Shown: positions 1-64,000 of the stretch, piece by piece
Position numbering within the stretch: position 1 is the stretch's first letter
How the letters are laid out: every line of letters starts with the position of its first letter
Assembly (NCBI GenBank): GCA_963787345.1
Contig: CAWBCW010000036.1
Coordinates: forward strand, 36,608 to 100,607
Length of the DNA stretch: 64,000 bases
Direction of reading: 5' to 3'
From: an uncultured Bacillaceae bacterium
GTDB lineage: Bacteria > Bacillota > Bacilli > Bacillales > Cytobacillaceae
Notes under the pieces: model-generated
The model's database searches: none
The model's input: the letters and a program-made list of their open reading frames with translations, nothing else
Told to the model about the DNA's origin: nothing
Translations under genes and position numbers: made by a program

Positions 1-614
1 GCAATTCCCTCTCTTGATCCGAGATCCAGCAAATGAGACTCACCAATATTCGTAATTACCGTAACGTTCGGACGTGCTAGCTTTGTTAGAAATTCAATTT
101 CGCCTTTGCCGCTCATCCCCATTTCCAAGACAGCAATTTCTGTGTCTTCTTCAAGGGAAAGGATCGTTAATGGCATGCCGATATGATTATTAAAGTTACC
201 TTCTGTTTTTTGAACTTTATATTTTAGTGACAAAAGATTTGCGGTCATGTCCTTCACCGTTGTTTTACCATTACTGCCCGTAATGCCTACCACTTTGACA
301 TCCAGTTCATTCCGGTAACTTCTCGCCAATTCCTGTAGCGCGGTTAACATGTCTTCCACGATCAAAATCGGTAAGTTTTCCGGTGGATTCGGTACATCCT
401 TTTGCCATAGAGCAGCAGCTGCTCCCTTTTGCAAAGCATCTTTTACAAAATTGTGCCCATCGGAATGTTCACCTTTAAAAGGAACAAATAAATTCCCCGG
501 CTCGATTTTGCGAGAATCAATCGTTATCCCTTTAATGGTAATGTCTTGAAAAGTTTCAATCTTATTTTCGACTTCAATCATATTTGCAACTTGCTGTAAC
601 GTTCTTTTAATCAC
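1..614 (-). CDS. murF: UDP-N-acetylmuramoyl-tripeptide--D-Ala-D-Ala ligase, N-terminal part (runs off window start)
   Basis: Manual minus-strand translation from GTG at 614: MIKRTLQQVA...DSRKIEPGNLFVPFKGEHSDGH...VGITGSNGKTTVKD...NFNNHIGMPLT...VLEMGMSG...ITNIGESHL; directly downstream of ddl. Confidence 0.95.
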   Translation of the reverse strand, partial: MIKRTLQQVANMIEVENKIETFQDITIKGITIDSRKIEPGNLFVPFKGEHSDGHNFVKDALQKGAAAALWQKDVPNPPENLPILIVEDMLTALQELARSYRNELDVKVVGITGSNGKTTVKDMTANLLSLKYKVQKTEGNFNNHIGMPLTILSLEEDTEIAVLEMGMSGKGEIEFLTKLARPNVTVITNIGESHLLDLGSREGI

Positions 615-641
615 TTATTTACACCTCGCATCTGAGAAGCA

Positions 642-1718
642 TTAAAATGTGTATTTAATGCTTTGTTTTTCTTCGTGTCTTTCGATCGCCAATTGGACAA
701 GACGCTCTATTAATTCTGGATACTTCAGGCCGCTTTGATTCCAAAGAAGCGGGAACATGCTGATTGGTGTAAATCCAGGCATCGTATTCACTTCATTGAT
801 ATATGCTTTTCCTTCACTCGTTAAAAAGAAATCCGCCCTTACTAGTCCTGAGCAATCAAGCGATTTAAAAGCCGTGACAGCCATTTCGCAAAGACCGGCA
901 TATTCTGTTTCACTGATTTCAGCTGGAATAATTAGATCCGTATTGTCATCTTCATACTTCGCTTTATAGTCATAGAAATCTTTCTTCGGTACAATTTCAC
1001 CCGCAACCGAGCATTTCGGATCATCATTTCCAAGGACAGCAATCTCCACTTCCCTAGCAATTACGCCTTCTTCAATAATCACTTTACGGTCGAATTGGAA
1101 AGCTTCCAAGAAAGCTTGATCGAGTTCATCACGATCTGAACACTTACTAATGCCCACACTTGAACCAAGATTAGCTGGTTTTACAAAACATGGATACCCC
1201 AATTCTTTTTCAATTTCATCATAAATGTTTTGTTTACTTTGCTCCCACTCATATTTAATGCAGGAAACGTAGTTGACTTGATCCAGACCTGCTTGAGCAA
1301 AGATGTTTTTCATAATTACTTTATCCATTCCAGCTGAAGAGGCAAGAACTCCGTTGCCTACATACGGAATATTTAATAACTCAAGGAACCCTTGAACCGT
1401 TCCATCTTCTCCATTTGTGCCGTGAAGAAGCGGGAAAATGACATCTAGCGTCTCTTTTCCATCTTCTGTTTGGAATAAAGTTGAAGATAAAGATGCCCCT
1501 TGATGCGCATTCGTTCTTTCAAACTTTAATTGGTCTACAGATTGGACATCGTCTTCTAATTGCGAGCCTTTAATCCACTCACCTGTTTCTGTAATATAGA
1601 TCGGATATATTTCAAATTTTTTATAATCTAACGCTTGGATAACGGCTAATGCTGTTCTTAACGAGACCTGATGTTCCGCCGATTTACCCCCATATAATAA
1701 GCCTAATTTTGTTTTCAT
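642..1718 (-). CDS. ddl: D-alanine--D-alanine ligase
   Basis: [41 protein letters not shown] motifs; likely start MKTKLG after GGAGG. Confidence 0.97.
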
Positions 1719-2144
1719 CGTAAAACCTCCATTTGTCTGTCTTTGCAATCCGCTACTTGTGATGGGTAACGGCCCAACCATCAATCGAGGATTTCATGCC
1801 TCCTTGATAGAAATGTCGTTTCACTCCACATTCATCCATTTTACCATTTTATGAAACAGGATAGGGAATGAATATTGTCCTATATCGGGATGATTTCTTA
1901 CAAAAAAAGAAAGCGCCCACTAAGTCGTTTTCTTCATTCTTAAAGTATGTATTAATATGCCCAATCGAAACCTGTTTGCTTGAATTAATGCTGTAATTCA
2001 CTGTTCAAAGATTAACAGATTAGACAGAACTTTTGTCGTATTCGATATTTTATTCGGACAAGTTTTTCTCCCTCTTGGTGCTGTCCGTATCAAGCACGTT
2101 TTCGGATCAGATCCCTTTACTTCCACTTACTCTATCCAACTCTT

Positions 2145-2798
2145 CTAATCCAACAAACAAGTAGTCCCCTTATCCGAGACATGTCCCATATCCCCTTCAA
2201 GCATGAACTCCATTTCCCCGTGCACGACTTTAACGACCGACAAACTCGTTCCATCAACGGTTGGTTCTGTCCAGAAGTCGTTGATGGGAATTCCTTTAAT
2301 AACTAAGAACAAGGCCTTAATAAACAAGCCATGGGACACTACTAATATATTCCCCGTCAACTTCCTATTCTTCAGCCGCGCAAGAAAATCCTCAGCCCGT
2401 TTATACATATCTATGAAGGTTTCTGCTTCTCCATTCTGATAAAGATGGGGGCTCGTCATAAAACAATCATACTCATCCGGAAACTGCTCTCTAATTTCTG
2501 TCTTTGTCAGCCCTTGCCATGGACCCATATCCATTTCCATAATCCACTCATCTCTTTGATACAATAAACCTCTGCTTTCAAGAATAAGTTCAGTCGTTTC
2601 GAGAGCTCGCTCACTCGGACTTGAAATCACCCCGGCAAACTCAACAGTCTTCAACCGCTCCCCTAGTAACCGCGCATACTTCCTGCCTTTTTCTGTTAAA
2701 GAAGAGTTGTATCTACCCTGAATGCGATCTTCTTGATTCCACTCCGTTTCCCCATGGCGAACAATATATAAACTTAGCACTCTGATTCCCCCCATCAA
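2145..2798 (-). CDS. Histidine phosphatase (phosphoglycerate mutase) family protein
   Basis: RHGETEWN, SSPSERA and VVSHG motifs. Confidence 0.9.
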   Translation of the reverse strand: MMGGIRVLSLYIVRHGETEWNQEDRIQGRYNSSLTEKGRKYARLLGERLKTVEFAGVISSPSERALETTELILESRGLLYQRDEWIMEMDMGPWQGLTKTEIREQFPDEYDCFMTSPHLYQNGEAETFIDMYKRAEDFLARLKNRKLTGNILVVSHGLFIKALFLVIKGIPINDFWTEPTVDGTSLSVVKVVHGEMEFMLEGDMGHVSDKGTTCLLD

Positions 2799-2985
2799 AT
2801 TTGCCTGCCGAATTTGCGCCCGGATACAATACCTGAGCTCGCTCGATGAAATATCGTAAAAAATCGCAAGGCTCGCCGGAGGCTTAACTTTATTCAGCTA
2901 AGGTTGAACACCCACTGAATTATAAATCCTTTTAGCATTTATCCCTTACCTTTTGAAGTCGAGCACTTCTCCTGAATGAAGTTAA
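2794..2985. repeat. Structured interspersed repeat (MITE/REP-like), copy 1
   Basis: ATCAAATT(T/C)GCC...GAATTTGCG at the left end; internal AACTTTATTCAG...CTGAATGAAGTT inverted repeat; similar to copies at 3716, 39100 and 59579. Confidence 0.85.
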
Positions 2986-3701
2986 AAGGCAATTTCAATA
3001 GAATGATAAAGCTTGCCGCATTTTTCAATAAGAAAAGACTCTAGTTCAGGATGAAAAGCGATTAAAACACAGGTAGATGGACCGGCTGTTTTCATAATAT
3101 CCACTTCAGTCCTCACGTTATCCCCAATGAGTGAATCATCATCCACCATATTTTTCAACTCATGAAGAATTCCTTTTGAGCCAACTGGCAACAACACGAC
3201 ACCATCCAGCTGACTTAGCTCATAAAAAAGGGAAAGAGGCACCACTTCTTCCGGTGTTTCCAGTACCTCATTCCCGACTAACGGGGAGCCAACGACGGCG
3301 AGTTTTATTCCATCCAAGGAAATAGCTCGTTCCCGATAAGACGCCTTTCGTTTCCCCATAACAACGATTCCAAGCGCCGATTGCATTAATGGAAAGTTAC
3401 TCTCGGTGCTCCCTGTAATCGACACTTCTCTTAAGCCAATCTCTGCGCAGCCTTTTTCAATCCCTGCCATTATCGAACTCCATGCATCATCATGACAAAA
3501 ATTCTGAATCACAACCGAAAATGGGCTCGCCCCTGCGGCCAAACACTCCATCACCGCCACTTTGAAACCGTAGTAGGAAACGACTTCATATGGAGTTTTA
3601 ACCGCGTCATGCTCTTTCAAGCCAATTCCTCCGCTATTATCTGCGGCAACGACAAGCATTTCTTGTTCATTAAAGGGTACAAGTGCAACGTCCCGTTTCA
3701 T
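2982..3701 (-). CDS. cblS: Alpha-ribazole kinase CblS-like (AIR synthase-related fold)
   Basis: VAADNSGGIG, GSTESNF and LPVGSKGI motifs; adjacent to an ECF S-component at the end of the cob operon. Confidence 0.75.
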   Translation of the reverse strand: MKRDVALVPFNEQEMLVVAADNSGGIGLKEHDAVKTPYEVVSYYGFKVAVMECLAAGASPFSVVIQNFCHDDAWSSIMAGIEKGCAEIGLREVSITGSTESNFPLMQSALGIVVMGKRKASYRERAISLDGIKLAVVGSPLVGNEVLETPEEVVPLSLFYELSQLDGVVLLPVGSKGILHELKNMVDDDSLIGDNVRTEVDIMKTAGPSTCVLIAFHPELESFLIEKCGKLYHSIEIAF

Positions 3702-3715
3702 CGAATCGCTCCTTA

Positions 3716-3908
3716 ATCAAATTCGCCCCGCCGAATTTGCGCCCGGATTTTGATCGAGCTCACTCGATCAAATACCGTAAAAAATTGCAAGGCTCGCCAG
3801 GGCTTAACTTCATTCAACCGAGTTTTAAACCCCTGCTGAATCAGAAAGTATTTTTTTACATTCATCTCTCACTTTTAGAGGCGGGAGACTTCTGCTGAAT
3901 GAAGTTGA
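3716..3908. repeat. Structured interspersed repeat, copy 2
   Basis: ATCAAATTCGCC...GAATTTGCGCCCGGATTT...AACTTCATTCA...TGAATGAAGTT. Confidence 0.85.
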
Positions 3909-4377
3909 ATTTACCTTCGTAAAAACGAATTAACCTTGGTAATAAAACAAGGGCAATCACGGTATTAAACACAGCACCAATGAATAAAGATGGCATCACA
4001 CCGATATAAAATCCGGTTCCCAATAAAAATAAAAACGGCAATGGGGCTACCACCGTATTTCCAACGATAAAAAGGATGCTGGCTAGTAATCGATGCCCTT
4101 TTTTATACAGAATCGCAAACAACCATACGAGAACAGCCATTTCAAATCCTACGATAAAGTGTAACGGTCCCATTGGCATCCCTCCAATAAGAGCGGATAA
4201 TAAATGACCGATAAAAGCGATCACTGCACCAGGAAGACTTCCCAACATTACACTCCCGATTAATGCAGGAATCATGTCTAATGCAACACTTGACACAACA
4301 GCGGGTATTTTAATCGATGCACCCGCTACACATAAGGCGATAAATAAACTAATTAGACTGATTTTCTTTATGTTCAC
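3862..4377 (-). CDS. cblT: ECF transporter S component, alpha-ribazole transporter CblT-like
   Basis: About 170 aa, hydrophobic; SVALDMIPALIG and GHLLSALIGGMPMGPLH; GTG start at 4377 after AAAGGA; paired with cblS. Confidence 0.75.
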   Translation of the reverse strand: MNIKKISLISLFIALCVAGASIKIPAVVSSVALDMIPALIGSVMLGSLPGAVIAFIGHLLSALIGGMPMGPLHFIVGFEMAVLVWLFAILYKKGHRLLASILFIVGNTVVAPLPFLFLLGTGFYIGVMPSLFIGAVFNTVIALVLLPRLIRFYEGKFNFIQQKSPASKSER

Positions 4378-4963
4378 TTTCTGTTCGTTCCTTTCTTGTA
4401 CGATCTCGAAAAACCGGAGCACTGCGAATATACTCCACATCCTTTACTCCTTGGCGGAAATTCACAACCCTTGCTGTAGCAAAGAAGTAATCTGACAGTC
4501 GATTTAAGTATTGCAGGGGTAAAACAGATAAGTTGGTATCCTCTTTCATCAATGTCACGACTAATCTCTCAGCTCTTCTTGTGACCGTTCGTGCAATATG
4601 AAGCGTTGCTGCTGCAGGACTTCCCCCTGGTAAAATAAACCGTTCTAATGCTGGTGCTTCCGCAGTATACACATCAATTCGATTTTCTAAATACACAATG
4701 GCCTCCTCCGTCAATTTTGGCGTATGTTTTTTCGTAACAGTGGCCAAGTCACCGCCACAATCAAAAAGTTCATGTTGGATTTTTTCCAAATCCTCTAATA
4801 CATCGCGAAAAAGGCCTGGTTGTAACTGAGTTACTGCCTGACCGACGAAGCCATTTGCTTCGTCTACCGTTCCATAAGCATCAACACGAATATGATCTTT
4901 ATCAACTCTCCCCCCGATAATACCTGTTTGACCTTTATCTCCAGTACGTGTATAAATTTTCAT
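4349..4963 (-). CDS. pduO: PduO-type ATP:cob(I)alamin adenosyltransferase
   Basis: MKIYTRTGDKG, AYGTVDE, FILPGG, RRAER and YLNRLSDYFF motifs. Confidence 0.95.
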   Translation of the reverse strand: MKIYTRTGDKGQTGIIGGRVDKDHIRVDAYGTVDEANGFVGQAVTQLQPGLFRDVLEDLEKIQHELFDCGGDLATVTKKHTPKLTEEAIVYLENRIDVYTAEAPALERFILPGGSPAAATLHIARTVTRRAERLVVTLMKEDTNLSVLPLQYLNRLSDYFFATARVVNFRQGVKDVEYIRSAPVFRDRTRKERTESEHKENQSN

Positions 4964-4977
4964 CCCATTTGCCCCTT

Positions 4978-5415
4978 TCATTTCAATTGTTTATTTAATC
5001 CATACCAAATGACATCAACCCGCTCACAGCTTGATGCCGCAGCTTGGAAAACTCGACCACATACATCCCGCCACTCGCGATCCTCCGACTTTAGCGGAAC
5101 AATTCCCTTTGTAATATCGGTTCCTATTAAAATAACACTTCTTTTCTCATCAGTGCCTTCCCAATTTTCCAATTGTCTCAAGAGGTCATGCCACTTTTCC
5201 TGAACTTCATCACCACTGCTCTCTTGTAACCATTCCTTAACCCACTGTTCAATTCCTTCTAAGACGATATAATTTGTTATCATCCGTTCGAGTTCAATGG
5301 GAATTTGATCATGGTTATAGGCACTAAACCATCTGCAATTCCCTTCGGTTAATCGATTATATGCCTTTACCCATTGTGATTTTCCGTTAAAAGCACCGCC
5401 CGTAATAAATTGCAT
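4978..5415 (-). CDS. Short CobU/CobP-like P-loop protein (second paralog)
   Basis: ITGGAFNGKS P-loop and GIVP...R.WRD..GR motif, but only 145 aa. Confidence 0.75.
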   Translation of the reverse strand: MQFITGGAFNGKSQWVKAYNRLTEGNCRWFSAYNHDQIPIELERMITNYIVLEGIEQWVKEWLQESSGDEVQEKWHDLLRQLENWEGTDEKRSVILIGTDITKGIVPLKSEDREWRDVCGRVFQAAASSCERVDVIWYGLNKQLK

Positions 5416-5990
5416 CGTTCACCCCTCCTGAAAGCCTCTCTACTAGACCAAACGAGTTCAAATCCATTGCCATGCGGAACATGCCATTCCCAAAAGTCCT
5501 TTTCAATCGGTGCCAGTTTCGATAATAAATAGCGAAGTACACCTCCGTGAGTGACAATAGCCAGTGAATCAACCTCATCATCCCTCACCAACTTTGAGAC
5601 CTTTTCCCAGCCTTTTTCGATCCGCTGTGAAAAATCATAGTAGGATTCTACTCCAGGAACATTTGCTTCAAACTGACCACCAATCCACTCCTCATAGTGC
5701 GGGTCACCCGCCAACTCTTCATACCGCTTTCCTTCCCATGGGCCAAAGTTCATTTCGCGCAGTTCTAGAAAAGGAATGAAGTCTTTTCTTGGAAATAAAA
5801 TTTCAGCTGTTTGTAAACAACGGATTAAATCGCTTGTGACCACGACTTCATATGGATTTGGATTTATTGCTGACAAACTTTCTCTCACATCTTCACAGAT
5901 CGGTGCATCCGTCCACCCGATATAGGCCCTCTGTTTATTTAGTTCGGTTAACCCATGACGAAATAAAGCCACAACCACACCATCATCCAT
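5367..5990 (-). CDS. cobC: Alpha-ribazole/adenosylcobalamin phosphatase CobC (histidine phosphatase)
   Basis: [26 protein letters not shown] and VTHGG; follows cobS. Confidence 0.85.
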   Translation of the reverse strand: MDDGVVVALFRHGLTELNKQRAYIGWTDAPICEDVRESLSAINPNPYEVVVTSDLIRCLQTAEILFPRKDFIPFLELREMNFGPWEGKRYEELAGDPHYEEWIGGQFEANVPGVESYYDFSQRIEKGWEKVSKLVRDDEVDSLAIVTHGGVLRYLLSKLAPIEKDFWEWHVPHGNGFELVWSSREAFRRGERCNLLRAVLLTENHNG

Positions 5991-6739
5991 AATAAGCATT
6001 CCACCCCTTCCACTGATGCCCCTAATACATCACCCGTGATACCGCCAAACCAGCGAACGATTTTTCTTGAGATCACGATTAGAAATAATAAAGCTGCCAG
6101 AACTAATAGTAAAAAGCCACTCATCGCTTTTGGCCATATCAAAAAAATGGCCAAGCCCATTATGACTACATAGATCGGATAAATCCATAAGGTTCTCCTT
6201 GACGCCGCTTCTTTAAACAAAGCACCAAGACCCTCTTCTTTGGCAGATTTCACATTCAACAATAAAATCCCCATCACGATTTTTCCTAAAAACGGAATCA
6301 AGATAATAAATAGAAGGGTATACTTACTAGACCGTAAAACAATTTCATATATAAATAGAAACTTTGCACTCAAAAGCACAATAACAGATAGAACGCCAAA
6401 GGCACCGATTCTTGAATCTGTCATAATTTCGATTCGTCTCTTTTTATCCCGATAAGAGAAATAGGCATCACTGCAGTCCATCCACCCATCAAGATGAATT
6501 CCACCCGTGATGATAATCAGTGCAAACCAGATAAAAAACGCGATAGCTAATGGTGAAAAGGGTGTCCATTGTAACAAAACATAAAGAATCACACTATAAA
6601 GGATTCCTTGTAAAAATCCTAGCACTGGAAACATTTTAATCGCCTTATTGATATGCGGACGATCCATCGGCACTTCATAAGGAATTGGAATGCTCGTGAA
6701 AAATTGAATACACATCACGAGACCTTTGATCATCTTCAT
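5948..6739 (-). CDS. cobS: Adenosylcobinamide-GDP ribazoletransferase (cobalamin synthase)
   Basis: [31 protein letters not shown] and [10 protein letters not shown]. Confidence 0.95.
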
Positions 6740-7608
6740 GACTTAAGGTTCTCCCAATCCCAAATCATCCGCTTGATTCTATCCCAATCCAAATGAGCTC
6801 CCATCTTCGCAGCTAGTGAATCATAGCGATTTCCCTTAAACCCTTCCGCATCAACGATATCCCTATTGTCTTTATTCCGAAACTCGTCATCGGAAAGGGA
6901 ATCCTCAGGGTCGATCATATGGTTATGAATATAAGGCAAGACACCAACAACGGGAACCCCTGTCTTGTCCTCAATCCACTCCACCCCATCTTTAAAAAGA
7001 CTGGAGTCCCCACGAAATTTATTGATGATAATGCCCTTCACTCTCCTGCGTTCCTCCATCGTCATCAATTCTAACGTTCCAACAAGACTGGCAAAAACTC
7101 CGCCTCGATCAATATCCGCCGCTAAAATCACAGGTACATCTGCCATTTCTGCAACCTTCATATTCACAAGCTCTCGATCCTTTAGATTCATTTCAACCGG
7201 ACTCCCGGCACCTTCCAAAACCAAAAGCTCATACTCTTTTTCAAGTTGTTCGATTGCCTTTCCAATAACCTCTAGCCCTTTCTCATAAAAGGATTCCCGA
7301 TATCCTCTGCCAGACAAAGATTCTACTCGTTTCCCTAATAAAACTACCTCTGAAACCTGGTCTGATTGGGGCTTTAATAAAATCGGGCTCATCCAAACTG
7401 TCGCTTCCGTTCGTGCTGCTTCCGCTTGAATCCCTTGGGCAAGCCCAATTTCCGAACCATCCGCCGTCAAATAAATGTGGTTGGACATATTTTGCGACTT
7501 AAACGGAGCTACCTTAAGCCCCTCATCGGAAAATAGCCGGCATAAAGCTGTGACAATTAAACTTTTTCCAACATCTGAAGCCGTGCCTTGAATCATTACA
7601 CCTTTCAT
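6736..7608 (-). CDS. cobQ: Cobyric acid synthase, synthetase domain only (glutaminase domain absent)
   Basis: [40 protein letters not shown] and INKFRGD; 290 aa. Confidence 0.9.
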
Positions 7609-8186
7609 CCTGCATCTCCTTTCATTACGATCGGAATCCCCGCCTCCACTAAATAAGCAAGACGTGCTACAGCGACTATTTTTTGATGCAAGTTTCCTAG
7701 CAAAGAGCTGTAAACAAAGACAAGATCGTTGGAATGAATCGGCTCATTAACAACTTCATTGCTTACAATAATAAAAGTCTCTACCTTCCGACTAATGGAA
7801 ATGATCCCGTTCCATATTTTTTCAAAGAGTTCACTTAAATAAGAATGATCTTGCCAACCATCCTCTTCAAAAAACAATTCATTATTCAGCCATGTCGTTA
7901 AACAATCAAGCAAAACAACATCTTTTCCACTAAAATTCCCAGCTAGGTCACCAATGGAAGTCGGCTTTTCCCACGTATTCCAAATAAGACTACTTTGTAA
8001 GCGATCATCTTGATGAAGACGAATTCTTTGTTTCATTTCCTCATCGGAAGGCTGCATCGCAGCAATGTAATGAAGTTGGCCAAAAGACCCTGTCTTCGAA
8101 TATTCTCCAGCTAGTTCCTCAGCAAAGCTGCTCTTCCCACTGCGAACCCCACCTGTTATGAAGATGATGGATGAATGCTGCGCCAT
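7605..8186 (-). CDS. cobU: Adenosylcobinamide kinase / cobinamide-phosphate guanylyltransferase
   Basis: [30 protein letters not shown] and VSNEV. Confidence 0.92.
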
Positions 8187-9241
8187 TCTTGCATCGCCTC
8201 CAATAGCTGCTTATTTTCCTCCGTTGTCCGAACGGCAAATCTCAGCCATCTCCCTTCGAGGCCAGGGAAATTGAACGTATGCCGAGGAACGATTCCTTTA
8301 GCTAATAAAAACTGGAACAACGGGAACTGATCATCTAGCCCGTGATCTTTTAATAAATAAAAATTTACCTTCGAATCGGTCACTAGGAACCCATTCTTTT
8401 TATAAAAGGAAAAGAGATCTTCACGTTGAGAGTCAATAAATTGAATGGTATGTTGGACATATTCTTCTTCCTCTAAACATAGTTCCCCTATCTTCATCGC
8501 CATGCTATTCACACTCCAATGGGATTGGAAGGTTGCAAGTGTCTCAATGATTTCGAGACTTGCAATTGCATACCCAAGGCGAAGTCCAGGAATCGCATAG
8601 ACTTTAGTCATCGACCGGAGTAGTAGTAAATTTGCATTGTCACGAAGCAAAGGAACTAATGATTCGTAATCTTGTACGAAGTCATAAAAGGCTTCATCAA
8701 CAATAAGATAGCACCCCTGTTTCTGACATTCTTTTAAAATACGCTCGATTAGTCCTCTATTAAAATACAAACCCGTTGGATTATTGGGATTACAGAAAAA
8801 TACGGCGTCTATATCTGTCACCATATCTGAAAAAGAATCAATGTCCACTTCCCAATCCTTTGATAGATGAAAATAGGTAACCTCACATCCATTCACTTTG
8901 CAGACTCTTTCATATTCAGAAAAGGCAGGCTGAACAACCATCACCTTTTTCCCGGCTAACCATCTCCCGATCAGACTGATGAGTTCAGAGCCGCCGTTTC
9001 CAATTAAAATTTGCGTTTCATCAATTTCCTCATGATGAGCAAGCTTCTGTTTCAATAAAGTACTGTGTGGATCCGGATAAGTTTCGATCCCTTGGAGTAA
9101 TTTTCCCCAGTGTTCCTTCACAGAGGCTGGGGGTCCAAATGGATTAATATTCGCACTAAAATCAATGATCTTATCAGGCTGCTCCAGTCCAGCTGCTTGA
9201 TATAAATAATGTGGATTAGATCCATGTGAGGGCCAAGTCAA
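8156..9241 (-). CDS. cobD: L-threonine-O-3-phosphate decarboxylase
   Basis: HG.N, DFSANINP, GNGGSELI, CNPNNPTG, DEAF and SMTKVYAIPGLRLGY; cob operon context. Confidence 0.9.
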   Translation of the reverse strand: MTWPSHGSNPHYLYQAAGLEQPDKIIDFSANINPFGPPASVKEHWGKLLQGIETYPDPHSTLLKQKLAHHEEIDETQILIGNGGSELISLIGRWLAGKKVMVVQPAFSEYERVCKVNGCEVTYFHLSKDWEVDIDSFSDMVTDIDAVFFCNPNNPTGLYFNRGLIERILKECQKQGCYLIVDEAFYDFVQDYESLVPLLRDNANLLLLRSMTKVYAIPGLRLGYAIASLEIIETLATFQSHWSVNSMAMKIGELCLEEEEYVQHTIQFIDSQREDLFSFYKKNGFLVTDSKVNFYLLKDHGLDDQFPLFQFLLAKGIVPRHTFNFPGLEGRWLRFAVRTTEENKQLLEAMQEWRSIHPSSS

Positions 9242-10181
9242 TCAACACACCTCCAAGCCATAAGAATAGTAAAAACATAAGTACCGTTCGCGTTAAGATT
9301 CCATTCATTTTAAGAATATGATTCTTATTGAGAGAACTCACAGGATCCCCCATTAACGCCCGGTTTGACACAATTCCTTTATATGTATTCATACCTCCAA
9401 GTTGAACGCCTAAAAGACCCGCAGCACTTGCTTCACACCAGCCGCTATTTGGGCTGGGATGTTTTTTCGCATCCCGAAATAAGATCTCCCAAGCCTGTTT
9501 CCGATTACCATCAAAAGGACGATTTGATAACAGCATCATAAACCCAGTTAATCGGCTTGGAATTAAATTCACGACATCATCAAGCCGTGCCGAAGCCCAG
9601 CCAAAGTCCGAATAGCGATCATTCTTGTACCCAACCATTGAATCGCAAGTATTGATCGCCCGGTATAGAAGAGCCAACGGGGCTCCCCCTATCCACGCCC
9701 AAAATATCGGAGCTGTGACCCCATCACTCGAATTTTCAGCAACCGTTTCAACGGTCCCCCGAACAATTTCACCTTCAGCTAAATGTTCTGTATCTCTGCC
9801 GACAATATAAGATAGTTTAAGGCGAGCATACCCGATATCCCCCTTTTCCAATGGAGTATAAACGTCCATCGCTGCGTCTTTTAAACTCTTATGGGCGATT
9901 GTTGTTGAAATAAGGATACTCTCTACAACTAGACCTACTAAAAAATGAACCTGATAAGCAGCCACAATAATCAAATAGGAAAGTAATAAGACAGAAGCCA
10001 ATACGACTGAAATCATCATGACCCCTTTCCATTTCCGGTTAGAACCATGATTCCATTTTTTATCAAGGGTAGAAATAAGCGATCCTATCCATTTGACCGG
10101 GTGCGGCCAGGCTGGAGGGTCACCGATCAACCGATCGATTAGAAAAGCAAGCGTAATCGCTAATAGATGTCCAATCATCAT
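9216..10181 (-). CDS. cbiB: Adenosylcobinamide-phosphate synthase
   Basis: GDP...HPV, IVGRDT, ETVAENSSDG, YRAINTCDSMVGY and HPSPNSGW. Confidence 0.95.
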   Translation of the reverse strand: MMIGHLLAITLAFLIDRLIGDPPAWPHPVKWIGSLISTLDKKWNHGSNRKWKGVMMISVVLASVLLLSYLIIVAAYQVHFLVGLVVESILISTTIAHKSLKDAAMDVYTPLEKGDIGYARLKLSYIVGRDTEHLAEGEIVRGTVETVAENSSDGVTAPIFWAWIGGAPLALLYRAINTCDSMVGYKNDRYSDFGWASARLDDVVNLIPSRLTGFMMLLSNRPFDGNRKQAWEILFRDAKKHPSPNSGWCEASAAGLLGVQLGGMNTYKGIVSNRALMGDPVSSLNKNHILKMNGILTRTVLMFLLFLWLGGVLIDLALTWI

Positions 10182-11656
10182 AACCCTTCTTTTCTCCGCT
10201 TACTTTTCTGTACAGCTTCTTTTGTACATTCGTAAACCCCTTTTCCGATTAGACTCCCTAAAGGAGTGATCGTACCAGCAAACTCAAAGGATTTTCCCTT
10301 TTGGGCGGCTGCAATAAGGATGCTATCTGTAGATGTTCCCGTTGCAATCGTCCCAGTTATTGGATCTAAAATCTGCAAATCCTGCAGGACCTTTACCTTT
10401 GCCTCTGTCGACGTCATAATACATTGAATGAAAGCTTCTTCAGTTAAATTCCCCTCTACAAACACCCATGTATTAATCGTGCCAGGCTGCGGGTTATCAA
10501 AGCTTCGTTCATAACCTTTCGCTGCATCGACCGCATTCCCTACCCCAGCTGTAACTACAATGAGGATGGAGCAGTCGTCTTCCTCATAAACTCTTGATAC
10601 GACATCCTCCGTTACAACTGCTGTCATCATTCCAACCGTTTGTGATGGATCAAAGCCATTTTCTCTTAAAAAGTTTGCCATTTCCTCACGATGGTTGCTG
10701 CAATTATAATCTTTATCCACATGGCGGTTAACAAAAGTATCATGCCAGCCTGTTCCCGATCCGATCACTCCTGAAGACATCGTTCGAAGCGGGCTTGGTG
10801 TTTTCAAGACAATATATTCGGATGTAATGTTTAGTTCGGAATCGGTTACTTTTTCATCTTTTCTTAAAAAGGTAGATTCCGGAAGAAGAACCATTTGCGG
10901 CGCTGGTACCTTTGGATGCGGATGTTTCTCAATTTTAGTATGATAAACTTCCTCAATGATTTCCTGTTTCAATACTTCATTTGGTGTATTATATCGTTTG
11001 ACTTTTCCATCCTGAAGAAGCAGTAAACGATCACAGTATAAACCAGCCAAATTTAAATCATGAAAAATCGATACAACCGTCAATGACTTTTCCCTTGTCC
11101 ACTTTTTCAACAAATCAAGCAATTCCTTTTGATAAGACAAATCAAGGTGGTTCGTTGGTTCATCGAGAAGGAGAATTTCCGGTTCCTGCGCGAGCGCCTG
11201 AGCAAGGAAAGCACGTTGTCTTTCCCCGCCGGAAAGCAGCCCAATCGGATGATCTTGGAGGGAAGAGACTCCAGTCCAATTCATGACCTCATTAACAATC
11301 GTCTCGTCCTTCTCACTCCATTCTTTGAAAAGCCCCTTTTGATGGGCATACCTGCCTAAAGAAACTGTTTCTTTAACACTGTAAGAAAAGGATTCCGAGC
11401 TATGCTGAGAAAGAACCGCGATTATTCTAGCAAGCTGCTTGGTCGAGTACTTTTTTAAAGGCTCCCCATTTAAAAGAATCTCCCCGTCCCTAAAAGGCTG
11501 CACCCCGCTCATCATTTTTAATAAGGTCGTTTTTCCGCTTCCATTTGGGCCGATAATCCCAAAAAGTTCTCCTTTATGGATCTCAATTGAAACGTCTGAA
11601 AGAATATTTTCCTCTCCATATCCCCCATGTAAATGTTGGATTTCAAGCATGTTCAT
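10178..11656 (-). CDS. BtuD-type ABC ATPase fused to CbiZ adenosylcobinamide amidohydrolase
   Basis: N-terminal GPNGSGKT, LSGGERQR and LLLDEPT; C-terminal GMMTAV, VTAGVGNA, GTINT and ATGTSTD. Confidence 0.85.
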   Translation of the reverse strand: MNMLEIQHLHGGYGEENILSDVSIEIHKGELFGIIGPNGSGKTTLLKMMSGVQPFRDGEILLNGEPLKKYSTKQLARIIAVLSQHSSESFSYSVKETVSLGRYAHQKGLFKEWSEKDETIVNEVMNWTGVSSLQDHPIGLLSGGERQRAFLAQALAQEPEILLLDEPTNHLDLSYQKELLDLLKKWTREKSLTVVSIFHDLNLAGLYCDRLLLLQDGKVKRYNTPNEVLKQEIIEEVYHTKIEKHPHPKVPAPQMVLLPESTFLRKDEKVTDSELNITSEYIVLKTPSPLRTMSSGVIGSGTGWHDTFVNRHVDKDYNCSNHREEMANFLRENGFDPSQTVGMMTAVVTEDVVSRVYEEDDCSILIVVTAGVGNAVDAAKGYERSFDNPQPGTINTWVFVEGNLTEEAFIQCIMTSTEAKVKVLQDLQILDPITGTIATGTSTDSILIAAAQKGKSFEFAGTITPLGSLIGKGVYECTKEAVQKSKRRKEGL

Positions 11657-12711
11657 CTCCTTCTTTCCTTCTTTTTCCGGGCAATCAATATCGCCGCAAA
11701 TACGGGTGCGCCGACCAACGAAGTAATTACTCCAATTGGCAGCTCAGTCGGTGAAATAATTGTTCTTGCGATTAAATCAGCTAACATCAAGAATCCACTT
11801 CCTGTTAGCAGAGACAAAGGCAATAAATGTTTATGGTCAGGCCCCCATAAAATTCGAGTTAAGTGGGGGATGACTAAACCGACGAAACCAATTGTACCCG
11901 AAACAGCTACAGCCGCGCCTGTTAAAATCGAGCCTGCTGTTAAGACAAACATTTTGCGCCTTTGAACATTGACCCCTAAATGCTGGGCTCGCTCCTCTCC
12001 AAATGACATGGCATTTAGTTCATTGACATTCACCAATAAAAGAATAGAACCAATAATGAAGAATGGCAGAATGATTTTGATATATGACCAGCCTCTCATC
12101 GACACACTGCCAAGCAGCCAACTAATAATATGCCGAAGTTCATCACCAGTTAATGCAATCATTAACGAAATAAAAGCCCCTAAAAATGAACTGAAAATAA
12201 TTCCTGTTAAAATAATCGTTTCTACCTTCATCGAACGTTCGATTTTTTGGGCAAAGAAGAGAACCAAAAGAATCGTAAAAAACGAAAAGAGGATGCTTAA
12301 AAATGGCAATGTAAAAGCTCCGATAATAGGCAGCGAAATATTGAAAAAGAGGGTTAACACTGCACCTACTGATGCACCTGATGAAATACCAAGCGTATAA
12401 GGGTCAGCGAGAGGATTTCTTAATAAACCTTGAAAGGCGGCTCCTGCAACCGCAAGAGACGCCCCTACTAAACCTGCCAATATGACTCGCGGCAGCCGAA
12501 TATCCATCACAATATTTATGTACATCGGATCAATATGACTCGTGGAATAACGGAAAACTACGGCACCTAGAATTTGAACAATATCAAAAACCGGTACACG
12601 AACCGTACCGATTGAGATCGAAATCAGCATAGAGCCTAGAAAAAAGGCTCCTGCTAATAGATATGCAAACCACTTATTCGTTAAAAAGATCTGGGTATAC
12701 CGCTTTTGCAA
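11653..12711 (-). CDS. btuC: Corrinoid ABC transporter permease (FecCD/BtuC)
   Basis: IRLPRVILA, QGLLRNPLADP and IGFVGLVIPH; downstream of the B12 riboswitch. Confidence 0.9.
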   Translation of the reverse strand: MQKRYTQIFLTNKWFAYLLAGAFFLGSMLISISIGTVRVPVFDIVQILGAVVFRYSTSHIDPMYINIVMDIRLPRVILAGLVGASLAVAGAAFQGLLRNPLADPYTLGISSGASVGAVLTLFFNISLPIIGAFTLPFLSILFSFFTILLVLFFAQKIERSMKVETIILTGIIFSSFLGAFISLMIALTGDELRHIISWLLGSVSMRGWSYIKIILPFFIIGSILLLVNVNELNAMSFGEERAQHLGVNVQRRKMFVLTAGSILTGAAVAVSGTIGFVGLVIPHLTRILWGPDHKHLLPLSLLTGSGFLMLADLIARTIISPTELPIGVITSLVGAPVFAAILIARKKKERRR

Positions 12712-13639
12712 GTTCCTCTACTCCTTCAACAAGACGAGGGCCAGGACGGGTTACTGTGTCTGAATTAACATCAACCACTTGCTCATTTTTAATTGCATTC
12801 ATATCCTGCCAGCCTTCACGACTTAAGACTTGTTGTACTGCATTTTCAACATAGTCACCATATGTTAGCACGATCACATCAGGGTTGGCTGCGATCACAG
12901 CTTCTTGATCCAATTGTGGCCAACCAGATTCTGTCACTATATTTTCTGCATTAACCATTGTTAGCATTTCATCCATAATCGAATCTTTTCCTACCGTAAA
13001 GTGAGCTGGGTCAATTTCAATATATACGTTTTTCTTATCCTTTATTTCCGCAACTTTTTCTTGAATTTCTTCTACCTTTGTTCTCATGTTTGAAACGAGC
13101 TTTTCTGCTTCTTCTGCTGCACCTGTTGCTTTCCCAATCACTTCAATTGAATCATACACCTCAGAGAAAGTATCCGCATCCTGAACTGTAAAAACGGTAA
13201 TCCCAGCACCTCTTAATTGTTGAATTCCTTCTTCCGATAAGCCCATCGCTGATCCATGTCCAAGAACAAGATCCGGCTGTAATGAAATAATTTTCTCCAC
13301 ATTAAATTCCATGTCGCCTACCGTTTCTTTCCCCTTTACTTCCTCTGGATACGTATCATTATCGGTAACTCCCACAATCTTATCGCCAAGTCCTAACTCA
13401 AAAGCGATCTCCGTATTACTCGGTATCAACGAAACAATCCGCTCCGGCTTGCTCTCAATAACAACTTCTTCACCCGTTGCGTCTTTTATCGTAACCGGAA
13501 AACTAGTTGATTCCGGTTGCTCCGTTCCTGCCCCTTGATTGTTATCGTTCTTTTCTGTTTCATTATTTGCTGTACCGCATCCGACTAAAACTCCAATCGA
13601 AAGCAACAGGATAAACAATAATGCATGAACCTTTTTCAA
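12674..13639 (-). CDS. btuF: Corrinoid ABC transporter binding lipoprotein
   Basis: Lipobox LVGC, PERIVSL.PSNTE and RPGPR; first gene after the riboswitch. Confidence 0.9.
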   Translation of the reverse strand: MKKVHALLFILLLSIGVLVGCGTANNETEKNDNNQGAGTEQPESTSFPVTIKDATGEEVVIESKPERIVSLIPSNTEIAFELGLGDKIVGVTDNDTYPEEVKGKETVGDMEFNVEKIISLQPDLVLGHGSAMGLSEEGIQQLRGAGITVFTVQDADTFSEVYDSIEVIGKATGAAEEAEKLVSNMRTKVEEIQEKVAEIKDKKNVYIEIDPAHFTVGKDSIMDEMLTMVNAENIVTESGWPQLDQEAVIAANPDVIVLTYGDYVENAVQQVLSREGWQDMNAIKNEQVVDVNSDTVTRPGPRLVEGVEELAKAVYPDLFNE

Positions 13640-13741
13640 ATTGATCTCCCCTTTTTCTAATTATTAATTACTTACTTTTATACCTTTATTAAAATGGCTT
13701 TAATGCTAGTGTTGCCTCAAAATTAGCCGTTAACAGAGCCA

Positions 13742-13778
13742 TAAAAACAAAAAAGCATCTCTATGAGTTAAGAGATGC
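13742..13778 (-). terminator. Intrinsic terminator of the riboswitch expression platform
   Basis: GCATCTCT/AGAGATGC stem followed by a U-tract on the minus strand. Confidence 0.8.
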
Positions 13779-13849
13779 AGAAAGACCGTTGTTTACTAGC
13801 CGTTCATACACCTTCCTATCCTCGTAGGTTTGTGTTGGTGCAGAAAAAC

Positions 13850-14040
13850 TAGGCAGGTCTCCTGGCTCTTGGTCATCGTTCCCCGCTCCTTCCCGTACAG
13901 ATTGTACAGTGGATGTGCAGGTTACTCGCAATTACAGTGGCGGGACCGCGTTGGATTTTCACCAACTTCCCTATTAAGTCTTAAAAAAACAGAAAAGCCG
14001 AAATGCTAAAGATCTTTCTTCTTTTCCAAAGACACCTAAT
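13850..14040 (-). ncRNA. Cobalamin riboswitch
   Basis: Minus strand reads AGGGAAGTTGGTGAAAATCCAACGCGGTCCCGCCACTGTAA...CCACTG...GGGAAGG...GAGCCAGGAGACCTGCC. Confidence 0.95.
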
Positions 14041-14134
14041 TTTTTCGTATGAAATTTTCCGTTCATTGTTCACATTATAGCATGTTATGCTAAATTGGGA
14101 AGATTTTCTCCAAAACAACTCTAAATTTGTCGAA

Positions 14135-14905
14135 TTAATTAGAGCGCATCTTCCACTCCCGCGACTTTTTATCAAAAATCAACTTAGCATCACAAGCTCG
14201 TTTTCGACTCTTTTCGTACTCCTCGTGCATGTCATCCATATTGGAAAAGTCACCGATCACCCACATTGGAATCTCAACTTGATTACGGCTCTGGGCAATT
14301 TCTTTCAGGGATAGGACCATCCCTTCACTCATGTATCCCTTTAACGAGAGTAAAAGGTGCTGATCAACAGAAGGATAGACCTTTTTCTTCATTAGACTTA
14401 AAAGACCTTTCCCAGGTTTGATGACATCCAGTTTCATCGGAATCATTTCACCAAGCAAATGATAGAAATCATTTAAATTACGATAATACGTTTTATTAAG
14501 CCACCCGTCATCAATAGCTAGATAAGTAAACCGATTTCCCAAATAATTATAAAATGGGGCACGCAGCGGTTCCTTCATATGGCCGAGATAAAGCAGTTCG
14601 GCTAATACCTGTCCAGAAACTTCATCCAATCCTTCCATTTCCTCAAAGTCAATCCAACAAAAATCACCATATCGGGATACGTCTTCCCCTGCTAATTTCA
14701 TTACCCGTTTCCGAGGAATATAATCAAGTAATGTGTGTAAATTAACATCAGCATCATCAAAACGATGTTTAAGCAAAAGCATATGATTGATCGAGTCATA
14801 CAACGCTCGGACAAACTCACTAAAGTCAATCCCTGATGATAAAACATACCGGTTTCTTTCATTTAAATGGACGTAAATAACACCTTGTTTCCGATTCCTT
14901 TTCAA
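14135..14905 (-). CDS. Hypothetical protein
   Basis: 256 aa ORF with RBS (GGGGGT) and TTG start; no recognisable motif. Confidence 0.75.
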   Translation of the reverse strand: MKRNRKQGVIYVHLNERNRYVLSSGIDFSEFVRALYDSINHMLLLKHRFDDADVNLHTLLDYIPRKRVMKLAGEDVSRYGDFCWIDFEEMEGLDEVSGQVLAELLYLGHMKEPLRAPFYNYLGNRFTYLAIDDGWLNKTYYRNLNDFYHLLGEMIPMKLDVIKPGKGLLSLMKKKVYPSVDQHLLLSLKGYMSEGMVLSLKEIAQSRNQVEIPMWVIGDFSNMDDMHEEYEKSRKRACDAKLIFDKKSREWKMRSN

Positions 14906-15219
14906 CGACGAGACCCCCGAACAAATGTTAAAAGCAGACTATAGTCACAATATCTTGATTATATAATAGCAGATTATAGAGAAAATATCTTATATATAAA
15001 CACCTTGTAATCATTCTGTATGGATTGTAATAAAACAGATTACCTTTTATTTCTTCTACCCTTCCCCTTTTCATTAAACAGACATATTTTATAATATCGT
15101 ACTACACTTTTTCACAACCTTTGAAAACTTTCGTTTCAAAATAATTATTTTTTCATTATAATAAGCGTTGGAGCTCTGCACTTAAATAGATAGATAATAC
15201 CTTTTCCTGCGGAAGGAGA

Positions 15220-16587
15220 GTGAGAAGTATGATTCAAAACTTAACCGAGGATCAAATCACACTTCAAATCATTAAAGCTTTAAAAGAAAATAAACAAAAA
15301 GACTTGGATGCCATATTAGAAGAATTGCATCCGTATGACATTGCTCAAATCTATAAAGGTCTGCCGGAAAAGCACCGCATCCGCTTTCTCATTCATTTGA
15401 AGATTAATGTCCTTGCCGACTTTATCCAAGAATTAAATCGAGAAGAGCAATTTGATGTCTTAAATCGTCTTGGAATTGACCGGAAAAATAAAGTTCTCGA
15501 TGAAATGGATAATGATGACTTAGCTTCCCTCTTGGATGAACTATCGCCTGAAAAGATGGAAGCCCTATTATCAGGAATGAAAAAGGAAGAGTCGCAAATT
15601 GTTCAGGATATCATTAACTATCCTCCTGAAACATCCGGACGGTTGATGACAAACCGCTTTGTCTGGATTCGGGACTACTATACAGTTAAAGATGCTGTAG
15701 GAAAACTAAAAAGCTTTGCAGAATTTGCCGAAACAATTAACTACTTGTATGTCGTCGACCAACATCGAAAACTCGTGGGGGTTGTCTCCTATCGTGACTT
15801 ACTTTTAGCCGATGCCGAGGTGCGGATTCATAGCATTATGTATGAACGGGTTATTGCAGTTCCTGATTCAGCCGACCAAGAAGAAGTCGCTCGACTAATT
15901 GGACGCTATGACTTCCTGGCAATTCCTGTTGTTAATGAAGAAAATGTGTTAGTCGGTATTGTAACGATCGATGATATTATTGACGTCGTCATCCAAGAAG
16001 CAAATGAAGACATTGAAAAATTATCTGCATCTGGTAAATCCATTGATTTTGATACGAAAGCGTTTGTAGCTTCCTATCGACGGCTTCCTTGGCTGATTTT
16101 ACTCTTATTTATTGGACTCATCTCAGGCAGTATTATTAGCAACTATGAACAAACCTTGCAGAAAGTGGTCGCTCTTACTTATTTCATGCCGATGATTTCA
16201 GGGATGACAGGAAACACCGGAACCCAATCATTAGCTGTTGTCGTACGAGGGCTCGCAACAGATGACCTAGATAAAAAGGCAATTTTCCGAGTAATTATGA
16301 GGGAATTTAAAGTCGGACTGATGATTGGGTTAACGTGCGGAATTTTAATTTCCATTATTGCCTACGTTTGGCAAGGAAATGCGATTCTCGGTTTAGTCGT
16401 AGGTGCCTCGCTTTTCCTTACTTTGATCATTGGTACGTTAGCAGGAACGATCATCCCTGTATGTCTCTATAAAGTGAAGATTGACCCTGCAGTTGCATCA
16501 GGACCGTTAATTACAACATTAAATGATATTTTCTCCTTAATAATTTACTTTGGCATTGCCACTGCTTTTATTTATTATTTAATTTAA
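15220..16587 (+). CDS. mgtE: Magnesium transporter MgtE
   Basis: LHPYDIA N-terminus, CBS pair, RRLPWL, MTGNTGTQS and DPAVASGPLITTLND. Confidence 0.95.
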   Translation: MRSMIQNLTEDQITLQIIKALKENKQKDLDAILEELHPYDIAQIYKGLPEKHRIRFLIHLKINVLADFIQELNREEQFDVLNRLGIDRKNKVLDEMDNDDLASLLDELSPEKMEALLSGMKKEESQIVQDIINYPPETSGRLMTNRFVWIRDYYTVKDAVGKLKSFAEFAETINYLYVVDQHRKLVGVVSYRDLLLADAEVRIHSIMYERVIAVPDSADQEEVARLIGRYDFLAIPVVNEENVLVGIVTIDDIIDVVIQEANEDIEKLSASGKSIDFDTKAFVASYRRLPWLILLLFIGLISGSIISNYEQTLQKVVALTYFMPMISGMTGNTGTQSLAVVVRGLATDDLDKKAIFRVIMREFKVGLMIGLTCGILISIIAYVWQGNAILGLVVGASLFLTLIIGTLAGTIIPVCLYKVKIDPAVASGPLITTLNDIFSLIIYFGIATAFIYYLI

Positions 16588-16614
16588 AGGCACAAATCTG
16601 TTTGTGTCTTTTTT
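16586..16614 (+). terminator. Intrinsic terminator after mgtE
   Basis: GGCACAAA/TTTGTGTC stem plus T-tract. Confidence 0.7.
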
Positions 16615-16641
16615 CTGCGGAAAAATTGGTTACCGATAAAT

Positions 16642-16668
16642 TGAAACCTTAGTAGCAGTTAGAACGTT
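16642..16668 (+). promoter_or_regulatory. ECF (SigM/SigW-like) promoter candidate
   Basis: TGAAAC-N17-CGTT upstream of rodA. Confidence 0.5.
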
Positions 16669-16760
16669 AAATATATTGTCGAAAGTGAAATTCTCTGCTA
16701 GTCTGTTAATAGATTCGAAATATTGTTACTTTAACCTTGAGTGAAAATAGGTGAACATTC

Positions 16761-17966
16761 ATGGATTATAAAAAGAAAGTGGCCGAAAGGTTCGATTGGT
16801 CTTTAACTCTCTTATTATTTTTATTTTTTCTAGTTAGCTGTATAGCCATTTACAGTGGTCAAGCGTCAGGTCAGTATGGTGAAACCAATTTCTTAATCCA
16901 ACAAATTTTTTGGTATGCGGTAGGTGCGGGAATCATCGCAGTCGTAATGTACTTTGACAGTGATCAGCTCAAAAGACTCACTTGGTTTATTTATGGGTTT
17001 GGAATTTTATTATTATTCATATTAGCTGTTGCACCGATAACTCCTATCACTCCAAGAATAAATGGGGCACAAAGCTGGTTCCAACTTCCATTCGGTTCAA
17101 TTCAACCGTCCGAGTTTATGAAGGTTTTTCTCATCATTGCCTTAAGCAGGACGGTTCAAAGTCACAATGAAAAGACTTTAACGAGAACGATAAATACTGA
17201 TTTTAAGTTACTTTTTAAAATTGGACTCGTTACAGGGGTTCCCATTCTTCTTGTAATGATGCAGCCTGACTTAGGAACGTCGCTTGTTATGCTCGCCATT
17301 ATGACTGGGGTAATCTTCGCTTCAGGAATTTCGTGGAAGATCATTACAGCCATTTATGGATTTGGAATTACCCTTATGGGGATCATTTTGTACTTTGTTT
17401 TATGGGCACCACAAATTTTAGAGAAATATTTAAATGTAAAACCTTATCAGTTTGACCGTATTTATTCTTGGATTGATCCGAATAATAATGCGGGAGGTTA
17501 CCATTTATCCAACTCATTAAAAGCAATTGGCTCAGGTCAATTACTAGGAAAAGGGTTTGGAGATCGAAAAGTGTATATCCCAGAAAGTCACACGGATTTT
17601 ATTTTTAGTGTTATCGGCGAGGAATACGGCTTCTTAGGGGGAAGCATTGTCGTCGGTTTGTTTTTCCTCCTTATTTATCATCTAACAAAAACAGCTTTAG
17701 AAACAACCGATCCATTTAATACGTATATTTGTGTCGGTATTATTTGTATGATCACGTTTCACGTTTTTCAAAATATCGGGATGACCATTCAAGTATTACC
17801 GATCACCGGGATTCCACTCCCTTTTATTAGCTACGGAGGAAGTTCATTAATGGGAAATATGTTCGCAATGGGACTGATATACAGCATTCATTATCATCAT
17901 CGAAGCTATATGTTCTCATCAAACGAAACTTATAACGAGACAAATGTACGCGAACACAACTACTAA
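16761..17966 (+). CDS. rodA: SEDS family peptidoglycan polymerase (RodA)
   Basis: GAQSWF, IQPSEFMK, QPDLGT, YQFDRI and IPESHTDFIF. Confidence 0.88.
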   Translation: MDYKKKVAERFDWSLTLLLFLFFLVSCIAIYSGQASGQYGETNFLIQQIFWYAVGAGIIAVVMYFDSDQLKRLTWFIYGFGILLLFILAVAPITPITPRINGAQSWFQLPFGSIQPSEFMKVFLIIALSRTVQSHNEKTLTRTINTDFKLLFKIGLVTGVPILLVMMQPDLGTSLVMLAIMTGVIFASGISWKIITAIYGFGITLMGIILYFVLWAPQILEKYLNVKPYQFDRIYSWIDPNNNAGGYHLSNSLKAIGSGQLLGKGFGDRKVYIPESHTDFIFSVIGEEYGFLGGSIVVGLFFLLIYHLTKTALETTDPFNTYICVGIICMITFHVFQNIGMTIQVLPITGIPLPFISYGGSSLMGNMFAMGLIYSIHYHHRSYMFSSNETYNETNVREHNY

Positions 17967-17990
17967 TCAAACATTTGTTTAACCTCATCA

Positions 17991-18034
17991 AAGAGTCTAT
18001 TTCAAAACATTGCTTTTGAAATAGACTCTTTTTT
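17991..18034 (+). terminator. Intrinsic terminator after rodA
   Basis: 17 bp stem AAGAGTCTATTTCAAAA/TTTTGAAATAGACTCTT plus T-tract. Confidence 0.8.
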
Positions 18035-18112
18035 AGTTATCCATCTGTTATAGACTGATGGCGAATTTAAGATGAATACCTCTACTTTTAAATTATAATA
18101 ATAATTTAATTA

Positions 18113-18159
18113 AAATAATTATTATTTAGTATTGATTTTTAAAAACTATTTGTTATAAT
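18113..18159 (+). promoter_or_regulatory. Per/Fur-type box plus SigA promoter of dps
   Basis: Palindrome AAATAAT-T-ATTATTT (18113-18127); TTGATT-N16-TATAAT with extended TG. Confidence 0.55.
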
Positions 18160-18187
18160 AAATATATAAGATATCAAGGAGGAATGA

Positions 18188-18643
18188 TTGATAATGACCG
18201 TACAAACTAAAACCATTCAATCGGAGTTAAATTTACAAATTGCTAACTGGAGCGTTCTTTATACAAAGCTACATCGCTTCCACTGGTATGTAAAAGGTCC
18301 TGCATTCTTCACATTACACGCTAAATTTGAAGAGCTTTATGATGAAGCAGCACTTGTTGTAGACGAAGCAGCTGAACGTTTACTTGCTATTGGCGGTCAA
18401 CCTGTTGCTACATTGAAAGAATACTTAGAAACAGCAACGATCGAAGAATCAGCCCATGAAACTAAAGCGGCTGAAATGGTTGCAACTCTTGTTAAAGATT
18501 ACAATGCCATTAAAGAAAGCTTAAATAAATTAGCAAAAGTGGCTGACGCTGAAGATGATACGATCACAAACGATTTTGCTATTGGCCTAATTGAGAAAAT
18601 CGATACGCATGTTTGGATGCTTAGCGCTTTTTTAGAAGCTTAA
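18188..18643 (+). CDS. dps: Dps/MrgA DNA-protection ferritin
   Basis: LYTKLHRFHWYVKG, FFTLHAKFEELY and DEAAERLL. Confidence 0.95.
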   Translation: MIMTVQTKTIQSELNLQIANWSVLYTKLHRFHWYVKGPAFFTLHAKFEELYDEAALVVDEAAERLLAIGGQPVATLKEYLETATIEESAHETKAAEMVATLVKDYNAIKESLNKLAKVADAEDDTITNDFAIGLIEKIDTHVWMLSAFLEA

Positions 18644-18684
18644 GGTTTTGGGAATTATTCCCTCTATATAGTTTACCGAAAAAC

Positions 18685-18724
18685 AAGAAAAGAATATGTG
18701 AGCTAAGTCACATATTCTTTTCTT
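18685..18724. terminator. Bidirectional terminator
   Basis: 17 bp inverted repeat AAGAAAAGAATATGTGA/TCACATATTCTTTTCTT between convergent genes. Confidence 0.8.
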
Positions 18725-18733
18725 CTTGTTTTT

Positions 18734-19519
18734 TTATGACATTGGTCCTTCCAGCAATCCAGAATCAGGAAGTAAAGAGGAAAGTGGCACAATATTTGCC
18801 TGTTTTTGATATTCAGGGATATAACTTTTTAAAGCAGTGACTACTTTATCACCCGTTAGCCCCACATGGCCAATGGCAATCAAAAACTGTTCACTATCAC
18901 CCAGTTCTTTTATTAAATTGGATGCCTGCTTGTTGATGTGTCTATCCGTGTATACATGATCAAAAAACATATTGTTTTCTAAATAAGGGACGGATAATTC
19001 TTTGGCAAGTTTAGGTATGACACTTTTCCCCGTTGTTTTACTATCAAGATAAAACAATCCCTTTTCTTTACAAACCTCCAGCACAACCCTCATGATTCTT
19101 TCATCTTCCGTTACTTTCGATCCCATATGATGGTTCATGCCAACCGCATAAGGGATATCCTCAATCGCACGGGTTACCCCTTTCCTTATTTCGTCATCAC
19201 TCATATCTGTTGTAATCGCACCGGGTCCAAGCCAACTCTTCTTGCCTTTTTTCGGTTCCATCGGCAAATGGACAATCACTTCATGGCCTTTTTCATGAGC
19301 TAATTTTGCGTCTCTTTCAGTTGTTGATAAAAAAGGCATAATCGCTGCCGTGATCGGAATAGGAAGATTCAACATCTCCTCGGTTGCTTTCATATTGTTG
19401 CCGAAATCATCAATGACAATGGCAATTTCCTTTTTGTCCGGCTCTTTCGTTTCCTCTGACAGGACCGTATTTGGGAACACAAAGCAAATTAGAAGAATAG
19501 ACGTCATTAGAACTCTCAT
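18734..19519 (-). CDS. Divergent polysaccharide deacetylase (YibQ-like)
   Basis: IAIVIDDFG, IVHLPMEP, GMNHHMGS and FYLDSKT; N-terminal signal; ATG at 19519 after AAAGGAG. Confidence 0.88.
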   Translation of the reverse strand: MRVLMTSILLICFVFPNTVLSEETKEPDKKEIAIVIDDFGNNMKATEEMLNLPIPITAAIMPFLSTTERDAKLAHEKGHEVIVHLPMEPKKGKKSWLGPGAITTDMSDDEIRKGVTRAIEDIPYAVGMNHHMGSKVTEDERIMRVVLEVCKEKGLFYLDSKTTGKSVIPKLAKELSVPYLENNMFFDHVYTDRHINKQASNLIKELGDSEQFLIAIGHVGLTGDKVVTALKSYIPEYQKQANIVPLSSLLPDSGLLEGPMS

Positions 19520-19748
19520 AACAAAACAGCTCCTTTTTTTCTTATTAAGGTGTCTCAAATATAAGTTTATTAGTCGCAGAAGTTGAAAGCCTGCCGGGTT
19601 ACTTTTCCATAAAACGAAACTAGGTTTAATTAATGGATATTCCGGTTCAATTCCTCTCCATTTTGGGATTTCTCCTCAAAATCTTCTTAAGAACAGTCCA
19701 CTTTTTTATAAAAACGTCAAAAAAGAGGAGCCTTTGGCCCCTCTTCTC

Positions 19749-20822
19749 TTAATTTCGATGCATTTTAAACTTTAAATAAAGCTCGTTATAATAGGCAAGC
19801 ATTTCTTTCCCTAGATCCTCATACACTTCAAGCTTTTCGGTTAGCTCTTCTGGTGGATAAAATCGTTCATCGTTCACTACCTCTTCGTCCAACAGCTCCA
19901 GCGCTGCTAGATTTGGAGTTGAGTAACTAACATAATCTGTATTTTGTGCCGCGTTTTCAGGGTCTAACATAAAATTAATAAACTTGTGTGCCCCCTCTAC
20001 ATTCTTCGCGGTTTTCGGGATGACCATATTATCGAACCAAAGATTGGAGCCTTCCTCTGGAACAACATAATCCAATTTATCATTTTCCCACATGATATCA
20101 GCGGCATCTCCTGACCATACAACGCCGATCGCAGCTTCTTCATTGGCCATCAACAGTTTAATTTCATCGCCGACAATCGCTTTTAAGTTAGGAGTTAACG
20201 TGTCCAACTTAGCCTTCGCTTCAAGTAAATGATCTTTATTTTTATCATTTAGAGAATAATAAAGACTATTTAAGCCAATTCCAATCACTTCACGGGCACC
20301 GTCTACCATTAAAATGTCATTTTTCAATGCTGGATTCCATAAATCGTTCCACCCCTTTAACTCAATATCCCCGAGCAATTCTGGATTAAAGACAATTCCG
20401 ACTGTACCCCAGAAATAAGGTATGGAATAGTGATTCCCAGGATCAAATGACAGATCCATAAATCGTGGGTCAATATGTGTTAAATTCGGTAGCTTCGAGT
20501 GATCGAGGGAAATCAATAAATCCTCATCAATCATTTTTTCAATCATGTATTCTGACGGAACCGCGACATCATAAGTCGTGCCACCTTGTTGGATTTTCGT
20601 TAGCATTGACTCATTAGAATCAAAGGTTTCATAAACTACTTTTATTCCAGTTTCCTCTTCAAATTTATCAATTAAGTCTTCATCAATATAATCTCCCCAG
20701 TTAAAAACCGTGAGTGTATTTCCTGATGAATAGCCTTCTGAAGAATTTAACCGGTTAACCCAAAACACAAATAACAAGGATACGATGATAATGAAGGTAA
20801 ACGCCTGAATGAGTTTTTTCAT
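19749..20822 (-). CDS. potD: Spermidine/putrescine ABC transporter binding protein
   Basis: NWGDYID, FDSNESM, PYFWGTVGI and WFDNMVIP. Confidence 0.93.
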   Translation of the reverse strand: MKKLIQAFTFIIIVSLLFVFWVNRLNSSEGYSSGNTLTVFNWGDYIDEDLIDKFEEETGIKVVYETFDSNESMLTKIQQGGTTYDVAVPSEYMIEKMIDEDLLISLDHSKLPNLTHIDPRFMDLSFDPGNHYSIPYFWGTVGIVFNPELLGDIELKGWNDLWNPALKNDILMVDGAREVIGIGLNSLYYSLNDKNKDHLLEAKAKLDTLTPNLKAIVGDEIKLLMANEEAAIGVVWSGDAADIMWENDKLDYVVPEEGSNLWFDNMVIPKTAKNVEGAHKFINFMLDPENAAQNTDYVSYSTPNLAALELLDEEVVNDERFYPPEELTEKLEVYEDLGKEMLAYYNELYLKFKMHRN

Positions 20823-21619
20823 TTTTTTCGTACCCCCATTCTAGATGAGCGTTTATAACGTTGATTCATAAAATAATAACCAATGACAAGCAACATCGTA
20901 AATAAAAATAACAATGTCGACAATGCATTAATTTCTAATGAAACTCCTCTTCTTGCCATTGAATAGATCTCAACAGATAAAGTCGTAAATCCATTTCCCG
21001 TTACAAAGAATGTGACCGCAAAGTCGTCCAATGAATAAGTTAAAGCCATGAAGAAGCCAGCAAAAATTCCAGGATTAATGTAAGGAATCATTACTTTTGT
21101 TAATACATCCCAGCGGCTTGCCCCTAAATCCCGGGCCGCATCAATAAGACTCGAACTCATTTCCTGTATTTTTGGCAGTACCATAATCACGACAATTGGA
21201 ACACTAAAAGCAATATGTGACAGTAAAACAGAGGTAAAGCCTAATTTAATTCCCAACATCGTAAACGTAATTAAAAACGAAGCACCGATAATAACGTCAG
21301 GACTGACAATTAAGACATTATTTAACGATAATAATGTGTTTTTTGCTTGTCTTCTTTTTACATAAGAAATTCCGAGTGCCCCAATCACTCCGATGATCGT
21401 TGAAATCACTGCAGATAATAAGGCAATAATAATCGTATTAAGCACGATAATTAACATTCTCGTATTCCCGAATAACTCCTTATACCAATCCAATGTGAAC
21501 CCTTCAAAATCAAACATCGTCCCGCCACTATTAAACGAGTAAAAAATTAGGTAAAAGATCGGTGCATAGAGGATGAAAAAGACAAGAATTAGATAGAGCG
21601 TTGAAAACTTAAGCTTCAA
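20819..21619 (-). CDS. potC: Spermidine/putrescine ABC permease
   Basis: LYAPIFYLIFYSFN, DAARDLGAS and SLDDF. Confidence 0.93.
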   Translation of the reverse strand: MKLKFSTLYLILVFFILYAPIFYLIFYSFNSGGTMFDFEGFTLDWYKELFGNTRMLIIVLNTIIIALLSAVISTIIGVIGALGISYVKRRQAKNTLLSLNNVLIVSPDVIIGASFLITFTMLGIKLGFTSVLLSHIAFSVPIVVIMVLPKIQEMSSSLIDAARDLGASRWDVLTKVMIPYINPGIFAGFFMALTYSLDDFAVTFFVTGNGFTTLSVEIYSMARRGVSLEINALSTLLFLFTMLLVIGYYFMNQRYKRSSRMGVRKK

Positions 21620-22422
21620 ATTCTTCCCCTCCTTTTATTACCCGTTATCATCATAATGATGAACATGGCAATAATCAGGAATACAGCAATCACAGCCCCC
21701 ATCCCCCAGTTCTGGGTAACGAGAAAATGCTGTTCAATCGCCGTCCCTAAAGTGATTACTCGATTCCCTGCAATCAATCTTGTTAACATGAACAGAGATA
21801 GAGCTGGGATAAAGACAACTTGACACCCCGACTTGACCCCATCCAATGTTAACGGAAAAACTACCCGACGGAATGTCGTCCATTTGGATGCTCCTAAGTC
21901 AAAGGAGGCATCGGTTAACGTCGGATTTAATTTATCCAATGAATTAAAAATCGGTAAAATCATAAATGGAATAAAGACATACACAGATACAAACACGAAA
22001 CTAAAATCAGTAAACAAGATCTGCTTTGTGCCAACCCCAATCGTTTCAAGAAAGGCATTTGCAATCCCATACGTACCAAAAATCCCAAGGAATGCATAAG
22101 CTTTTAAAAGCAAGTTAATCCAAGATGGTAAAATAATTAGCAATAACCAAAGCTGCTTATGTTTTGTTTTTGTTAAAAAATAAGCCGTTGGATAACCGAT
22201 TAAAAGCGAGAAGGCTGTTATTAAAAAGGCATACCAAAACGAACTAATCGTCATTTGTAGATAAACAGGCGTGAAAAAATTAACATAATTGGATAACGTA
22301 AAATTTCCATGAATATCTAAAAAAGAGTAATAAATAACGAGTAGAATCGGTGCAACAACAAACAAGGCGATCCAAAGCATATATGGAACAAGGTATAGGT
22401 TCCGTGTTTGCTGATTATTCAT
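21616..22422 (-). CDS. potB: Spermidine/putrescine ABC permease
   Basis: [12 protein letters not shown] and DASFDLGAS; start overlaps the potA stop. Confidence 0.93.
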
Positions 22423-23515
22423 GATCATCACCATATGCTTCAAGTCGTTTATCAAACTCTTCTTCGGTTTCACCAAGCCTCATCACATGGATCGCCTCTT
22501 GTTCAAAGTCTAAGCCAATTTTGTCACCGACTTTTACCCTTTTTGTTGAATGGACAAGCCACTCGTTTTCATCTTCGTCAAAACAGCAAATTTCATAATG
22601 AACCCCACGGAAAAGCAGTGAATCGACGCGAGCAATGAACTTCCCTTTTTCTGCTGTCGTAATTTCTAAATCCTCCGGCCGAATCACAATTTCAACCTTT
22701 TCATTTCGATTGAACCCTTGGTCGACACAATCGAACTCTCTGCCAACAAACTCGACAAGAAAATCCTCTTTCATAATGCCGGAAACAATATTGGACTCGC
22801 CAATAAAGTCTGCCACAAATCGATTGATTGGTTCATCGTAAATATCTGTTGGTGTCCCGCTTTGCTCAACTTTCCCATTATTTATGACGAAAATTTCATC
22901 TGACATCGCAAGTGCTTCTTCCTGATCATGAGTAACAAAAATAAATGTGATACCGAGGCGTCGCTGAAGCTCTTTCAATTCATATTGCATTTCAGTACGC
23001 AGCTTTAAATCAAGAGCTGATAACGGCTCATCGAGAAGAATCACTTCAGGTTCATTGACAATCGCACGGGCAATGGCTACCCTTTGCCTTTGACCGCCAG
23101 ACATCTCACTAATTTCTCTATTTTCAAAACCTGCTAGGTTAACAAATTTTAAGGCTTCTTTCACTTTTTCATTAACCAATTTCTCGTTCATTTTTTTAAT
23201 TCTCAAGCCAAAAGCTACATTTTCAAAGACATTTAAATGCGGAAATAATGCATAATCCTGAAAAACGGTATTCACTTGACGTTTATTGGCTGGAACGTGA
23301 TTGACTAATTTATCATTAATAAATATTTTTCCTTCTGTAGGTTGAATAAAACCCGCAATGAGTCGTAGAATAGTTGTTTTCCCACATCCAGACGGCCCAA
23401 GTAAGGTATAAAATTTCCCCCGCTCTATTTCAAAACTAACATTATTTAAAATAGCGGGATCCTGATCATATTGTTTTGTGACATTTTCAAAGCGAATGAT
23501 TGTATTTTCTTCCAA
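22415..23515 (-). CDS. potA: Spermidine/putrescine ABC ATPase
   Basis: [28 protein letters not shown] and TOBE-like C-terminus. Confidence 0.95.
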
Positions 23516-23794
23516 TCTTTACTCCTCCCAATATAAAAATTTTTACCCTAAGAATTGACCCAATCTTATAATGCTTAATGTGGTAAAACCACACGTTCTT
23601 AAGTGTACAATTATTAAAGAGAAAGTTAAATACAAAGATTTAAAAATATCCTGATATAACGGTTTTTCCCCTCGGCTTTTTTATCGCCGAAAATAATCAG
23701 CCTTGAATATTTTTTTGACAAAAGAACATACTGTATATAAATGCTATATCTCTACAACAAACAATAAGTCCTTAGTCTGAATTTCCAAATAATG

Positions 23795-23825
23795 TTTGAC
23801 AATTTTGTGAACTTTCTGAATAATA
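23795..23825 (+). promoter_or_regulatory. SigA-like promoter overlapped by a TGACAATTTTGTGAAC motif
   Basis: TTGACA-N17-AATAAT; the same 16-mer recurs near 24210. Confidence 0.55.
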
Positions 23826-23863
23826 GAGATACAAATATGATTTATATAGGAGGTTGTCCATAA

Positions 23864-24136
23864 ATGAACTCGCATGGGAAAATTATTTTTATAACAAAGC
23901 TTAGTGCACTTCTTCTATTCTTTATTGGAGCGATCATATTGCTCTATGGCATTACAGCCAACTATAGTTCAATTATTGGAATTGGAATTGGCGTAGAATT
24001 GGGGGCCATCTTCATCGTTCTTCTTGGAATGTTCTTTGTGGCAACAGAGGAAATGGTTGAAACAACATTCAAAGGCGTTGTAACCACATCAAATAGAAAA
24101 GAAAAACAACCTCATTTGCATTTAATTAAGAGATAA
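23864..24136 (+). CDS. Small two-TM membrane protein, paralog 1
   Basis: RBS AGGAGG; motif GIGIG...GAIF...GMFFVATEEM. Confidence 0.75.
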   Translation: MNSHGKIIFITKLSALLLFFIGAIILLYGITANYSSIIGIGIGVELGAIFIVLLGMFFVATEEMVETTFKGVVTTSNRKEKQPHLHLIKR

Positions 24137-24255
24137 AATGCCTTTTGTTCTTCATCTATCAGACCACCGACATAACCTTCAAAGAATTTTTTCATTATCC
24201 ATCATATTTTTGACAATTTTGTGAACACTCTTGAATAGTATATTCTATAGGGGGA

Positions 24256-24480
24256 ATGACGAATATGAATCCATTTATTAAAATGATAACAGCCACTAAA
24301 ACAGCTGGTGCGATTATTCTCACAATTGGAATTGCTATTTTTCTATACGGAATGATTGTAAGCGATTACGTATTTGTTACTGGAATTGGTGTCGGAGCTG
24401 TTATGGGGGCAGTCTTTATCTTCTTAATCGGTATGTTCCTTATTGCAGCAGAAGAAATGATAATTAAAGGGAAAAAGTAA
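24256..24480 (+). CDS. Small two-TM membrane protein, paralog 2
   Basis: RBS GGGGG; motif GIGVG...GAVF...GMFLIAAEEM. Confidence 0.75.
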   Translation: MTNMNPFIKMITATKTAGAIILTIGIAIFLYGMIVSDYVFVTGIGVGAVMGAVFIFLIGMFLIAAEEMIIKGKK

Positions 24481-24507
24481 AGAGAGCGTCCTTCGACGCT
24501 CTCTCTT
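24480..24507. terminator. Bidirectional terminator between the small genes and qoxD
   Basis: AGAGAGCGTC-cttc-GACGCTCTCT. Confidence 0.75.
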
Positions 24508-24514
24508 GTCTTTA

Positions 24515-24796
24515 TTACATATCCCAAAGGAAAATCAATAGTGTACCTAAAATTGTAACTAAAGCCGCAAACATCATAAAAGCAACTTTACCGAAAATAA
24601 ATCCTTTATCCTCAGTTTCGCCAGCATGCATGAATACAACAAATTGTAGAAATGCCTGAACAAAAGCAGTAATAAGTAAAATCGCCATACCTGTATTAAA
24701 AGACAGGTCGAAGAAATATACCGATAAAGCAATAACAGTCAAAAGGAGTGAAGCAACATAACCATTTATCTGTTTGGCTGGAAATAATTCTTTCAT
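24515..24796 (-). CDS. qoxD: Quinol oxidase aa3-600 subunit IV
   Basis: MKELFP, GYVASLLLT and QFVVFMH. Confidence 0.9.
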   Translation of the reverse strand: MKELFPAKQINGYVASLLLTVIALSVYFFDLSFNTGMAILLITAFVQAFLQFVVFMHAGETEDKGFIFGKVAFMMFAALVTILGTLLIFLWDM

Positions 24797-24798
24797 TC

Positions 24799-25395
24799 TT
24801 ACATCATTCCTTTCAAGTAGACGAAGCTGAAGATGAAAATCCAAACTACATCTAGGAAATGCCAGTAAAGCGAGAAAATGAATGATTTATTCGTCGTTCT
24901 AGGAGTCAAACCTTCTTTTTTCACTTGAATCATAATCATAACGCCCCAGAACAAACCAAATGTAACGTGGGCACCATGAGTTGCTAATGTTGACAGCAAA
25001 ATTGCTGTAAAGGCACTTACTTGAAGCCCTGCACCTACATTTACATAATGAACAAATTCATAAATCTCAACACCTAAGAATGCCAAACCTAATACAAGTG
25101 TAATTCCAAAGAATGTCATCATCGCTTTCTTGTTGCCAAGACGCATTGCATGAATAGCAAGACCGATGACAAAACTACTCGTTAACAGGAGAAATGTTTC
25201 AATTAGAATTGGCGTGATTTCAAAAATTTCCGCTCCAGTTGGTCCATTTCCAGTTCGATGTTCTAACGTAAAATAACATGTAAATAGTGTTGCAAATAGC
25301 ATGATTTCACACGCAAGGAACACCCAAAAACCAAATATATTTATATCATTTTGTTTTGTACTATATTCTAATGGGAGCGAGTGATCCGTTTTCAT
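24799..25395 (-). CDS. qoxC: Quinol oxidase aa3-600 subunit III
   Basis: FGFWVFLACE, THGAHV and YWHFLDVVW. Confidence 0.93.
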   Translation of the reverse strand: MKTDHSLPLEYSTKQNDINIFGFWVFLACEIMLFATLFTCYFTLEHRTGNGPTGAEIFEITPILIETFLLLTSSFVIGLAIHAMRLGNKKAMMTFFGITLVLGLAFLGVEIYEFVHYVNVGAGLQVSAFTAILLSTLATHGAHVTFGLFWGVMIMIQVKKEGLTPRTTNKSFIFSLYWHFLDVVWIFIFSFVYLKGMM

Positions 25396-27341
25396 CAGTT
25401 AGCACCTCGCAATTTCGTTTCAGTTTCTTCAATTTCTTTAACAGAAATATGATGTCCATCGTCTTTTTCAAATGAACGGATTGCCATAACTGTAAAGAAA
25501 GCTATCGTACTGATAATGACTAATGGCCATATCGCAAAGACGAACGAGAATCCCCATACAAAGAAGATTGCGCCAAAAATGAATGGTGCTCCACTGCTAT
25601 TAGGCATATGAATCTCTTTATACTTTCCTGGGAATAGTTCATGACCCTTTTTCTTCATATCCCATAACGGCTGTCTTGATGCAACCTGTGGTTCAATCGC
25701 AAAGTTATATGATGGAACTGGTGTATGTGTTGCCCACTCAAGTGTACGAGCATCCCATGGATCTGACCCAATGTTCCTTGGTGAGTAACGAATACTGTAA
25801 TAAACATTGTAAACAATAAGCGCAAATCCAATTGCCATAATTCCTGCACCGACGAACGAAAGCATATTCAACGGACCAAAGCCAGTTGATTCAGAATACG
25901 TATACATACGACGCGCTTGACCATCTAGTCCCGTGATATACATCGGGAAGAAGGACAATACGAAACCAATTGATAATAACCAAAATGTCCATTTTCCAAT
26001 TTTTTCATTTAACATGAAACCAAACATTTTTGGCCAGTAATACGTTAAACCAGCTAGCATCGCAAAAACAACCCCTGGGATAATCGTATTATGGAAGTGA
26101 GCTACTAGGAACATCGTGTTATGGTACTGGTAGTCAGCTGCTGACATCGCAAGCATAACCCCTGTTACCCCACCAATTGTAAATAACGGAATAAATCCTA
26201 CTGTGTATAACATTGGAACAGCTAAGCGGATTTTCCCTTTCCACATTGTGAGTAACCAGTTAAATATTTTAACCCCTGTCGGTACTGCAATCGCCATTGT
26301 TGTGATCGAGAAGAAGCTGTTTGCAAGTGCTCCTTGACCCATTGTAAAGAAGTGATGCGCCCAAACAATTAGGGACAAGACTGAGATAATTACAACAGAA
26401 CCAACCATTGATTTATAGCCATATAAGTTACGTCCTGAGAATGTTTGAACAATCTCACTGTATAATCCAAATGCTGGTAGGATTAAGATATATACTTCAG
26501 GGTGTCCCCAAACCCAGAAAAGGTTGGCCCAAAGCATGTCCATACCGCCATTTGTTGTTGTAAAGAAGTTTGTTCCGAATAAACGGTCCATCGTTCCCAT
26601 TCCTAAAGCAATCGCAAAGATCGGGAATACTGTTACAATAATTAAGTTTGTAACGAAAGACGTCCAAGTGAACATTGGCATTCTCATCAATGTCATACCA
26701 GGTGCTCTCATTTTAATAATCGTTGTGATCATATTAATACCTGTCAATAAAGTACCAAGACCTGCAATCTGAATTGCCAACATATAATAGTTCGTTCCAA
26801 CAGATGTACTAAAATCATTACCCGCTAATGGGAAGTATGAAGTCCAACCTGCATCTGGTGAACCACCGATAACGAACGAAATATTAAATAACATTGCACC
26901 CATGAAGAATAACCAGAAACTAATCGCATTCAAACGTGGAAACGCAACGTCACGCGCTCCGATTTGTAATGGAATCAAATAGTTCATAAAAGCCATAATG
27001 AATGGCATAGCCATGAATATAATCATGACAACCCCGTGAGTGGTAAAAATTTCATTATAGTGCTGTGCGTCTAAAAGTTTTGCCTCAGGCGCTGAAAGCT
27101 GTGCACGCAACATAATTGCGTCAACACCGCCACGGAATAACATTAGTAAAGCAGAAAGCAAATACATAATCCCGATACGCTTATGGTCAACTGTCGTTAA
27201 CCACTCACGCCATAGGTAACCCCATTTTTTAAAATAGGTTAAACCTGCGACAATCGCAATCATTGTTAAACCAATGGCGACCATCGATGCATAAATCGCA
27301 GGACTTGGATGTGGTACGGCAAATCGTTCAAAGAACTCCAT
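25395..27341 (-). CDS. qoxB: Quinol oxidase aa3-600 subunit I
   Basis: RGGVD and HYNEIFTTHG quinol-site residues; WGHPEVY, WAHHFF and HFH metal ligands. Confidence 0.96.
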   Translation of the reverse strand: MEFFERFAVPHPSPAIYASMVAIGLTMIAIVAGLTYFKKWGYLWREWLTTVDHKRIGIMYLLSALLMLFRGGVDAIMLRAQLSAPEAKLLDAQHYNEIFTTHGVVMIIFMAMPFIMAFMNYLIPLQIGARDVAFPRLNAISFWLFFMGAMLFNISFVIGGSPDAGWTSYFPLAGNDFSTSVGTNYYMLAIQIAGLGTLLTGINMITTIIKMRAPGMTLMRMPMFTWTSFVTNLIIVTVFPIFAIALGMGTMDRLFGTNFFTTTNGGMDMLWANLFWVWGHPEVYILILPAFGLYSEIVQTFSGRNLYGYKSMVGSVVIISVLSLIVWAHHFFTMGQGALANSFFSITTMAIAVPTGVKIFNWLLTMWKGKIRLAVPMLYTVGFIPLFTIGGVTGVMLAMSAADYQYHNTMFLVAHFHNTIIPGVVFAMLAGLTYYWPKMFGFMLNEKIGKWTFWLLSIGFVLSFFPMYITGLDGQARRMYTYSESTGFGPLNMLSFVGAGIMAIGFALIVYNVYYSIRYSPRNIGSDPWDARTLEWATHTPVPSYNFAIEPQVASRQPLWDMKKKGHELFPGKYKEIHMPNSSGAPFIFGAIFFVWGFSFVFAIWPLVIISTIAFFTVMAIRSFEKDDGHHISVKEIEETETKLRGAN

Positions 27342-27401
27342 CCTTTAAGAACTCCTTTCGAGAGAAAATTATCAATCTATTTTTCGAGCGTAATTTAAGA
27401 A

Positions 27402-28295
27402 TTAATGATTACTATGATCTGTAGGATCATCAGTCACATGTTCCTCATCTGTAACGTTACTATGAGCGCTATGTGGTTCTGGTGCTGGTGAAAAGTCTAA
27501 ATGTGTACCTGTAAATGTCATTTGTCCAAGATGGCCTGGCTCTAATAACTCTTCAAACTTTTCTTCTGTTAAAGGTTTGGCTGTTTCGTGTACTTCCTCA
27601 ACCCATTCATCAAAATCAGCTTGAGTCATAGCCGTAACGTTAAACGTATTTTCCGCAAACCCTTTACCACTAAAGTTAGCATTACGACCCACCATTTCAC
27701 CCGGATTATCTGCTGCTAAGTGAAGGGTTGTAAGCATGTCTGCCATCGCATACTTTTGTCCACCTAATTGTGGAATCCAGAAACTTGTGATTGGTCCATA
27801 TGAATATAATCTAAATTCAAGCGGACGGCCTGCCGGAATATAAAGATAGTTTACTGTTTCAACGTTCTCTTCCGGATAACTGAAATGCCATTTCCAGTCA
27901 GAAGATGATGCATAAATGACTAACGGTTCTTGATCTGCATATTTTGTAGGTGTTGCTTCGACGATGTAGTTACTTTGTACAGATACGAAAGATAAATATA
28001 TAACGATTAAAATTGGGATACCGAATAAAACAACTTCAAGCCAAGGATGCCCCTCAATTTCAGGCGGTTCATAATCCGGACTTTGTTTTGAAGCACGATA
28101 CTTAATTAAAATAATGATTAGAGCAATAAATACAGCAATGACAACAAACGACATAATTCCAATCGAAATCATAATGTCGTGAGCTTGCCTTTCAGCCTGC
28201 GGACCCTTAGGATCTAATACTAGCAATGGTTCACAACCTGAAAGTATGGTGGCGATCGTTATTAACACCATGAGGAAAGCCCCTTTTAACTTCAT
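27402..28295 (-). CDS. qoxA: Quinol oxidase aa3-600 subunit II
   Basis: Lipobox LSGC, VLDPKG, WKWHFSYP and SFWIPQLGGQ; no CuA cysteines. Confidence 0.94.
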   Translation of the reverse strand: MKLKGAFLMVLITIATILSGCEPLLVLDPKGPQAERQAHDIMISIGIMSFVVIAVFIALIIILIKYRASKQSPDYEPPEIEGHPWLEVVLFGIPILIVIYLSFVSVQSNYIVEATPTKYADQEPLVIYASSSDWKWHFSYPEENVETVNYLYIPAGRPLEFRLYSYGPITSFWIPQLGGQKYAMADMLTTLHLAADNPGEMVGRNANFSGKGFAENTFNVTAMTQADFDEWVEEVHETAKPLTEEKFEELLEPGHLGQMTFTGTHLDFSPAPEPHSAHSNVTDEEHVTDDPTDHSNH

Positions 28296-28393
28296 AAGAA
28301 TACCCCTTTCCTTAAGTATACTAATATAGTTTCTTGGTTATATTGAAAGCAATACTACAATGATGATTTAAACTAGATGACTTGCTTCATAGA

Positions 28394-28413
28394 AAAGTTC
28401 ACAATTTGTTCAA
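28394..28413 (-). promoter_or_regulatory. ResD/Rex-like motif upstream of qoxA
   Basis: Minus strand TTGAACAAATTGTGAACTTT, close to the motif at 23797 and 24210. Confidence 0.45.
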
Positions 28414-28860
28414 ATATTATTCAAATATTAGTCACAAATTAACATTCTCAGGTGTCAACTGATTTAAATTATCACTACATCCATGATGATAACATAGTTT
28501 TCAGTAGAGAGTTGTTACAAATTTGTGAATAATAATTGACCAGTATTTATTTTCCGATTTTTCAGTAAAGTAAACCACTGTTTCTATTAAACATCTTAAC
28601 TTTTATTTTGCAAACCTTTTCAGTTTCAATTCTTTTATAACTTCGAAAATATATTAATATACGTTTTTCCACTTTATACTCATTAAAACAGAAATTTTAA
28701 AAAAATGGAAATAAAAAGATTCACAAACTTTTAACAATTTAACAATAAATTTTTTATAAAACAAAAAGGCAAACCTGGAATAATCCAGACTCACCTTCTT
28801 TTCAGACAAATTTCAACATTATGGGATAATTGCGATATAAATCATTGAACGAACAGCCCT

Positions 28861-30504
28861 TTATCGTTTGAAACCCTGTTTTATTAATTTCCGATGACGC
28901 AAGAGCATTCTTAAATAGGAAATAAAACTAATAACTAACAGCCCAACACTTCCATATAAGAGATAGAGATGATTAAAGTAATAACTTATATAAGTTAAAA
29001 CAAGGCTTACGAGAATTACGAGAAAAGCATCTCTCTTTCTTGAAACAAGCATTTCATGTTTCATATTGAGCAGTTGACTGGCCTTTTGCCATTCTCGATA
29101 TTTATTTGGTTCATCGAATAGCTGCTGAAGTTGGTTCGGCAAAGATACTAGCGGCTTAAGGGTAGACTTTGCAAAATTTAGGACGGTATCTTTTGCACCA
29201 TCCATATTTTCTTTCAACCATTGCTTAATAATCGGACTGCACATCGCTAATAAATCCATTTTCGGATCCAATGTATACAAATTTCCTATGAATGTTGAGA
29301 TGGCTCGTCCTAAGAATGCATACTCACTTGGAAGTTGGATCGGTTGTTCATGTACAAGTTTCTCAATATCAGTCATGATTTCTTCAACAACCCTCGTATC
29401 TTCTGCATTTATTCCACTATCACTATATGTATCAACGAGCATTTGAATAATTCTTGCGATTTCATCTTTATCGGCATGAGGAAGTAAAAACTTCATTCCC
29501 TCCAATGCATGTACAACCCGATCATAGTCTTTAATCATAACTCCAATGACGATATCACGAATATGCATTGCATCCCTTTTTTTAATGATTCCAATCATAC
29601 CGAAATCAATCAGCACAATGGTCCCGTCTGCTTTCACCATAATATTACCCGGATGTGGATCGGCATGGAATTTCCCTTCTTGAAGAAGCTGACCTAAGAA
29701 TGCCTCTAATAAGACTGTAGAAATCCTATAACGATCTAACTGGTTCTTCTCTAAAAATTCAATATCTGTCAACCTGCTGCCTTCCATCCACTGCATAATG
29801 AGTACCTTTTTGGTCGAGTACTCAGAATAATAGTAAGGAATCTCAATCCCTGAAAAGTCCTCATACTTCTTTTTAAAATAAAGGCCATTTTCTAATTCCA
29901 GCTTAAAGTCAAGCTCGTCTCCGATCGTTCGGACAAACTCTCGATAAAAAAGCGAGAGGTCCATCGAGTTTTCTAAGTTAGTAAAATGTTTTAACATCCA
30001 TATGACAATTCTTACAGCTCTAAAATCACTATAAATAATTTTTCCAATCTTGGGCCGTTGGATTTTGACAGCCACTGTCTCTCCATTATATAGTACCCCT
30101 TTATAAACCTCACCAATCGATGCCGAGGCAACCGGTTCTGTCGTAATATCCTTTAAAATCTCGGTATAAGGCTTTCCCCATTCCTCTTCTAATACGACTT
30201 TAGCGCGATCCCATGAAACAGCCGGAACTTGGTCAAGTAAGTCCATTAGTTCTTCTAAATAAGCATCAGGCATAATATCTTTACGTGTACTCAAATACTG
30301 ACCGAGCTTTATTAATACCCCTTCTAAATAAAGGGCTTTCTCTTTATATCTTATTGCCTGCTTCCTGAGCAAAGCCTCCCACTTTCGATCTGTTCCATCC
30401 GTCCAATTACGGCGATGTCTTTTTCGAAACAAAATAATTTCGACAAATATTCTTACAGCCATCCACACTATAGTGAGAATCCGGTAGAGGGAGAAGTACT
30501 TCAT
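28861..30504 (-). CDS. ABC1/UbiB (AarF) family atypical kinase
   Basis: IKLGQYLSTR, ASASIGEVY, VAVKIQRP, FHADPHPGN and LIDFGM. Confidence 0.92.
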   Translation of the reverse strand: MKYFSLYRILTIVWMAVRIFVEIILFRKRHRRNWTDGTDRKWEALLRKQAIRYKEKALYLEGVLIKLGQYLSTRKDIMPDAYLEELMDLLDQVPAVSWDRAKVVLEEEWGKPYTEILKDITTEPVASASIGEVYKGVLYNGETVAVKIQRPKIGKIIYSDFRAVRIVIWMLKHFTNLENSMDLSLFYREFVRTIGDELDFKLELENGLYFKKKYEDFSGIEIPYYYSEYSTKKVLIMQWMEGSRLTDIEFLEKNQLDRYRISTVLLEAFLGQLLQEGKFHADPHPGNIMVKADGTIVLIDFGMIGIIKKRDAMHIRDIVIGVMIKDYDRVVHALEGMKFLLPHADKDEIARIIQMLVDTYSDSGINAEDTRVVEEIMTDIEKLVHEQPIQLPSEYAFLGRAISTFIGNLYTLDPKMDLLAMCSPIIKQWLKENMDGAKDTVLNFAKSTLKPLVSLPNQLQQLFDEPNKYREWQKASQLLNMKHEMLVSRKRDAFLVILVSLVLTYISYYFNHLYLLYGSVGLLVISFISYLRMLLRHRKLIKQGFKR

Positions 30505-30656
30505 TTTTGTGCCCCTTCCTGAATGATGTTATCTCCATTTTATTACATTATAACCTTAAGCGCATTTTTCAATGAGGATCAATGGTTTCTTTTTCTCCTT
30601 TATTTTAGCGAAAAACGTCATAATTTTGTAACTTATGTCAAACGAAGAAAAACCCT

Positions 30657-30685
30657 TTGACAAAGGATAAAAATCACGATACATT
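30657..30685 (+). promoter_or_regulatory. SigA promoter of the sulP-arsR operon
   Basis: TTGACA-N17-TACATT. Confidence 0.6.
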
Positions 30686-30749
30686 CAAATAGTATGATAT
30701 TTAAATAGTTAGATATACAAATATATATTTAAGGGAGATATGTTGGAAA

Positions 30750-32516
30750 ATGGTTGGAAAATTTCTAGTTGACGAAAGGTTTCAACACTACAACTTGAAG
30801 TCTTTGCAAAAGGATCTCATTTCAGGTATTATTGTTGGAATTATTGCAATTCCCTTAGGAATGGCCTTCGCAATCGCATCTGGGGTAAAACCTGAGTATG
30901 GTATTTATACAACCATTATTGCAGGGATCCTCATTTCACTTTTTGGCGGATCAAAGTTTCAAATTGGCGGCCCCACTGGTGCATTTATTCCGATTCTTTT
31001 TGGGATCGTCATCACCTATGGTTATGAAAACTTACTTATTGCCGGACTAATGGCTGGGGTTATCTTAATCTTAATGGGAGTTTTCAAATTAGGGTCTTTA
31101 ATTAAATTTATTCCCCGTCCCGTAACCATCGGGTTTACAACAGGGATAGCTGTTACGATTTTCACAGGACAGATTGCTAATTTTCTAGGTCTGACAGGCA
31201 TTGAACGAAAGGAAAGCTTCCTTGAAAATATGGCGGAAATCTTTGTACATTTAAATACATTCAATTTATACAGCCTTCTTACAGCTGTAATCTGCTTCAT
31301 TACGATTTTACTTACACCAAAGTTTTTCCCTAAAGTACCTGGACCTTTAATCGGATTACTAATCTCAACGCTCATTGCGGCCTTGTTCTTTCCAGGAGAA
31401 GTCGCAACAATCGGTACGGCTTATGGCCAAATCCCAAACTCCTTGCCGAGCATTTCATTTCCAGAGGTTGATTTAGCAACCATCAAAATGCTCATTGGGC
31501 CAGCTTTCGTCATTGCTTTATTAGGCGGGATTGAATCCTTGCTGTCTGCCGTAGTAGCCGACGGAATGACAAACAGCCGTCATAATAGTAATAAGGAATT
31601 GATCGGTCAAGGAATCGCCAATGTGATTACACCGTTGTTTGGTGGAATACCGGCCACTGGGGCAATTGCAAGAACCGCCACCAATATTAAAAGTGGAGCT
31701 ATCTCGCCTTTATCAGGTGTGATTCACGGAATTGTTGTTTTAGTGGTGTTAATAGTATTTGCTCCCCACGCCTCTCATATTCCGTTAGCAAGTCTAGCGC
31801 CGATCCTGATGGTTGTTGCTTGGAATATGAGCGAAAGACATGTTTTTTCTTATATTTTAAAAACAAAGACTTCGGACTCCCTTGTGTTAGTCGTAACATT
31901 CTTGTTAACTGTATTTGTTGATTTAACAACTGCTGTACAAGTCGGTTTACTTTTAGCTGTTGTGCTTTTTACAAAACGGATGGTCGATTCACAAGTTGTA
32001 GCAAAGGCATTACCAAACTTGAATACAACGAATAAAAAAGTTCAAACACAAGTGGTTGCCGATGGGCATAATTGTCCACAAATCACCATTTATAACATTG
32101 AAGGCCCACTATTCTTTGGAGTAGCGCAAACCTTTCAACAAACAGTCATGAAAACAATTCATCATAAGCCAAAGGTTCTTCTTCTACGAATGGGAAAAGT
32201 CCCTTTTATCGATATAACAGGAGAAGCCCATCTAAAAAGTATTGTTAAAAGTTTTTCAAAACATGGGACCGTCTTGATTTCAGGACTGAACGAACAACCA
32301 AAAGAACTGTTAAAGAAAACTGGTTTATATGATATCATAGGTGAAGAGAACTTTTTTGAACATACAGGTCAGGCCATTCAGTTAGCTTTAAAACAACTAG
32401 AACGAACAAAATGTTTAAGTTGCAGACACTTTGCTTTCACAGAATGTAAAGAGTTTTCTCGCGCTCAAGAATTGGTACTCAACAGGGATAACAGATATAC
32501 TTCAATGAGTCAATAA
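30750..32516 (+). CDS. SulP/SLC26 anion permease with STAS domain
   Basis: DLISGIIVGIIAIPLGMAFA, GGPTGAF, ELIGQGIAN, ARTATN and GPLFFG...IDITG. Confidence 0.93.
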   Translation: MVGKFLVDERFQHYNLKSLQKDLISGIIVGIIAIPLGMAFAIASGVKPEYGIYTTIIAGILISLFGGSKFQIGGPTGAFIPILFGIVITYGYENLLIAGLMAGVILILMGVFKLGSLIKFIPRPVTIGFTTGIAVTIFTGQIANFLGLTGIERKESFLENMAEIFVHLNTFNLYSLLTAVICFITILLTPKFFPKVPGPLIGLLISTLIAALFFPGEVATIGTAYGQIPNSLPSISFPEVDLATIKMLIGPAFVIALLGGIESLLSAVVADGMTNSRHNSNKELIGQGIANVITPLFGGIPATGAIARTATNIKSGAISPLSGVIHGIVVLVVLIVFAPHASHIPLASLAPILMVVAWNMSERHVFSYILKTKTSDSLVLVVTFLLTVFVDLTTAVQVGLLLAVVLFTKRMVDSQVVAKALPNLNTTNKKVQTQVVADGHNCPQITIYNIEGPLFFGVAQTFQQTVMKTIHHKPKVLLLRMGKVPFIDITGEAHLKSIVKSFSKHGTVLISGLNEQPKELLKKTGLYDIIGEENFFEHTGQAIQLALKQLERTKCLSCRHFAFTECKEFSRAQELVLNRDNRYTSMSQ

Positions 32517-32563
32517 TAGGACGTTTCAAACTTTAAGCGTCCATCTCTTAAGGAGTTGGATAT

Positions 32564-32932
32564 ATGAATCTTGAATTGCAACAATTTAAAGCAGATTTTT
32601 TCAAAGCACTTGCCCACCCGCTACGAATTAAAATTTTAGAAGTACTAACAAAAGGCGAGTTTAGTGTAAATGAAATTCAAAATGCACTAGGCAGTGAAGG
32701 CTCAACTGTTTCTCAACAATTGATGGTATTAAGAAATAAGAATATCGTTGTAGGAATAAAAAATGGGAATCGTGTGATCTATTCCTTGCGTGACCCACTT
32801 ATTATTGATTTGCTGGATGTTGCAAAGAAAATCTTTAACAATCATCTCGTAGATACGATTACGATATTGGATAAGTTCCAGGACGATAACGAAAATGTCG
32901 TAAAAGAAGCAACAAATAATAAAAGGATGTAG
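32564..32932 (+). CDS. ArsR/SmtB family regulator lacking cysteines
   Basis: FKALAHPLRIKIL and VSQQL.VLR winged helix-turn-helix. Confidence 0.9.
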   Translation: MNLELQQFKADFFKALAHPLRIKILEVLTKGEFSVNEIQNALGSEGSTVSQQLMVLRNKNIVVGIKNGNRVIYSLRDPLIIDLLDVAKKIFNNHLVDTITILDKFQDDNENVVKEATNNKRM

Positions 32933-32997
32933 GCCTAAGCCATACATCCTTTTTTCTTATCCATCCCGCTTATCGCGCAGTTAGACGGTATGTCCCT

Positions 32998-33795
32998 TTA
33001 ATCGTCACTAAACATATTAAAGAACCCGCCAATGCCGCCTTCGCCTTTTGACTGCCCTCCTCCTTGTGGAGCAGCAGCAAATACGCGGCTCGCTAACCGG
33101 CTAAATGGCAATGATTGAACCCAAACGGATCCAGGTCCACGAAGTGTCGCAAAGAATAGCCCTTCCCCGCCAAATAACGCGGTTTTAATCCCCTTCACCA
33201 TTTCAATATCATAGTTAACCGTACTCGTCATCGCAACTAAGCAACCCGTATCTACACGTAAAACCTCACCTGGTAAAAGTTCCTTTTTAATAATAGTCCC
33301 GCCCGCATGAACAAAGGACAAGCCATCCCCTTCTAGCTTTTGCATAATAAAGCCTTCACCGCCAAAGAAACCGGCACCGATTTTTCGTTGAAATTCAACT
33401 CCAACTGATACCCCTTTGGCAGCCGCCAAGAAAGCATCCTTTTGACAGATAATTTTTCCCCCAAGCTCGCTTAAATCCATCGGGATAATTTTTCCCGGAT
33501 AAGGAGAAGCAAAGGAAACATGTTTTTTTCCACTTCGACCCTCATTTGTAAAAGTTGTCATAAATAGACTTTCACCTGTGATAACCCTTTTTCCAGCGCT
33601 TAGTAACTTACCCATAAGGCCGCTACCGCTGCCGCCACTTGAACCATCACCAAAAATCGTTTCCATTTTGATGCCGTCTTCCATCATCATCAATCCGCCA
33701 GCTTCCGCAATAACCGTTTCACCTGGGTCTAGCTCCACTTCCACAAACTGCATATCATCGCCATGAATCTTGTAATCAATTTCATGATTATTCAT
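32998..33795 (-). CDS. AIM24/TIGR00266 family protein
   Basis: [35 protein letters not shown] and LRGPG.VWVQS. Confidence 0.9.
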
Positions 33796-34232
33796 ATAGA
33801 TTTTCCTCCGTCCCATTCTTATCTATTAGGTTCCTAATAAGTCTATTTTACGGGAGCTCATCCCCTCTTTCAATCTTGTAGATCATTAATTTCATTGTTT
33901 TTGTTAATTTTCCGTAAATTTAGTTTAACCGTATACTTTTTACCTTGAAGGTTACGGTTTGCCATTAATTTTTTCTCAGTCTTAAGTCGTACTTCAAAAT
34001 ACGCTTCCAGCTCATTACCAAAAGTTCCCATAAAAAGTAGTATGAATCTTAGAAAGGAGTTGATCGTTATCAAAAGGTTTTAGGTTGCTTACAATATTCA
34101 GATTTCCAAATATTTATATGTTAAATTTTTGTAAAATTTAAATTAATACAAATTTTAACATTTTTTACCAACCACTTGTGCTATGATTTTAAGCGGTGTT
34201 GAAACAGCTTGTCACAGAAAGGAGAAATAAGC

Positions 34233-37200
34233 ATGTCATTATTTACAAAATGGGCTTTCAGCAATAAAGCCGCAGTCGCTTTAATGACGGTGTTAGTTCT
34301 AGTCATTGGGATTGTTAGCTATTTTAGACTTCCAATGGAGTTTTTACCTAGTGCGGATAATCCGCAAGTTACTATTATTTCAATGGGTCAAGGAACAGAC
34401 TCAAAAACAATGGAAACAGAGGTTACGGAACCGATTGAAAGAGCTGTTGCAGGGGTAAATGGCAAAACAACGATTACCTCCACCACAGGAGATGGATTTT
34501 CAAAAGTAGATTTATTCTTTGAAGCCGGTTCCGATATGAAACAAGCAAAATTAGATGTACAAGAGGCAATAAACAGCATTGCTTTGCCGCAATTTATTTC
34601 AAAACCAACCATTTCTCAACTCAATACCTCTATGATTCCAATCGTAAACATTGCGATAACCTTCTCAGATGGATTAACAAAGGACAACATCGAATTTACT
34701 AGGGAAACACTTAAGCCTCTATATGAAGATATCGAGGGCGTAGCGAATGTTGATGTATACGGGGCAACAGATTCTGTCGTAACTGTAAAAATTGATAATG
34801 ATCAATTGGCAGAAAAAGCAGTACCCCTTCAAGCCGTTATGGGTGTATTACAGGGGCAAAATACAGCTTTAGCGATTGGTGAACAAGTCATTGATGGCAA
34901 GACGAGTAATATTAAAGTAATCGGAAACTTAGCGAGCATTGACGCATTAAAGTCCCTTACTGTTGCTCCGGAAGTAAGTCTTGGCGATATCGCAACGATC
35001 GAAGAAGCGAATGATGCCAATTTTATTAGTCGTTATAACGGAAAAGAAAGCTTAGACATCAACATTACGAAAGACAGTAACTCAAACACTGTCACCGTGA
35101 GTAAAGAAGTAGCAAAACTGATGGAGGAAATAAATAAAAAATACGATCAACAAGAATCGACGATCTATGTTTCTTCAGCTGATTTAGTTGAAACATCCGT
35201 CCATACGATGATTAAAGAAGTTCTTCTTGGTGCCTTCTTTGCCACGATCGTCATCATGCTATTTTTACGAAATATTCGTTCTACCTTTATTACGATTCTT
35301 TCGATTCCGCTTTCACTATGCTTAACCTTATTCTTATTATCGGTCTCAGGTGTAACCTTAAATATTTTAACACTTGGCGGAGTGGCTGTTGCTGTCGGAC
35401 GATTGGTCGATGACTCGATTGTCGTAATTGAAAACATCTTCCGAAAAATGCAAACAGAGAAATTTTCAGTTGGAATGGTCATTGATGCGACAAAGCAAGT
35501 AGGTGTTGCAATTACAGCTTCAACATTAGTAACAGTTGCTGTCTTTTTACCAATGAGTTTATTAAATGGTGGCTTACAAGAGTTTCTGTTGCCATTTGCC
35601 TTAACGGTTACTTACTCATTGCTCGCCTCTCTGCTTGTGGCCTTAACACTTGTTCCAGTTATGAGTGCAGGCTTACTGAAAAACACAAAACTGAGAGAGC
35701 GTAAGCCAGCAGTACGTTTTCCAAAAATGGTGACATGGTCTTTAAATCATAAATGGATTGTCTTTACGATTTCGATTCTTCTTTTAATTGGATCGGTCGC
35801 AACTTATTTTGCCATTCCAAAGGGTGCTGTAGACAACTCATCTGCCGACTACGTAGTGGCTACCCTTAGTTATCCAAACGAAACACCAATTGAAAAGGTT
35901 AGAGAAAAGGCCTTTGAACTTGAAACATCCATTAGTAATATAGATGAAGTAGATTACTTATTCACACAGGTCGGATCCCCTTCTGAGGCAGCACAGTATG
36001 GTTCGATTAGGCCAGCAACTGAAGCAACCTTTAGCATTTTTTTAAACAACAAGGAAGACACAGATAAAGTCATTAAGGAATTAGAAAAGGAAAAAGATGA
36101 ATACACTGATGCTACATTCGAAGTCATAGCGGCCTCGTTTATTATGATGGGATCTGGTGGTACAAATATTACGATCGACGTGATGGGAGAAAACCTTCCT
36201 GACCTTGAAGAAACAGCCACTGCGATTAAAGAAAAAGTAGAAGATATTGAGGGTGTTGAGGAGGTTACAACAAACCAGGATGAAAAGAAAACTGTCTATT
36301 CTTTAGTCGTTGATCCGACAAAAGGGAATACCGAACAAGTCGCACAGCAATTAGGGGTGATGTTAAACAATACACCAATCGGCACCATGAACTTAGATGA
36401 TCGCCAAACTCTTGTTATTTTGGAACCTGTACTTGATACAAAAACACCAGAGGATTTAAAGAATATCCCGATCATGACAAGTACAGGATTGGTCCCTGTA
36501 TCACAGCTAGCGACTTTAGAAAAAGAGGAAACGACGACAACTCAATTCCATAAAGATGGTGAACCGTATCTACAAGTAACAGCCTCTGTTGATCCAACTA
36601 AGCTATCGGAAATCGCAAAAAAGATCCATCAAGAAATATTTGGCGATACATCAGGTACTGGCGGCATTAATATTCCTGAAAATGTAGAAGTGGCCATCGG
36701 AGGAGCAAGTGCCCAACAAGCAGAAGACTTTACCGATCTATTCTTAATCATGCTCGCCTCAATTGGGATTGTATTCTTAATCATGGTCATTACGTTTAAA
36801 TCCATTAAAGCTCCAATTGCGATTCTTTGCTCTCTTCCGCTTGCAGCGATTGGCGCCATTTTAGGAATCGTCATAAGTGGAATTTCCGTAGATATTACAG
36901 CCCTTCTTGGTGCACTAATGCTAATCGGAATCGTCGTCACCAATGCAATCGTTCTGTTAGATCGTGTCAGACAGAACGAACAAAAAATGATCATTCGCGA
37001 TGCAATCGTTGAGGCGACAACAACAAGAATGAGACCGATTCTTATGACAGCTATTGCAACGATCTGTGCCATGTTGCCGTTATTATTTAAACAAGCCGAA
37101 GCCGGAAGCCTCGTTTCACAAAGCTTAGCGATCGTCGTAATTGGCGGACTGGCCATGGCCACATTATTAACGTTAATTGTAATCCCTTGTGCATATGAGT

Positions 37201-37268
37201 TGTTGTATTTTAGAAAATCTAAGAAACAACGAGTGGCTGGGAGAGTTACTGAAGATATTACTATGTAA
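34233..37268 (+). CDS. RND (AcrB/SwrC-like) efflux transporter
   Basis: About 1010 aa; GRLVDDSIVVIENI, GIVVTNAIVLLD and RMRPILMT. Confidence 0.93.
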   Translation: MSLFTKWAFSNKAAVALMTVLVLVIGIVSYFRLPMEFLPSADNPQVTIISMGQGTDSKTMETEVTEPIERAVAGVNGKTTITSTTGDGFSKVDLFFEAGSDMKQAKLDVQEAINSIALPQFISKPTISQLNTSMIPIVNIAITFSDGLTKDNIEFTRETLKPLYEDIEGVANVDVYGATDSVVTVKIDNDQLAEKAVPLQAVMGVLQGQNTALAIGEQVIDGKTSNIKVIGNLASIDALKSLTVAPEVSLGDIATIEEANDANFISRYNGKESLDINITKDSNSNTVTVSKEVAKLMEEINKKYDQQESTIYVSSADLVETSVHTMIKEVLLGAFFATIVIMLFLRNIRSTFITILSIPLSLCLTLFLLSVSGVTLNILTLGGVAVAVGRLVDDSIVVIENIFRKMQTEKFSVGMVIDATKQVGVAITASTLVTVAVFLPMSLLNGGLQEFLLPFALTVTYSLLASLLVALTLVPVMSAGLLKNTKLRERKPAVRFPKMVTWSLNHKWIVFTISILLLIGSVATYFAIPKGAVDNSSADYVVATLSYPNETPIEKVREKAFELETSISNIDEVDYLFTQVGSPSEAAQYGSIRPATEATFSIFLNNKEDTDKVIKELEKEKDEYTDATFEVIAASFIMMGSGGTNITIDVMGENLPDLEETATAIKEKVEDIEGVEEVTTNQDEKKTVYSLVVDPTKGNTEQVAQQLGVMLNNTPIGTMNLDDRQTLVILEPVLDTKTPEDLKNIPIMTSTGLVPVSQLATLEKEETTTTQFHKDGEPYLQVTASVDPTKLSEIAKKIHQEIFGDTSGTGGINIPENVEVAIGGASAQQAEDFTDLFLIMLASIGIVFLIMVITFKSIKAPIAILCSLPLAAIGAILGIVISGISVDITALLGALMLIGIVVTNAIVLLDRVRQNEQKMIIRDAIVEATTTRMRPILMTAIATICAMLPLLFKQAEAGSLVSQSLAIVVIGGLAMATLLTLIVIPCAYELLYFRKSKKQRVAGRVTEDITM

Positions 37269-37359
37269 GTTGTGAAAAACGGGCTTTTATGGCCCGTTTT
37301 TTTGCTTTAAAAATATACGGCTGTTATTATTGCAGTACTACTTTTCAGGAGTGTATTTC

Positions 37360-37962
37360 ATGAAACCAATGCCATCTGATTTTTTTCAAAAACCAACAAT
37401 CGAACTTGCAAAAGAACTTCTTGGCTGCTTGCTTGTAAAAGAAACGGAAGAAGGAATTGCAGCAGGTTATATCGTTGAAACGGAAGCTTATATGGGACCC
37501 GAAGACCGTGCAGCGCATAGTTTTAACAACCGAAGGACAAAACGAACAGAGATTATGTTTGGTGAACCTGGCCTTGTTTATACCTATCAAATGCACACCC
37601 ATACCTTAGTTAATGTCGTAAGTGGCCCTATTGAAACTCCGCATGCCGTTCTTATTCGTGCAATTGAACCAAAAGCAGGTCTTGAATTAATGCATAAGCG
37701 TCGTGACATGAAAGATCTTAAAAACTTAACAAATGGTCCTGGAAAGCTTACAAAAGCTCTTGGGATTACAATGGAAGACTACGGACATCCCTTTACAGAG
37801 CCGCCTCTATACATTTCCCCGGGTATTACACCTACTGATATATCAGTTAGTCCCCGGATTGGAATTGAAAATACCGGTGAGGCAAAAGATTATCCATGGC
37901 GCTTTTTTATTACAGGGAACCCCTATGTCTCACGGTTCCGGAAAAAGAAAGCGACAAAATAA
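37360..37962 (+). CDS. mpg: DNA-3-methyladenine glycosylase (AAG/MPG)
   Basis: IVETEAYMG, AVLIRAIEP, NGPGKL, RIGI and PWRF. Confidence 0.93.
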   Translation: MKPMPSDFFQKPTIELAKELLGCLLVKETEEGIAAGYIVETEAYMGPEDRAAHSFNNRRTKRTEIMFGEPGLVYTYQMHTHTLVNVVSGPIETPHAVLIRAIEPKAGLELMHKRRDMKDLKNLTNGPGKLTKALGITMEDYGHPFTEPPLYISPGITPTDISVSPRIGIENTGEAKDYPWRFFITGNPYVSRFRKKKATK

Positions 37963-38020
37963 TAAAGCCTTTAGAAAAACGAAGGAAATCCCCTTCTTCT
38001 AAAGGCTTATCGCTCAGGCT

Positions 38021-39040
38021 TTAACAAGATTCTCTTTTCTTTAGTTCAGGTGAAAAGCGATACACAACAGGAACCTTTGAATGTTTACTTTCTATATAGT
38101 CGAGAATAATATTAGCAGCTTTTAATCCCATTTCATTAACCGGCTGAGCAATCGTTGTTAAGGAAGGCTGATAAATATCTGCATATGATACATCATCGAT
38201 CCCGATGATCGCTACCTCCTCTGGGATAGCTATTTTTTTCTGTTTTAAAAATCCAAGTACTTCTTTTAAAACAAGGTCATTTCCAGCAATGATTCCGTTC
38301 GGTTTTATATCAGACTGAAATAGTCTCTCTAAATCAATCTGTAATTCTGCAAGAGTATTCGAACATAATAGTTCAGGGTAATCGATCTTGTGATTCTCTT
38401 TAAAAAAGGATAATGCCTTTCTATATCCTGCTATACGTTCAACCCGTGGCGAAATATTCACGTCAGTTGGCAATGTAACCATAGCAATACGATCTCTACC
38501 ATCATCTATCATCGTAGATACAGCTAAAAAAGCGGCAGCTTCATTATCTAGAAGAACCGTATCAGCAAAAATCCCTTCAATCTTTCGGTCCACAAACACA
38601 ACAGGAATCCGATCCTTTATTAAACGGTTATACTCTGAATGGTTCGAGCCGGTTGGAAAAATAATTAAACCGTCTACATTCCTTCCTGCAAGCAACTGAA
38701 TATACCCTACTTCCTTCTTAGGATCATCATCGGCATTACAAATAATTACTTGAATACCTTTTTCTTGTAAAACTTGTTCAATCACTCGAATAATTTCCGT
38801 AGATAAAACATGGCGAATATTAGCAACAATGATTCCAACCATCTTTGTTTTTTTCCTTTTTAGATTGCTGGCAAAGTGATTAGGTTGGAAATCCAACTCC
38901 TCAATAACCCGTTCAATTTTTTCCTTTGTAGTTTGGCTCATATACTTATATCTTTTATTTAAATATTGGGAAACAGTACTTTTTGATACACCAGCTGCTT
39001 TAGCCACATCATCAATTGTAACCGCTTTATTTTCTTTCAT
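38021..39040 (-). CDS. LacI family regulator (KdgR-like)
   Basis: TIDDVAKAAGVSKSTVS helix-turn-helix and SLTTIAQP; divergent from the kinase/TRAP operon. Confidence 0.92.
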   Translation of the reverse strand: MKENKAVTIDDVAKAAGVSKSTVSQYLNKRYKYMSQTTKEKIERVIEELDFQPNHFASNLKRKKTKMVGIIVANIRHVLSTEIIRVIEQVLQEKGIQVIICNADDDPKKEVGYIQLLAGRNVDGLIIFPTGSNHSEYNRLIKDRIPVVFVDRKIEGIFADTVLLDNEAAAFLAVSTMIDDGRDRIAMVTLPTDVNISPRVERIAGYRKALSFFKENHKIDYPELLCSNTLAELQIDLERLFQSDIKPNGIIAGNDLVLKEVLGFLKQKKIAIPEEVAIIGIDDVSYADIYQPSLTTIAQPVNEMGLKAANIILDYIESKHSKVPVVYRFSPELKKRESC

Positions 39041-39099
39041 AAACCACCAACACCCCCAAAACACTCCTCAATATAGCTGTATGAATAGGAGATCCCTGT

Positions 39100-39358
39100 A
39101 TCAAATTCGCCTTGGCATATTTGCGCCCAGACTTTATCGCTCTTCAGAACATCACGTCCTGTCTGTCGTAGAGCTCGCGAAGGTATTCTTTCCCTTGAAA
39201 ATCACACGTCTCCACCGGAGGCTTTAACTGCATTCAACCGGGGCTTGCCCCCACTGAATAGTTAAAAAGCTTTGCATTCATCTCACCACTTATAGAAGTG
39301 AGAGACTTCTATATCTGCCGCAAGCTTTCGGTACAAAACATTTGCTGAATGAAGTTAA
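39100..39358. repeat. Structured interspersed repeat, copy 3 (longer variant)
   Basis: Same termini (ATCAAATTCGCC...TGAATGAAGTTAA) with two internal insertions. Confidence 0.8.
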
Positions 39359-39370
39359 ATCATTGACTTT

Positions 39371-39399
39371 ATTATAAAGCCAATAGTACAAGATAACAA
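39371..39399 (-). promoter_or_regulatory. SigA promoter of the LacI gene
   Basis: Minus strand TTGTTA-N17-TATAAT. Confidence 0.6.
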
Positions 39400-39636
39400 T
39401 AACACAATAGATAAAACGGTTTAGTCAGAGGTATAAATTCCTAATTTTACCTCAGTATAAATAGCCAGAATGGTGTATTCCAAATACTTTAATACATTAG
39501 GAATTAATAAGCGGACAAGAAAACACTCTATTTTAGATGTTTCATCATTATTTTAACAAGAAATCCCCTTGTTACTACTATATTAATAGGTATCCCTCCA
39601 ATAAATATAAGAAATTTTCCATCTATTAATTTCCTA

Positions 39637-39688
39637 TTGCTAAACTTCGTGTAAGCGTATACAATAAAATCATTAATAAACCGGTTTA
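39637..39688 (+). promoter_or_regulatory. SigA promoter with cre-like site and LacI-type operator
   Basis: TTGCTA-N17-TACAAT; TGTAAGCGTATACA (39650-39663); palindrome TAAACCGGTTTA (39677-39688), with a variant at 39412-39423. Confidence 0.65.
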
Positions 39689-39731
39689 GTAACCTCAGCA
39701 GGTTTTAGTATAGAAAGGTGGTAAATATCAA

Positions 39732-40682
39732 ATGGTTGATGTGATTACAATAGGAGACGGAATGATTTCAATGGAACCTACTTCGAAAGGATCGCTCCGC
39801 TTTTCTAATATGTTTGAAAGGAAAGTAGGCGGTGCAGAATTAAACTTTGCCATAGGATGCGCACGTCTAGATTTACAGGTTGGATGGGTTAGCAGATTAG
39901 GCAAAGATGAATTTGGAAGATACATTCTCTCCTACGCTAGAGGAGAAGGCATTGATACATCTATGGTTGAACTAGTAGAGAACTATCCAACTTCAATCTA
40001 CTTTCGTGAAATATTTGAAGATGGAACAGGACAATCCTTCTACTATCGAGACCAATCGCCTACTTCTACTATGACGGAAAATGACTTAAACGAAGAAGAT
40101 TTTCGGCATGCCAAACTATTACATGTCACAGGTGTCTTTCCTTCCATTTGCAAAAATAATCAAATGATTATTAAAAGAGCGGTACAACTAGCTAAGCAAA
40201 ACGGTTTACTAGTTTCATTCGATCCTAATATTCGCCTTAAATTGTGGTCAAAAGAAGAAGCCAAAGAATTTATTCATGATCTTTTACCAGATGTTGATAT
40301 TTTACTGACAGGTGAAGATGAAGCAGAAATCATTCTTGGGTCTGATTCATTAGAAAATTATATTAAGCGTTTTCATGACTTTGGAATTTCTAAAGTTGTT
40401 ATTAAGCAAGGTTCAGACGGTTCAACCGGTTCGGACGGTACTCAAGTATATAGCATGCCACCGGTGAAGGCTCGTGCTGTTGTCGATACAGTCGGTGCCG
40501 GGGATGGATTTAATGCCGGTTTTATCTCAAGTATTTTAAAAGGGATGCCTTTTAAGAGAGCACTTCATATTGCCAATGCTGTTGGATCACTAGTAGTAAG
40601 CGTAAAAGGTGACAATGAAGGGCTTCCATATTTTGAAGAGGTACAAGCATTTTTAGGTGAAACAGAATTCATTGAACGCTAA
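39732..40682 (+). CDS. PfkB family sugar(-acid) kinase, KdgK-like
   Basis: GGAELNFAIG, FDPNIRLKLW and DTVGAGDGFNAG. Confidence 0.88.
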   Translation: MVDVITIGDGMISMEPTSKGSLRFSNMFERKVGGAELNFAIGCARLDLQVGWVSRLGKDEFGRYILSYARGEGIDTSMVELVENYPTSIYFREIFEDGTGQSFYYRDQSPTSTMTENDLNEEDFRHAKLLHVTGVFPSICKNNQMIIKRAVQLAKQNGLLVSFDPNIRLKLWSKEEAKEFIHDLLPDVDILLTGEDEAEIILGSDSLENYIKRFHDFGISKVVIKQGSDGSTGSDGTQVYSMPPVKARAVVDTVGAGDGFNAGFISSILKGMPFKRALHIANAVGSLVVSVKGDNEGLPYFEEVQAFLGETEFIER

Positions 40683-40717
40683 ACTCAAAAACGGTTACTT
40701 TAGGAGGGAAATTAACG

Positions 40718-41731
40718 ATGAATCTTAGAAAACTCATATCTGTTGCAGCTGCCGGAGTATTATCCGTTTCATTGCTGTCAGCATGCGGGAATAGCGTCGT
40801 TGGATCTGAAAATAAAGCGGTTGCATTACATCTCGCATCAAACCATCCGGAAGAACACCCGGTTACTCCATCTTTACGAAATTTTGCAAAACTAGTAAAC
40901 GAAAAGTCTGAGCAAACGGTTGATGTAAAAGTTGCGGCTAACGGGCTTTTAGGCGGTGAACGGGATGTCATTGAACTCGTAAAGTCAGGAACACTGCAAA
41001 TGGCTAAAGTGAGTGCCAGTGCTTTAGAAGGATTTGAAAACAGCTATTCCATCTTCTCGCTTCCATATGTATTCCAAAGTGAGGAACACTATTACGATGT
41101 AATGAAGGACAGCAAAGCGATTGAGGAAATCTTTTCAAAAACAAAGGACCAAGGCTGGTTTGCCATTGGTTGGTACAGCGGTGGACAACGCAGTATTTAT
41201 ACAGCTGATACGAAGATTGAATCTCTCTCCGATATGAACGGGATGAAAATCCGCGTTCAAGAAAGCCCTACATCTATATCGATGATTAGAGCAATGGGCG
41301 GGGCACCAACACCAATGACTTTCGGTGAAGTATATACATCCTTACAACAAGGGATCATTGATGGCGCAGAAAATAATGAAATGGGCTTAACTTCAAATAA
41401 ACATGGTGAAGTGGCTAAAGCTTACACATATACAGAGCACCAATATGTGCCAGATGTATTAATTATCAGTACAAAGGCATGGGAAAAGCTAACAGATGAA
41501 CAAAAAGAGATAGTGAAAGAAGCGGCAGTCGAATCAGCCGAAACCCATAAAATTACTTGGGCAAAAGCCACAGAAGAAGCTATAAAAGAGGCTGAAGAAA
41601 TGGGTGTAACATTCCACACGATTGATAAAACACCATTCATTGATGCTGCAGCACCATTACATGAGAACTTTAAAGCTAAAAACGAGGACTATAAGCGATA
41701 CTTTGAAGATATCCAAAGCTATATAAAATAA
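40718..41731 (+). CDS. dctP: TRAP transporter binding lipoprotein DctP
   Basis: Lipobox LSAC, GMKIRVQ, EVYTSLQQG and DGAENN. Confidence 0.92.
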   Translation: MNLRKLISVAAAGVLSVSLLSACGNSVVGSENKAVALHLASNHPEEHPVTPSLRNFAKLVNEKSEQTVDVKVAANGLLGGERDVIELVKSGTLQMAKVSASALEGFENSYSIFSLPYVFQSEEHYYDVMKDSKAIEEIFSKTKDQGWFAIGWYSGGQRSIYTADTKIESLSDMNGMKIRVQESPTSISMIRAMGGAPTPMTFGEVYTSLQQGIIDGAENNEMGLTSNKHGEVAKAYTYTEHQYVPDVLIISTKAWEKLTDEQKEIVKEAAVESAETHKITWAKATEEAIKEAEEMGVTFHTIDKTPFIDAAAPLHENFKAKNEDYKRYFEDIQSYIK

Positions 41732-41771
41732 GTCTTTTGTTAAGAACGAAAGAAAGAGAGGGGTTATTTCA

Positions 41772-42242
41772 ATGAAGAAGTTTATCGATAGAATAACAGA
41801 AGTTCTAACGGGCTCATTATTGGCATTCATGGTTCTCGTTGCAATCTGGCAAGTGTTTACCCGATTTGTCTTACAGAACCCTAGTACGGTAACAGAAGAA
41901 ATGCTTCGGTATGGCCTCATTTGGTTAACGATGATTGGCGGAGCTTATGTTTACGGTAAAAACCAGCATCTTGCTATTATATTTATTGCCCGTAAGCTTC
42001 CTGAAAAGTTTCAACCTGCGATCGCTCTATTTGTTGAAGCAAGCGTAATGGTTTTTGCCATTGTCATGTTAATCATTGGCGGAATGAACACTGTACAAAA
42101 TGCGGCAGGACAAGTGTCTGCAGCGTTACAAATGCCTATGCAATTTTACTATTTAGGTCTTCCAGTAGGTGGCGTACTGTTCCTTCTCTATTCCGCTTTT
42201 AACCTTGCCGAATTAACAAAGAAAAATAAACAGACACAATAA
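41772..42242 (+). CDS. dctQ: TRAP small permease DctQ
   Basis: QVFTRFVL...TEEMLRY; four TM segments. Confidence 0.9.
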   Translation: MKKFIDRITEVLTGSLLAFMVLVAIWQVFTRFVLQNPSTVTEEMLRYGLIWLTMIGGAYVYGKNQHLAIIFIARKLPEKFQPAIALFVEASVMVFAIVMLIIGGMNTVQNAAGQVSAALQMPMQFYYLGLPVGGVLFLLYSAFNLAELTKKNKQTQ

Positions 42243-42286
42243 ACAAAGTGACTGTAATCAACTTGTGAGATTACAGAAAAAAAGGA

Positions 42287-43591
42287 GTGACCATGATGGC
42301 CGTTCAATCTGGTATTGTATTATTAATCGTCTTTCTTCTATTATTATTCCTAAGAGTACCGATTTCAATCAGTCTCGCCATTGCTTCTATCGCAACAATT
42401 TTAACACAATTACCTTTTGATTTATCTATCTTTGTTGCCGCACAAAAGCTAGTAACAAGTATAGATAACTTTTCACTACTAGCCGTTCCATTCTTTATTC
42501 TTGCCGGAATCCTCATGACAAACGGCGGAATTGCTGAGCGTCTTGTTAATTTCGCTAAAGTGTTAGTTGGAAGAATGCCCGGCTCATTAGCTAGTACAAA
42601 TATCGTTGGTAATATGTTATTCGGTTGCATTGCCGGTTCATCTGTTGCATCCGCGATCGCCATCGGCGGCGTTATGGGTCCAATACAAAAAAAGGAAGGA
42701 TATGATCCACGTTTTTCAGCAGCGGCCAATATCGCCTCTGCCCCAATGGGATTAATCATTCCTCCGAGCCAATCATTAATCATTTATTCCTTAGCTAGCG
42801 GCGGAACTTCTATTGCTGCCTTGTTTATCGCTGGATATTTACCAGGAATTTTATGGGGTATTCTTTGTATGATCGTAGCCATGATTATTGCGAAACGTAA
42901 TAAATATCCTTTAAGTGAAAGAGTCACATTCAAAATTGCTTTTAAAACATTTTTAGATGCGATTCCAAGTTTACTGCTAATTGTCATTGTCATCGGCGGG
43001 ATCCTTGCTGGAATTTTTACTGCTACAGAATCCGCTGCCATTGCAGTTGTATATTCACTCATTCTAGCATTCGCCTATAAAAACGTAAAAATAAAAGACC
43101 TTCCAAGAATTTTAAAAGAATCTGTTATTCTTACGTGTATGATTATGCTTCTTGTCGCAGCCTCCGGGGTGATGTCATGGGTTATGTCTTATACAGGAAT
43201 TCCGCAAATGATCAGTGATGCATTATTGGGAATTTCCTCAAATCCAATAATCATTTTACTGCTCATTAACATTTTCTTACTACTTATCGGAACTTGTATA
43301 GATATCACACCAGCTATTTTAATTTTTACACCGATTTTCTTGCCAGTCGTTACAGAATTCGGTATGGACCCTATCCATTTTGGGATTATGCTTGTTATGA
43401 ACCTTTGTGTCGGTAATATTACGCCACCTGTTGGAAGCGCTCTATTCGCAGGTGCCAGTGTGGCAAAACTAGAATTAGAAAGTGTTATTAAATCACTGCT
43501 TCCATTCTATGGAGCGATTATTGTAGCACTTCTCCTTGTTACATTTATCCCTGAGATTTCGATGATTCTTCCGAGACTGTTAGGCTTATAA
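42287..43591 (+). CDS. dctM: TRAP large permease DctM
   Basis: LLAVPFFILAG, IIPPSQ, FTATES and DPIHFG. Confidence 0.92.
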   Translation: MTMMAVQSGIVLLIVFLLLLFLRVPISISLAIASIATILTQLPFDLSIFVAAQKLVTSIDNFSLLAVPFFILAGILMTNGGIAERLVNFAKVLVGRMPGSLASTNIVGNMLFGCIAGSSVASAIAIGGVMGPIQKKEGYDPRFSAAANIASAPMGLIIPPSQSLIIYSLASGGTSIAALFIAGYLPGILWGILCMIVAMIIAKRNKYPLSERVTFKIAFKTFLDAIPSLLLIVIVIGGILAGIFTATESAAIAVVYSLILAFAYKNVKIKDLPRILKESVILTCMIMLLVAASGVMSWVMSYTGIPQMISDALLGISSNPIIILLLINIFLLLIGTCIDITPAILIFTPIFLPVVTEFGMDPIHFGIMLVMNLCVGNITPPVGSALFAGASVAKLELESVIKSLLPFYGAIIVALLLVTFIPEISMILPRLLGL

Positions 43592-43612
43592 CAAGGACAG
43601 GCAATGTTATAA

Positions 43613-43660
43613 GCGTCAAATAGGCAAACGCTGTACTTTCAGACGAGCCTATTTGACGCT
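43613..43660. terminator. 14 bp hairpin after dctM
   Basis: AGCGTCAAATAGGC...GCCTATTTGACGCT, no U-tract. Confidence 0.5.
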
Positions 43661-43825
43661 GCCATTAATCTACAGCAATTCGAATAAAAAATACCCACTC
43701 TCAACAATGCCCCATCTTATTCCAACTCAATAACCCTACCAAAATTCCACTTCTAATGCTAAAATAGTTTAAAGTTTAAAAATTCACTAAGATTTTTTTC
43801 AGTGAAAAAAGTGGGGGGAATTAGC

Positions 43826-45505
43826 TTGACAGAATTACGTAGTAGTATGATTACAAAAGGTGTCGATCGTGCACCGCACCGCAGCTTGTTACGTGCAGCT
43901 GGTGTTAAAGAAGAAGATTTCGGAAAACCGTTTATAGCAGTTTGTAACTCATATATTGATATTGTTCCTGGACATGTTCATTTACAGGAATTTGGAAAGA
44001 TTGTCAAAGAAGCGATCCGTGAAGCAGGCGGCGTGCCTTTCGAGTTTAATACAATTGGCGTTGATGATGGAATCGCCATGGGGCATATCGGAATGCGTTA
44101 CTCATTACCAAGCCGTGAGATTATCGCAGATTCCATTGAAACCGTTGTTTCAGCTCACTGGTTTGATGGAATGGTTTGTATTCCAAACTGTGATAAAATT
44201 ACACCCGGAATGATGATGGCCGCACTTCGAGTAAATATTCCTACAATCTTTGTCAGCGGCGGCCCAATGTCAGCTGGTACTGATGCTGCTGGTAACGCAC
44301 TTGACTTAACATCTGTTTTCGAAGGCGTAGGAGCTTATCAGGCTGGTAATATTACAGCAGAAAGATTACAAGAAATTGAACAAGTAGCTTGTCCTACATG
44401 TGGATCATGTTCAGGTATGTTCACGGCTAACTCGATGAACTGTTTAGCAGAGGGCTTAGGACTAGCTTTACCAGGTAACGGTACAATCTTAGCCGTTGCA
44501 CCAGAGCGTCGTGACTTTGTGAGAAAATCAGCTACACAATTAATGGATTTGATTAAAAAGGATATTAAACCACGCGACATCGTGACAATTGATGCGATTG
44601 ATAATGCATTTGCATTAGACATGGCAATGGGTGGATCTACAAATACTGTTCTTCACACATTAGCATTAGCAAATGAAGCTGAAATTGATTATCCGATCGA
44701 ACGTATCAATGAAGTGGCAGAACGTGTACCACATCTTGCAAAAATCGCTCCTGCTTCTGACTACCACATTGAAGATGTTCATAGAGCTGGTGGTGTAAGT
44801 GCGATCATCAATGAAGTGCTGAAAAAGCCAGGCGCTATGAATGGAGATTGCTTAACCGTATCAGGTAAAACATTACGCGAAAATGTTGCAGGCGCTGAAA
44901 TTCAAGACACGGATGTCATCCGTCCATTAGATAATCCACATGATGAGCGTGGGGGTCTAGCAGTTTTATTTGGAAACCTTGCTCCTCAAGGTTCGATTAT
45001 TAAAGTCGGTGCTGTTGACGATTCGGTTGGCGGTTATCATAGAGGACCTGCAATTTGCTTTGATTCTCAAGAAGATGCTTTATCTGGTATCATCACAGGG
45101 AAAGTTCAAGAAGGACATGTTGTCGTTATTCGCTATGAAGGTCCTAAAGGCGGACCTGGAATGCCTGAAATGCTTGCCCCAACTTCACAAATCGTTGGTC
45201 GCGGCCTTGGAGCAAAAGTTGGTTTAATTACAGATGGACGTTTCTCAGGCGCTTCTCGCGGAATTTCAATTGGACATATTTCTCCAGAAGCTGCTGAAGG
45301 TGGACCTATTGCATTCGTAGAAGACGGCGACATCATTGAACTTGATATGAATAACCGTAAAATTGTGCTTGAAGTTTCGGATGAAGAAATGGAAAAACGT
45401 AAAGCAAACTGGAAAGGCTTTGAGCCAAAAGTGAAAAAAGGCTACTTGGCCCGCTACTCTAAGCTTGTTACAAACGCAAGCTCTGGCGGAGTTATGAAAA
45501 TATAA
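43826..45505 (+). CDS. ilvD: Dihydroxy-acid dehydratase
   Basis: [50 protein letters not shown] and TDGRFSG. Confidence 0.95.
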
Positions 45506-45512
45506 TTTGATT

Positions 45513-45543
45513 AGGAATCTCCTTTTGGGGGATTCCTTTTTTG
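45513..45543 (+). terminator. Intrinsic terminator after ilvD
   Basis: AGGAATCTCC/GGGGATTCCT stem plus T-tract. Confidence 0.75.
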
Positions 45544-45709
45544 TGTACAACCTACAAACGGTTTTGTTACAATATCTTCAATCCGCTCCACATCGATTTT
45601 CACATCAAGTTCCCCCTCTTTTTTCGAAATTAATCGTCTAAACTCATTCAGCAATTGGAATAATTAAAGTGAATAACGTAGACTCGACTATATCATTACA
45701 TTCAAGGAG

Positions 45710-46510
45710 ATGGTTTTTTTGAAAAATACAGTCGTTCGGATCACAACCATCATTGCTCTATTTCTCTCATTTCTGTTTCTATTTGGTTTTGCTTGGACCC
45801 TTCAAGACTCTCATTTTGGGCAAGCAGAAGATTTAACGTCACCCCCATCAGAACAAGAGGAAGTGAAGAATGAATTAACGGTTTTGGCCTTAGGAGACTC
45901 CTTAACAAGGGGCACTGGAGATGAAACGGGAGCAGGATATGTTGGACTTGTCACTTCCCAATTAAAAGAAGAGCTAGACAATGTTTTTGTGAGTAACCTC
46001 GGGATAAGCGGCCAAACCTCTTCCCAACTGCTCCAACAAGTAAGTGAAAAAAATGTCGTTAGACAAATCCAACAAGCAGATGTTGTCCTAATGACGATTG
46101 GGGGCAATGACCTTTTTCAAGGCGGGGATACCCTTTTCGAGATGAATATTGAAAAAATCAAAGGGTTGCAGGACGAATATTTGCAAAACCTCGAACAAAT
46201 TTTTTCAACAATTCGTAAGTCTAATGAAAGAGCAACCGTGTTTATGATCGGCCTTTATAATCCGTTTATTGAACTTGATTCAACAGGTGTGACAAACGAG
46301 GTCGTCCGCGGGTGGAATTACGGTACTGAAACGATGACAGGCAAGTTTGAGAACATTGTTTTTGTGCCTACCTTTGATTTATTCCAGTTATCGGTCAATG
46401 ATTATTTGTATACTGATTACTTTCATCCAAACCAGGCTGGTTATGAATTAATTGGTGAAAGATTAGCCCCCTTGATTACGTGGGAAAAGGAAGTTGAAGA
46501 TGATGAATGA
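45710..46510 (+). CDS. Membrane-anchored SGNH/GDSL hydrolase
   Basis: N-terminal TM segment, GDSLT, NLGISG, GGND and DYFHP. Confidence 0.9.
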   Translation: MVFLKNTVVRITTIIALFLSFLFLFGFAWTLQDSHFGQAEDLTSPPSEQEEVKNELTVLALGDSLTRGTGDETGAGYVGLVTSQLKEELDNVFVSNLGISGQTSSQLLQQVSEKNVVRQIQQADVVLMTIGGNDLFQGGDTLFEMNIEKIKGLQDEYLQNLEQIFSTIRKSNERATVFMIGLYNPFIELDSTGVTNEVVRGWNYGTETMTGKFENIVFVPTFDLFQLSVNDYLYTDYFHPNQAGYELIGERLAPLITWEKEVEDDE

Positions 46511-47411
46511 TACCACTCTTTCTGTAAAAAATTTACGAAAAACAATTGGGAGAAAGGAAATAATCAAAGGCTTAAGTTTTGAACTAAAAAAAGGAGAAGT
46601 CTTTGGTTTTCTCGGGCCAAATGGAGCTGGAAAAACAACAACGATACGGATGCTGACAGGACTGATCAAACCAACAGCAGGTACCATTTCAATCTGTGGA
46701 TATGATGTAAGGAAAGACTTTACGAAAGCCATGCAATATTTAGGCTGCATTGTTGAGAATCCAGAACTCTATCCATTTTTATCAGGTTGGAATAATCTTG
46801 TACATTTTGCCAATATGCTGCCAGAAGTCACGGAAAAAGACATAAATGAAACCGTTGCTTTTGTAGGACTCGATCAACGAATCCACGATAAAGTAAAAAC
46901 GTATTCGCTTGGGATGCGCCAAAGGCTGGGAATTGCCCAGGCCTTACTCAACCGTCCCCAAGTATTAATTTTAGATGAACCTACAAATGGTCTTGATCCG
47001 GCAGGAATTCGGGAAATGCGTGAATTTATTCGTAATTTGGCTGAGAAGGAAGGCTTAAGCGTTCTCGTTTCCAGCCACCTGTTAAGCGAAATCCAGCTCT
47101 TATGTGACCGTGTCGCCATTATTCAAGACGGTGAAATCATTAGAATTGATTCTGTTGAAAACTTACTGACCAAACAAGAAAAAATCGTTTGGCGAGTAGA
47201 TCCTGTTTTAAAAGGGAAGGCTGTTTTGGAACGTTTTACAAGCGTTACGGTCGATGAAGATCTTCTCATTACTTCATTTGAAGGAAACAAAGCTGCAGAA
47301 TGGAGTAAAGCACTAATCGAAGAAGGAGTAGCCATTTTTGAAATGAATCGTAAAGCACCTGTTCTTGAAGAACTATTTTTACAGCTTACTGGTGGTGAGA
47401 AACATGGGTAA
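46494..47411 (+). CDS. ABC exporter ATPase
   Basis: GPNGAGKTT, YSLGMRQRL and LDEPTNGLD. Confidence 0.92.
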   Translation: MKMMNDTTLSVKNLRKTIGRKEIIKGLSFELKKGEVFGFLGPNGAGKTTTIRMLTGLIKPTAGTISICGYDVRKDFTKAMQYLGCIVENPELYPFLSGWNNLVHFANMLPEVTEKDINETVAFVGLDQRIHDKVKTYSLGMRQRLGIAQALLNRPQVLILDEPTNGLDPAGIREMREFIRNLAEKEGLSVLVSSHLLSEIQLLCDRVAIIQDGEIIRIDSVENLLTKQEKIVWRVDPVLKGKAVLERFTSVTVDEDLLITSFEGNKAAEWSKALIEEGVAIFEMNRKAPVLEELFLQLTGGEKHG

Positions 47412-48384
47412 GCTCGTACAAAACGAAATGATGAAACTACTAGCCCGAAGAAGGTTTATTGTAATTTCGATTATTGTTGCGATCCTCGTTGGTTTATTTA
47501 CCTATGCACAGTATAAAGAAACGTTGGAACAGCAAGAAAGGTTAGGCTCTACTGATTGGCGAGTTGCCGTGCAAACGAGGATTATCGACTTGACGAACCG
47601 TTTGAGTTCCAATCGCATGTCAGATGAGCAGCGCGAACGGTTTCAAATTACATTACAACAACAACAATATTATTTGGATCACGACATTAATCCATCCCAA
47701 CCAGGGGCACCCACTTTCGTTCGAATGTTTATTGAAAATGCAGGTCCGATGTTTATCCCATTACTTGTCATGGTCATCGCGAGTGACCTCGTTTCTTCCG
47801 AGCATTCATTAGGTTCCATTAAACTACTTTTAACAAGACCTGTTAAACGATGGCGCATTCTCCTCAGTAAGTATATAACTTTGTTGCTGTCCATCTCACT
47901 TATCATTGCAAATGTCGGGATTCTCTCCTTTATCATTTCAGGGCTTGTGTTCGGTTATAAAGGATTGAATGCCCCTGTTATTACAGGGTTTAGTGCTGTC
48001 AATGGAGAGTTAGATTTATCCAATGTGAAACTGATCAGCCAGTGGGAATTCCTCCTAATGGACTTTGGCCTTGTCTGGTTTGTTGCAGTTGTCGTTGGCA
48101 CCCTTTCATTTATGATTTCAGTATTAATCCGCAGTACAGCTGCTGGCATGGGGATTATGCTAGCTGCTCTTATATCAGGATCAATCCTTAGCGCCATGGT
48201 TTCCTCCTGGGAATCTGCCAAATATTTATTTATGGTAAATTTAAATTTAACAGGCTATTTAAATGGCATCGCACCTCCTGTAGATGGGATGACATTGCAG
48301 TTTTCTATTTTAACGTTAACGGTATGGTGGCTTATTGGACTTGCCGTTTCCTTCCTTGTCTTTACGAGGCAGGATATTTATTAG
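47404..48384 (+). CDS. ABC-2 type permease
   Basis: EHSLGSIKLLLTRP...LLSK; multiple TM segments; FTRQDI C-terminus. Confidence 0.88.
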   Translation: MGKLVQNEMMKLLARRRFIVISIIVAILVGLFTYAQYKETLEQQERLGSTDWRVAVQTRIIDLTNRLSSNRMSDEQRERFQITLQQQQYYLDHDINPSQPGAPTFVRMFIENAGPMFIPLLVMVIASDLVSSEHSLGSIKLLLTRPVKRWRILLSKYITLLLSISLIIANVGILSFIISGLVFGYKGLNAPVITGFSAVNGELDLSNVKLISQWEFLLMDFGLVWFVAVVVGTLSFMISVLIRSTAAGMGIMLAALISGSILSAMVSSWESAKYLFMVNLNLTGYLNGIAPPVDGMTLQFSILTLTVWWLIGLAVSFLVFTRQDIY

Positions 48385-48661
48385 TTTTTTTATAACAAAT
48401 AGTTAAGCCAAACATTGAGGAACCGTTTGGCTTATTTTTTGCGAAAACCACGCTTTAACTATCCATTTTAAAAAGTAGAGCCTATCATTATTTTCCCAAT
48501 TTTGCATCTATTATTAATCGTGCAATATCTCTTGCCAAAAGGAATGGGCATTTTCATAAATTTATGGTAATCTTTCTGCATGGGCTTTTTTATTGTACAT
48601 ATAATGGATTAGGACAACCTAATCTTTGATATAAGTATTTACATATTAATGGAGGTTTGTA

Positions 48662-49273
48662 ATGGAAAACTGGATTATACAATTTATGGAACAATATGGC
48701 TATATTGGCGTGTTCCTGATGATTGCTTTGGAAAATATCTTCCCTCCGATTCCATCAGAGATCGTTCTTACCTTTGGTGGCTTTATGACGACCAATACGA
48801 GTATGACTGTGACTGGTGTCGTGATTGCTTCAACAGCAGGATCGGTTATAGGGGCTGTCATCTTATATGGAATTGGACTGTTGCTTGATGTAGAGAGATT
48901 GGAAAAGATCATCGACCGCTGGGGCCATATTTTAAGAATTACAAAAGAGGACATCTATAAGGCAGATTCATGGTTTGATAGATATGGAATTTGGACAGTC
49001 CTCTTTTGCCGGATGGTTCCGTTGATCCGCAGTCTGATTTCTATTCCAGCTGGGATGTCAAACATGAAATTTGGATTATTCCTTATTTTCACAACGATTG
49101 GGACATTAATTTGGAATATCATTCTCGTTTCTATCGGCGCTTCATTAGGGGAAAACTGGGCTTCAATTTTAAGCTTTATGGATATTTACTCAAATATTGC
49201 TTATGCAATTATCGGTATCGGAATCATTATCTTCCTCTTCTTCTTTTTCAGTAAAAAAAGAAAAAAATCTTAA
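48662..49273 (+). CDS. DedA family membrane protein
   Basis: LENIFPPIPSE and FCRMVPLIRSLISIPAG. Confidence 0.92.
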   Translation: MENWIIQFMEQYGYIGVFLMIALENIFPPIPSEIVLTFGGFMTTNTSMTVTGVVIASTAGSVIGAVILYGIGLLLDVERLEKIIDRWGHILRITKEDIYKADSWFDRYGIWTVLFCRMVPLIRSLISIPAGMSNMKFGLFLIFTTIGTLIWNIILVSIGASLGENWASILSFMDIYSNIAYAIIGIGIIIFLFFFFSKKRKKS

Positions 49274-49298
49274 ACTTTAGTGAGGAGAATCATTTACA

Positions 49299-50141
49299 AT
49301 GGACTTTATTGAAATCATAAAAGCCATTATTCTGGGACTCGTCGAAGGGTTGACTGAATTTGCTCCTGTTTCTTCTACCGGTCATATGATTATTGTCGAT
49401 GATTTATGGCTACAATCAGAAGAATTTTTAGGTAAATATGTGGCGAATACATTTAAAGTTATGATCCAACTTGGATCCATTCTAGCCTCTGTCATTGTCT
49501 TTAGAGACCGCTTTATCGATATTCTTGGACTGAATCGTATTTTTCATAAAGAACGTGTACAAGAAACGGGGCAAGCCCGCTTTAATCTTCTTCATGTCAT
49601 TGTTGGTCTGATTCCAGCTGGAATTCTAGGTGTTCTGTTCGAAGATTATATTGATGAATACCTTTTTTCAACGGAAACGGTTGCCATCGGGTTAGTCCTT
49701 GGTGCGATTCTGATGATTTATGCTGACATCCAAAGTAAAAAACATCCACCAAATGTTCATAGCTTAGATGGGTTAACGTATAAGCATGCCTTACTCATCG
49801 GTTTGATTCAATGCTTCTCGTTATGGCCTGGATTCTCTCGGTCAGGTGCGACTATTTCAGGTGGGGTGTTAACCCGTTTAAATCACCGTGTTGCTGCTGA
49901 TTTTACGTTTATTATGGCGGTGCCGATTATGGCGGGTGCCAGCTTCATTTCACTCGTCAAAAACCTTGAGTACTTTTCTATGGATGCCTTGCCGTTTTTC
50001 ATTGTTGGGTTTATCAGCGCCTTTATTTTCGCCTTAATCTCGATTCGCTTCTTCTTGAAGCTGATCAATAAAATTAAACTTGTCCCATTTGCGATTTATC
50101 GAATTATTGTCGCGTTATTGATTTTTATTTTGTATTTGTAA
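49299..50141 (+). CDS. uppP: Undecaprenyl-diphosphatase (BacA type)
   Basis: GLVEGLTEFAPVSSTGH, IQLGS and PGFSRSGAT. Confidence 0.95.
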   Translation: MDFIEIIKAIILGLVEGLTEFAPVSSTGHMIIVDDLWLQSEEFLGKYVANTFKVMIQLGSILASVIVFRDRFIDILGLNRIFHKERVQETGQARFNLLHVIVGLIPAGILGVLFEDYIDEYLFSTETVAIGLVLGAILMIYADIQSKKHPPNVHSLDGLTYKHALLIGLIQCFSLWPGFSRSGATISGGVLTRLNHRVAADFTFIMAVPIMAGASFISLVKNLEYFSMDALPFFIVGFISAFIFALISIRFFLKLINKIKLVPFAIYRIIVALLIFILYL

Positions 50142-50380
50142 AATATAGGGCAGTTCTCCTTCCGGGGAACTGCTTTTTTATATGTACTTTTCAAAAATAA
50201 GGAAATAGATTCAATTGGGGTCGATCTCCGTTCAATTATTAGATTAGGACAGCAACAAAGGGATATTTTCACGAATAAGAAGTCCCTTTCATAAAGATAC
50301 CCATACTTTTATTACCCTACTTTCGCTAATTCCAATAAAAATAGCCCTAGTCTCAATAACTAGGGCCATTCTTATAAATC

Positions 50381-52699
50381 TTATAGATATGGACTTTCGT
50401 GTTTAGCTTTCAATTGATTCCAACGACGGTCTACTTCTTTTTCGAACTCTTTTAGTAGCTCGCTGTTTTCTTCTGTTAACATATGTTTCGTTTTACCCAT
50501 ATGTTTTAACCAGTCTTTAACTTCAATCTTTTTCTTCTTAGCTTCTGGATCGTGAGTAATCGTTGTAATGCCTTTCTCTACTTCATATAGCGGGAAGAAG
50601 TTAGAGTTAACAGCAGCACCTACAATTTCTTGTCCTAATGTTTCATTTGACTTCCAGTTCAACGGACAGGCAATAAGGATTTTACCATAAACCAATCCTA
50701 CATTGTTTGCATACCATTGTGCTTTAGCAGCCTTTTTCAATAGGTCACGATCAAATGCTTCCGAGCCAGTAAACACATAAGGAATGTGTGTTGCAGCCAT
50801 AATTTGAGCTGTATCCTTATGGTGGAATGTTTTACCTTGTTGGTGTGATCCAACGCCAGAAGTACTTGTCATATGTCCAAGTGGAGTTGAGTATGACAAT
50901 TGGCTTCCTGTGTTCATGTATCCTTCGTTATCGTACTCAAGGATAATCATTTTGTGGTTACGTAGAGCCGTACCAATTGCAGGTCCCATACCAATATCCA
51001 TACCACCGTCACCAGTAATCATAACGAATGTAAAGTCATCGCTTAGTCCTAGTTCGTCAAACTCACCACGGCGCTTTCTTTCGTGGAACATTTCAACAAG
51101 TCCAGATAGAGTCGCTGCACCGTTTTGGAATAAGTTATGGATATAAGTTGCTTTATGTGAACTGTATGGATAACCAGTTGTAACGATCATTCCACAACCA
51201 GTATGGAATAGAGCAACAATATCGCCTTCAATCCCTTTGAAGAATAACTCAAGTCCAGAGAAGATACCACATCCAGGACATGCACCATGACCGGAAGAAA
51301 TACGTTTTGGTTTCTTCGTTAACGCACGTAGTGGTGGAATCTTAACTTTTAGTTCTCCAGTTTCTTCATCAGGAGTTACCGTAATAAGGCCTGTATTAAC
51401 ATCTTCTTTTTTCAATGGTTCTACACGACGTTTTGGTGCTAGATCTGGGTTACCAGGAGTATGTCCAAAATAGTCAAATGCAACTTCTACTTTATCAGCT
51501 TCTACTGCATCAATTGCTAATTGGAAGAACTTTTCAGCATCATCTGCATAGAAGTCTTTACCACCTAGTCCATAGACACGGCTAACTACTTTAATATCAC
51601 TATTACCATAAGTGTGTAGAGCTGCTTTTATTTCAAGTGACATATTTCCACCATACGCACCGTATGAATCTCCACGGTCACCAACTGTAATAGCTTTTAC
51701 ATTTTTCAATGCTTCAGCAATTTGCTTTTGTGGGAATGGGCGAAGGATATTTGGTGAAATAACCCCTGCTTTAATTCCTTTTGCACGTAATTGGTCGACA
51801 ACGTCCTTACAAACTTCAGTTGCTGAGTTTAGCATAAAGACAGCTACTTCAGCATCTTCCATTTCGTATAAGTCAAGAACTGGATATTCACGACCTGTTA
51901 ATTCTGCATATTCTTTAGAAATTCTTTCGAATACTTTTTCTGCATTATACATTGCTTCAGATTGTTGATAACGGTTGTTAATTGTATCTGGCTCATTCAT
52001 ATAAGCCCCAATAGATACTGGATTATCACGATCTAATGCATGCGGATAGTTTGTTGGAAGTGGACCAATGAACTTTTGAACCGCATCATTATCTTTAATC
52101 ACTTGTACACGTCTCTTTTGGTGGGAAGTAAAGTAACCATCATAAGAAACGATAACAGGTAAGCGAACTTCAGGATCTTCCGCTAATTTAAGCGCCATGA
52201 TATTCATATCATAAACAACTTGCGCGTCACGTGCCATTAATATTGGCCAGCCAATATTTAACGCAAAGTAAAGGTCTGAGTGGTCACCATGAATATTTAA
52301 TGGACCAGAAACAGAGCGGTTAACTAAGTTTAATACCATTGGCATACGTGTTCCAGATTGAACTGGTAATTGCTCAAGCATATATAAGAAACCATTCGCA
52401 CTTGTTGCGTTGAATACACGTCCGCCACCAGTAGCTGCACCATAACAAATACCTGCAGAACCGTGTTCCCCGTCAGCTGCGATTAATTTAATGTCGTGTT
52501 GACCTCTCGCTTTCATTCCATCAAGGAATTGAGCTACTTCTGTTGAAGGAGAGATTGGGTAGTAACCCATAATATGGTAATTTATTTGATGTGCTGCATA
52601 GGCAGCCATTTCATTTCCTGATTCAAATACGATTGCTTGTTCAACTGAACCTTCTGATAGCCCAGCTTTTTCTTTATCAAGAATGATCTCTTTTGACAT
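50381..52699 (-). CDS. 2-oxoacid (pyruvate):ferredoxin oxidoreductase, fused alpha-beta subunit
   Basis: Alpha: YYPISPST, GEHG, NATSANG and YGLGG; beta: GACPGC, TGC, GDGG...DNEGYMNTG TPP motif and CP. Confidence 0.92.
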   Translation of the reverse strand: MSKEIILDKEKAGLSEGSVEQAIVFESGNEMAAYAAHQINYHIMGYYPISPSTEVAQFLDGMKARGQHDIKLIAADGEHGSAGICYGAATGGGRVFNATSANGFLYMLEQLPVQSGTRMPMVLNLVNRSVSGPLNIHGDHSDLYFALNIGWPILMARDAQVVYDMNIMALKLAEDPEVRLPVIVSYDGYFTSHQKRRVQVIKDNDAVQKFIGPLPTNYPHALDRDNPVSIGAYMNEPDTINNRYQQSEAMYNAEKVFERISKEYAELTGREYPVLDLYEMEDAEVAVFMLNSATEVCKDVVDQLRAKGIKAGVISPNILRPFPQKQIAEALKNVKAITVGDRGDSYGAYGGNMSLEIKAALHTYGNSDIKVVSRVYGLGGKDFYADDAEKFFQLAIDAVEADKVEVAFDYFGHTPGNPDLAPKRRVEPLKKEDVNTGLITVTPDEETGELKVKIPPLRALTKKPKRISSGHGACPGCGIFSGLELFFKGIEGDIVALFHTGCGMIVTTGYPYSSHKATYIHNLFQNGAATLSGLVEMFHERKRRGEFDELGLSDDFTFVMITGDGGMDIGMGPAIGTALRNHKMIILEYDNEGYMNTGSQLSYSTPLGHMTSTSGVGSHQQGKTFHHKDTAQIMAATHIPYVFTGSEAFDRDLLKKAAKAQWYANNVGLVYGKILIACPLNWKSNETLGQEIVGAAVNSNFFPLYEVEKGITTITHDPEAKKKKIEVKDWLKHMGKTKHMLTEENSELLKEFEKEVDRRWNQLKAKHESPYL

Positions 52700-52732
52700 G
52701 TTACTTAATCACCTTTCACTATAGATTATTGA

Positions 52733-53737
52733 TTATTTTACAAGTTCAAATAAATGTGGAACTCGGTTTGCTTGTGCATATCCGTCATCCGTTTCAACTT
52801 CACTTGATAGTGCGTCAGTCGGACAAGCGTGTACACATTTTAAGCAACCTTTACAATATTGATAATCGATGCCTTGAAGGAACATTTGTGGACGGCCTCT
52901 TTTATCTTCTCCCTCTTCCCACACAAAACAAAAGTCTGGACAAGCAGTATCACAGGCAGCGCAATGGATACAACTTTCCTCATGATAATGTGGCAGCATT
53001 CCTGCACGTGAAATACTTAAATCTTTGAAAATACTATTACCCGGGTCAATAACAAGTCCGCCCATTGGTTGTGTTTCATATCCAAGAGTCGCTTCTGGAC
53101 GAACGAACGGCGCAGAAGCCGCATCTGGACTTGCTTCAAATGTTTTAATTTCAACTTCGTTATATCCTCTATCGAATGTACGAAGATTTGACTCTACTAA
53201 ATGAGGGTATTTCTTTTCAAATGTACGACGAATCGTATCTCTCATGGAATCTGCATCCATAAAATCAAGAATACGGTAGAGTGCACCTAGCATCGCCGTG
53301 TTTACTCTTGTCTTTTCTTCTAATGCAATCTTTGTAGCATCAATGACAGCCATAATCCCACCGTCTAGCTCCATTCCTCCCTGAAGATCTTCAGGTGATT
53401 GCTTAGAGTTTACTAGAATTGTACTATCTGGATAAGTACCGCTTGTAACATCTAAAGTTTTATAAAGTTCATCGTGGAAAACTGCCACTACATGTGGACG
53501 CTCAACAGGCGTTGTATCACGAATATTTGTATAAGGCTCACAAAAACGAATATGACCTTTTACTGGGGATCCCTTTTTCTCAGATCCATATGATGAGAAG
53601 CTGAGGCCGTTAAATCCATTTCCAACTACACCAGCTTCAGAAAGTAATTTACCAGCTAAGTTTGCACCTAAGCCTCCAATTGATTCAAGACGAATTTCAA
53701 AAAATCCTAATTCATTTACTTTGGGTAACCTTGACAA
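52733..53737 (-). CDS. 2-oxoacid:ferredoxin oxidoreductase, fused gamma-delta subunit
   Basis: IRLESIGGLGA, YGSEKKG and NTAMLGA; two 4Fe-4S motifs CIHCAACDTACP and CKGCLKCVHACP; TTG start after GGAGG. Confidence 0.92.
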   Translation of the reverse strand: MSRLPKVNELGFFEIRLESIGGLGANLAGKLLSEAGVVGNGFNGLSFSSYGSEKKGSPVKGHIRFCEPYTNIRDTTPVERPHVVAVFHDELYKTLDVTSGTYPDSTILVNSKQSPEDLQGGMELDGGIMAVIDATKIALEEKTRVNTAMLGALYRILDFMDADSMRDTIRRTFEKKYPHLVESNLRTFDRGYNEVEIKTFEASPDAASAPFVRPEATLGYETQPMGGLVIDPGNSIFKDLSISRAGMLPHYHEESCIHCAACDTACPDFCFVWEEGEDKRGRPQMFLQGIDYQYCKGCLKCVHACPTDALSSEVETDDGYAQANRVPHLFELVK

Positions 53738-54073
53738 AGTAATTCCTCCGTTCTTTGTAGATATACATTTAAAATTTAGAATATTCATCATTTATTAAAC
53801 CCATTGTAACAGCAACTAAAAATTAGTACAACAGTTTTTTTGAAAAGTGAACGAGATTATTTTATTAATAAAATATTTTTAATCAAAATACCGTGAAATC
53901 AAAATAAAATCAATATGACAAAATTTTCCTAATATAAAAATTTATTAATTAAGTTAATAATTATTAATTTTTTTTATAGGACAGTAAGGTTTTAGCGGTT
54001 ATACAGTTTGAACAGAATCTATTATATCACCTTTCACACAAAAACCCCTTAAAAAGGGGAATTCAGCTCTGGT

Positions 54074-55324
54074 CTATTCTGATAAAATACGTTTTTGACC
54101 CTCTAATTCACGAATACTTTTTACATTCTGGGAAAACTCTAATGTGCCTAAATACTTTCCTTCTTCATCTCTAATCGCAAAATAACGAATATAGACAAAC
54201 ATATCTTTTACAGGGATCCAGAAGTCTTCCGTATCCTTCATTCCTGATTTGAAATCCTCCAATAACTTTTCAACTACATGAACGCTTTGTGGCGGATGAC
54301 AGTTTTGAACTGTCCGTCCAATGACAGCCTTCGTACGCGCAAAGATCCTTTCAGGTCCATGTGAGAAATACCGAACCACGTCGTTCTCATCTATAAAGGT
54401 TAAATCAACAGGCAAATGATTTAAGATGGTTTCCAATTGTTTAACAGACAAAATACCTGTTTCAAATCGAACGAAGCCATCATCTGGTTTCATTTCCTCT
54501 TTTTCTTTTTCAACTTCTAATGGATGGCGCTCTGGTTTCCACGTTTCGGTTGGAGCCGTTAAGCAGTAGCCGATTTCTTCACTTTCGGCGGAAATTTTTA
54601 CCCATTCGTCTTCTGTTAATGTTTCAAGAGCCATTGGGAAAAGAATATTTTCCTCTTTAAAAATCATTTCCGTTACTTCGTGAATAACAAGATTTAAATC
54701 AGCAAGTACTTCTTCCATATTTCCTTGATAATTAGTTAAATTGTTTTTAGTTTCTTTAATTGCTAGACGAATTGCATCATCAACGCCCCACATCACCTTT
54801 GTCGGACCATCAATTCCATACTTCTCAAGGAATGGGAAAAGAAGGTTCTCTTTTCTGGAGTAATGCTTATCTACATCCATTAATAGACTTAAATCTTCTA
54901 ACAATTTAAAGCGATTCTCATCGGAATCTTCTTTTTCAAAACGTTCTTTATGAAGTTGAATTTTGAAGTTAACAAGTAAATCGATTTCTTTATTTTCTAG
55001 TTTCCATGTATGAATCGGGTGTCCCGGCTGCTCTTCCGGCTTTTCGGAACGGTGAATTTCTTCAATAGAGCCTTTGAATATTGCAGTATGAACGGAACAT
55101 AAGCGTTGGACTTCTTCAACCGGAATTCCTTCTTCGACCATTAAATCATGTTCCATTTGTGAAATTTCCACTACCGTTACATCACCAACCGCTTCTTCAA
55201 ATTTAGCTTTTACTTCATCAACGTCTTTCCCAGCATGCAGTTCTTTAATAATTTCTTTTAATATTTGTTGACGTTCACTTTTCGTTTCTTTAAAACTCTC
55301 ACGGTTATTAATAAGTTCGCTCAT
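54074..55324 (-). CDS. DUF438-hemerythrin-PAS domain protein
   Basis: LHAG..V.EVK, CSVH, GHPIH, HY.RKENLLFP, EENILFP; PAS with LPVDLTFID and NCHPP. Confidence 0.85.
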   Translation of the reverse strand: MSELINNRESFKETKSERQQILKEIIKELHAGKDVDEVKAKFEEAVGDVTVVEISQMEHDLMVEEGIPVEEVQRLCSVHTAIFKGSIEEIHRSEKPEEQPGHPIHTWKLENKEIDLLVNFKIQLHKERFEKEDSDENRFKLLEDLSLLMDVDKHYSRKENLLFPFLEKYGIDGPTKVMWGVDDAIRLAIKETKNNLTNYQGNMEEVLADLNLVIHEVTEMIFKEENILFPMALETLTEDEWVKISAESEEIGYCLTAPTETWKPERHPLEVEKEKEEMKPDDGFVRFETGILSVKQLETILNHLPVDLTFIDENDVVRYFSHGPERIFARTKAVIGRTVQNCHPPQSVHVVEKLLEDFKSGMKDTEDFWIPVKDMFVYIRYFAIRDEEGKYLGTLEFSQNVKSIRELEGQKRILSE

Positions 55325-55445
55325 GAAATTCTCCCCCTCTAAGGCTTTTCGACCCCTGACGATATGTGACCTACTTTCACTACGCTGGCTATTCTATCGA
55401 ATAAGAGGCTTGCTCAAGCAGGTTAGTCATTTTTTCTATGCTAGG

Positions 55446-55673
55446 CTATTGCTTAACGGTGTATCCGTGCCTTTCAAACGTTTCGATAATCTTAGAAAGT
55501 TCGATACTTCTCATCCGGGCACCTTTTGGAAGGGTCATGACTCGACCTGCTGTTTGCAGCATGCCCTGCTTCGTGATTTGTTCAAATCCTAGTTCCTTCA
55601 TAATTTCAATAATAAAAGAATCATCTGTACATAATTCATAAACACTTTTTTCAAAGTCGATCATTCTATCCAT
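55446..55673 (-). CDS. DUF1858 domain protein
   Basis: IDFEKSVYEL...ELGFEQI...TAGRVMTL..GA. Confidence 0.8.
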   Translation of the reverse strand: MDRMIDFEKSVYELCTDDSFIIEIMKELGFEQITKQGMLQTAGRVMTLPKGARMRSIELSKIIETFERHGYTVKQ

Positions 55674-55726
55674 TTAAACCCACCTCTTACTAGTGAGATT
55701 TATGTTTTTTCTACTCACCCTCTATT

Positions 55727-55741
55727 TGAGAATGATTATCA
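55727..55741. promoter_or_regulatory. Fur box
   Basis: TGAGAATGATTATCA, 13/14 match to TGATAATnATTATCA. Confidence 0.7.
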
Positions 55742-55775
55742 TAATTAAAGTATAGTATTTTTCATCCATTAACAT

Positions 55776-55791
55776 CGTGATATTAATCACT
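55776..55791. promoter_or_regulatory. Fnr/Crp-like box
   Basis: CGTGA-N6-TCACT versus TGTGA-N6-TCACA. Confidence 0.5.
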
Positions 55792-55911
55792 CTTATTCAC
55801 AAGAAGTTATATCCTTTTTCGTGAACTCCTCTTAAGTCAAGTACTATCCCCCTGTGGACATGCATATATATATAAGGAAAAAACAGGGTTTTTTAAAGGA
55901 GTAGGACAAAC

Positions 55912-56292
55912 GTGAAAAAATACCTTTCCCCCATTGGATTTATCGTTATCGTTATTGTAATGATTTATTTAGAAGCACCCTATTCTTTGATCAATAAGGA
56001 CTATGTTCAAGTCACAAGTATTCCAAACGAAGTAATCCGAGCGGATGGAGAGACGTTAGTAAATGAGTCTGAAATGTCAAATGAGAAGGATGCTGAGGAA
56101 ACAAATACAGAGGAAGCAGAAGAGGCCTTTGCAGATTATACGTTAGAAATGATCTTAGACGGAAAAACCGTTGACGGAGATTACGTAATCGAGGAATTTC
56201 GTGAATATGAAGTATATCGAGATGGAGAGGGAAGAATTATTAAATCTATACCCACCTCAAACTTTGATTATTTGCGGTATTATCAAGAGTAA
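55912..56292 (+). CDS. Hypothetical membrane-anchored acidic protein
   Basis: RBS AAGGAG, GTG start, one N-terminal TM segment. Confidence 0.75.
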   Translation: MKKYLSPIGFIVIVIVMIYLEAPYSLINKDYVQVTSIPNEVIRADGETLVNESEMSNEKDAEETNTEEAEEAFADYTLEMILDGKTVDGDYVIEEFREYEVYRDGEGRIIKSIPTSNFDYLRYYQE

Positions 56293-56386
56293 TAAAAAAA
56301 CGAGCTGTCCCAATCGTGAGCAAGTCATCGAAAAGCTTCCTTTTACGATAATATACCTGACACGATCGAGACAGCTTTCTCTCTTT

Positions 56387-56812
56387 TCATCGATTATATA
56401 AAAGTGCTTGGGCAATGCCGACAAAGTACTCGGATTCACGGATGATGTGGTCAATGACGACTTTAGCCGTCGGATTGGCGCTTACGACAGCACTTTCCGT
56501 TTTAATTAATTGACAGATTTTAATAAACTCCAAACTTTGCTGCAAACTGAAGGAGACCAATTGCATGACCTGCTGATACAAATCGTTGGAAATTTGGTAA
56601 TTAGAACGAACCACCGTTTCAATGAAACGAATAACTTGTTTATGCGTTTCACCTAAAGCCTTTTCCCATTCCATTAAGGCGTTCACATATTCTTCTTCGA
56701 GATTATCTACCAATTCCCTTATCACAACCGTATGTTCCTGCTCCTGATGCTTCCAAAACTCTGCTTCGTCTAAAATCCTTAACGGCATTTGTCCGCCATA
56801 ATAAAATTGCAA
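56387..56812 (-). CDS. DUF2935 family four-helix protein
   Basis: EAEFW...EH...I and DHIIRESEYF; TTG start after GGGAGG. Confidence 0.75.
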   Translation of the reverse strand: MQFYYGGQMPLRILDEAEFWKHQEQEHTVVIRELVDNLEEEYVNALMEWEKALGETHKQVIRFIETVVRSNYQISNDLYQQVMQLVSFSLQQSLEFIKICQLIKTESAVVSANPTAKVVIDHIIRESEYFVGIAQALLYNR

Positions 56813-56844
56813 AATGATTCCCTCCCTGTACAAGATTCCTAACC

Positions 56845-56873
56845 AGTATATGGGGAGGGACTTGCATTTATGA
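56845..56873 (-). promoter_or_regulatory. SigE-like sporulation promoter candidate
   Basis: TCATAA-N15-CATATACT on the minus strand. Confidence 0.45.
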
Positions 56874-57023
56874 TTGTAGATTGAGTGCCAGGAACCTCCC
56901 TTAATTATGAAAATACAATGAAAATCACTAACGAAAAATGGCAAATATTATATTTATGGATTAAAAATATCTTTTATATTACTATTAAAATAGTAATCCA
57001 TATTTTAATAGGGAGTTAATACG

Positions 57024-58454
57024 ATGTATATTAAAATAGACAAAAAAGATAAGCGTCCGCTTTGGTTACAGATCGTCGATCAAGTCATTGAGTATATAGA
57101 GGATGGACAACTTTCACCAGGCGACCCATTGGTGCCAACACGTCAGCTTGCTCGTGAATTAGCGGTTTCTAGATCTAGTGTACAAAATGCCTATGAGGAA
57201 CTGCAGTCACGGGGATATGTGAATACTTCAAGGCGTGGCGGAACAAAGGTCTGTGATATTATGGGGGATCAAACATTAACCGATACTCAAGAATCTCCTC
57301 CTTTGATTCCAGCCAATCCCTTATTAGAGGAAAAATCAGCGCGCGTAGGACACTGGCCAGATGTAAAAACAGAAGAAAAAGCCGAAATTGATTTTCGTCT
57401 CCATGCCCCATATATTGATACAACTTTTCAAAAATCTTGGCGGCAAGCCTCCAATACTGCTCTGAAAGAGAACAATTTATTCGATTGGGGATACAGCTCT
57501 TCATATGGGCTTTATTCGGTAAGGGAACAAATTTCTCGTTACCTTGCAATTGAAAGAGGGATCCACGTAGATCCCAGTCAAATTTTGTTGACGTTAGGGG
57601 CTAGACAAACGATGGATATTATTGCCCAAGCCTTGCTTCAGGAAGGCGATTTAGTTTCCGTTGAGGATCCTGGTTTCCCGGTTGCTTGGTCTTCGATGCG
57701 TTATCGAAAAATGGAAATCGAGCCTGTTCCAGTTGACCATCAAGGGATTTGTGTCGATCAAATTTCCCCTCATTCAAAGATGATCTTTACAACACCATCT
57801 CACCAATTTCCTAGTGGTGTATTAATGTCAGCGAATCGAAGACAGGAATTAATTCAATTTGCCCAACAGAACCAAACATGGATTATTGAGGATGACTATG
57901 ATGGGGAATTCCGTTATCGTGGTGCGCCTTTGCCAAGTTTATACTCACAAATGCCCACGAATATTTTATACTTGTTGAGTTTTACGAAGTTACTTGCTCC
58001 TGGCATCCGTTTAGCCGCCGTCATTGGACCAAAGGAAGCAATCGAAAGGTTGGCAAGGGTACAAGAATTTGTATGCCGTCATCTGCCAATCATGGAACAA
58101 TTGACTCTTGGCCAATTTTTCGAAACAGGAGATCTATTAAAGCATGTGAGGCGTATGCGTTCGATTTACCATAAACGTCATCGCGATATCACTCAAACAT
58201 TAAATACATCTGGACTATCAGACCGGTTTCAAATTCAAGGAACGGATTCTGGGCTTCATGTTCTTTTAGAAGCGGACGAGAGCTTTGATGAATATCAAAC
58301 GGTTCAAACTGCTTTAAAAGCGGGTGTTGGTATTTTCCCACTCAGCCCTTATTGTTTAAAAAGCAACCGTAAAGGACTATTACTCGGATTTGCCCATCTC
58401 GATTCACCGCAGATCATCGATGGAATCGAACGTTTGGCGAAGGTGTTGAGTTAG
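57024..58454 (+). CDS. pdxR: MocR/GabR family PLP-dependent regulator (PdxR-like)
   Basis: GntR HTH (LVPTRQLARELAVSR), TPSHQFP.G, EDDYD.EFRY and SFTKLLAPG.R; next to pdxS. Confidence 0.8.
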   Translation: MYIKIDKKDKRPLWLQIVDQVIEYIEDGQLSPGDPLVPTRQLARELAVSRSSVQNAYEELQSRGYVNTSRRGGTKVCDIMGDQTLTDTQESPPLIPANPLLEEKSARVGHWPDVKTEEKAEIDFRLHAPYIDTTFQKSWRQASNTALKENNLFDWGYSSSYGLYSVREQISRYLAIERGIHVDPSQILLTLGARQTMDIIAQALLQEGDLVSVEDPGFPVAWSSMRYRKMEIEPVPVDHQGICVDQISPHSKMIFTTPSHQFPSGVLMSANRRQELIQFAQQNQTWIIEDDYDGEFRYRGAPLPSLYSQMPTNILYLLSFTKLLAPGIRLAAVIGPKEAIERLARVQEFVCRHLPIMEQLTLGQFFETGDLLKHVRRMRSIYHKRHRDITQTLNTSGLSDRFQIQGTDSGLHVLLEADESFDEYQTVQTALKAGVGIFPLSPYCLKSNRKGLLLGFAHLDSPQIIDGIERLAKVLS

Positions 58455-58631
58455 AAGAAAAACTTATAAGCTAATGTAACTTCGGACAGGATGGAACGGA
58501 ATGAGGGTAGAGTGATAGAGTCTGAAGGCGGAGCAATAGGGAAGAAACCTCGAAATTCACTAGAATCCTAAGTTACTGTTTGATTAATAACTCACTTTCC
58601 TCAATTCAATCAAACGTTTGATTGAAAAAGG

Positions 58632-58661
58632 GAACCCGCCTATCATAAATGAGGCGGGTTC
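58632..58661. terminator. Terminator between convergent pdxR and pdxS
   Basis: GAACCCGCCT/AGGCGGGTTC. Confidence 0.75.
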
Positions 58662-58683
58662 TTTCATACTATTTATAAGCTCC

Positions 58684-59556
58684 TTACCAGCCACGGTCCT
58701 GCATGCGGTTTTCAGGGGCGATTGATGAAATTTCAAGACCTTTCATCGGTTCACCAAGACCTTTTGAAAGCTCGGCAATTAATTTATAATCTTGATAATG
58801 CGTTGTAGCTTCGACAATTGCTCTCGCAAATTTAGCTGGATTTTCAGATTTAAAAATACCTGAGCCAACAAAGACCCCATCTGCACCTAATTGCATCATA
58901 AGTGCCGCATCAGCAGGTGTCGCTACTCCCCCAGCAGCAAAGTTTACGACCGGCAGCTTGCCATTTTCTTTGATTTGTAAAAGAACTTCATACGGGGCAC
59001 CAAGAAGTTTTGCTTCCGTCATGATTTCATCTTCACTCATATGCACCAATTTACGAACTTGAGCATTCACTTTACGGATATGCCTAACTGCTTCAACAAT
59101 ATTACCTGTTCCAGGCTCGCCTTTTGTACGAAGCATTGATGTACCTTCACCAATCCGACGAGCGGCTTCACCTAGATCACGACATCCACAAACAAACGGA
59201 ACGGTAAATTCCTTTTTATTTAAATGGAACTCTTCATCAGCTGGTGTTAACACTTCAGATTCATCAAGATAGTCGACTCCAAGAGCTTCAAGGACTCTAG
59301 CTTCAACGATATGACCAATTCTTGCTTTTGCCATAACTGGTATGCTAACGGCATTCATAACCTCTTCAATAATGGAGATATCCGCCATTCTAGCGACTCC
59401 GCCAGCTTTACGTATATCAGAAGGAACACGTTCTAACGCCATAACTGCAACAGCCCCTGCTTCCTCGGCAATTTTGGCTTGCTCAGCATTGATGACGTCC
59501 ATAATTACGCCACCTTTTTGAATTTCAACGATTCCACGGTTTTCTCTTGTTGTCAT
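58684..59556 (-). CDS. pdxS: PLP synthase subunit PdxS
   Basis: [35 protein letters not shown] and [11 protein letters not shown]. Confidence 0.96.
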
Positions 59557-59578
59557 TTGTAACTCCCCCTTATATTCT

Positions 59579-59768
59579 ATCAAATTCGCCTCCGAGAATT
59601 TGCGCTCAGATTTTATCGAGCGAGCTCGATAAACTTCCTCTAAAAATCTGCGGCATCCGCCGGAGGCTTTAACTGCATTCAGCTAATGTCAACTCCCACG
59701 AAGTCGATAAACATTTGCATTTATCTCACAACTTAGAGAATCAGTTGACTCTTGCTGAAGGAAGTTAA
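59579..59768. repeat. Structured interspersed repeat, copy 4
   Basis: ATCAAATTCGCC...GAATTTGCG...ATCGAGCGAGCTCGAT...AACTGCATTCAG...CTGAAGGAAGTTAA. Confidence 0.85.
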
Positions 59769-59793
59769 AGTATTAAAAAGAATATAACAAGAT

Positions 59794-59840
59794 TATGGAT
59801 TTTTTAAAATATCCATAATTGTACAAAAAATCAGTCCATA
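59794..59840. promoter_or_regulatory. Putative PdxR operator (three TATGGAT-type motifs)
   Basis: TATGGAT 59794, ATCCATA 59811 and GTCCATA 59834; the same motif pair occurs at 56955 and 56996 upstream of pdxR. Confidence 0.6.
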
Positions 59841-60116
59841 TTTCCCCAAAACAAAATCCCCTTCCAATTAATGAAAGAGGTTATCTCTGATAAACCTTAT
59901 AAAGTCCATTTTTTAATTGCTTCTCGATGTCTTGATCCAACGCCAAATTCCTGCTCATAAATTGTGATCATCCCATCGTAAAAAGCTATCCTTCACATAC
60001 CATATTGCCGTTAAATTGAACCATTTCAATCATCATCAATTAACGAGTTGGTAAAAATAGGATAGCATGGTGACGACAGATACCGAAACAGAAAAGCTCC
60101 CAAAGTAGTCTAAAAA

Positions 60117-60890
60117 TTATTTCGCTTTTTCAAGTTCAGCAAGGAAATTATCGTTTAGGATTTTAATAAAGGTTCCTTTCATTCCTAGTGAACGGGATTC
60201 GATAACACTAGCACTTTCCAGCTTTCTTAATGCGTTCACAATAACAGAACGTGTGATTCCCACGCGGTCAGCAATTTTGGAAGCTACTAGTACACCTTCA
60301 TTGCCATTTAATTCTTCAAAGATATGTTCAACAGCTTCTAATTCACTATAGGAAAGCGAACTAATCGCCATTTGCACAATCGCTTTGCTGCGCGCTTCTT
60401 TTTCCACCTGTTCCGTACGCTCACGCATGATTTCAACCGCAACCACCGTCGCACTATATTCTGTTAACAGTAAATCATCATCATCAAAAGATTGATCTGC
60501 ACGGGATAAAATTAACGTTCCCAATCTTTCACCACCGCCAATAATTGGTACTAAAGTGGTTAAACCTGTTGGAAATACCGTTTTTGTTTCGCCTGGGAAT
60601 GCAGTGTATTCGCTGTTGACATCTGCATTAGCTAATGTCTCTTTAAGCTGTAATAAAATTCCTTTATATCTATCAGTCGCTTGACCAGTTTCTATTACTT
60701 CTCTCATATGATCCGTTTCAATTTGTTGTGCCATTGCATAGCCATGTATATTCCCATCCGTGCTAATAATAAACACATTTGTGTCAATAATCTCACACAA
60801 TAGTTCAGACATTTCCGTGAAGTTTACCGAAGTACCTCTTGTATTTTGCAACATTGAATTAATTTTTCTAACCTTCGTTAATAATTCCAT
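60117..60890 (-). CDS. codY: CodY family regulator, stand-alone paralog
   Basis: [21 protein letters not shown] and [24 protein letters not shown]; not preceded by hslVU. Confidence 0.93.
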
Positions 60891-61193
60891 AATTCTATTG
60901 TTCCTCCCTATATTTAAAGTCGAATTCCGACAACTTTCGTTATATAATTAACATTTAACTGCTAATGTTCTAAAATGTAGAAGTTTTCAAACAGGTATAC
61001 TACTATCATAATGAATATTATACACTTTTCAACAATTTTCTACAATTTGTTACAAAAAGTTTATAATTAGGAGCAAAAGTTTATAATCAAATGACTTTTT
61101 ACTTGCAAAATTTAGAAACTTGAGAATCAAAGATCAAAAGATGCCAGGCACCTTCTAGAAAAACTGGAAGGTACCTGGCACCCTTGTGTTTCG

Positions 61194-62006
61194 TTATTTT
61201 ACAACTTGCCCTACTGCCTTTAATACTTCTATTCTGCTCATCTTTTCTTTGCCTTCCATCAGAGCTTTAAGCGTTCCGTGTGCCAGTACCAATGGGATTT
61301 TACAGAATTTAATAATGCTATTTGTTTGCAGGTCCTTTATATAAAGGTCTGCCATCTCAAGATTCCTTCGCGCATAGGCGAACATCTCCTCTAAACCCCA
61401 GCCTTCAGGGAAGAAGCAGACGCCTCGCGTTTCGTCTTCCTTATAATTGCGGAGCATATTGACCGCTTGCAAGCCTCGGCCAAACGCAACCGCCAAATTT
61501 TCATCTGTTTCCGTATCATCATGCCATTTCCAAATGTCACTAAGCATGACACCAACTAATCCTGCTACATAGTAAGTATAATCATCTAAATCCTCTTCCG
61601 TTTTAATGACCCAGTCTTTTTCAACCCACTTCGCCATCCCTTTTGCCATCTTCGAAGTGGCTGCCAATACACTATCCACGACTCCAGGCGGGCAAACTTG
61701 AATCCAATCATTCAGTTTTAAGGTTACCGTTGGAAGAACAGACCGATAAGGCTCAAACAATTTTGAGAAATCCCCATGAGTAGATTGCTGAAGGTTTTGG
61801 TGGATGGAGAGTAATAAGTGACTTTTATCATTTGACGGAAGCTCGGGGTGGTCTTCAATCTCGTCGATTGCTCTCATACATAAATAGGCAGATGCCACCG
61901 CTTCCTGCAATCCTTTTCCTAAATAGGTAATCGGAATATAGAAAGTCCGGCTTGTCTCCTTTAACATCTGTCTTGCTTCTTTATTAATAAAATTTGCTTC
62001 ACTCAC
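61194..62006 (-). CDS. Squalene/phytoene synthase family protein (YisP-like)
   Basis: TSRTFYIPI, MRAIDEIED, YTYYVAGLVG and GLQAVNMLR. Confidence 0.85.
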   Translation of the reverse strand: MSEANFINKEARQMLKETSRTFYIPITYLGKGLQEAVASAYLCMRAIDEIEDHPELPSNDKSHLLLSIHQNLQQSTHGDFSKLFEPYRSVLPTVTLKLNDWIQVCPPGVVDSVLAATSKMAKGMAKWVEKDWVIKTEEDLDDYTYYVAGLVGVMLSDIWKWHDDTETDENLAVAFGRGLQAVNMLRNYKEDETRGVCFFPEGWGLEEMFAYARRNLEMADLYIKDLQTNSIIKFCKIPLVLAHGTLKALMEGKEKMSRIEVLKAVGQVVK

Positions 62007-62228
62007 CCTGAATGCCTCCTATACATCCTAATTGTTATGAAAAAAGTCTATATCATCCATTCTATAAGAAAGAATACTTTTTGTCATTTCATATCAAAAT
62101 ACCTTTGTGTATATTAACTTTTATTATTCGTTTATCCGACATAAAAATTCTTAAATTGTCCATTGACTTGTAAAAATCTTAATCTATATAATAAGTCGAT
62201 TAAATTACTTTTTAAAAAGGAGGAAACT

Positions 62229-62972
62229 ATGGGATTCCCTACATTAATGTACCATGAAATCAGAAAGAAGTCTGAGTTTAACCCAGAATCCCCATCACGC
62301 ATTAATGTAAAGCAAGATTATGTTGACGTTCTTCCCCCACCGTTGTTTGTCACATTGGAACAATTTGAGGAACAAATGGAATATTTACATAATGAAGACT
62401 ATCATACATTAACGCTGGATGAGGCAAAGGATTTCTATTACACAGGAAAAAGCATTCCTGATAAATCCATTTTATTAACATTTGATGACTGCTATCAGTC
62501 GATGGAAAAATACGCTTATCCCATTCTAAAAAAGTACGGATTCCATGCCATAGCATTTGTCGTTACAAGCTGGCTGCACGATGAAAAGAAAGAGTTCAAC
62601 CCTAATCAATCCGTTTGTTTAACGAAAGAGGATCTAGTCGAAATGGCTGATGTATTTGAATATGCAAATCATACTAATTCTTTTCATCAGCGTACAGATG
62701 AAAAAACAAGCATGATGATGTCGACAACAGATGAACAGTTTGCTAAAGACTTGGATAAGTGCAATGAATACGTTTCCGTTAAAGATGTTTTTGCCTATCC
62801 ATTTGGGTTATTTAATGATAGAAATGTCAATCTCTTAAAGAGAGCAGGATTCAAGTTGGCTTTCACGACCGAAACTGGAAAAAATACAAAAGAAACAGAT
62901 CCACTTCGGTTAAAAAGAGATGCTATTCCCTATTTTATCGAATTACCTGCCTTCAAAAAAATCTTAGAATAA
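62229..62972 (+). CDS. NodB-type polysaccharide deacetylase without signal peptide
   Basis: LMYHEI, LTFDD, NHT..FH and FAYPFG. Confidence 0.88.
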   Translation: MGFPTLMYHEIRKKSEFNPESPSRINVKQDYVDVLPPPLFVTLEQFEEQMEYLHNEDYHTLTLDEAKDFYYTGKSIPDKSILLTFDDCYQSMEKYAYPILKKYGFHAIAFVVTSWLHDEKKEFNPNQSVCLTKEDLVEMADVFEYANHTNSFHQRTDEKTSMMMSTTDEQFAKDLDKCNEYVSVKDVFAYPFGLFNDRNVNLLKRAGFKLAFTTETGKNTKETDPLRLKRDAIPYFIELPAFKKILE

Positions 62973-62985
62973 CAAGGAGTTCAAC

Positions 62986-63972
62986 ATGAGAAAAAGACTA
63001 GTCACTTTTATGATGCTTCTAGCCGTGATGTTGCTGGCAGCATGCGGGAATGGAAACACAACCGAAAATACGAATGAAACAACTGACAAAGACAAGCAAC
63101 CGGCAAATACGGAGACGGAACCTTCAGGCGAAGAATTTTCAATTGGGATTCTTGCTGCTGAATCCGGAATACCGATTATCCTTGCCAAAGAAAAGGGATT
63201 TTTCGAAGAAGAAGGGGTCAACGTATCAATCAAACCATTTTCAAATCCGATGGATCGAAACGTTGCTGTCCAAGCGGGTCAATTAGACGCTACCATTGCA
63301 GATGTCATGACAGAAGCTTCCTTTAGAGAAAATGGCATAAATATGAAAATTACATCTGATATTAGTGAAGATTTCAAAATTCTTTCTTCCCCTAATTCTG
63401 GGATTACAGAAATGAAGCAGTTGGATGGTAAAAACGTGTCACTTGTACCTAATTTCATTTTAGAATACATTATGGATGAGTTTGCTAAAAAAGGTGACTT
63501 TTCATATAAAATTGTTGAAATTGCCTCTTTCTCCGATCGGTTTGAGCAATTATTACAAGACCGCATTGATGGGGTTGTTTTCACAGAGCCACAAGCTGGG
63601 CTTTTAGTCGAAAAAGGAGCACATCTTTTAGGCAGTTCAAAAGAAGCTGGAATTAAAGGCGGTACAATCCTATTTACAGATGAAATGATCGAGTCAAAAC
63701 CAGAAGACATTAAAGCTTTTTACCGTGCTTATAATAAAGCAGTTGATTACATGAATGAAACGGATGCTGATGAATATAGCGATATTTTGGCGGATTACCA
63801 ATTCCCTGAAGCGATGAGTACGTATTTAACAAACTTGCCATATGACATTGAACATGCGGGTAAAATTGACCAAGAACAATTTAACAGCATTATTACTTGG
63901 ACAAAAGAGAAAGACCTAATTAAAAAGGATTATACATATGAGGACTTAACGGATTTCTCTTTTATTGAATAA
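62986..63972 (+). CDS. SsuA/THI5(NMT1)-like ABC binding lipoprotein
   Basis: Lipobox LAAC, AKEKGFFEEEG, GQLDA and EP motif. Confidence 0.85.
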   Translation: MRKRLVTFMMLLAVMLLAACGNGNTTENTNETTDKDKQPANTETEPSGEEFSIGILAAESGIPIILAKEKGFFEEEGVNVSIKPFSNPMDRNVAVQAGQLDATIADVMTEASFRENGINMKITSDISEDFKILSSPNSGITEMKQLDGKNVSLVPNFILEYIMDEFAKKGDFSYKIVEIASFSDRFEQLLQDRIDGVVFTEPQAGLLVEKGAHLLGSSKEAGIKGGTILFTDEMIESKPEDIKAFYRAYNKAVDYMNETDADEYSDILADYQFPEAMSTYLTNLPYDIEHAGKIDQEQFNSIITWTKEKDLIKKDYTYEDLTDFSFIE

Positions 63973-64000
63973 GGTAACTTAGAATGAGGCTGTTTTCATA

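Follow-up and report, generated by a model that had tools for sequence, protein, structure and literature searches.

A two-gene PfoAB-type operon, probably for a pyruvate:ferredoxin oxidoreductase, in an uncultured Bacillaceae bacterium

Among described systems, the closest to the locus reported here is the pfoAB operon of Paenibacillus, cloned in 2016 and noted as having "two subunits" in contrast to the single-chain NifJ, with which PfoAB shares 33% identity (PMC4761190). The operon has been investigated as a means of feeding electrons to nitrogenase: in Escherichia coli, pfoAB alone had a small effect, raising nitrogenase from 10% to 15% of wild-type activity, and pfoAB combined with fer or fldA raised it from 10% to 35–40% of wild type (PMC4761190). 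Glucose- and pyruvate-linked electron supply to nitrogenase also rose with Paenibacillus pfoAB in that host (PMC4761190, PMC12873634), and a two-gene pyruvate:ferredoxin oxidoreductase (PFOR) has already served there to boost engineered nitrogen fixation. Another PFOR of two polypeptides, from Magnetococcus marinus, has been purified and catalyses its reaction in both directions, according to the available part of its description (PMC12337175). Two papers list the subunit types of the 2-oxoacid:ferredoxin oxidoreductases (OFORs) as one-, two- (KorAB type), three- and four-chain forms, one of them adding "other types"; the layout treated here, with domains III and V on one chain and domains I, II and VI on the other, hereafter (III-V)(I-II-VI), is absent from both lists. 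The literature searched yielded no purified enzyme of this layout, neither of the type described below nor Paenibacillus PfoAB, and for Neobacillus, Niallia, Bacillus vireti, B. niacini and B. circulans it yielded no paper on a pyruvate ferredoxin oxidoreductase.

The window, as we call the whole 64-kb stretch of DNA that was analysed, carries two adjacent minus-strand ORFs exactly where the initial annotation had placed them. The first is a pfoA-like gene for a gamma-delta fusion chain of 334 aa with OFOR domains III and V (52733..53737, TTG start), and 33 nt downstream of it lies a pfoB-like gene for an alpha-beta fusion chain of 772 aa with domains I and II, a linker and domain VI (50381..52699); all domain coordinates below are on the same strand. 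The porGDAB order fused in pairs, as first described, is thus real, the chains being III-V and I-II-VI. No additional ORF of at least 60 aa occurs in the flanking spacers, leaving two genes only. Mechanically, the gamma-delta ORF extends to an ATG at 53791, but the TTG at 53737 is the better start: a Shine-Dalgarno GGAGG can be read from the sequence 7 nt upstream of it (53745..53749, minus strand), the aligned TTG position is the start in 25 of 74 homologue ORFs, and DNA homology to relatives begins at 53728–53754 in eight of nine loci. Purifying selection acts strongly on both genes, and because dN/dS against three relatives is 0.056–0.08 for alpha-beta and 0.08–0.10 for gamma-delta, they are neither chance ORFs nor decaying.

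In the gamma-delta chain, domain III (gamma) occupies residues 21–193 (53159..53677; Pfam POR PF01558, E 5e-30) and contains the invariant stretch FFEIRLESIGGLGANLAGK; this domain binds CoA in characterised PFORs. The chain scores 108 bits with TIGR02175 PorC_KorC (cut-off 81) and also matches Pfam 4Fe-4S dicluster families. About 30 residues connect gamma to delta, which is domain V, placed by the PorD models at residues 224–315 (52793..53068), with positions 3–84 of the 85 in PorD_Arch matched. A motif scan located two CxxCxxCxxxCP motifs here, starting at nt 52972 and 52855, and all eight cysteines (C256/259/262/266 and C295/298/301/305) are invariant in 74 homologues.

Residues 27–407 of the alpha-beta chain are covered as PorA. 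Within them, domain I (residues 35–260, 51920..52597; POR_N, E 2e-56) forms the TPP pyrimidine side and the substrate pocket, its key residues Ser50, Glu78, Arg128 and Ile136 aligning in HMMER with Thr31, Glu64, Arg114 and Ile123 of the Desulfovibrio africanus PFOR, and domain II follows at residues 283–387 (51539..51853; PFOR_II PF17147, E 7e-25). Cys85 was considered as a clade-specific residue and rejected, because most PorA-like sequences have Cys in this alignment column. Between the PorA and PorB model matches lies a linker specific to the fused chain (residues 408–462, 51314..51478), which is moderately conserved (0.61–0.84), modelled at pLDDT ∼71–93 and predicted to form a beta-hairpin at 440–453. 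Domain VI (beta; residues 463–765, 50405..51313; PorB NF008819, E 1e-61, with a further match to TPP_enzyme_C) forms the TPP diphosphate side and holds the proximal [4Fe-4S] cluster; its key residues are Cys474/477/502/678, GDG 563–565, Asn591 and Asn596. The four cysteines do not vary among 120 homologues, nor in four distant ones, and the TPP motif GDG(563–565)...N591 is invariant in a 31-sequence alignment, so that the TPP and 4Fe-4S motifs are all intact, as had been proposed. With domains I, II, III and VI and all the cluster Cys ligands, the locus has the sequence features of a Por-type three-cluster OFOR. An AlphaFold model of the alpha-beta chain built from a diverse 66-sequence alignment reached pLDDT 90.7 (31 close homologues as input gave pLDDT 45, and that model was discarded). 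It superposes on the whole of the Moorella and Desulfovibrio single-chain PFORs (TMq 0.79–0.82) and on the alpha and beta subunits of 9bt4 and 5c4i (TMt 0.86–0.95, rmsd 1.6–2.1 Å), with domain VI matching 9bt4 chain C at TMt 0.93 and rmsd 2.0 Å.

Sequence comparison identifies the window cassette as an orthologue of Paenibacillus pfoAB. The published primer S6pfoAB-F sits exactly before a 337-aa gamma-delta and a 762-aa alpha-beta ORF in a P. polymyxa-type locus (L087), and the reverse primer lies just past both with one mismatch; the window chains are 58% identical to this PfoA over 330 aa and 67% identical to this PfoB over 756 aa, and window and Paenibacillus pfoAB share one clade with 100% bootstrap. 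The closest relatives of the window form a tighter subgroup at 75–92% identity, the best named match being Niallia oryzisoli. In all 80 loci examined, the gamma-delta gene lies directly upstream of the alpha-beta gene. Across Bacillaceae and Paenibacillaceae, genomes of at least 579 species contain the two-gene cassette, its hosts including Anaerobacillus and Paenibacillus, and because so many Bacillus- and Paenibacillus-like species carry it, the pairwise-fused layout, though real, is ordinary for them and already named in the literature. The initial annotation had named clustering with ordinary, well-described Bacillales PFORs of the same architecture as evidence against its reading, and this is essentially what is seen: the cassette groups with that architecture, both in these Bacillales genomes and in Paenibacillus pfoAB, relatives that are ordinary and have a name, though their biochemistry is not well described. 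A long stem separates the clade from every characterised enzyme. Most representative hits for its sister groups were metagenome proteins.

The alpha motif had also been likened to Aquificae/Nitrospira-type enzymes, on which reading the locus would encode an O2-tolerant pyruvate synthase working reductively (acetyl-CoA + CO2 to pyruvate) for CO2 fixation. We give this next to no credence, although OFORs can in principle run in either direction, measurements on other PFORs include pyruvate synthesis (in the available part of PMC12337175), and the best alpha model is the bacterial NF007201, "2-oxoacid:ferredoxin oxidoreductase subunit alpha", and not archaeal PorA. The enzymes of Hydrogenobacter, Nitrospira and Nitrospina do belong to the OFOR superfamily and their hosts meet oxygen, but they consist of five separate subunits (PMC3578206) and have an anabolic role in the reductive TCA cycle, whereas only two genes make up the locus, with no further por-like ORF close by. 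In a library clustered at 50% identity, no hit outside the PfoAB clade with a length close to or above that of full PorA exceeds 41% identity, and with deeper tree nodes at 0–30% bootstrap the clade has no supported sister group. The motif itself is part of the TPP-binding stretch in domain I, and this stretch aligns with M. acetivorans PorA (an archaeal PFOR), Moorella oxalate oxidoreductase and single-chain PFORs. The window holds no carbon-fixation genes, the named cassette hosts are Bacillaceae and Paenibacillaceae, none of them labelled an autotroph in the search results, and we found nothing pointing to CO2 fixation. As a whole, then, the first interpretation is partly supported.

Given the domains present, the intact ligands, the fold, the purifying selection and the orthology to pfoAB established above, we regard the locus as probably a self-contained two-gene operon for a PfoAB-type pyruvate:ferredoxin (or flavodoxin) oxidoreductase; its substrate is most likely pyruvate, as its quaternary structure and its oxidative direction are most likely those set out here. 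PfoB would be the catalytic core, with TPP between domains I and VI and the proximal [4Fe-4S] cluster bound by domain VI, and PfoA would supply domain III for CoA binding together with a ferredoxin-like domain V carrying the medial and distal clusters. Solved OFORs suggest, by analogy, that PfoA-PfoB protomers would pair into a dimer to form the active enzyme. It would convert pyruvate and CoA to acetyl-CoA and CO2 with reduction of ferredoxin or flavodoxin; two electrons would leave the TPP radical singly and reach the soluble carrier by way of the three clusters.

For the substrate, Por models score highest in all four domains (alpha, NF007201 321 bits and PorA_Arch 276; beta, PorB 208 versus 184 for the VorB type). 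No NCBIfam equivalog cut-off is reached (e.g. 321 bits versus 590), and curated models therefore do not identify the substrate. The contact residues aligned in HMMER with the D. africanus PFOR are Ser50/Thr31, a conservative change, Arg128/Arg114, Ile136/Ile123 and Asn596/Asn996. By this alignment they are PFOR-like, unlike those of Moorella oxalate oxidoreductase, an enzyme that needs no CoA and has Arg at the first position (Arg31 of 5c4i_A versus Ser50) and a different loop at residues 128–140; from the four residues we infer pyruvate specificity. An OFOR with different or broad substrates, such as 2-oxoisovalerate, 2-oxobutyrate or aromatic 2-oxoacids, would accommodate the equivalog models that all fall below cut-off, the VorA/VorB-type and phenylglyoxylate dehydrogenase models that score just moderately below the Por models, the Ser in place of Thr31 and the long stem of the clade. 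We consider it unlikely, given that Arg128, Ile136 and Asn596 match the pyruvate contacts, that Por models lead throughout and that Paenibacillus pfoAB raised glucose- and pyruvate-linked electron supply to nitrogenase in E. coli.

For this PfoAB-type PFOR we propose that it provides low-potential electrons under oxygen limitation; the electrons from a PFOR are at ferredoxin level, which the NAD-linked pyruvate dehydrogenase cannot deliver. The phrase "aerobic bacillus" in the initial annotation was an assumption, with Anaerobacillus and Paenibacillus both among the members of the family. Clade-specific features are the structured alpha-beta linker, an insertion between the domain V cluster motifs and an extra conserved Cys270. 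That these shield the clusters, making the clade a distinct oxygen-tolerant PFOR of respiring or microaerobic spore-formers, seems improbable to us; were it true, the cassette would offer a compact two-gene source of low-potential electrons usable in aerobic hosts.

The AT-rich upstream spacer (53738..54044, minus strand) should hold the operon's own promoter, for which the one candidate is a weak sigma-70-like match, TTGATT-16-TAAAAT, at 53886–53859. The upstream region has no conserved oxygen- or redox-regulator site: an Fnr/Rex-type box (TGTGA-N6-TCACA) is absent there in the window and its close relatives, and elsewhere occurs as scattered or subclade-specific sites only. In a P. polymyxa fnr double mutant, "porG porA" lacked differential expression, which gives no support to anaerobic induction. 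An expression search of sequencing runs matched at most 41% of the sampled words in any run and returned no RNA run. Fifteen nucleotides past the alpha-beta stop codon, an intrinsic-terminator-like hairpin, GCCCTAG-9 nt-CTAGGGC then TATTTTTATT, is found at 50334..50366 (minus strand); its palindrome was also detected on the plus strand. The upstream DUF1858 and DUF438-hemerythrin-PAS genes were considered as functionally linked and rejected, because a terminator-like hairpin at 54045–54059 closes the upstream gene and in none of 80 related loci, a 92% relative included, does either gene adjoin the cassette. DNA homology to nine relatives ends at the cassette ends or within ∼100 nt.

As has been suggested for Paenibacillus, donating electrons to nitrogenase might be thought the specific physiological role here too, in view of the increase to 35–40% of wild type in E. 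coli with pfoAB and fer or fldA (PMC4761190). This is very improbable: no nif gene lies in the window, the cassette is carried by at least 579 species, and across 80 loci, in which the neighbours differ between genera, no conserved pfoAB neighbour can be linked to nitrogen fixation. Three conserved neighbour ORF families compared with Pfam, including an ORF of ∼100 aa directly downstream of Paenibacillaceae pfoB, have no match there.

Among solved enzymes, the closest by sequence to the proposed PfoAB-type PFOR is the four-subunit PFOR of M. acetivorans (PorABCD/PorABDG, 9bt4; alpha 212 bits, beta 127 bits, ∼31–33% identity). It has the same five domains, without domain IV or VII, and fits the model at TMt 0.93 and rmsd 1.6–2.0 Å, but it comprises four separate chains versus two in the window, where a structured linker of 55 residues joins alpha to beta. 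Moorella thermoacetica oxalate oxidoreductase (5c4i) likewise has a fused III-V chain (PMC5020499), and its alpha and beta subunits overlay the window model (TMt 0.86–0.95); unlike in the window, these are separate chains, and its NCBIfam models score far below cut-off on the locus (alpha 211 bits versus 500, beta 133 versus 590). The single-chain PFOR/NifJ enzymes (Moorella 6cin, D. africanus 1b0p) share the chemistry, the cofactors and the three-cluster wire, and the alpha-beta model overlays the whole chain at TMq ∼0.8. They are, however, ∼1,170–1,230 aa long with domain order I-II-III-IV-V-VI (plus VII in D. africanus), whereas in the window VI comes directly after II, with III-V on a separate chain, and TIGR02176 for this type gives 191 bits versus a cut-off of 911. 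The KorAB type (Sulfolobus tokodaii 5b46, M. marinus OGOR 6n2n) has two polypeptides per protomer, as in the window, but these are (III-I-II) and (VI), without domain V and with a single cluster (PMC5020499), versus (III-V) and (I-II-VI); the initial distinction of the layout from both the single-chain PFOR and the KorAB type is therefore borne out. Similarity to KorAB-type enzymes is distant (E 1e-9 to 1e-10; TIGR03710 96 bits versus a cut-off of 483). The M. marinus PFOR (Mmc1_1741/1742), compared by description only, has two chains and three [4Fe-4S] clusters in the available part of that account (PMC12337175). PfoAB of P. polymyxa WLY78 and P. graminis IM2-2 has the same gene order and the same fusions and is collinear with the window proteins from end to end, the differences being the host family, Bacillaceae versus Paenibacillaceae, and the lack of a nif context in the window. 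The window adds one more orthologue to this family, not a new kind of enzyme.

The window carries an intact, conserved two-gene cassette that we predict to encode a PfoAB-type pyruvate:ferredoxin oxidoreductase (PFOR). Two co-directional ORFs occupy the minus strand exactly where the initial annotation had placed them, namely the upstream gamma-delta gene (52733-53737, 334 aa, TTG start) and the alpha-beta gene (50381-52699, 772 aa), which begins 33 nt downstream of the first. The gamma-delta chain comprises Pfam POR (domain III, or gamma, of the 2-oxoacid:ferredoxin oxidoreductase (OFOR) superfamily), a spacer of ∼30 residues, and a complete PorD-like dicluster (domain V, or delta). The alpha-beta chain comprises PorA (residues 27-407, by POR_N and PFOR_II matches), a 55-residue linker, and a complete PorB with its TPP-binding region (residues 463-765). 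These domain matches, III-V in one chain and I-II-VI in the other, bear out the pairwise-fused architecture originally proposed. The TTG at 53737 is most likely the start of the gamma-delta ORF; GGAGG lies 7 nt upstream, the aligned TTG position is the start in 25 of 74 homologue ORFs, and, in eight of the nine loci compared, DNA similarity to relatives at this 5' end sets in at 53728-53754.

The cofactor motifs are also intact, as had been claimed: all eight Cys in the CxxCxxCxxxCP pair of domain V are invariant among 74 homologues, the proximal-cluster Cys474/477/502/678 among 120 close and 4 distant homologues, and GDG 563-565 and N591 throughout a 31-sequence alignment. Comparison with three relatives gives the alpha-beta gene a dN/dS of 0.056-0.08 and the gamma-delta gene one of 0.08-0.10. 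Domain V has an extra Cys270 (motif CPDFC), invariant in the 74 homologues. In a seven-sequence alignment that includes one stand-alone PorD, from a Bathyarchaeia MAG, the spacer between the two cluster motifs of domain V (residues 266-295, nt 52853-52942) exceeds that of this PorD by ∼10 residues.

Terminator-like hairpins bound the cassette, one closing the upstream neighbour (54045-54059) and one 3' of the alpha-beta stop codon (50366-50334), so that the pair looks like an independent two-gene operon; promoter evidence consists of a single weak consensus match. Just upstream on the minus strand (54074-55673) are genes for a DUF1858 protein (75 aa) and a DUF438-hemerythrin-PAS_10 protein (416 aa), possibly an O2/NO- or iron-sensing pair. 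We rejected a link between this pair and the cassette, as the hairpin at 54045-54059 intervenes and the pair adjoins pfoAB in none of 80 related loci.

Li et al. 2016 (PMC4761190) described pfoAB in Paenibacillus sp. WLY78. In a Paenibacillus locus (L087), the published forward primer has an exact match at 9148-9168, immediately preceding ORFs for a gamma-delta chain of 337 aa and an alpha-beta chain of 762 aa; the reverse primer site, with one mismatch, follows just downstream of this ORF pair. The L087 proteins are 58% (gamma-delta) and 67% (alpha-beta) identical to the window proteins end to end and fall with them within one 100%-bootstrap clade. From primer placement, identity and common clade, we infer that the window cassette is a pfoAB orthologue.

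Such cassettes are widespread among Bacillales. The best 120 protein matches are 766-777 aa long and 76-88% identical, and include named Bacillaceae (Neobacillus, Ferdinandcohnia, Alkalihalobacillus, Mesobacillus, Pseudalkalibacillus, and Anaerobacillus) and Paenibacillaceae (Paenibacillus, Cohnella, Fontibacillus, Thermobacillus, and Brevibacillus marinus); they are annotated in general terms (“thiamine pyrophosphate-dependent enzyme”, “pyruvate synthase”, “PFOR alpha subunit”). At least 579 relatives emerged when one genome per species was scanned, Niallia oryzisoli (92%) being the best named match among those listed. In all 80 related loci examined, gamma-delta lies directly upstream of alpha-beta. 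No flanking genes are common to the window and its relatives, even the closest, and nucleotide similarity to nine of these loci (L001-L009, 74-85%) ends at, or within ∼100 nt of, the cassette ends (window 50381-53737); the two-gene unit thus occupies different chromosomal places in related species, for which rearrangement and transfer are candidate causes. A conserved ORF of ∼100 aa with no Pfam match comes immediately after pfoB, in the same orientation, at 30 of the 80 loci (L048 10344-10652 and 29 other Paenibacillaceae), and may be a third operon gene in that family; the window lacks it.

Clustering of the search library at 50% identity leaves the entire Bacillales family with one representative, 69% identical to the window protein. 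A small number of full-length relatives and some fragments, at 45-65%, come next; the remaining matches that are roughly as long as a full PorA, or longer, reach at most 41%. In a neighbour-joining tree built from 108 alpha domains, the Bacillales sequences group with two library proteins, P0123 and P0136, in a 100%-supported, long-stem clade; the deeper nodes of the tree have 2-27% support. A 305-aa gamma-delta fusion lies upstream of P0136 and a partial gene, likewise a gamma-delta fusion, upstream of P0123, so the two-chain layout appears to characterise the clade. The initial annotation's link to Aquificae/Nitrospira-type enzymes finds no support, that type having five separate subunits (PMC3578206) and the window two genes. 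Such an affinity is not demonstrable given the unsupported deep nodes and the 41% ceiling, which bounds the similarity to Hydrogenobacter or Nitrospira sequences indirectly. Nor does the alpha motif quoted for it support the link, as it falls within a TPP-binding segment of domain I that can be aligned with Methanosarcina acetivorans PorA, oxalate oxidoreductase, and single-chain PFORs.

Alpha-beta fusions occur elsewhere too: in Patescibacteria and, with other partners, in a Bathyarchaeia MAG (separate gamma and delta genes) and a Bdellovibrio MAG (L081 1752-6076). Ahead of the 691-aa fusion in the latter stand a gamma gene and one for a GltD-like pyridine-nucleotide oxidoreductase of 559 aa that carries ferredoxin domains, which suggests an NAD(P)-linked OFOR variant. 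Together with the fused III-V chain of Moorella oxalate oxidoreductase (PMC5020499), these argue that domain reshuffling is commonplace in the superfamily. OFOR modules of alpha plus beta, ∼31-35% identical to the window protein, are present in six giant library proteins of 1,589-3,703 aa (P0139, P0150, P0157, P0161, P0173, and P0218).

An alpha-beta structure model from a diverse 66-sequence alignment (pLDDT 90.7, pTM 0.85) replaced an unusable one from 31 near-identical sequences (pLDDT 45). It superposes on whole single-chain PFORs of Moorella and Desulfovibrio (TMq 0.79-0.82) and on the individual alpha and beta chains of PFOR from M. acetivorans and oxalate oxidoreductase from Moorella (TMt 0.86-0.95, rmsd 1.6-2.1 Å); the fused chain is accordingly modelled with domains I, II, and VI in their canonical arrangement. 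In the model the linker, too, is structured and includes a predicted beta-hairpin at residues 440-453. Pyruvate-contact residues were mapped by HMMER alignment to Desulfovibrio africanus PFOR: Thr31, Arg114, Ile123, and Asn996 correspond to Ser50, Arg128, Ile136, and Asn596. Oxalate oxidoreductase, in contrast, has Arg at the Thr31/Ser50 position and a different loop. For every domain the top NCBIfam score is to a Por-type model, but no model reaches its equivalog cut-off (e.g. 321 bits versus 590); pyruvate is therefore the best-supported predicted substrate, though not proven.

CO2 fixation had also been suggested, and we see no indication of it within the window; around the cassette are genes for a cobalamin salvage and late-synthesis operon, a TRAP transporter, dihydroxy-acid dehydratase, PdxS, and CodY; the label “aerobic” for the host is an assumption. 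In a cobalamin-riboswitch-controlled operon (riboswitch 13835-14017), the cobyric acid synthase (CobQ) ORF (6736-7608, minus strand), whose last 4 nt overlap the start of cobS, encodes only 290 aa and matches only model positions 2-243 of 480, so its glutamine amidotransferase half appears to be missing. A full CodY equivalog (60117-60890, minus strand; 378 bits versus a cut-off of 255) lies downstream of a squalene/phytoene-synthase-like gene. In Bacillus subtilis codY follows clpQ-clpY (hslVU); the window gene may represent a second codY copy, or its locus may be rearranged.

A PfoAB-type PFOR is thus nothing unusual in this bacterial group, and the type already has a name. We found no purified enzyme with the pfoAB chain layout in the literature searched; a characterised PFOR of Magnetococcus marinus has two polypeptides and three clusters (PMC12337175). 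A preprint reports no differential expression of Paenibacillus polymyxa “porG porA” when fnr is doubly mutated. Li et al. contrasted the single-subunit NifJ with the two-subunit PfoAB, and with fer or fldA pfoAB gave 35-40% nitrogenase activity in Escherichia coli relative to wild type (PMC4761190); P. graminis pfoAB was put to the same purpose in a 2026 paper (PMC12873634).

Follow-up and report, generated by a model that had tools for sequence, protein, structure and literature searches.

[quoted passage not shown] The 64-kb stretch of DNA analyzed here (hereafter, the window) carries a codY gene that stands alone, raising the question of whether this gene is the displaced sole codY of its lineage, a decaying copy, or a second regulator that has parted from the canonical protein in what it senses, in what it binds, or in both. 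An earlier note, made from the letters of the sequence, had proposed a second regulator with an intact DNA-reading helix and a rewired ligand pocket. We followed up this proposal by comparing the protein with characterized CodYs, by collecting its relatives and their loci, and by searching sequencing runs for genomes in which the stand-alone gene occurs together with a canonical one.

Results

A complete CodY protein encoded apart from hslVU

The stand-alone open reading frame (codY2; product CodY2) is real and full-length, as had been claimed, and its product passes the cut-offs of both NCBIfam equivalog models for CodY, scoring 377.7 bits against a required 255 for NF003170 and 363.6 bits against 267.2 for TIGR02787 [Table 1]. 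Neither of these models separates the stand-alone family described below from canonical CodY. The architecture is complete, with an N-terminal GAF domain, a long linker helix and a C-terminal winged helix-turn-helix (wHTH) domain, and the protein aligns from end to end with the solved CodYs of B. cereus and B. subtilis (E 6e-106 to about 1e-105); a look-up of the exact protein found it not to be on record. Its alignment with B. subtilis CodY is colinear and gap-free, with 171 of the 257 residues identical (66.5%). Identity amounts to 86% in the wHTH, 76% in the linker and 55% in the GAF domain, the divergence thus being concentrated in the sensor half of the protein and greatest in the GAF domain. 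The same alignment contains every effector-site change that the earlier note had listed, namely R61H, M65V, F71A, P72T and V100G in the BCAA pocket and S-T-D-G-N in place of S43-R44-R45-G46-K47.

Table 1. Coordinates of codY2, its domains, effector-site codons, flanking genes and regulatory elements in the window.
Feature	Start	End	Strand	Details
CodY paralog open reading frame (CodY2)	60117	60890	-	257 aa, ATG start, TAA stop
CodY GAF-like domain and long linker helix (aa 2-178)	60357	60887	-	Pfam PF06018, E 3.5e-65
HTH_CodY winged-helix DNA-binding domain (aa 198-255)	60126	60299	-	Pfam PF08222, E 1.2e-30
Helix-turn-helix and recognition helix (aa 203-226)	60213	60284	-	Identical to B. subtilis
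Codons 43-47, GTP phosphate-pocket loop	60750	60764	-	S-T-D-G-N (canonical S-R-R-G-K)
Codons 61-72, helix/loop lining the Ile pocket	60675	60710	-	H61, M62, V65, A71, T72
Codon 100	60591	60593	-	Gly (canonical Val)
Shine-Dalgarno sequence GGGAGG	60903	60908	-	12 nt before ATG; alignment of orthologous loci
Candidate sigma-A promoter	61005	61032	-	-35 TTGAAA (61032-61027), 16-nt spacer, -10 TATGAT (61010-61005); 10/12 matches
TTTGTWGAA-type repeats phased at 10 nt, candidate operator	61017	61057	-	TTTGTAAC / ATTGTAGAA / ATTGTTGAA / AGTGTATAA
CodY-box-like 15-mer	61034	61048	+	3 mismatches to AATTTTCWGAAAATT; right half AGAAAATT exact on the minus strand
Two terminator-like hairpins after the SQS_PSY gene	61135	61184	-	Separate SQS_PSY from the codY2 promoter
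Terminator-like hairpin and T-run	59858	59880	-	About 240 nt downstream of the codY2 stop
Upstream neighbor, SQS_PSY-family protein (squalene/phytoene-synthase fold)	61194	62006	-	270 aa; Pfam PF00494, E 3.1e-33
Downstream neighbor pdxS (PLP synthase lyase subunit)	58684	59583	-	NCBIfam equivalog, 512 bits

A recurrent family under purifying selection

Searching 5.8 billion protein clusters, we found 25 clusters (P0001-P0025) of 256-257 aa at 76-100% identity to the window protein, followed by a step down to canonical CodYs of 258-259 aa at no more than 72% identity. In a tree built by neighbor joining (NJ) only, with 52 diverse CodYs as outgroups, these 25 members form a monophyletic clade (bootstrap 0.995) within a 34-member superclade (bootstrap 1.00) that also takes in a second, divergent group with proteins of 259 aa. 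A profile search with the 34 members returned the same proteins, then P0271 and P0272, then canonical CodYs, and the stand-alone family totals about 36 protein clusters. Phylogeny, which the earlier note had named as a check on its proposal, thus sets the stand-alone proteins apart from hslU-linked CodYs with a bootstrap of 1.00; where the family branches with respect to the canonical CodYs of Bacillaceae is supported by NJ at just 0.62. Metagenome assemblies are the source of nearly all members; a single carrier is named, Niallia sp. Krafla_26 (CP130945), and of the best 80 loci in a scan of 185,579 species-representative genomes, two are from this family.

Members share derived states that make the family recognizable. 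L155M and K158R are found throughout and G146S in all members except P0039, to which the clade of the window protein adds L49H, G151A, G228S and others; D45, H49, S146, M155 and R158 are invariant within this clade. Identity within the clade exceeds that among canonical CodYs in all domains, and the divergence of CodY2 between loci is about equal to that of the neighboring genes. Pairwise comparisons of five family genes gave dN/dS values of 0.07-0.14 at dS values of 0.8-1.7; taken by part, the values are 0.10-0.25 for the GAF domain and, with the exception of one near-identical pair, about 0.03-0.04 for the linker and helix-turn-helix. The decay that the earlier note had raised against its own proposal is not seen: dN/dS is low, the reading frame is intact in every family member, the clade is recurrent, and the gene is maintained by purifying selection.

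The DNA-contact residues are unchanged and the GAF-lobe dimer interface is not

That the helix-turn-helix segment is the same as that of B. subtilis CodY had been stated earlier and is correct for residues 203-226. Using the list of DNA-contact and cross-dimer residues from PMC10415144, we found T213, S215, V216, V218, R222 and the L235-G236-M237 wing, together with the cross-dimer/cooperativity residues L179-S-Y-S182 and R167, to be the same in the window protein as in canonical CodY and to vary in none of the 25 clade members. The F/Y241 cross-dimer contact and the dimer interface formed by the recognition helix are also identical to the canonical ones. Since all DNA-reading and dimer-dimer cooperativity residues are unchanged, CodY2 would most likely bind canonical AT-rich CodY boxes.

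The dimer interface had likewise been described as looking conserved, a description that does not survive residue-by-residue comparison. A four-helix bundle in the GAF lobe makes up about 67% of the CodY dimer interface (PMC10415144). Only 12 of 20 residues of helix H1 and 30 of 43 residues of the linker helix of the window protein are identical to those of B. subtilis CodY, and several linker-helix substitutions are fixed in the clade (A143T, G146S, G151A, L155M, K158R, I162A/V and V171I). Read from the sequence, such changes would fit retuned or insulated dimerization at least as well as mixing with canonical CodY.

Both effector sites are remodeled

In S. aureus CodY (SaCodY), GTP is bound between the GAF domain and the linker helix, V22, F24 and E153 forming the guanine pocket and S43, R45, K47, H70 and K158 the phosphate pocket; R45, K47 and K158 contact the GTP phosphates, and replacement of the five phosphate-pocket residues by Ala lowers GTP affinity (PMC5100569). 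The window protein retains the guanine pocket together with S43 and has an altered phosphate pocket, with T44, D45 (a reversal of charge), N47 and R158. Position 45 is Asp in 25/25 members of the clade versus Arg or Lys in 79/79 hslU-linked CodYs, all of which also keep F24, R44 and K47. Positions 44 and 45 are both non-Arg throughout the stand-alone family, K47N is private to the window protein (1/25 clade members), and F24Y occurs in 20/25 clade members, the window protein itself keeping F24. Given the loss of basic residues from the triphosphate pocket (R44T, R45D and K47N, with K158R), activation by GTP would not be expected. The acidic D45 might, more speculatively, take the place of a phosphate between residue 47 and R158, and some nucleotide or nucleoside may still bind, V22, F24 and E153 being intact.

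In B. subtilis CodY, the carboxylate of Ile is paired by R61, through an ion pair, and by the main-chain amide of V100; the amino group touches the carbonyls of T96 and F98, and the side chain is enclosed by M62, M65, F71, P72, Y75 and P99 (PMC5314169). Among the residues of this pocket, the window protein keeps M62, Y75, T96, F98, P99 and E101 and departs from the canonical state at H61, V65, A71, T72 and G100. R61, M65, F71 and P72 are all canonical in 79/79 hslU-linked CodYs. In the stand-alone family, position 65 is Ile, Val, Thr or Leu and position 71 is non-Phe throughout; the changes lining the pocket comprise R61H/S, F71A/I/G, M65V/I/T and V100G/S/A, and most members have further substitutions at E58, R69 and E73, close to the pocket. 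R61 is retained by several members of the family and, in the clade of the window protein, by two, the Niallia protein among them.

The B. subtilis variants R61H, R61K and F71Y are partially active, and R61A, R61E, F71A and F98A come from the same set of mutants with partial activity, such mutants being treated as having lowered affinity for Ile, Leu and Val (ILV) (PMC4608796). R61H costs CodY2 the Arg that pairs with the ligand carboxylate, and F71A, M65V and V100G widen the pocket, so that, judging from the B. subtilis mutants, the response to BCAA may be weak or shifted in threshold, or may have given way to a response to a different, larger ligand. With E101, Y75, F98 and M62 retained, an amino acid is still a plausible ligand of the GAF pocket. 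The suggestion that the protein ignores ILV and GTP was therefore right in that both sites are remodeled, and too strong in its wording, because the protein still has the guanine pocket and, in the Ile pocket, most of the backbone features.

The candidate codY2 promoter carries a conserved repeat array

The -35 and -10 hexamers of the candidate promoter are conserved in 5/5 orthologous loci (the window and four others), and the region between the Shine-Dalgarno sequence and the ATG of the window has a 9-nt insertion relative to the four other loci. An array of TTTGTWGAA-type repeats spans the -35 hexamer and the spacer [Table 1]. The octamer TTGTAGAA occurs upstream of 8/8 stand-alone genes versus 1/79 canonical codY genes (Fisher p = 1.5e-10), and lies 120-190 nt upstream of all eight, including those of the second subfamily at a different locus. 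Another TTGTAGAA, at position 24644, apparently falls inside coding sequence and was judged to be due to chance.

Each repeat unit fits WGAAAATT, which makes up the center and right half of a CodY box. CodY boxes are not enriched in the window as a whole, where 13 matches with three mismatches or fewer were counted versus 14.7 expected; since the single CodY-box-like match upstream of codY2 is not above chance, it is the positional conservation of the repeats that constitutes the evidence. The units also differ by a single base from the Spo0A 0A box (TGTCGAA), for which tandem copies have the same 10-bp phasing. This resemblance, together with a phasing of 10 nt rather than the 9-nt offset of overlapping CodY sites, means that Spo0A or another regulator may bind the TTGTWGAA repeats. 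The C of the 0A box is, however, absent from all of the units seen, for which reason we favor a candidate operator for a CodY-family protein, serving putatively in auto- or cross-repression.

Genomic context and coexistence with canonical codY

The earlier note placed codY2 alone between a YisP-like gene and pdxS. The isolated position is correct, and the neighbor is a SQS_PSY gene; the label YisP-like was dropped, as the best relatives of its product in a search of solved structures are squalene synthases and YisP is absent from its solved relatives. No hslU, hslV or second codY is found anywhere in the window, and hslV-hslU lies directly upstream of codY in 79/79 canonical loci examined. All six loci of the window's clade have SQS_PSY and polysaccharide deacetylase genes upstream of codY2, the order in the window and the five other loci being NMT1/ABC transporter, polysaccharide deacetylase, SQS_PSY, codY2 and, further on, pdxS; hslVU was not found within 10 kb of codY2 in the window and five related loci. 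In the two loci of the second subfamily, an NT5C nucleotidase gene precedes the stand-alone codY gene. The neighbors were considered as a clue to function and set aside, as the adjacency of SQS_PSY and codY2 is part of a conserved syntenic block of ~15-20 kb and the second subfamily is flanked by different genes. Rfam and tRNA scans gave no match near codY2.

Coexistence of the two genes could be followed in an isolate. Contigs of run X25 (Niallia sp. Krafla_26; 5.07 Mb in total, in keeping with an isolate genome) include the complete paralog locus on a 68,479-bp contig (depth 40.8, no differences) and hslV-hslU-codY-flg on a separate 39,427-bp contig (depth 44.4), the latter colinear with the canonical locus of Cytobacillus gottheilii (hslV, hslU, codY and a flagellar gene) at ~80% DNA identity. 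With both loci on contigs of near-equal depth, the Niallia genome therefore carries both codY genes, which bears out the status of paralog for one member of the clade. The DNA of the window itself was found in metagenome runs X1-X4 only, at about 3x depth and in contigs of 200-600 bp; in these runs, many different canonical codY fragments map to the reference and are assignable to no single genome. A further run, X26, from an RNA-directed search and of unknown library type, gave only a few contigs of 170-220 bp. Because the locus of the window is syntenic with the Niallia paralog locus, we infer that the organism of the window likewise holds a canonical codY beside codY2.

Discussion

The stand-alone gene belongs to an intact, selected and recurrent family of CodY paralogs encoded outside hslVU, in which the DNA contacts are unchanged, the effector sites are changed and the promoter is distinctive. 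The explanation that we consider probable is that CodY2 is a functional second CodY derived from an old duplication, which acts on the same DNA boxes with a different effector logic and is expressed from a promoter repressed by a CodY-family protein. Under this explanation, codY would have been duplicated long ago within Bacillaceae and codY2 kept at a locus and under a promoter of its own, alongside the canonical hslVU-linked gene in at least one carrier genome. CodY2 would then compete or cooperate with canonical CodY at shared boxes, and the CodY-half-site-like repeats over its promoter suggest repression by CodY2 itself or by the canonical protein. The net effect would be that part of the CodY regulon receives a second readout of the nutritional state.

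Two alternatives would deny CodY2 the role of a second regulator. It might be the sole CodY of its lineage, an orthologous gene that left the hslVU operon and diverged, as the lack of hslU and of another codY in the window could be taken to indicate; yet X25 holds both genes on separate contigs at equal depth, the locus of the window is syntenic with the paralog locus of that genome, and the hslU-linked CodYs retain the canonical ligand residues in 79 cases out of 79, making this account very unlikely. Still harder to sustain, and in our estimation scarcely credible, is a decaying or unexpressed duplicate devoid of function. The unusually long gap of 12 nt between the Shine-Dalgarno sequence and the ATG of the window would suit it, but it runs counter to open frames in all members and a dN/dS of 0.07-0.14 at dS values of 0.8-1.7, to the conservation of promoter hexamers and upstream repeats, and to the invariance in the clade of the derived residues D45, H49, S146, M155 and R158.

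The other alternatives accept a second regulator and differ in how it works. The ligand of a widened and less basic GAF pocket could be something other than Ile, Leu or Val, in which case a different metabolic signal would govern the reading of the CodY box. The family-wide occurrence of pocket-lining changes under selection and the replacement of E58, R69 and E73 near the pocket in most members point in this direction; set against them are the retention of the backbone-contact positions, E101, Y75 and F98, the presence of R61 in several members, and the fact that the sequence names no ligand and the conserved neighbors, reflecting long-range synteny, give no functional clue. We regard such a switch of ligand as possible but rather doubtful. 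A bolder version, which we hold to be unlikely, makes CodY2 the sensor of a metabolite other than ILV or GTP, with D45 as a phosphate mimic that would lock the GAF-linker junction in a GTP-bound-like state, and with cross-repression between it and canonical CodY. The remodeled pocket would take a new ligand, the boxes would be shared, and cross-repression would proceed through the conserved TTGTWGAA operator; were this so, the result would be a two-input CodY circuit, none such being known from any model Firmicute. CodY2 might instead act mainly via canonical CodY, retuning or poisoning it in heterodimers or in mixed tetramers on DNA. Identity of the recognition-helix interface, of the LSYS segment and of F/Y241 makes a mixed dimer of dimers on overlapping sites plausible, but the four-helix bundle that provides ~67% of the interface (PMC10415144) has an H1 with only 12/20 identical residues, and the linker changes fixed in the family (G146S, L155M and others) follow the pattern expected of insulated paralogs, leaving this mode of action improbable as the main one.

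A second CodY maintained by selection is of interest to the CodY field and to the study of how regulators diverge after duplication. As a natural paralog, it reveals which residues may change while fold and DNA recognition persist, offers a natural setting for the laboratory-studied substitutions R61H and F71A, and poses the problem of how one set of operators is shared by two regulators whose DNA-contact residues are the same. It also bears on annotation, in that the CodY equivalog models call these proteins "GTP-sensing" although their phosphate pocket is without its basic residues. The immediate reach of the finding is limited by the rarity of the family, whose carriers are little-studied soil bacilli.

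Searches of the full-text literature brought up no paper that describes a codY paralog. As far as these searches reach, the family is undescribed, its nearest precedents being the sole, GTP-blind CodYs found in streptococci and lactococci and the laboratory or allelic variants of a single codY. Compared with canonical Bacillaceae CodY (P39779; PDB 5LOE, 5LNH, 2B18 and 2B0L; B. cereus 5EY2), the window protein has the same architecture, is colinear at 66-67% identity and is identical in the recognition helix, the wing and the cross-dimer residues; it differs at both effector sites (R44T, R45D, K47N and K158R; R61H, M65V, F71A, P72T and V100G), and its gene, unlike canonical codY, lies outside the xerC-hslVU-codY operon and has its own promoter with TTGTWGAA repeats.

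The CodYs of L. lactis and S. pneumoniae also have altered GTP-site residues, and they have kept the response to BCAA while responding no longer to GTP (PMC5100569). Their changes fall in the guanine pocket (F24Y, S43N and E153Q), whereas the window protein retains the guanine pocket and is changed in the phosphate pocket; F24Y is nevertheless common to these GTP-insensitive proteins and to 20/25 members of the window's clade. They further differ from the window protein in that its Ile pocket is changed as well, and from the stand-alone family in being the sole CodY of their hosts, the family coexisting with a canonical copy in at least one carrier. Natural CodY variants of C. difficile resemble CodY2 in being changes of CodY sequence that arose in nature, and they are reported to alter ligand binding and DNA affinity, but they are alleles of a single codY rather than a separate paralogous family (bioRxiv 10.1101/2025.11.06.687015). 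Of the engineered variants of B. subtilis CodY (R61H, R61K, R61A, F71A and F71Y), two, R61H and F71A, occur naturally in the window protein. Those variants are single laboratory mutations in a sole codY; in the window protein the same substitutions are joined by many others, and they are evolutionarily fixed within the clade, under purifying selection.

Sequence changes specific to CodY2 of the window

Among the changes that set apart CodY2, the stand-alone CodY paralog of the window, is K47N, found in this protein alone among the 25 members of its clade, the remainder of which carry K or R at this position. Because the substitution is unique to it, the window protein is the member whose phosphate pocket (the residues of CodY that contact the GTP phosphates) is the most depleted. 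Its gene further carries a 9-nt insertion ahead of the start codon, placing the Shine-Dalgarno sequence 12 nt from the ATG versus 4 nt at the other clade loci compared; with this spacing, translation initiation of CodY2 could be lower in the window.

Coordinates of the features described (window numbering unless a locus is named)
Feature	Position	Strand	Details
Region from Shine-Dalgarno to ATG of CodY2, with insertion	60891-60908	-	9 nt
Codon 47 of CodY2	60750-60752		K47N
SQS_PSY-family gene	61194-62006	-	270 aa
Tandem small membrane-protein genes (two)	starts ~23845 and ~24266
Duplicated promoters of these genes	23797-23824 and 24211-24229		TTGACAATTTTGTGAAC…
Cobalamin riboswitch	13835-14017	-	109.7 bits
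Second-subfamily stand-alone CodY-like genes	L085 8001-8780; L086 8001-8780		259 aa

Gene neighborhood of CodY2

Four related loci carry genes for an MMPL transporter, a TetR regulator and an MscS channel between CodY2 and pdxS (compare L003, 9704-13764), whereas in the window the two genes are separated by a 533-nt spacer only (59584-60116), and tblastn found none of the three in the window. Downstream of pdxS, related loci encode its glutaminase partner pdxT (L003, 14809-15393; L001, 15980-16561; L002, 16185-16766) or, at L006, an ORF of matching size. In the window, pdxS is separated by a 229-nt interval (58455-58683) from a convergent PdxR gene, and pdxT was not found by tblastn within the whole 64 kb. 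Within the spacer, metagenome-run depth rises from ~3 to 39-96 across a ~45-nt stretch (~59640-59690; …AAATCTGCGGCATCCGCCGGAGGCTTTAACTGCATTCAGC…) from which many unrelated contigs continue into differing flanks on both sides. This stretch, which has no match in Rfam, has the appearance of a dispersed short repeat or of a conserved element.

For the SQS_PSY (squalene/phytoene-synthase-fold) protein encoded upstream of CodY2, eukaryote-type squalene synthases give the best match (E ~1e-20), but it scores far under all NCBIfam cut-offs for squalene, presqualene and phytoene synthases. It is a short, unassigned representative of the fold whose gene is kept beside CodY2.

Regulatory features elsewhere in the window

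Two CodY boxes (15-nt operator consensus) with three mismatches each precede the first of the tandem small membrane-protein genes. They are offset by 9 nt, as is typical where CodY binds cooperatively (AATTTTGTGAACTTTCTGAATAAT), and the gene is a candidate CodY target. Downstream of the cobalamin riboswitch comes a long series of minus-strand ORFs (~640-13640).

A second subfamily of stand-alone CodY-like proteins

At L085 and L086, on soil metagenome contigs, a CodY-like gene of a second subfamily lies downstream of an NT5C 5'-nucleotidase gene and encodes S-S at 44-45, G71, S146, M155 and R158. The TTGTAGAA/TTGTTGAA promoter repeats are shared by this subfamily, as is a conserved leader block, ACTATTTGAAAAGTYCTATATTTTAGAAGAT.
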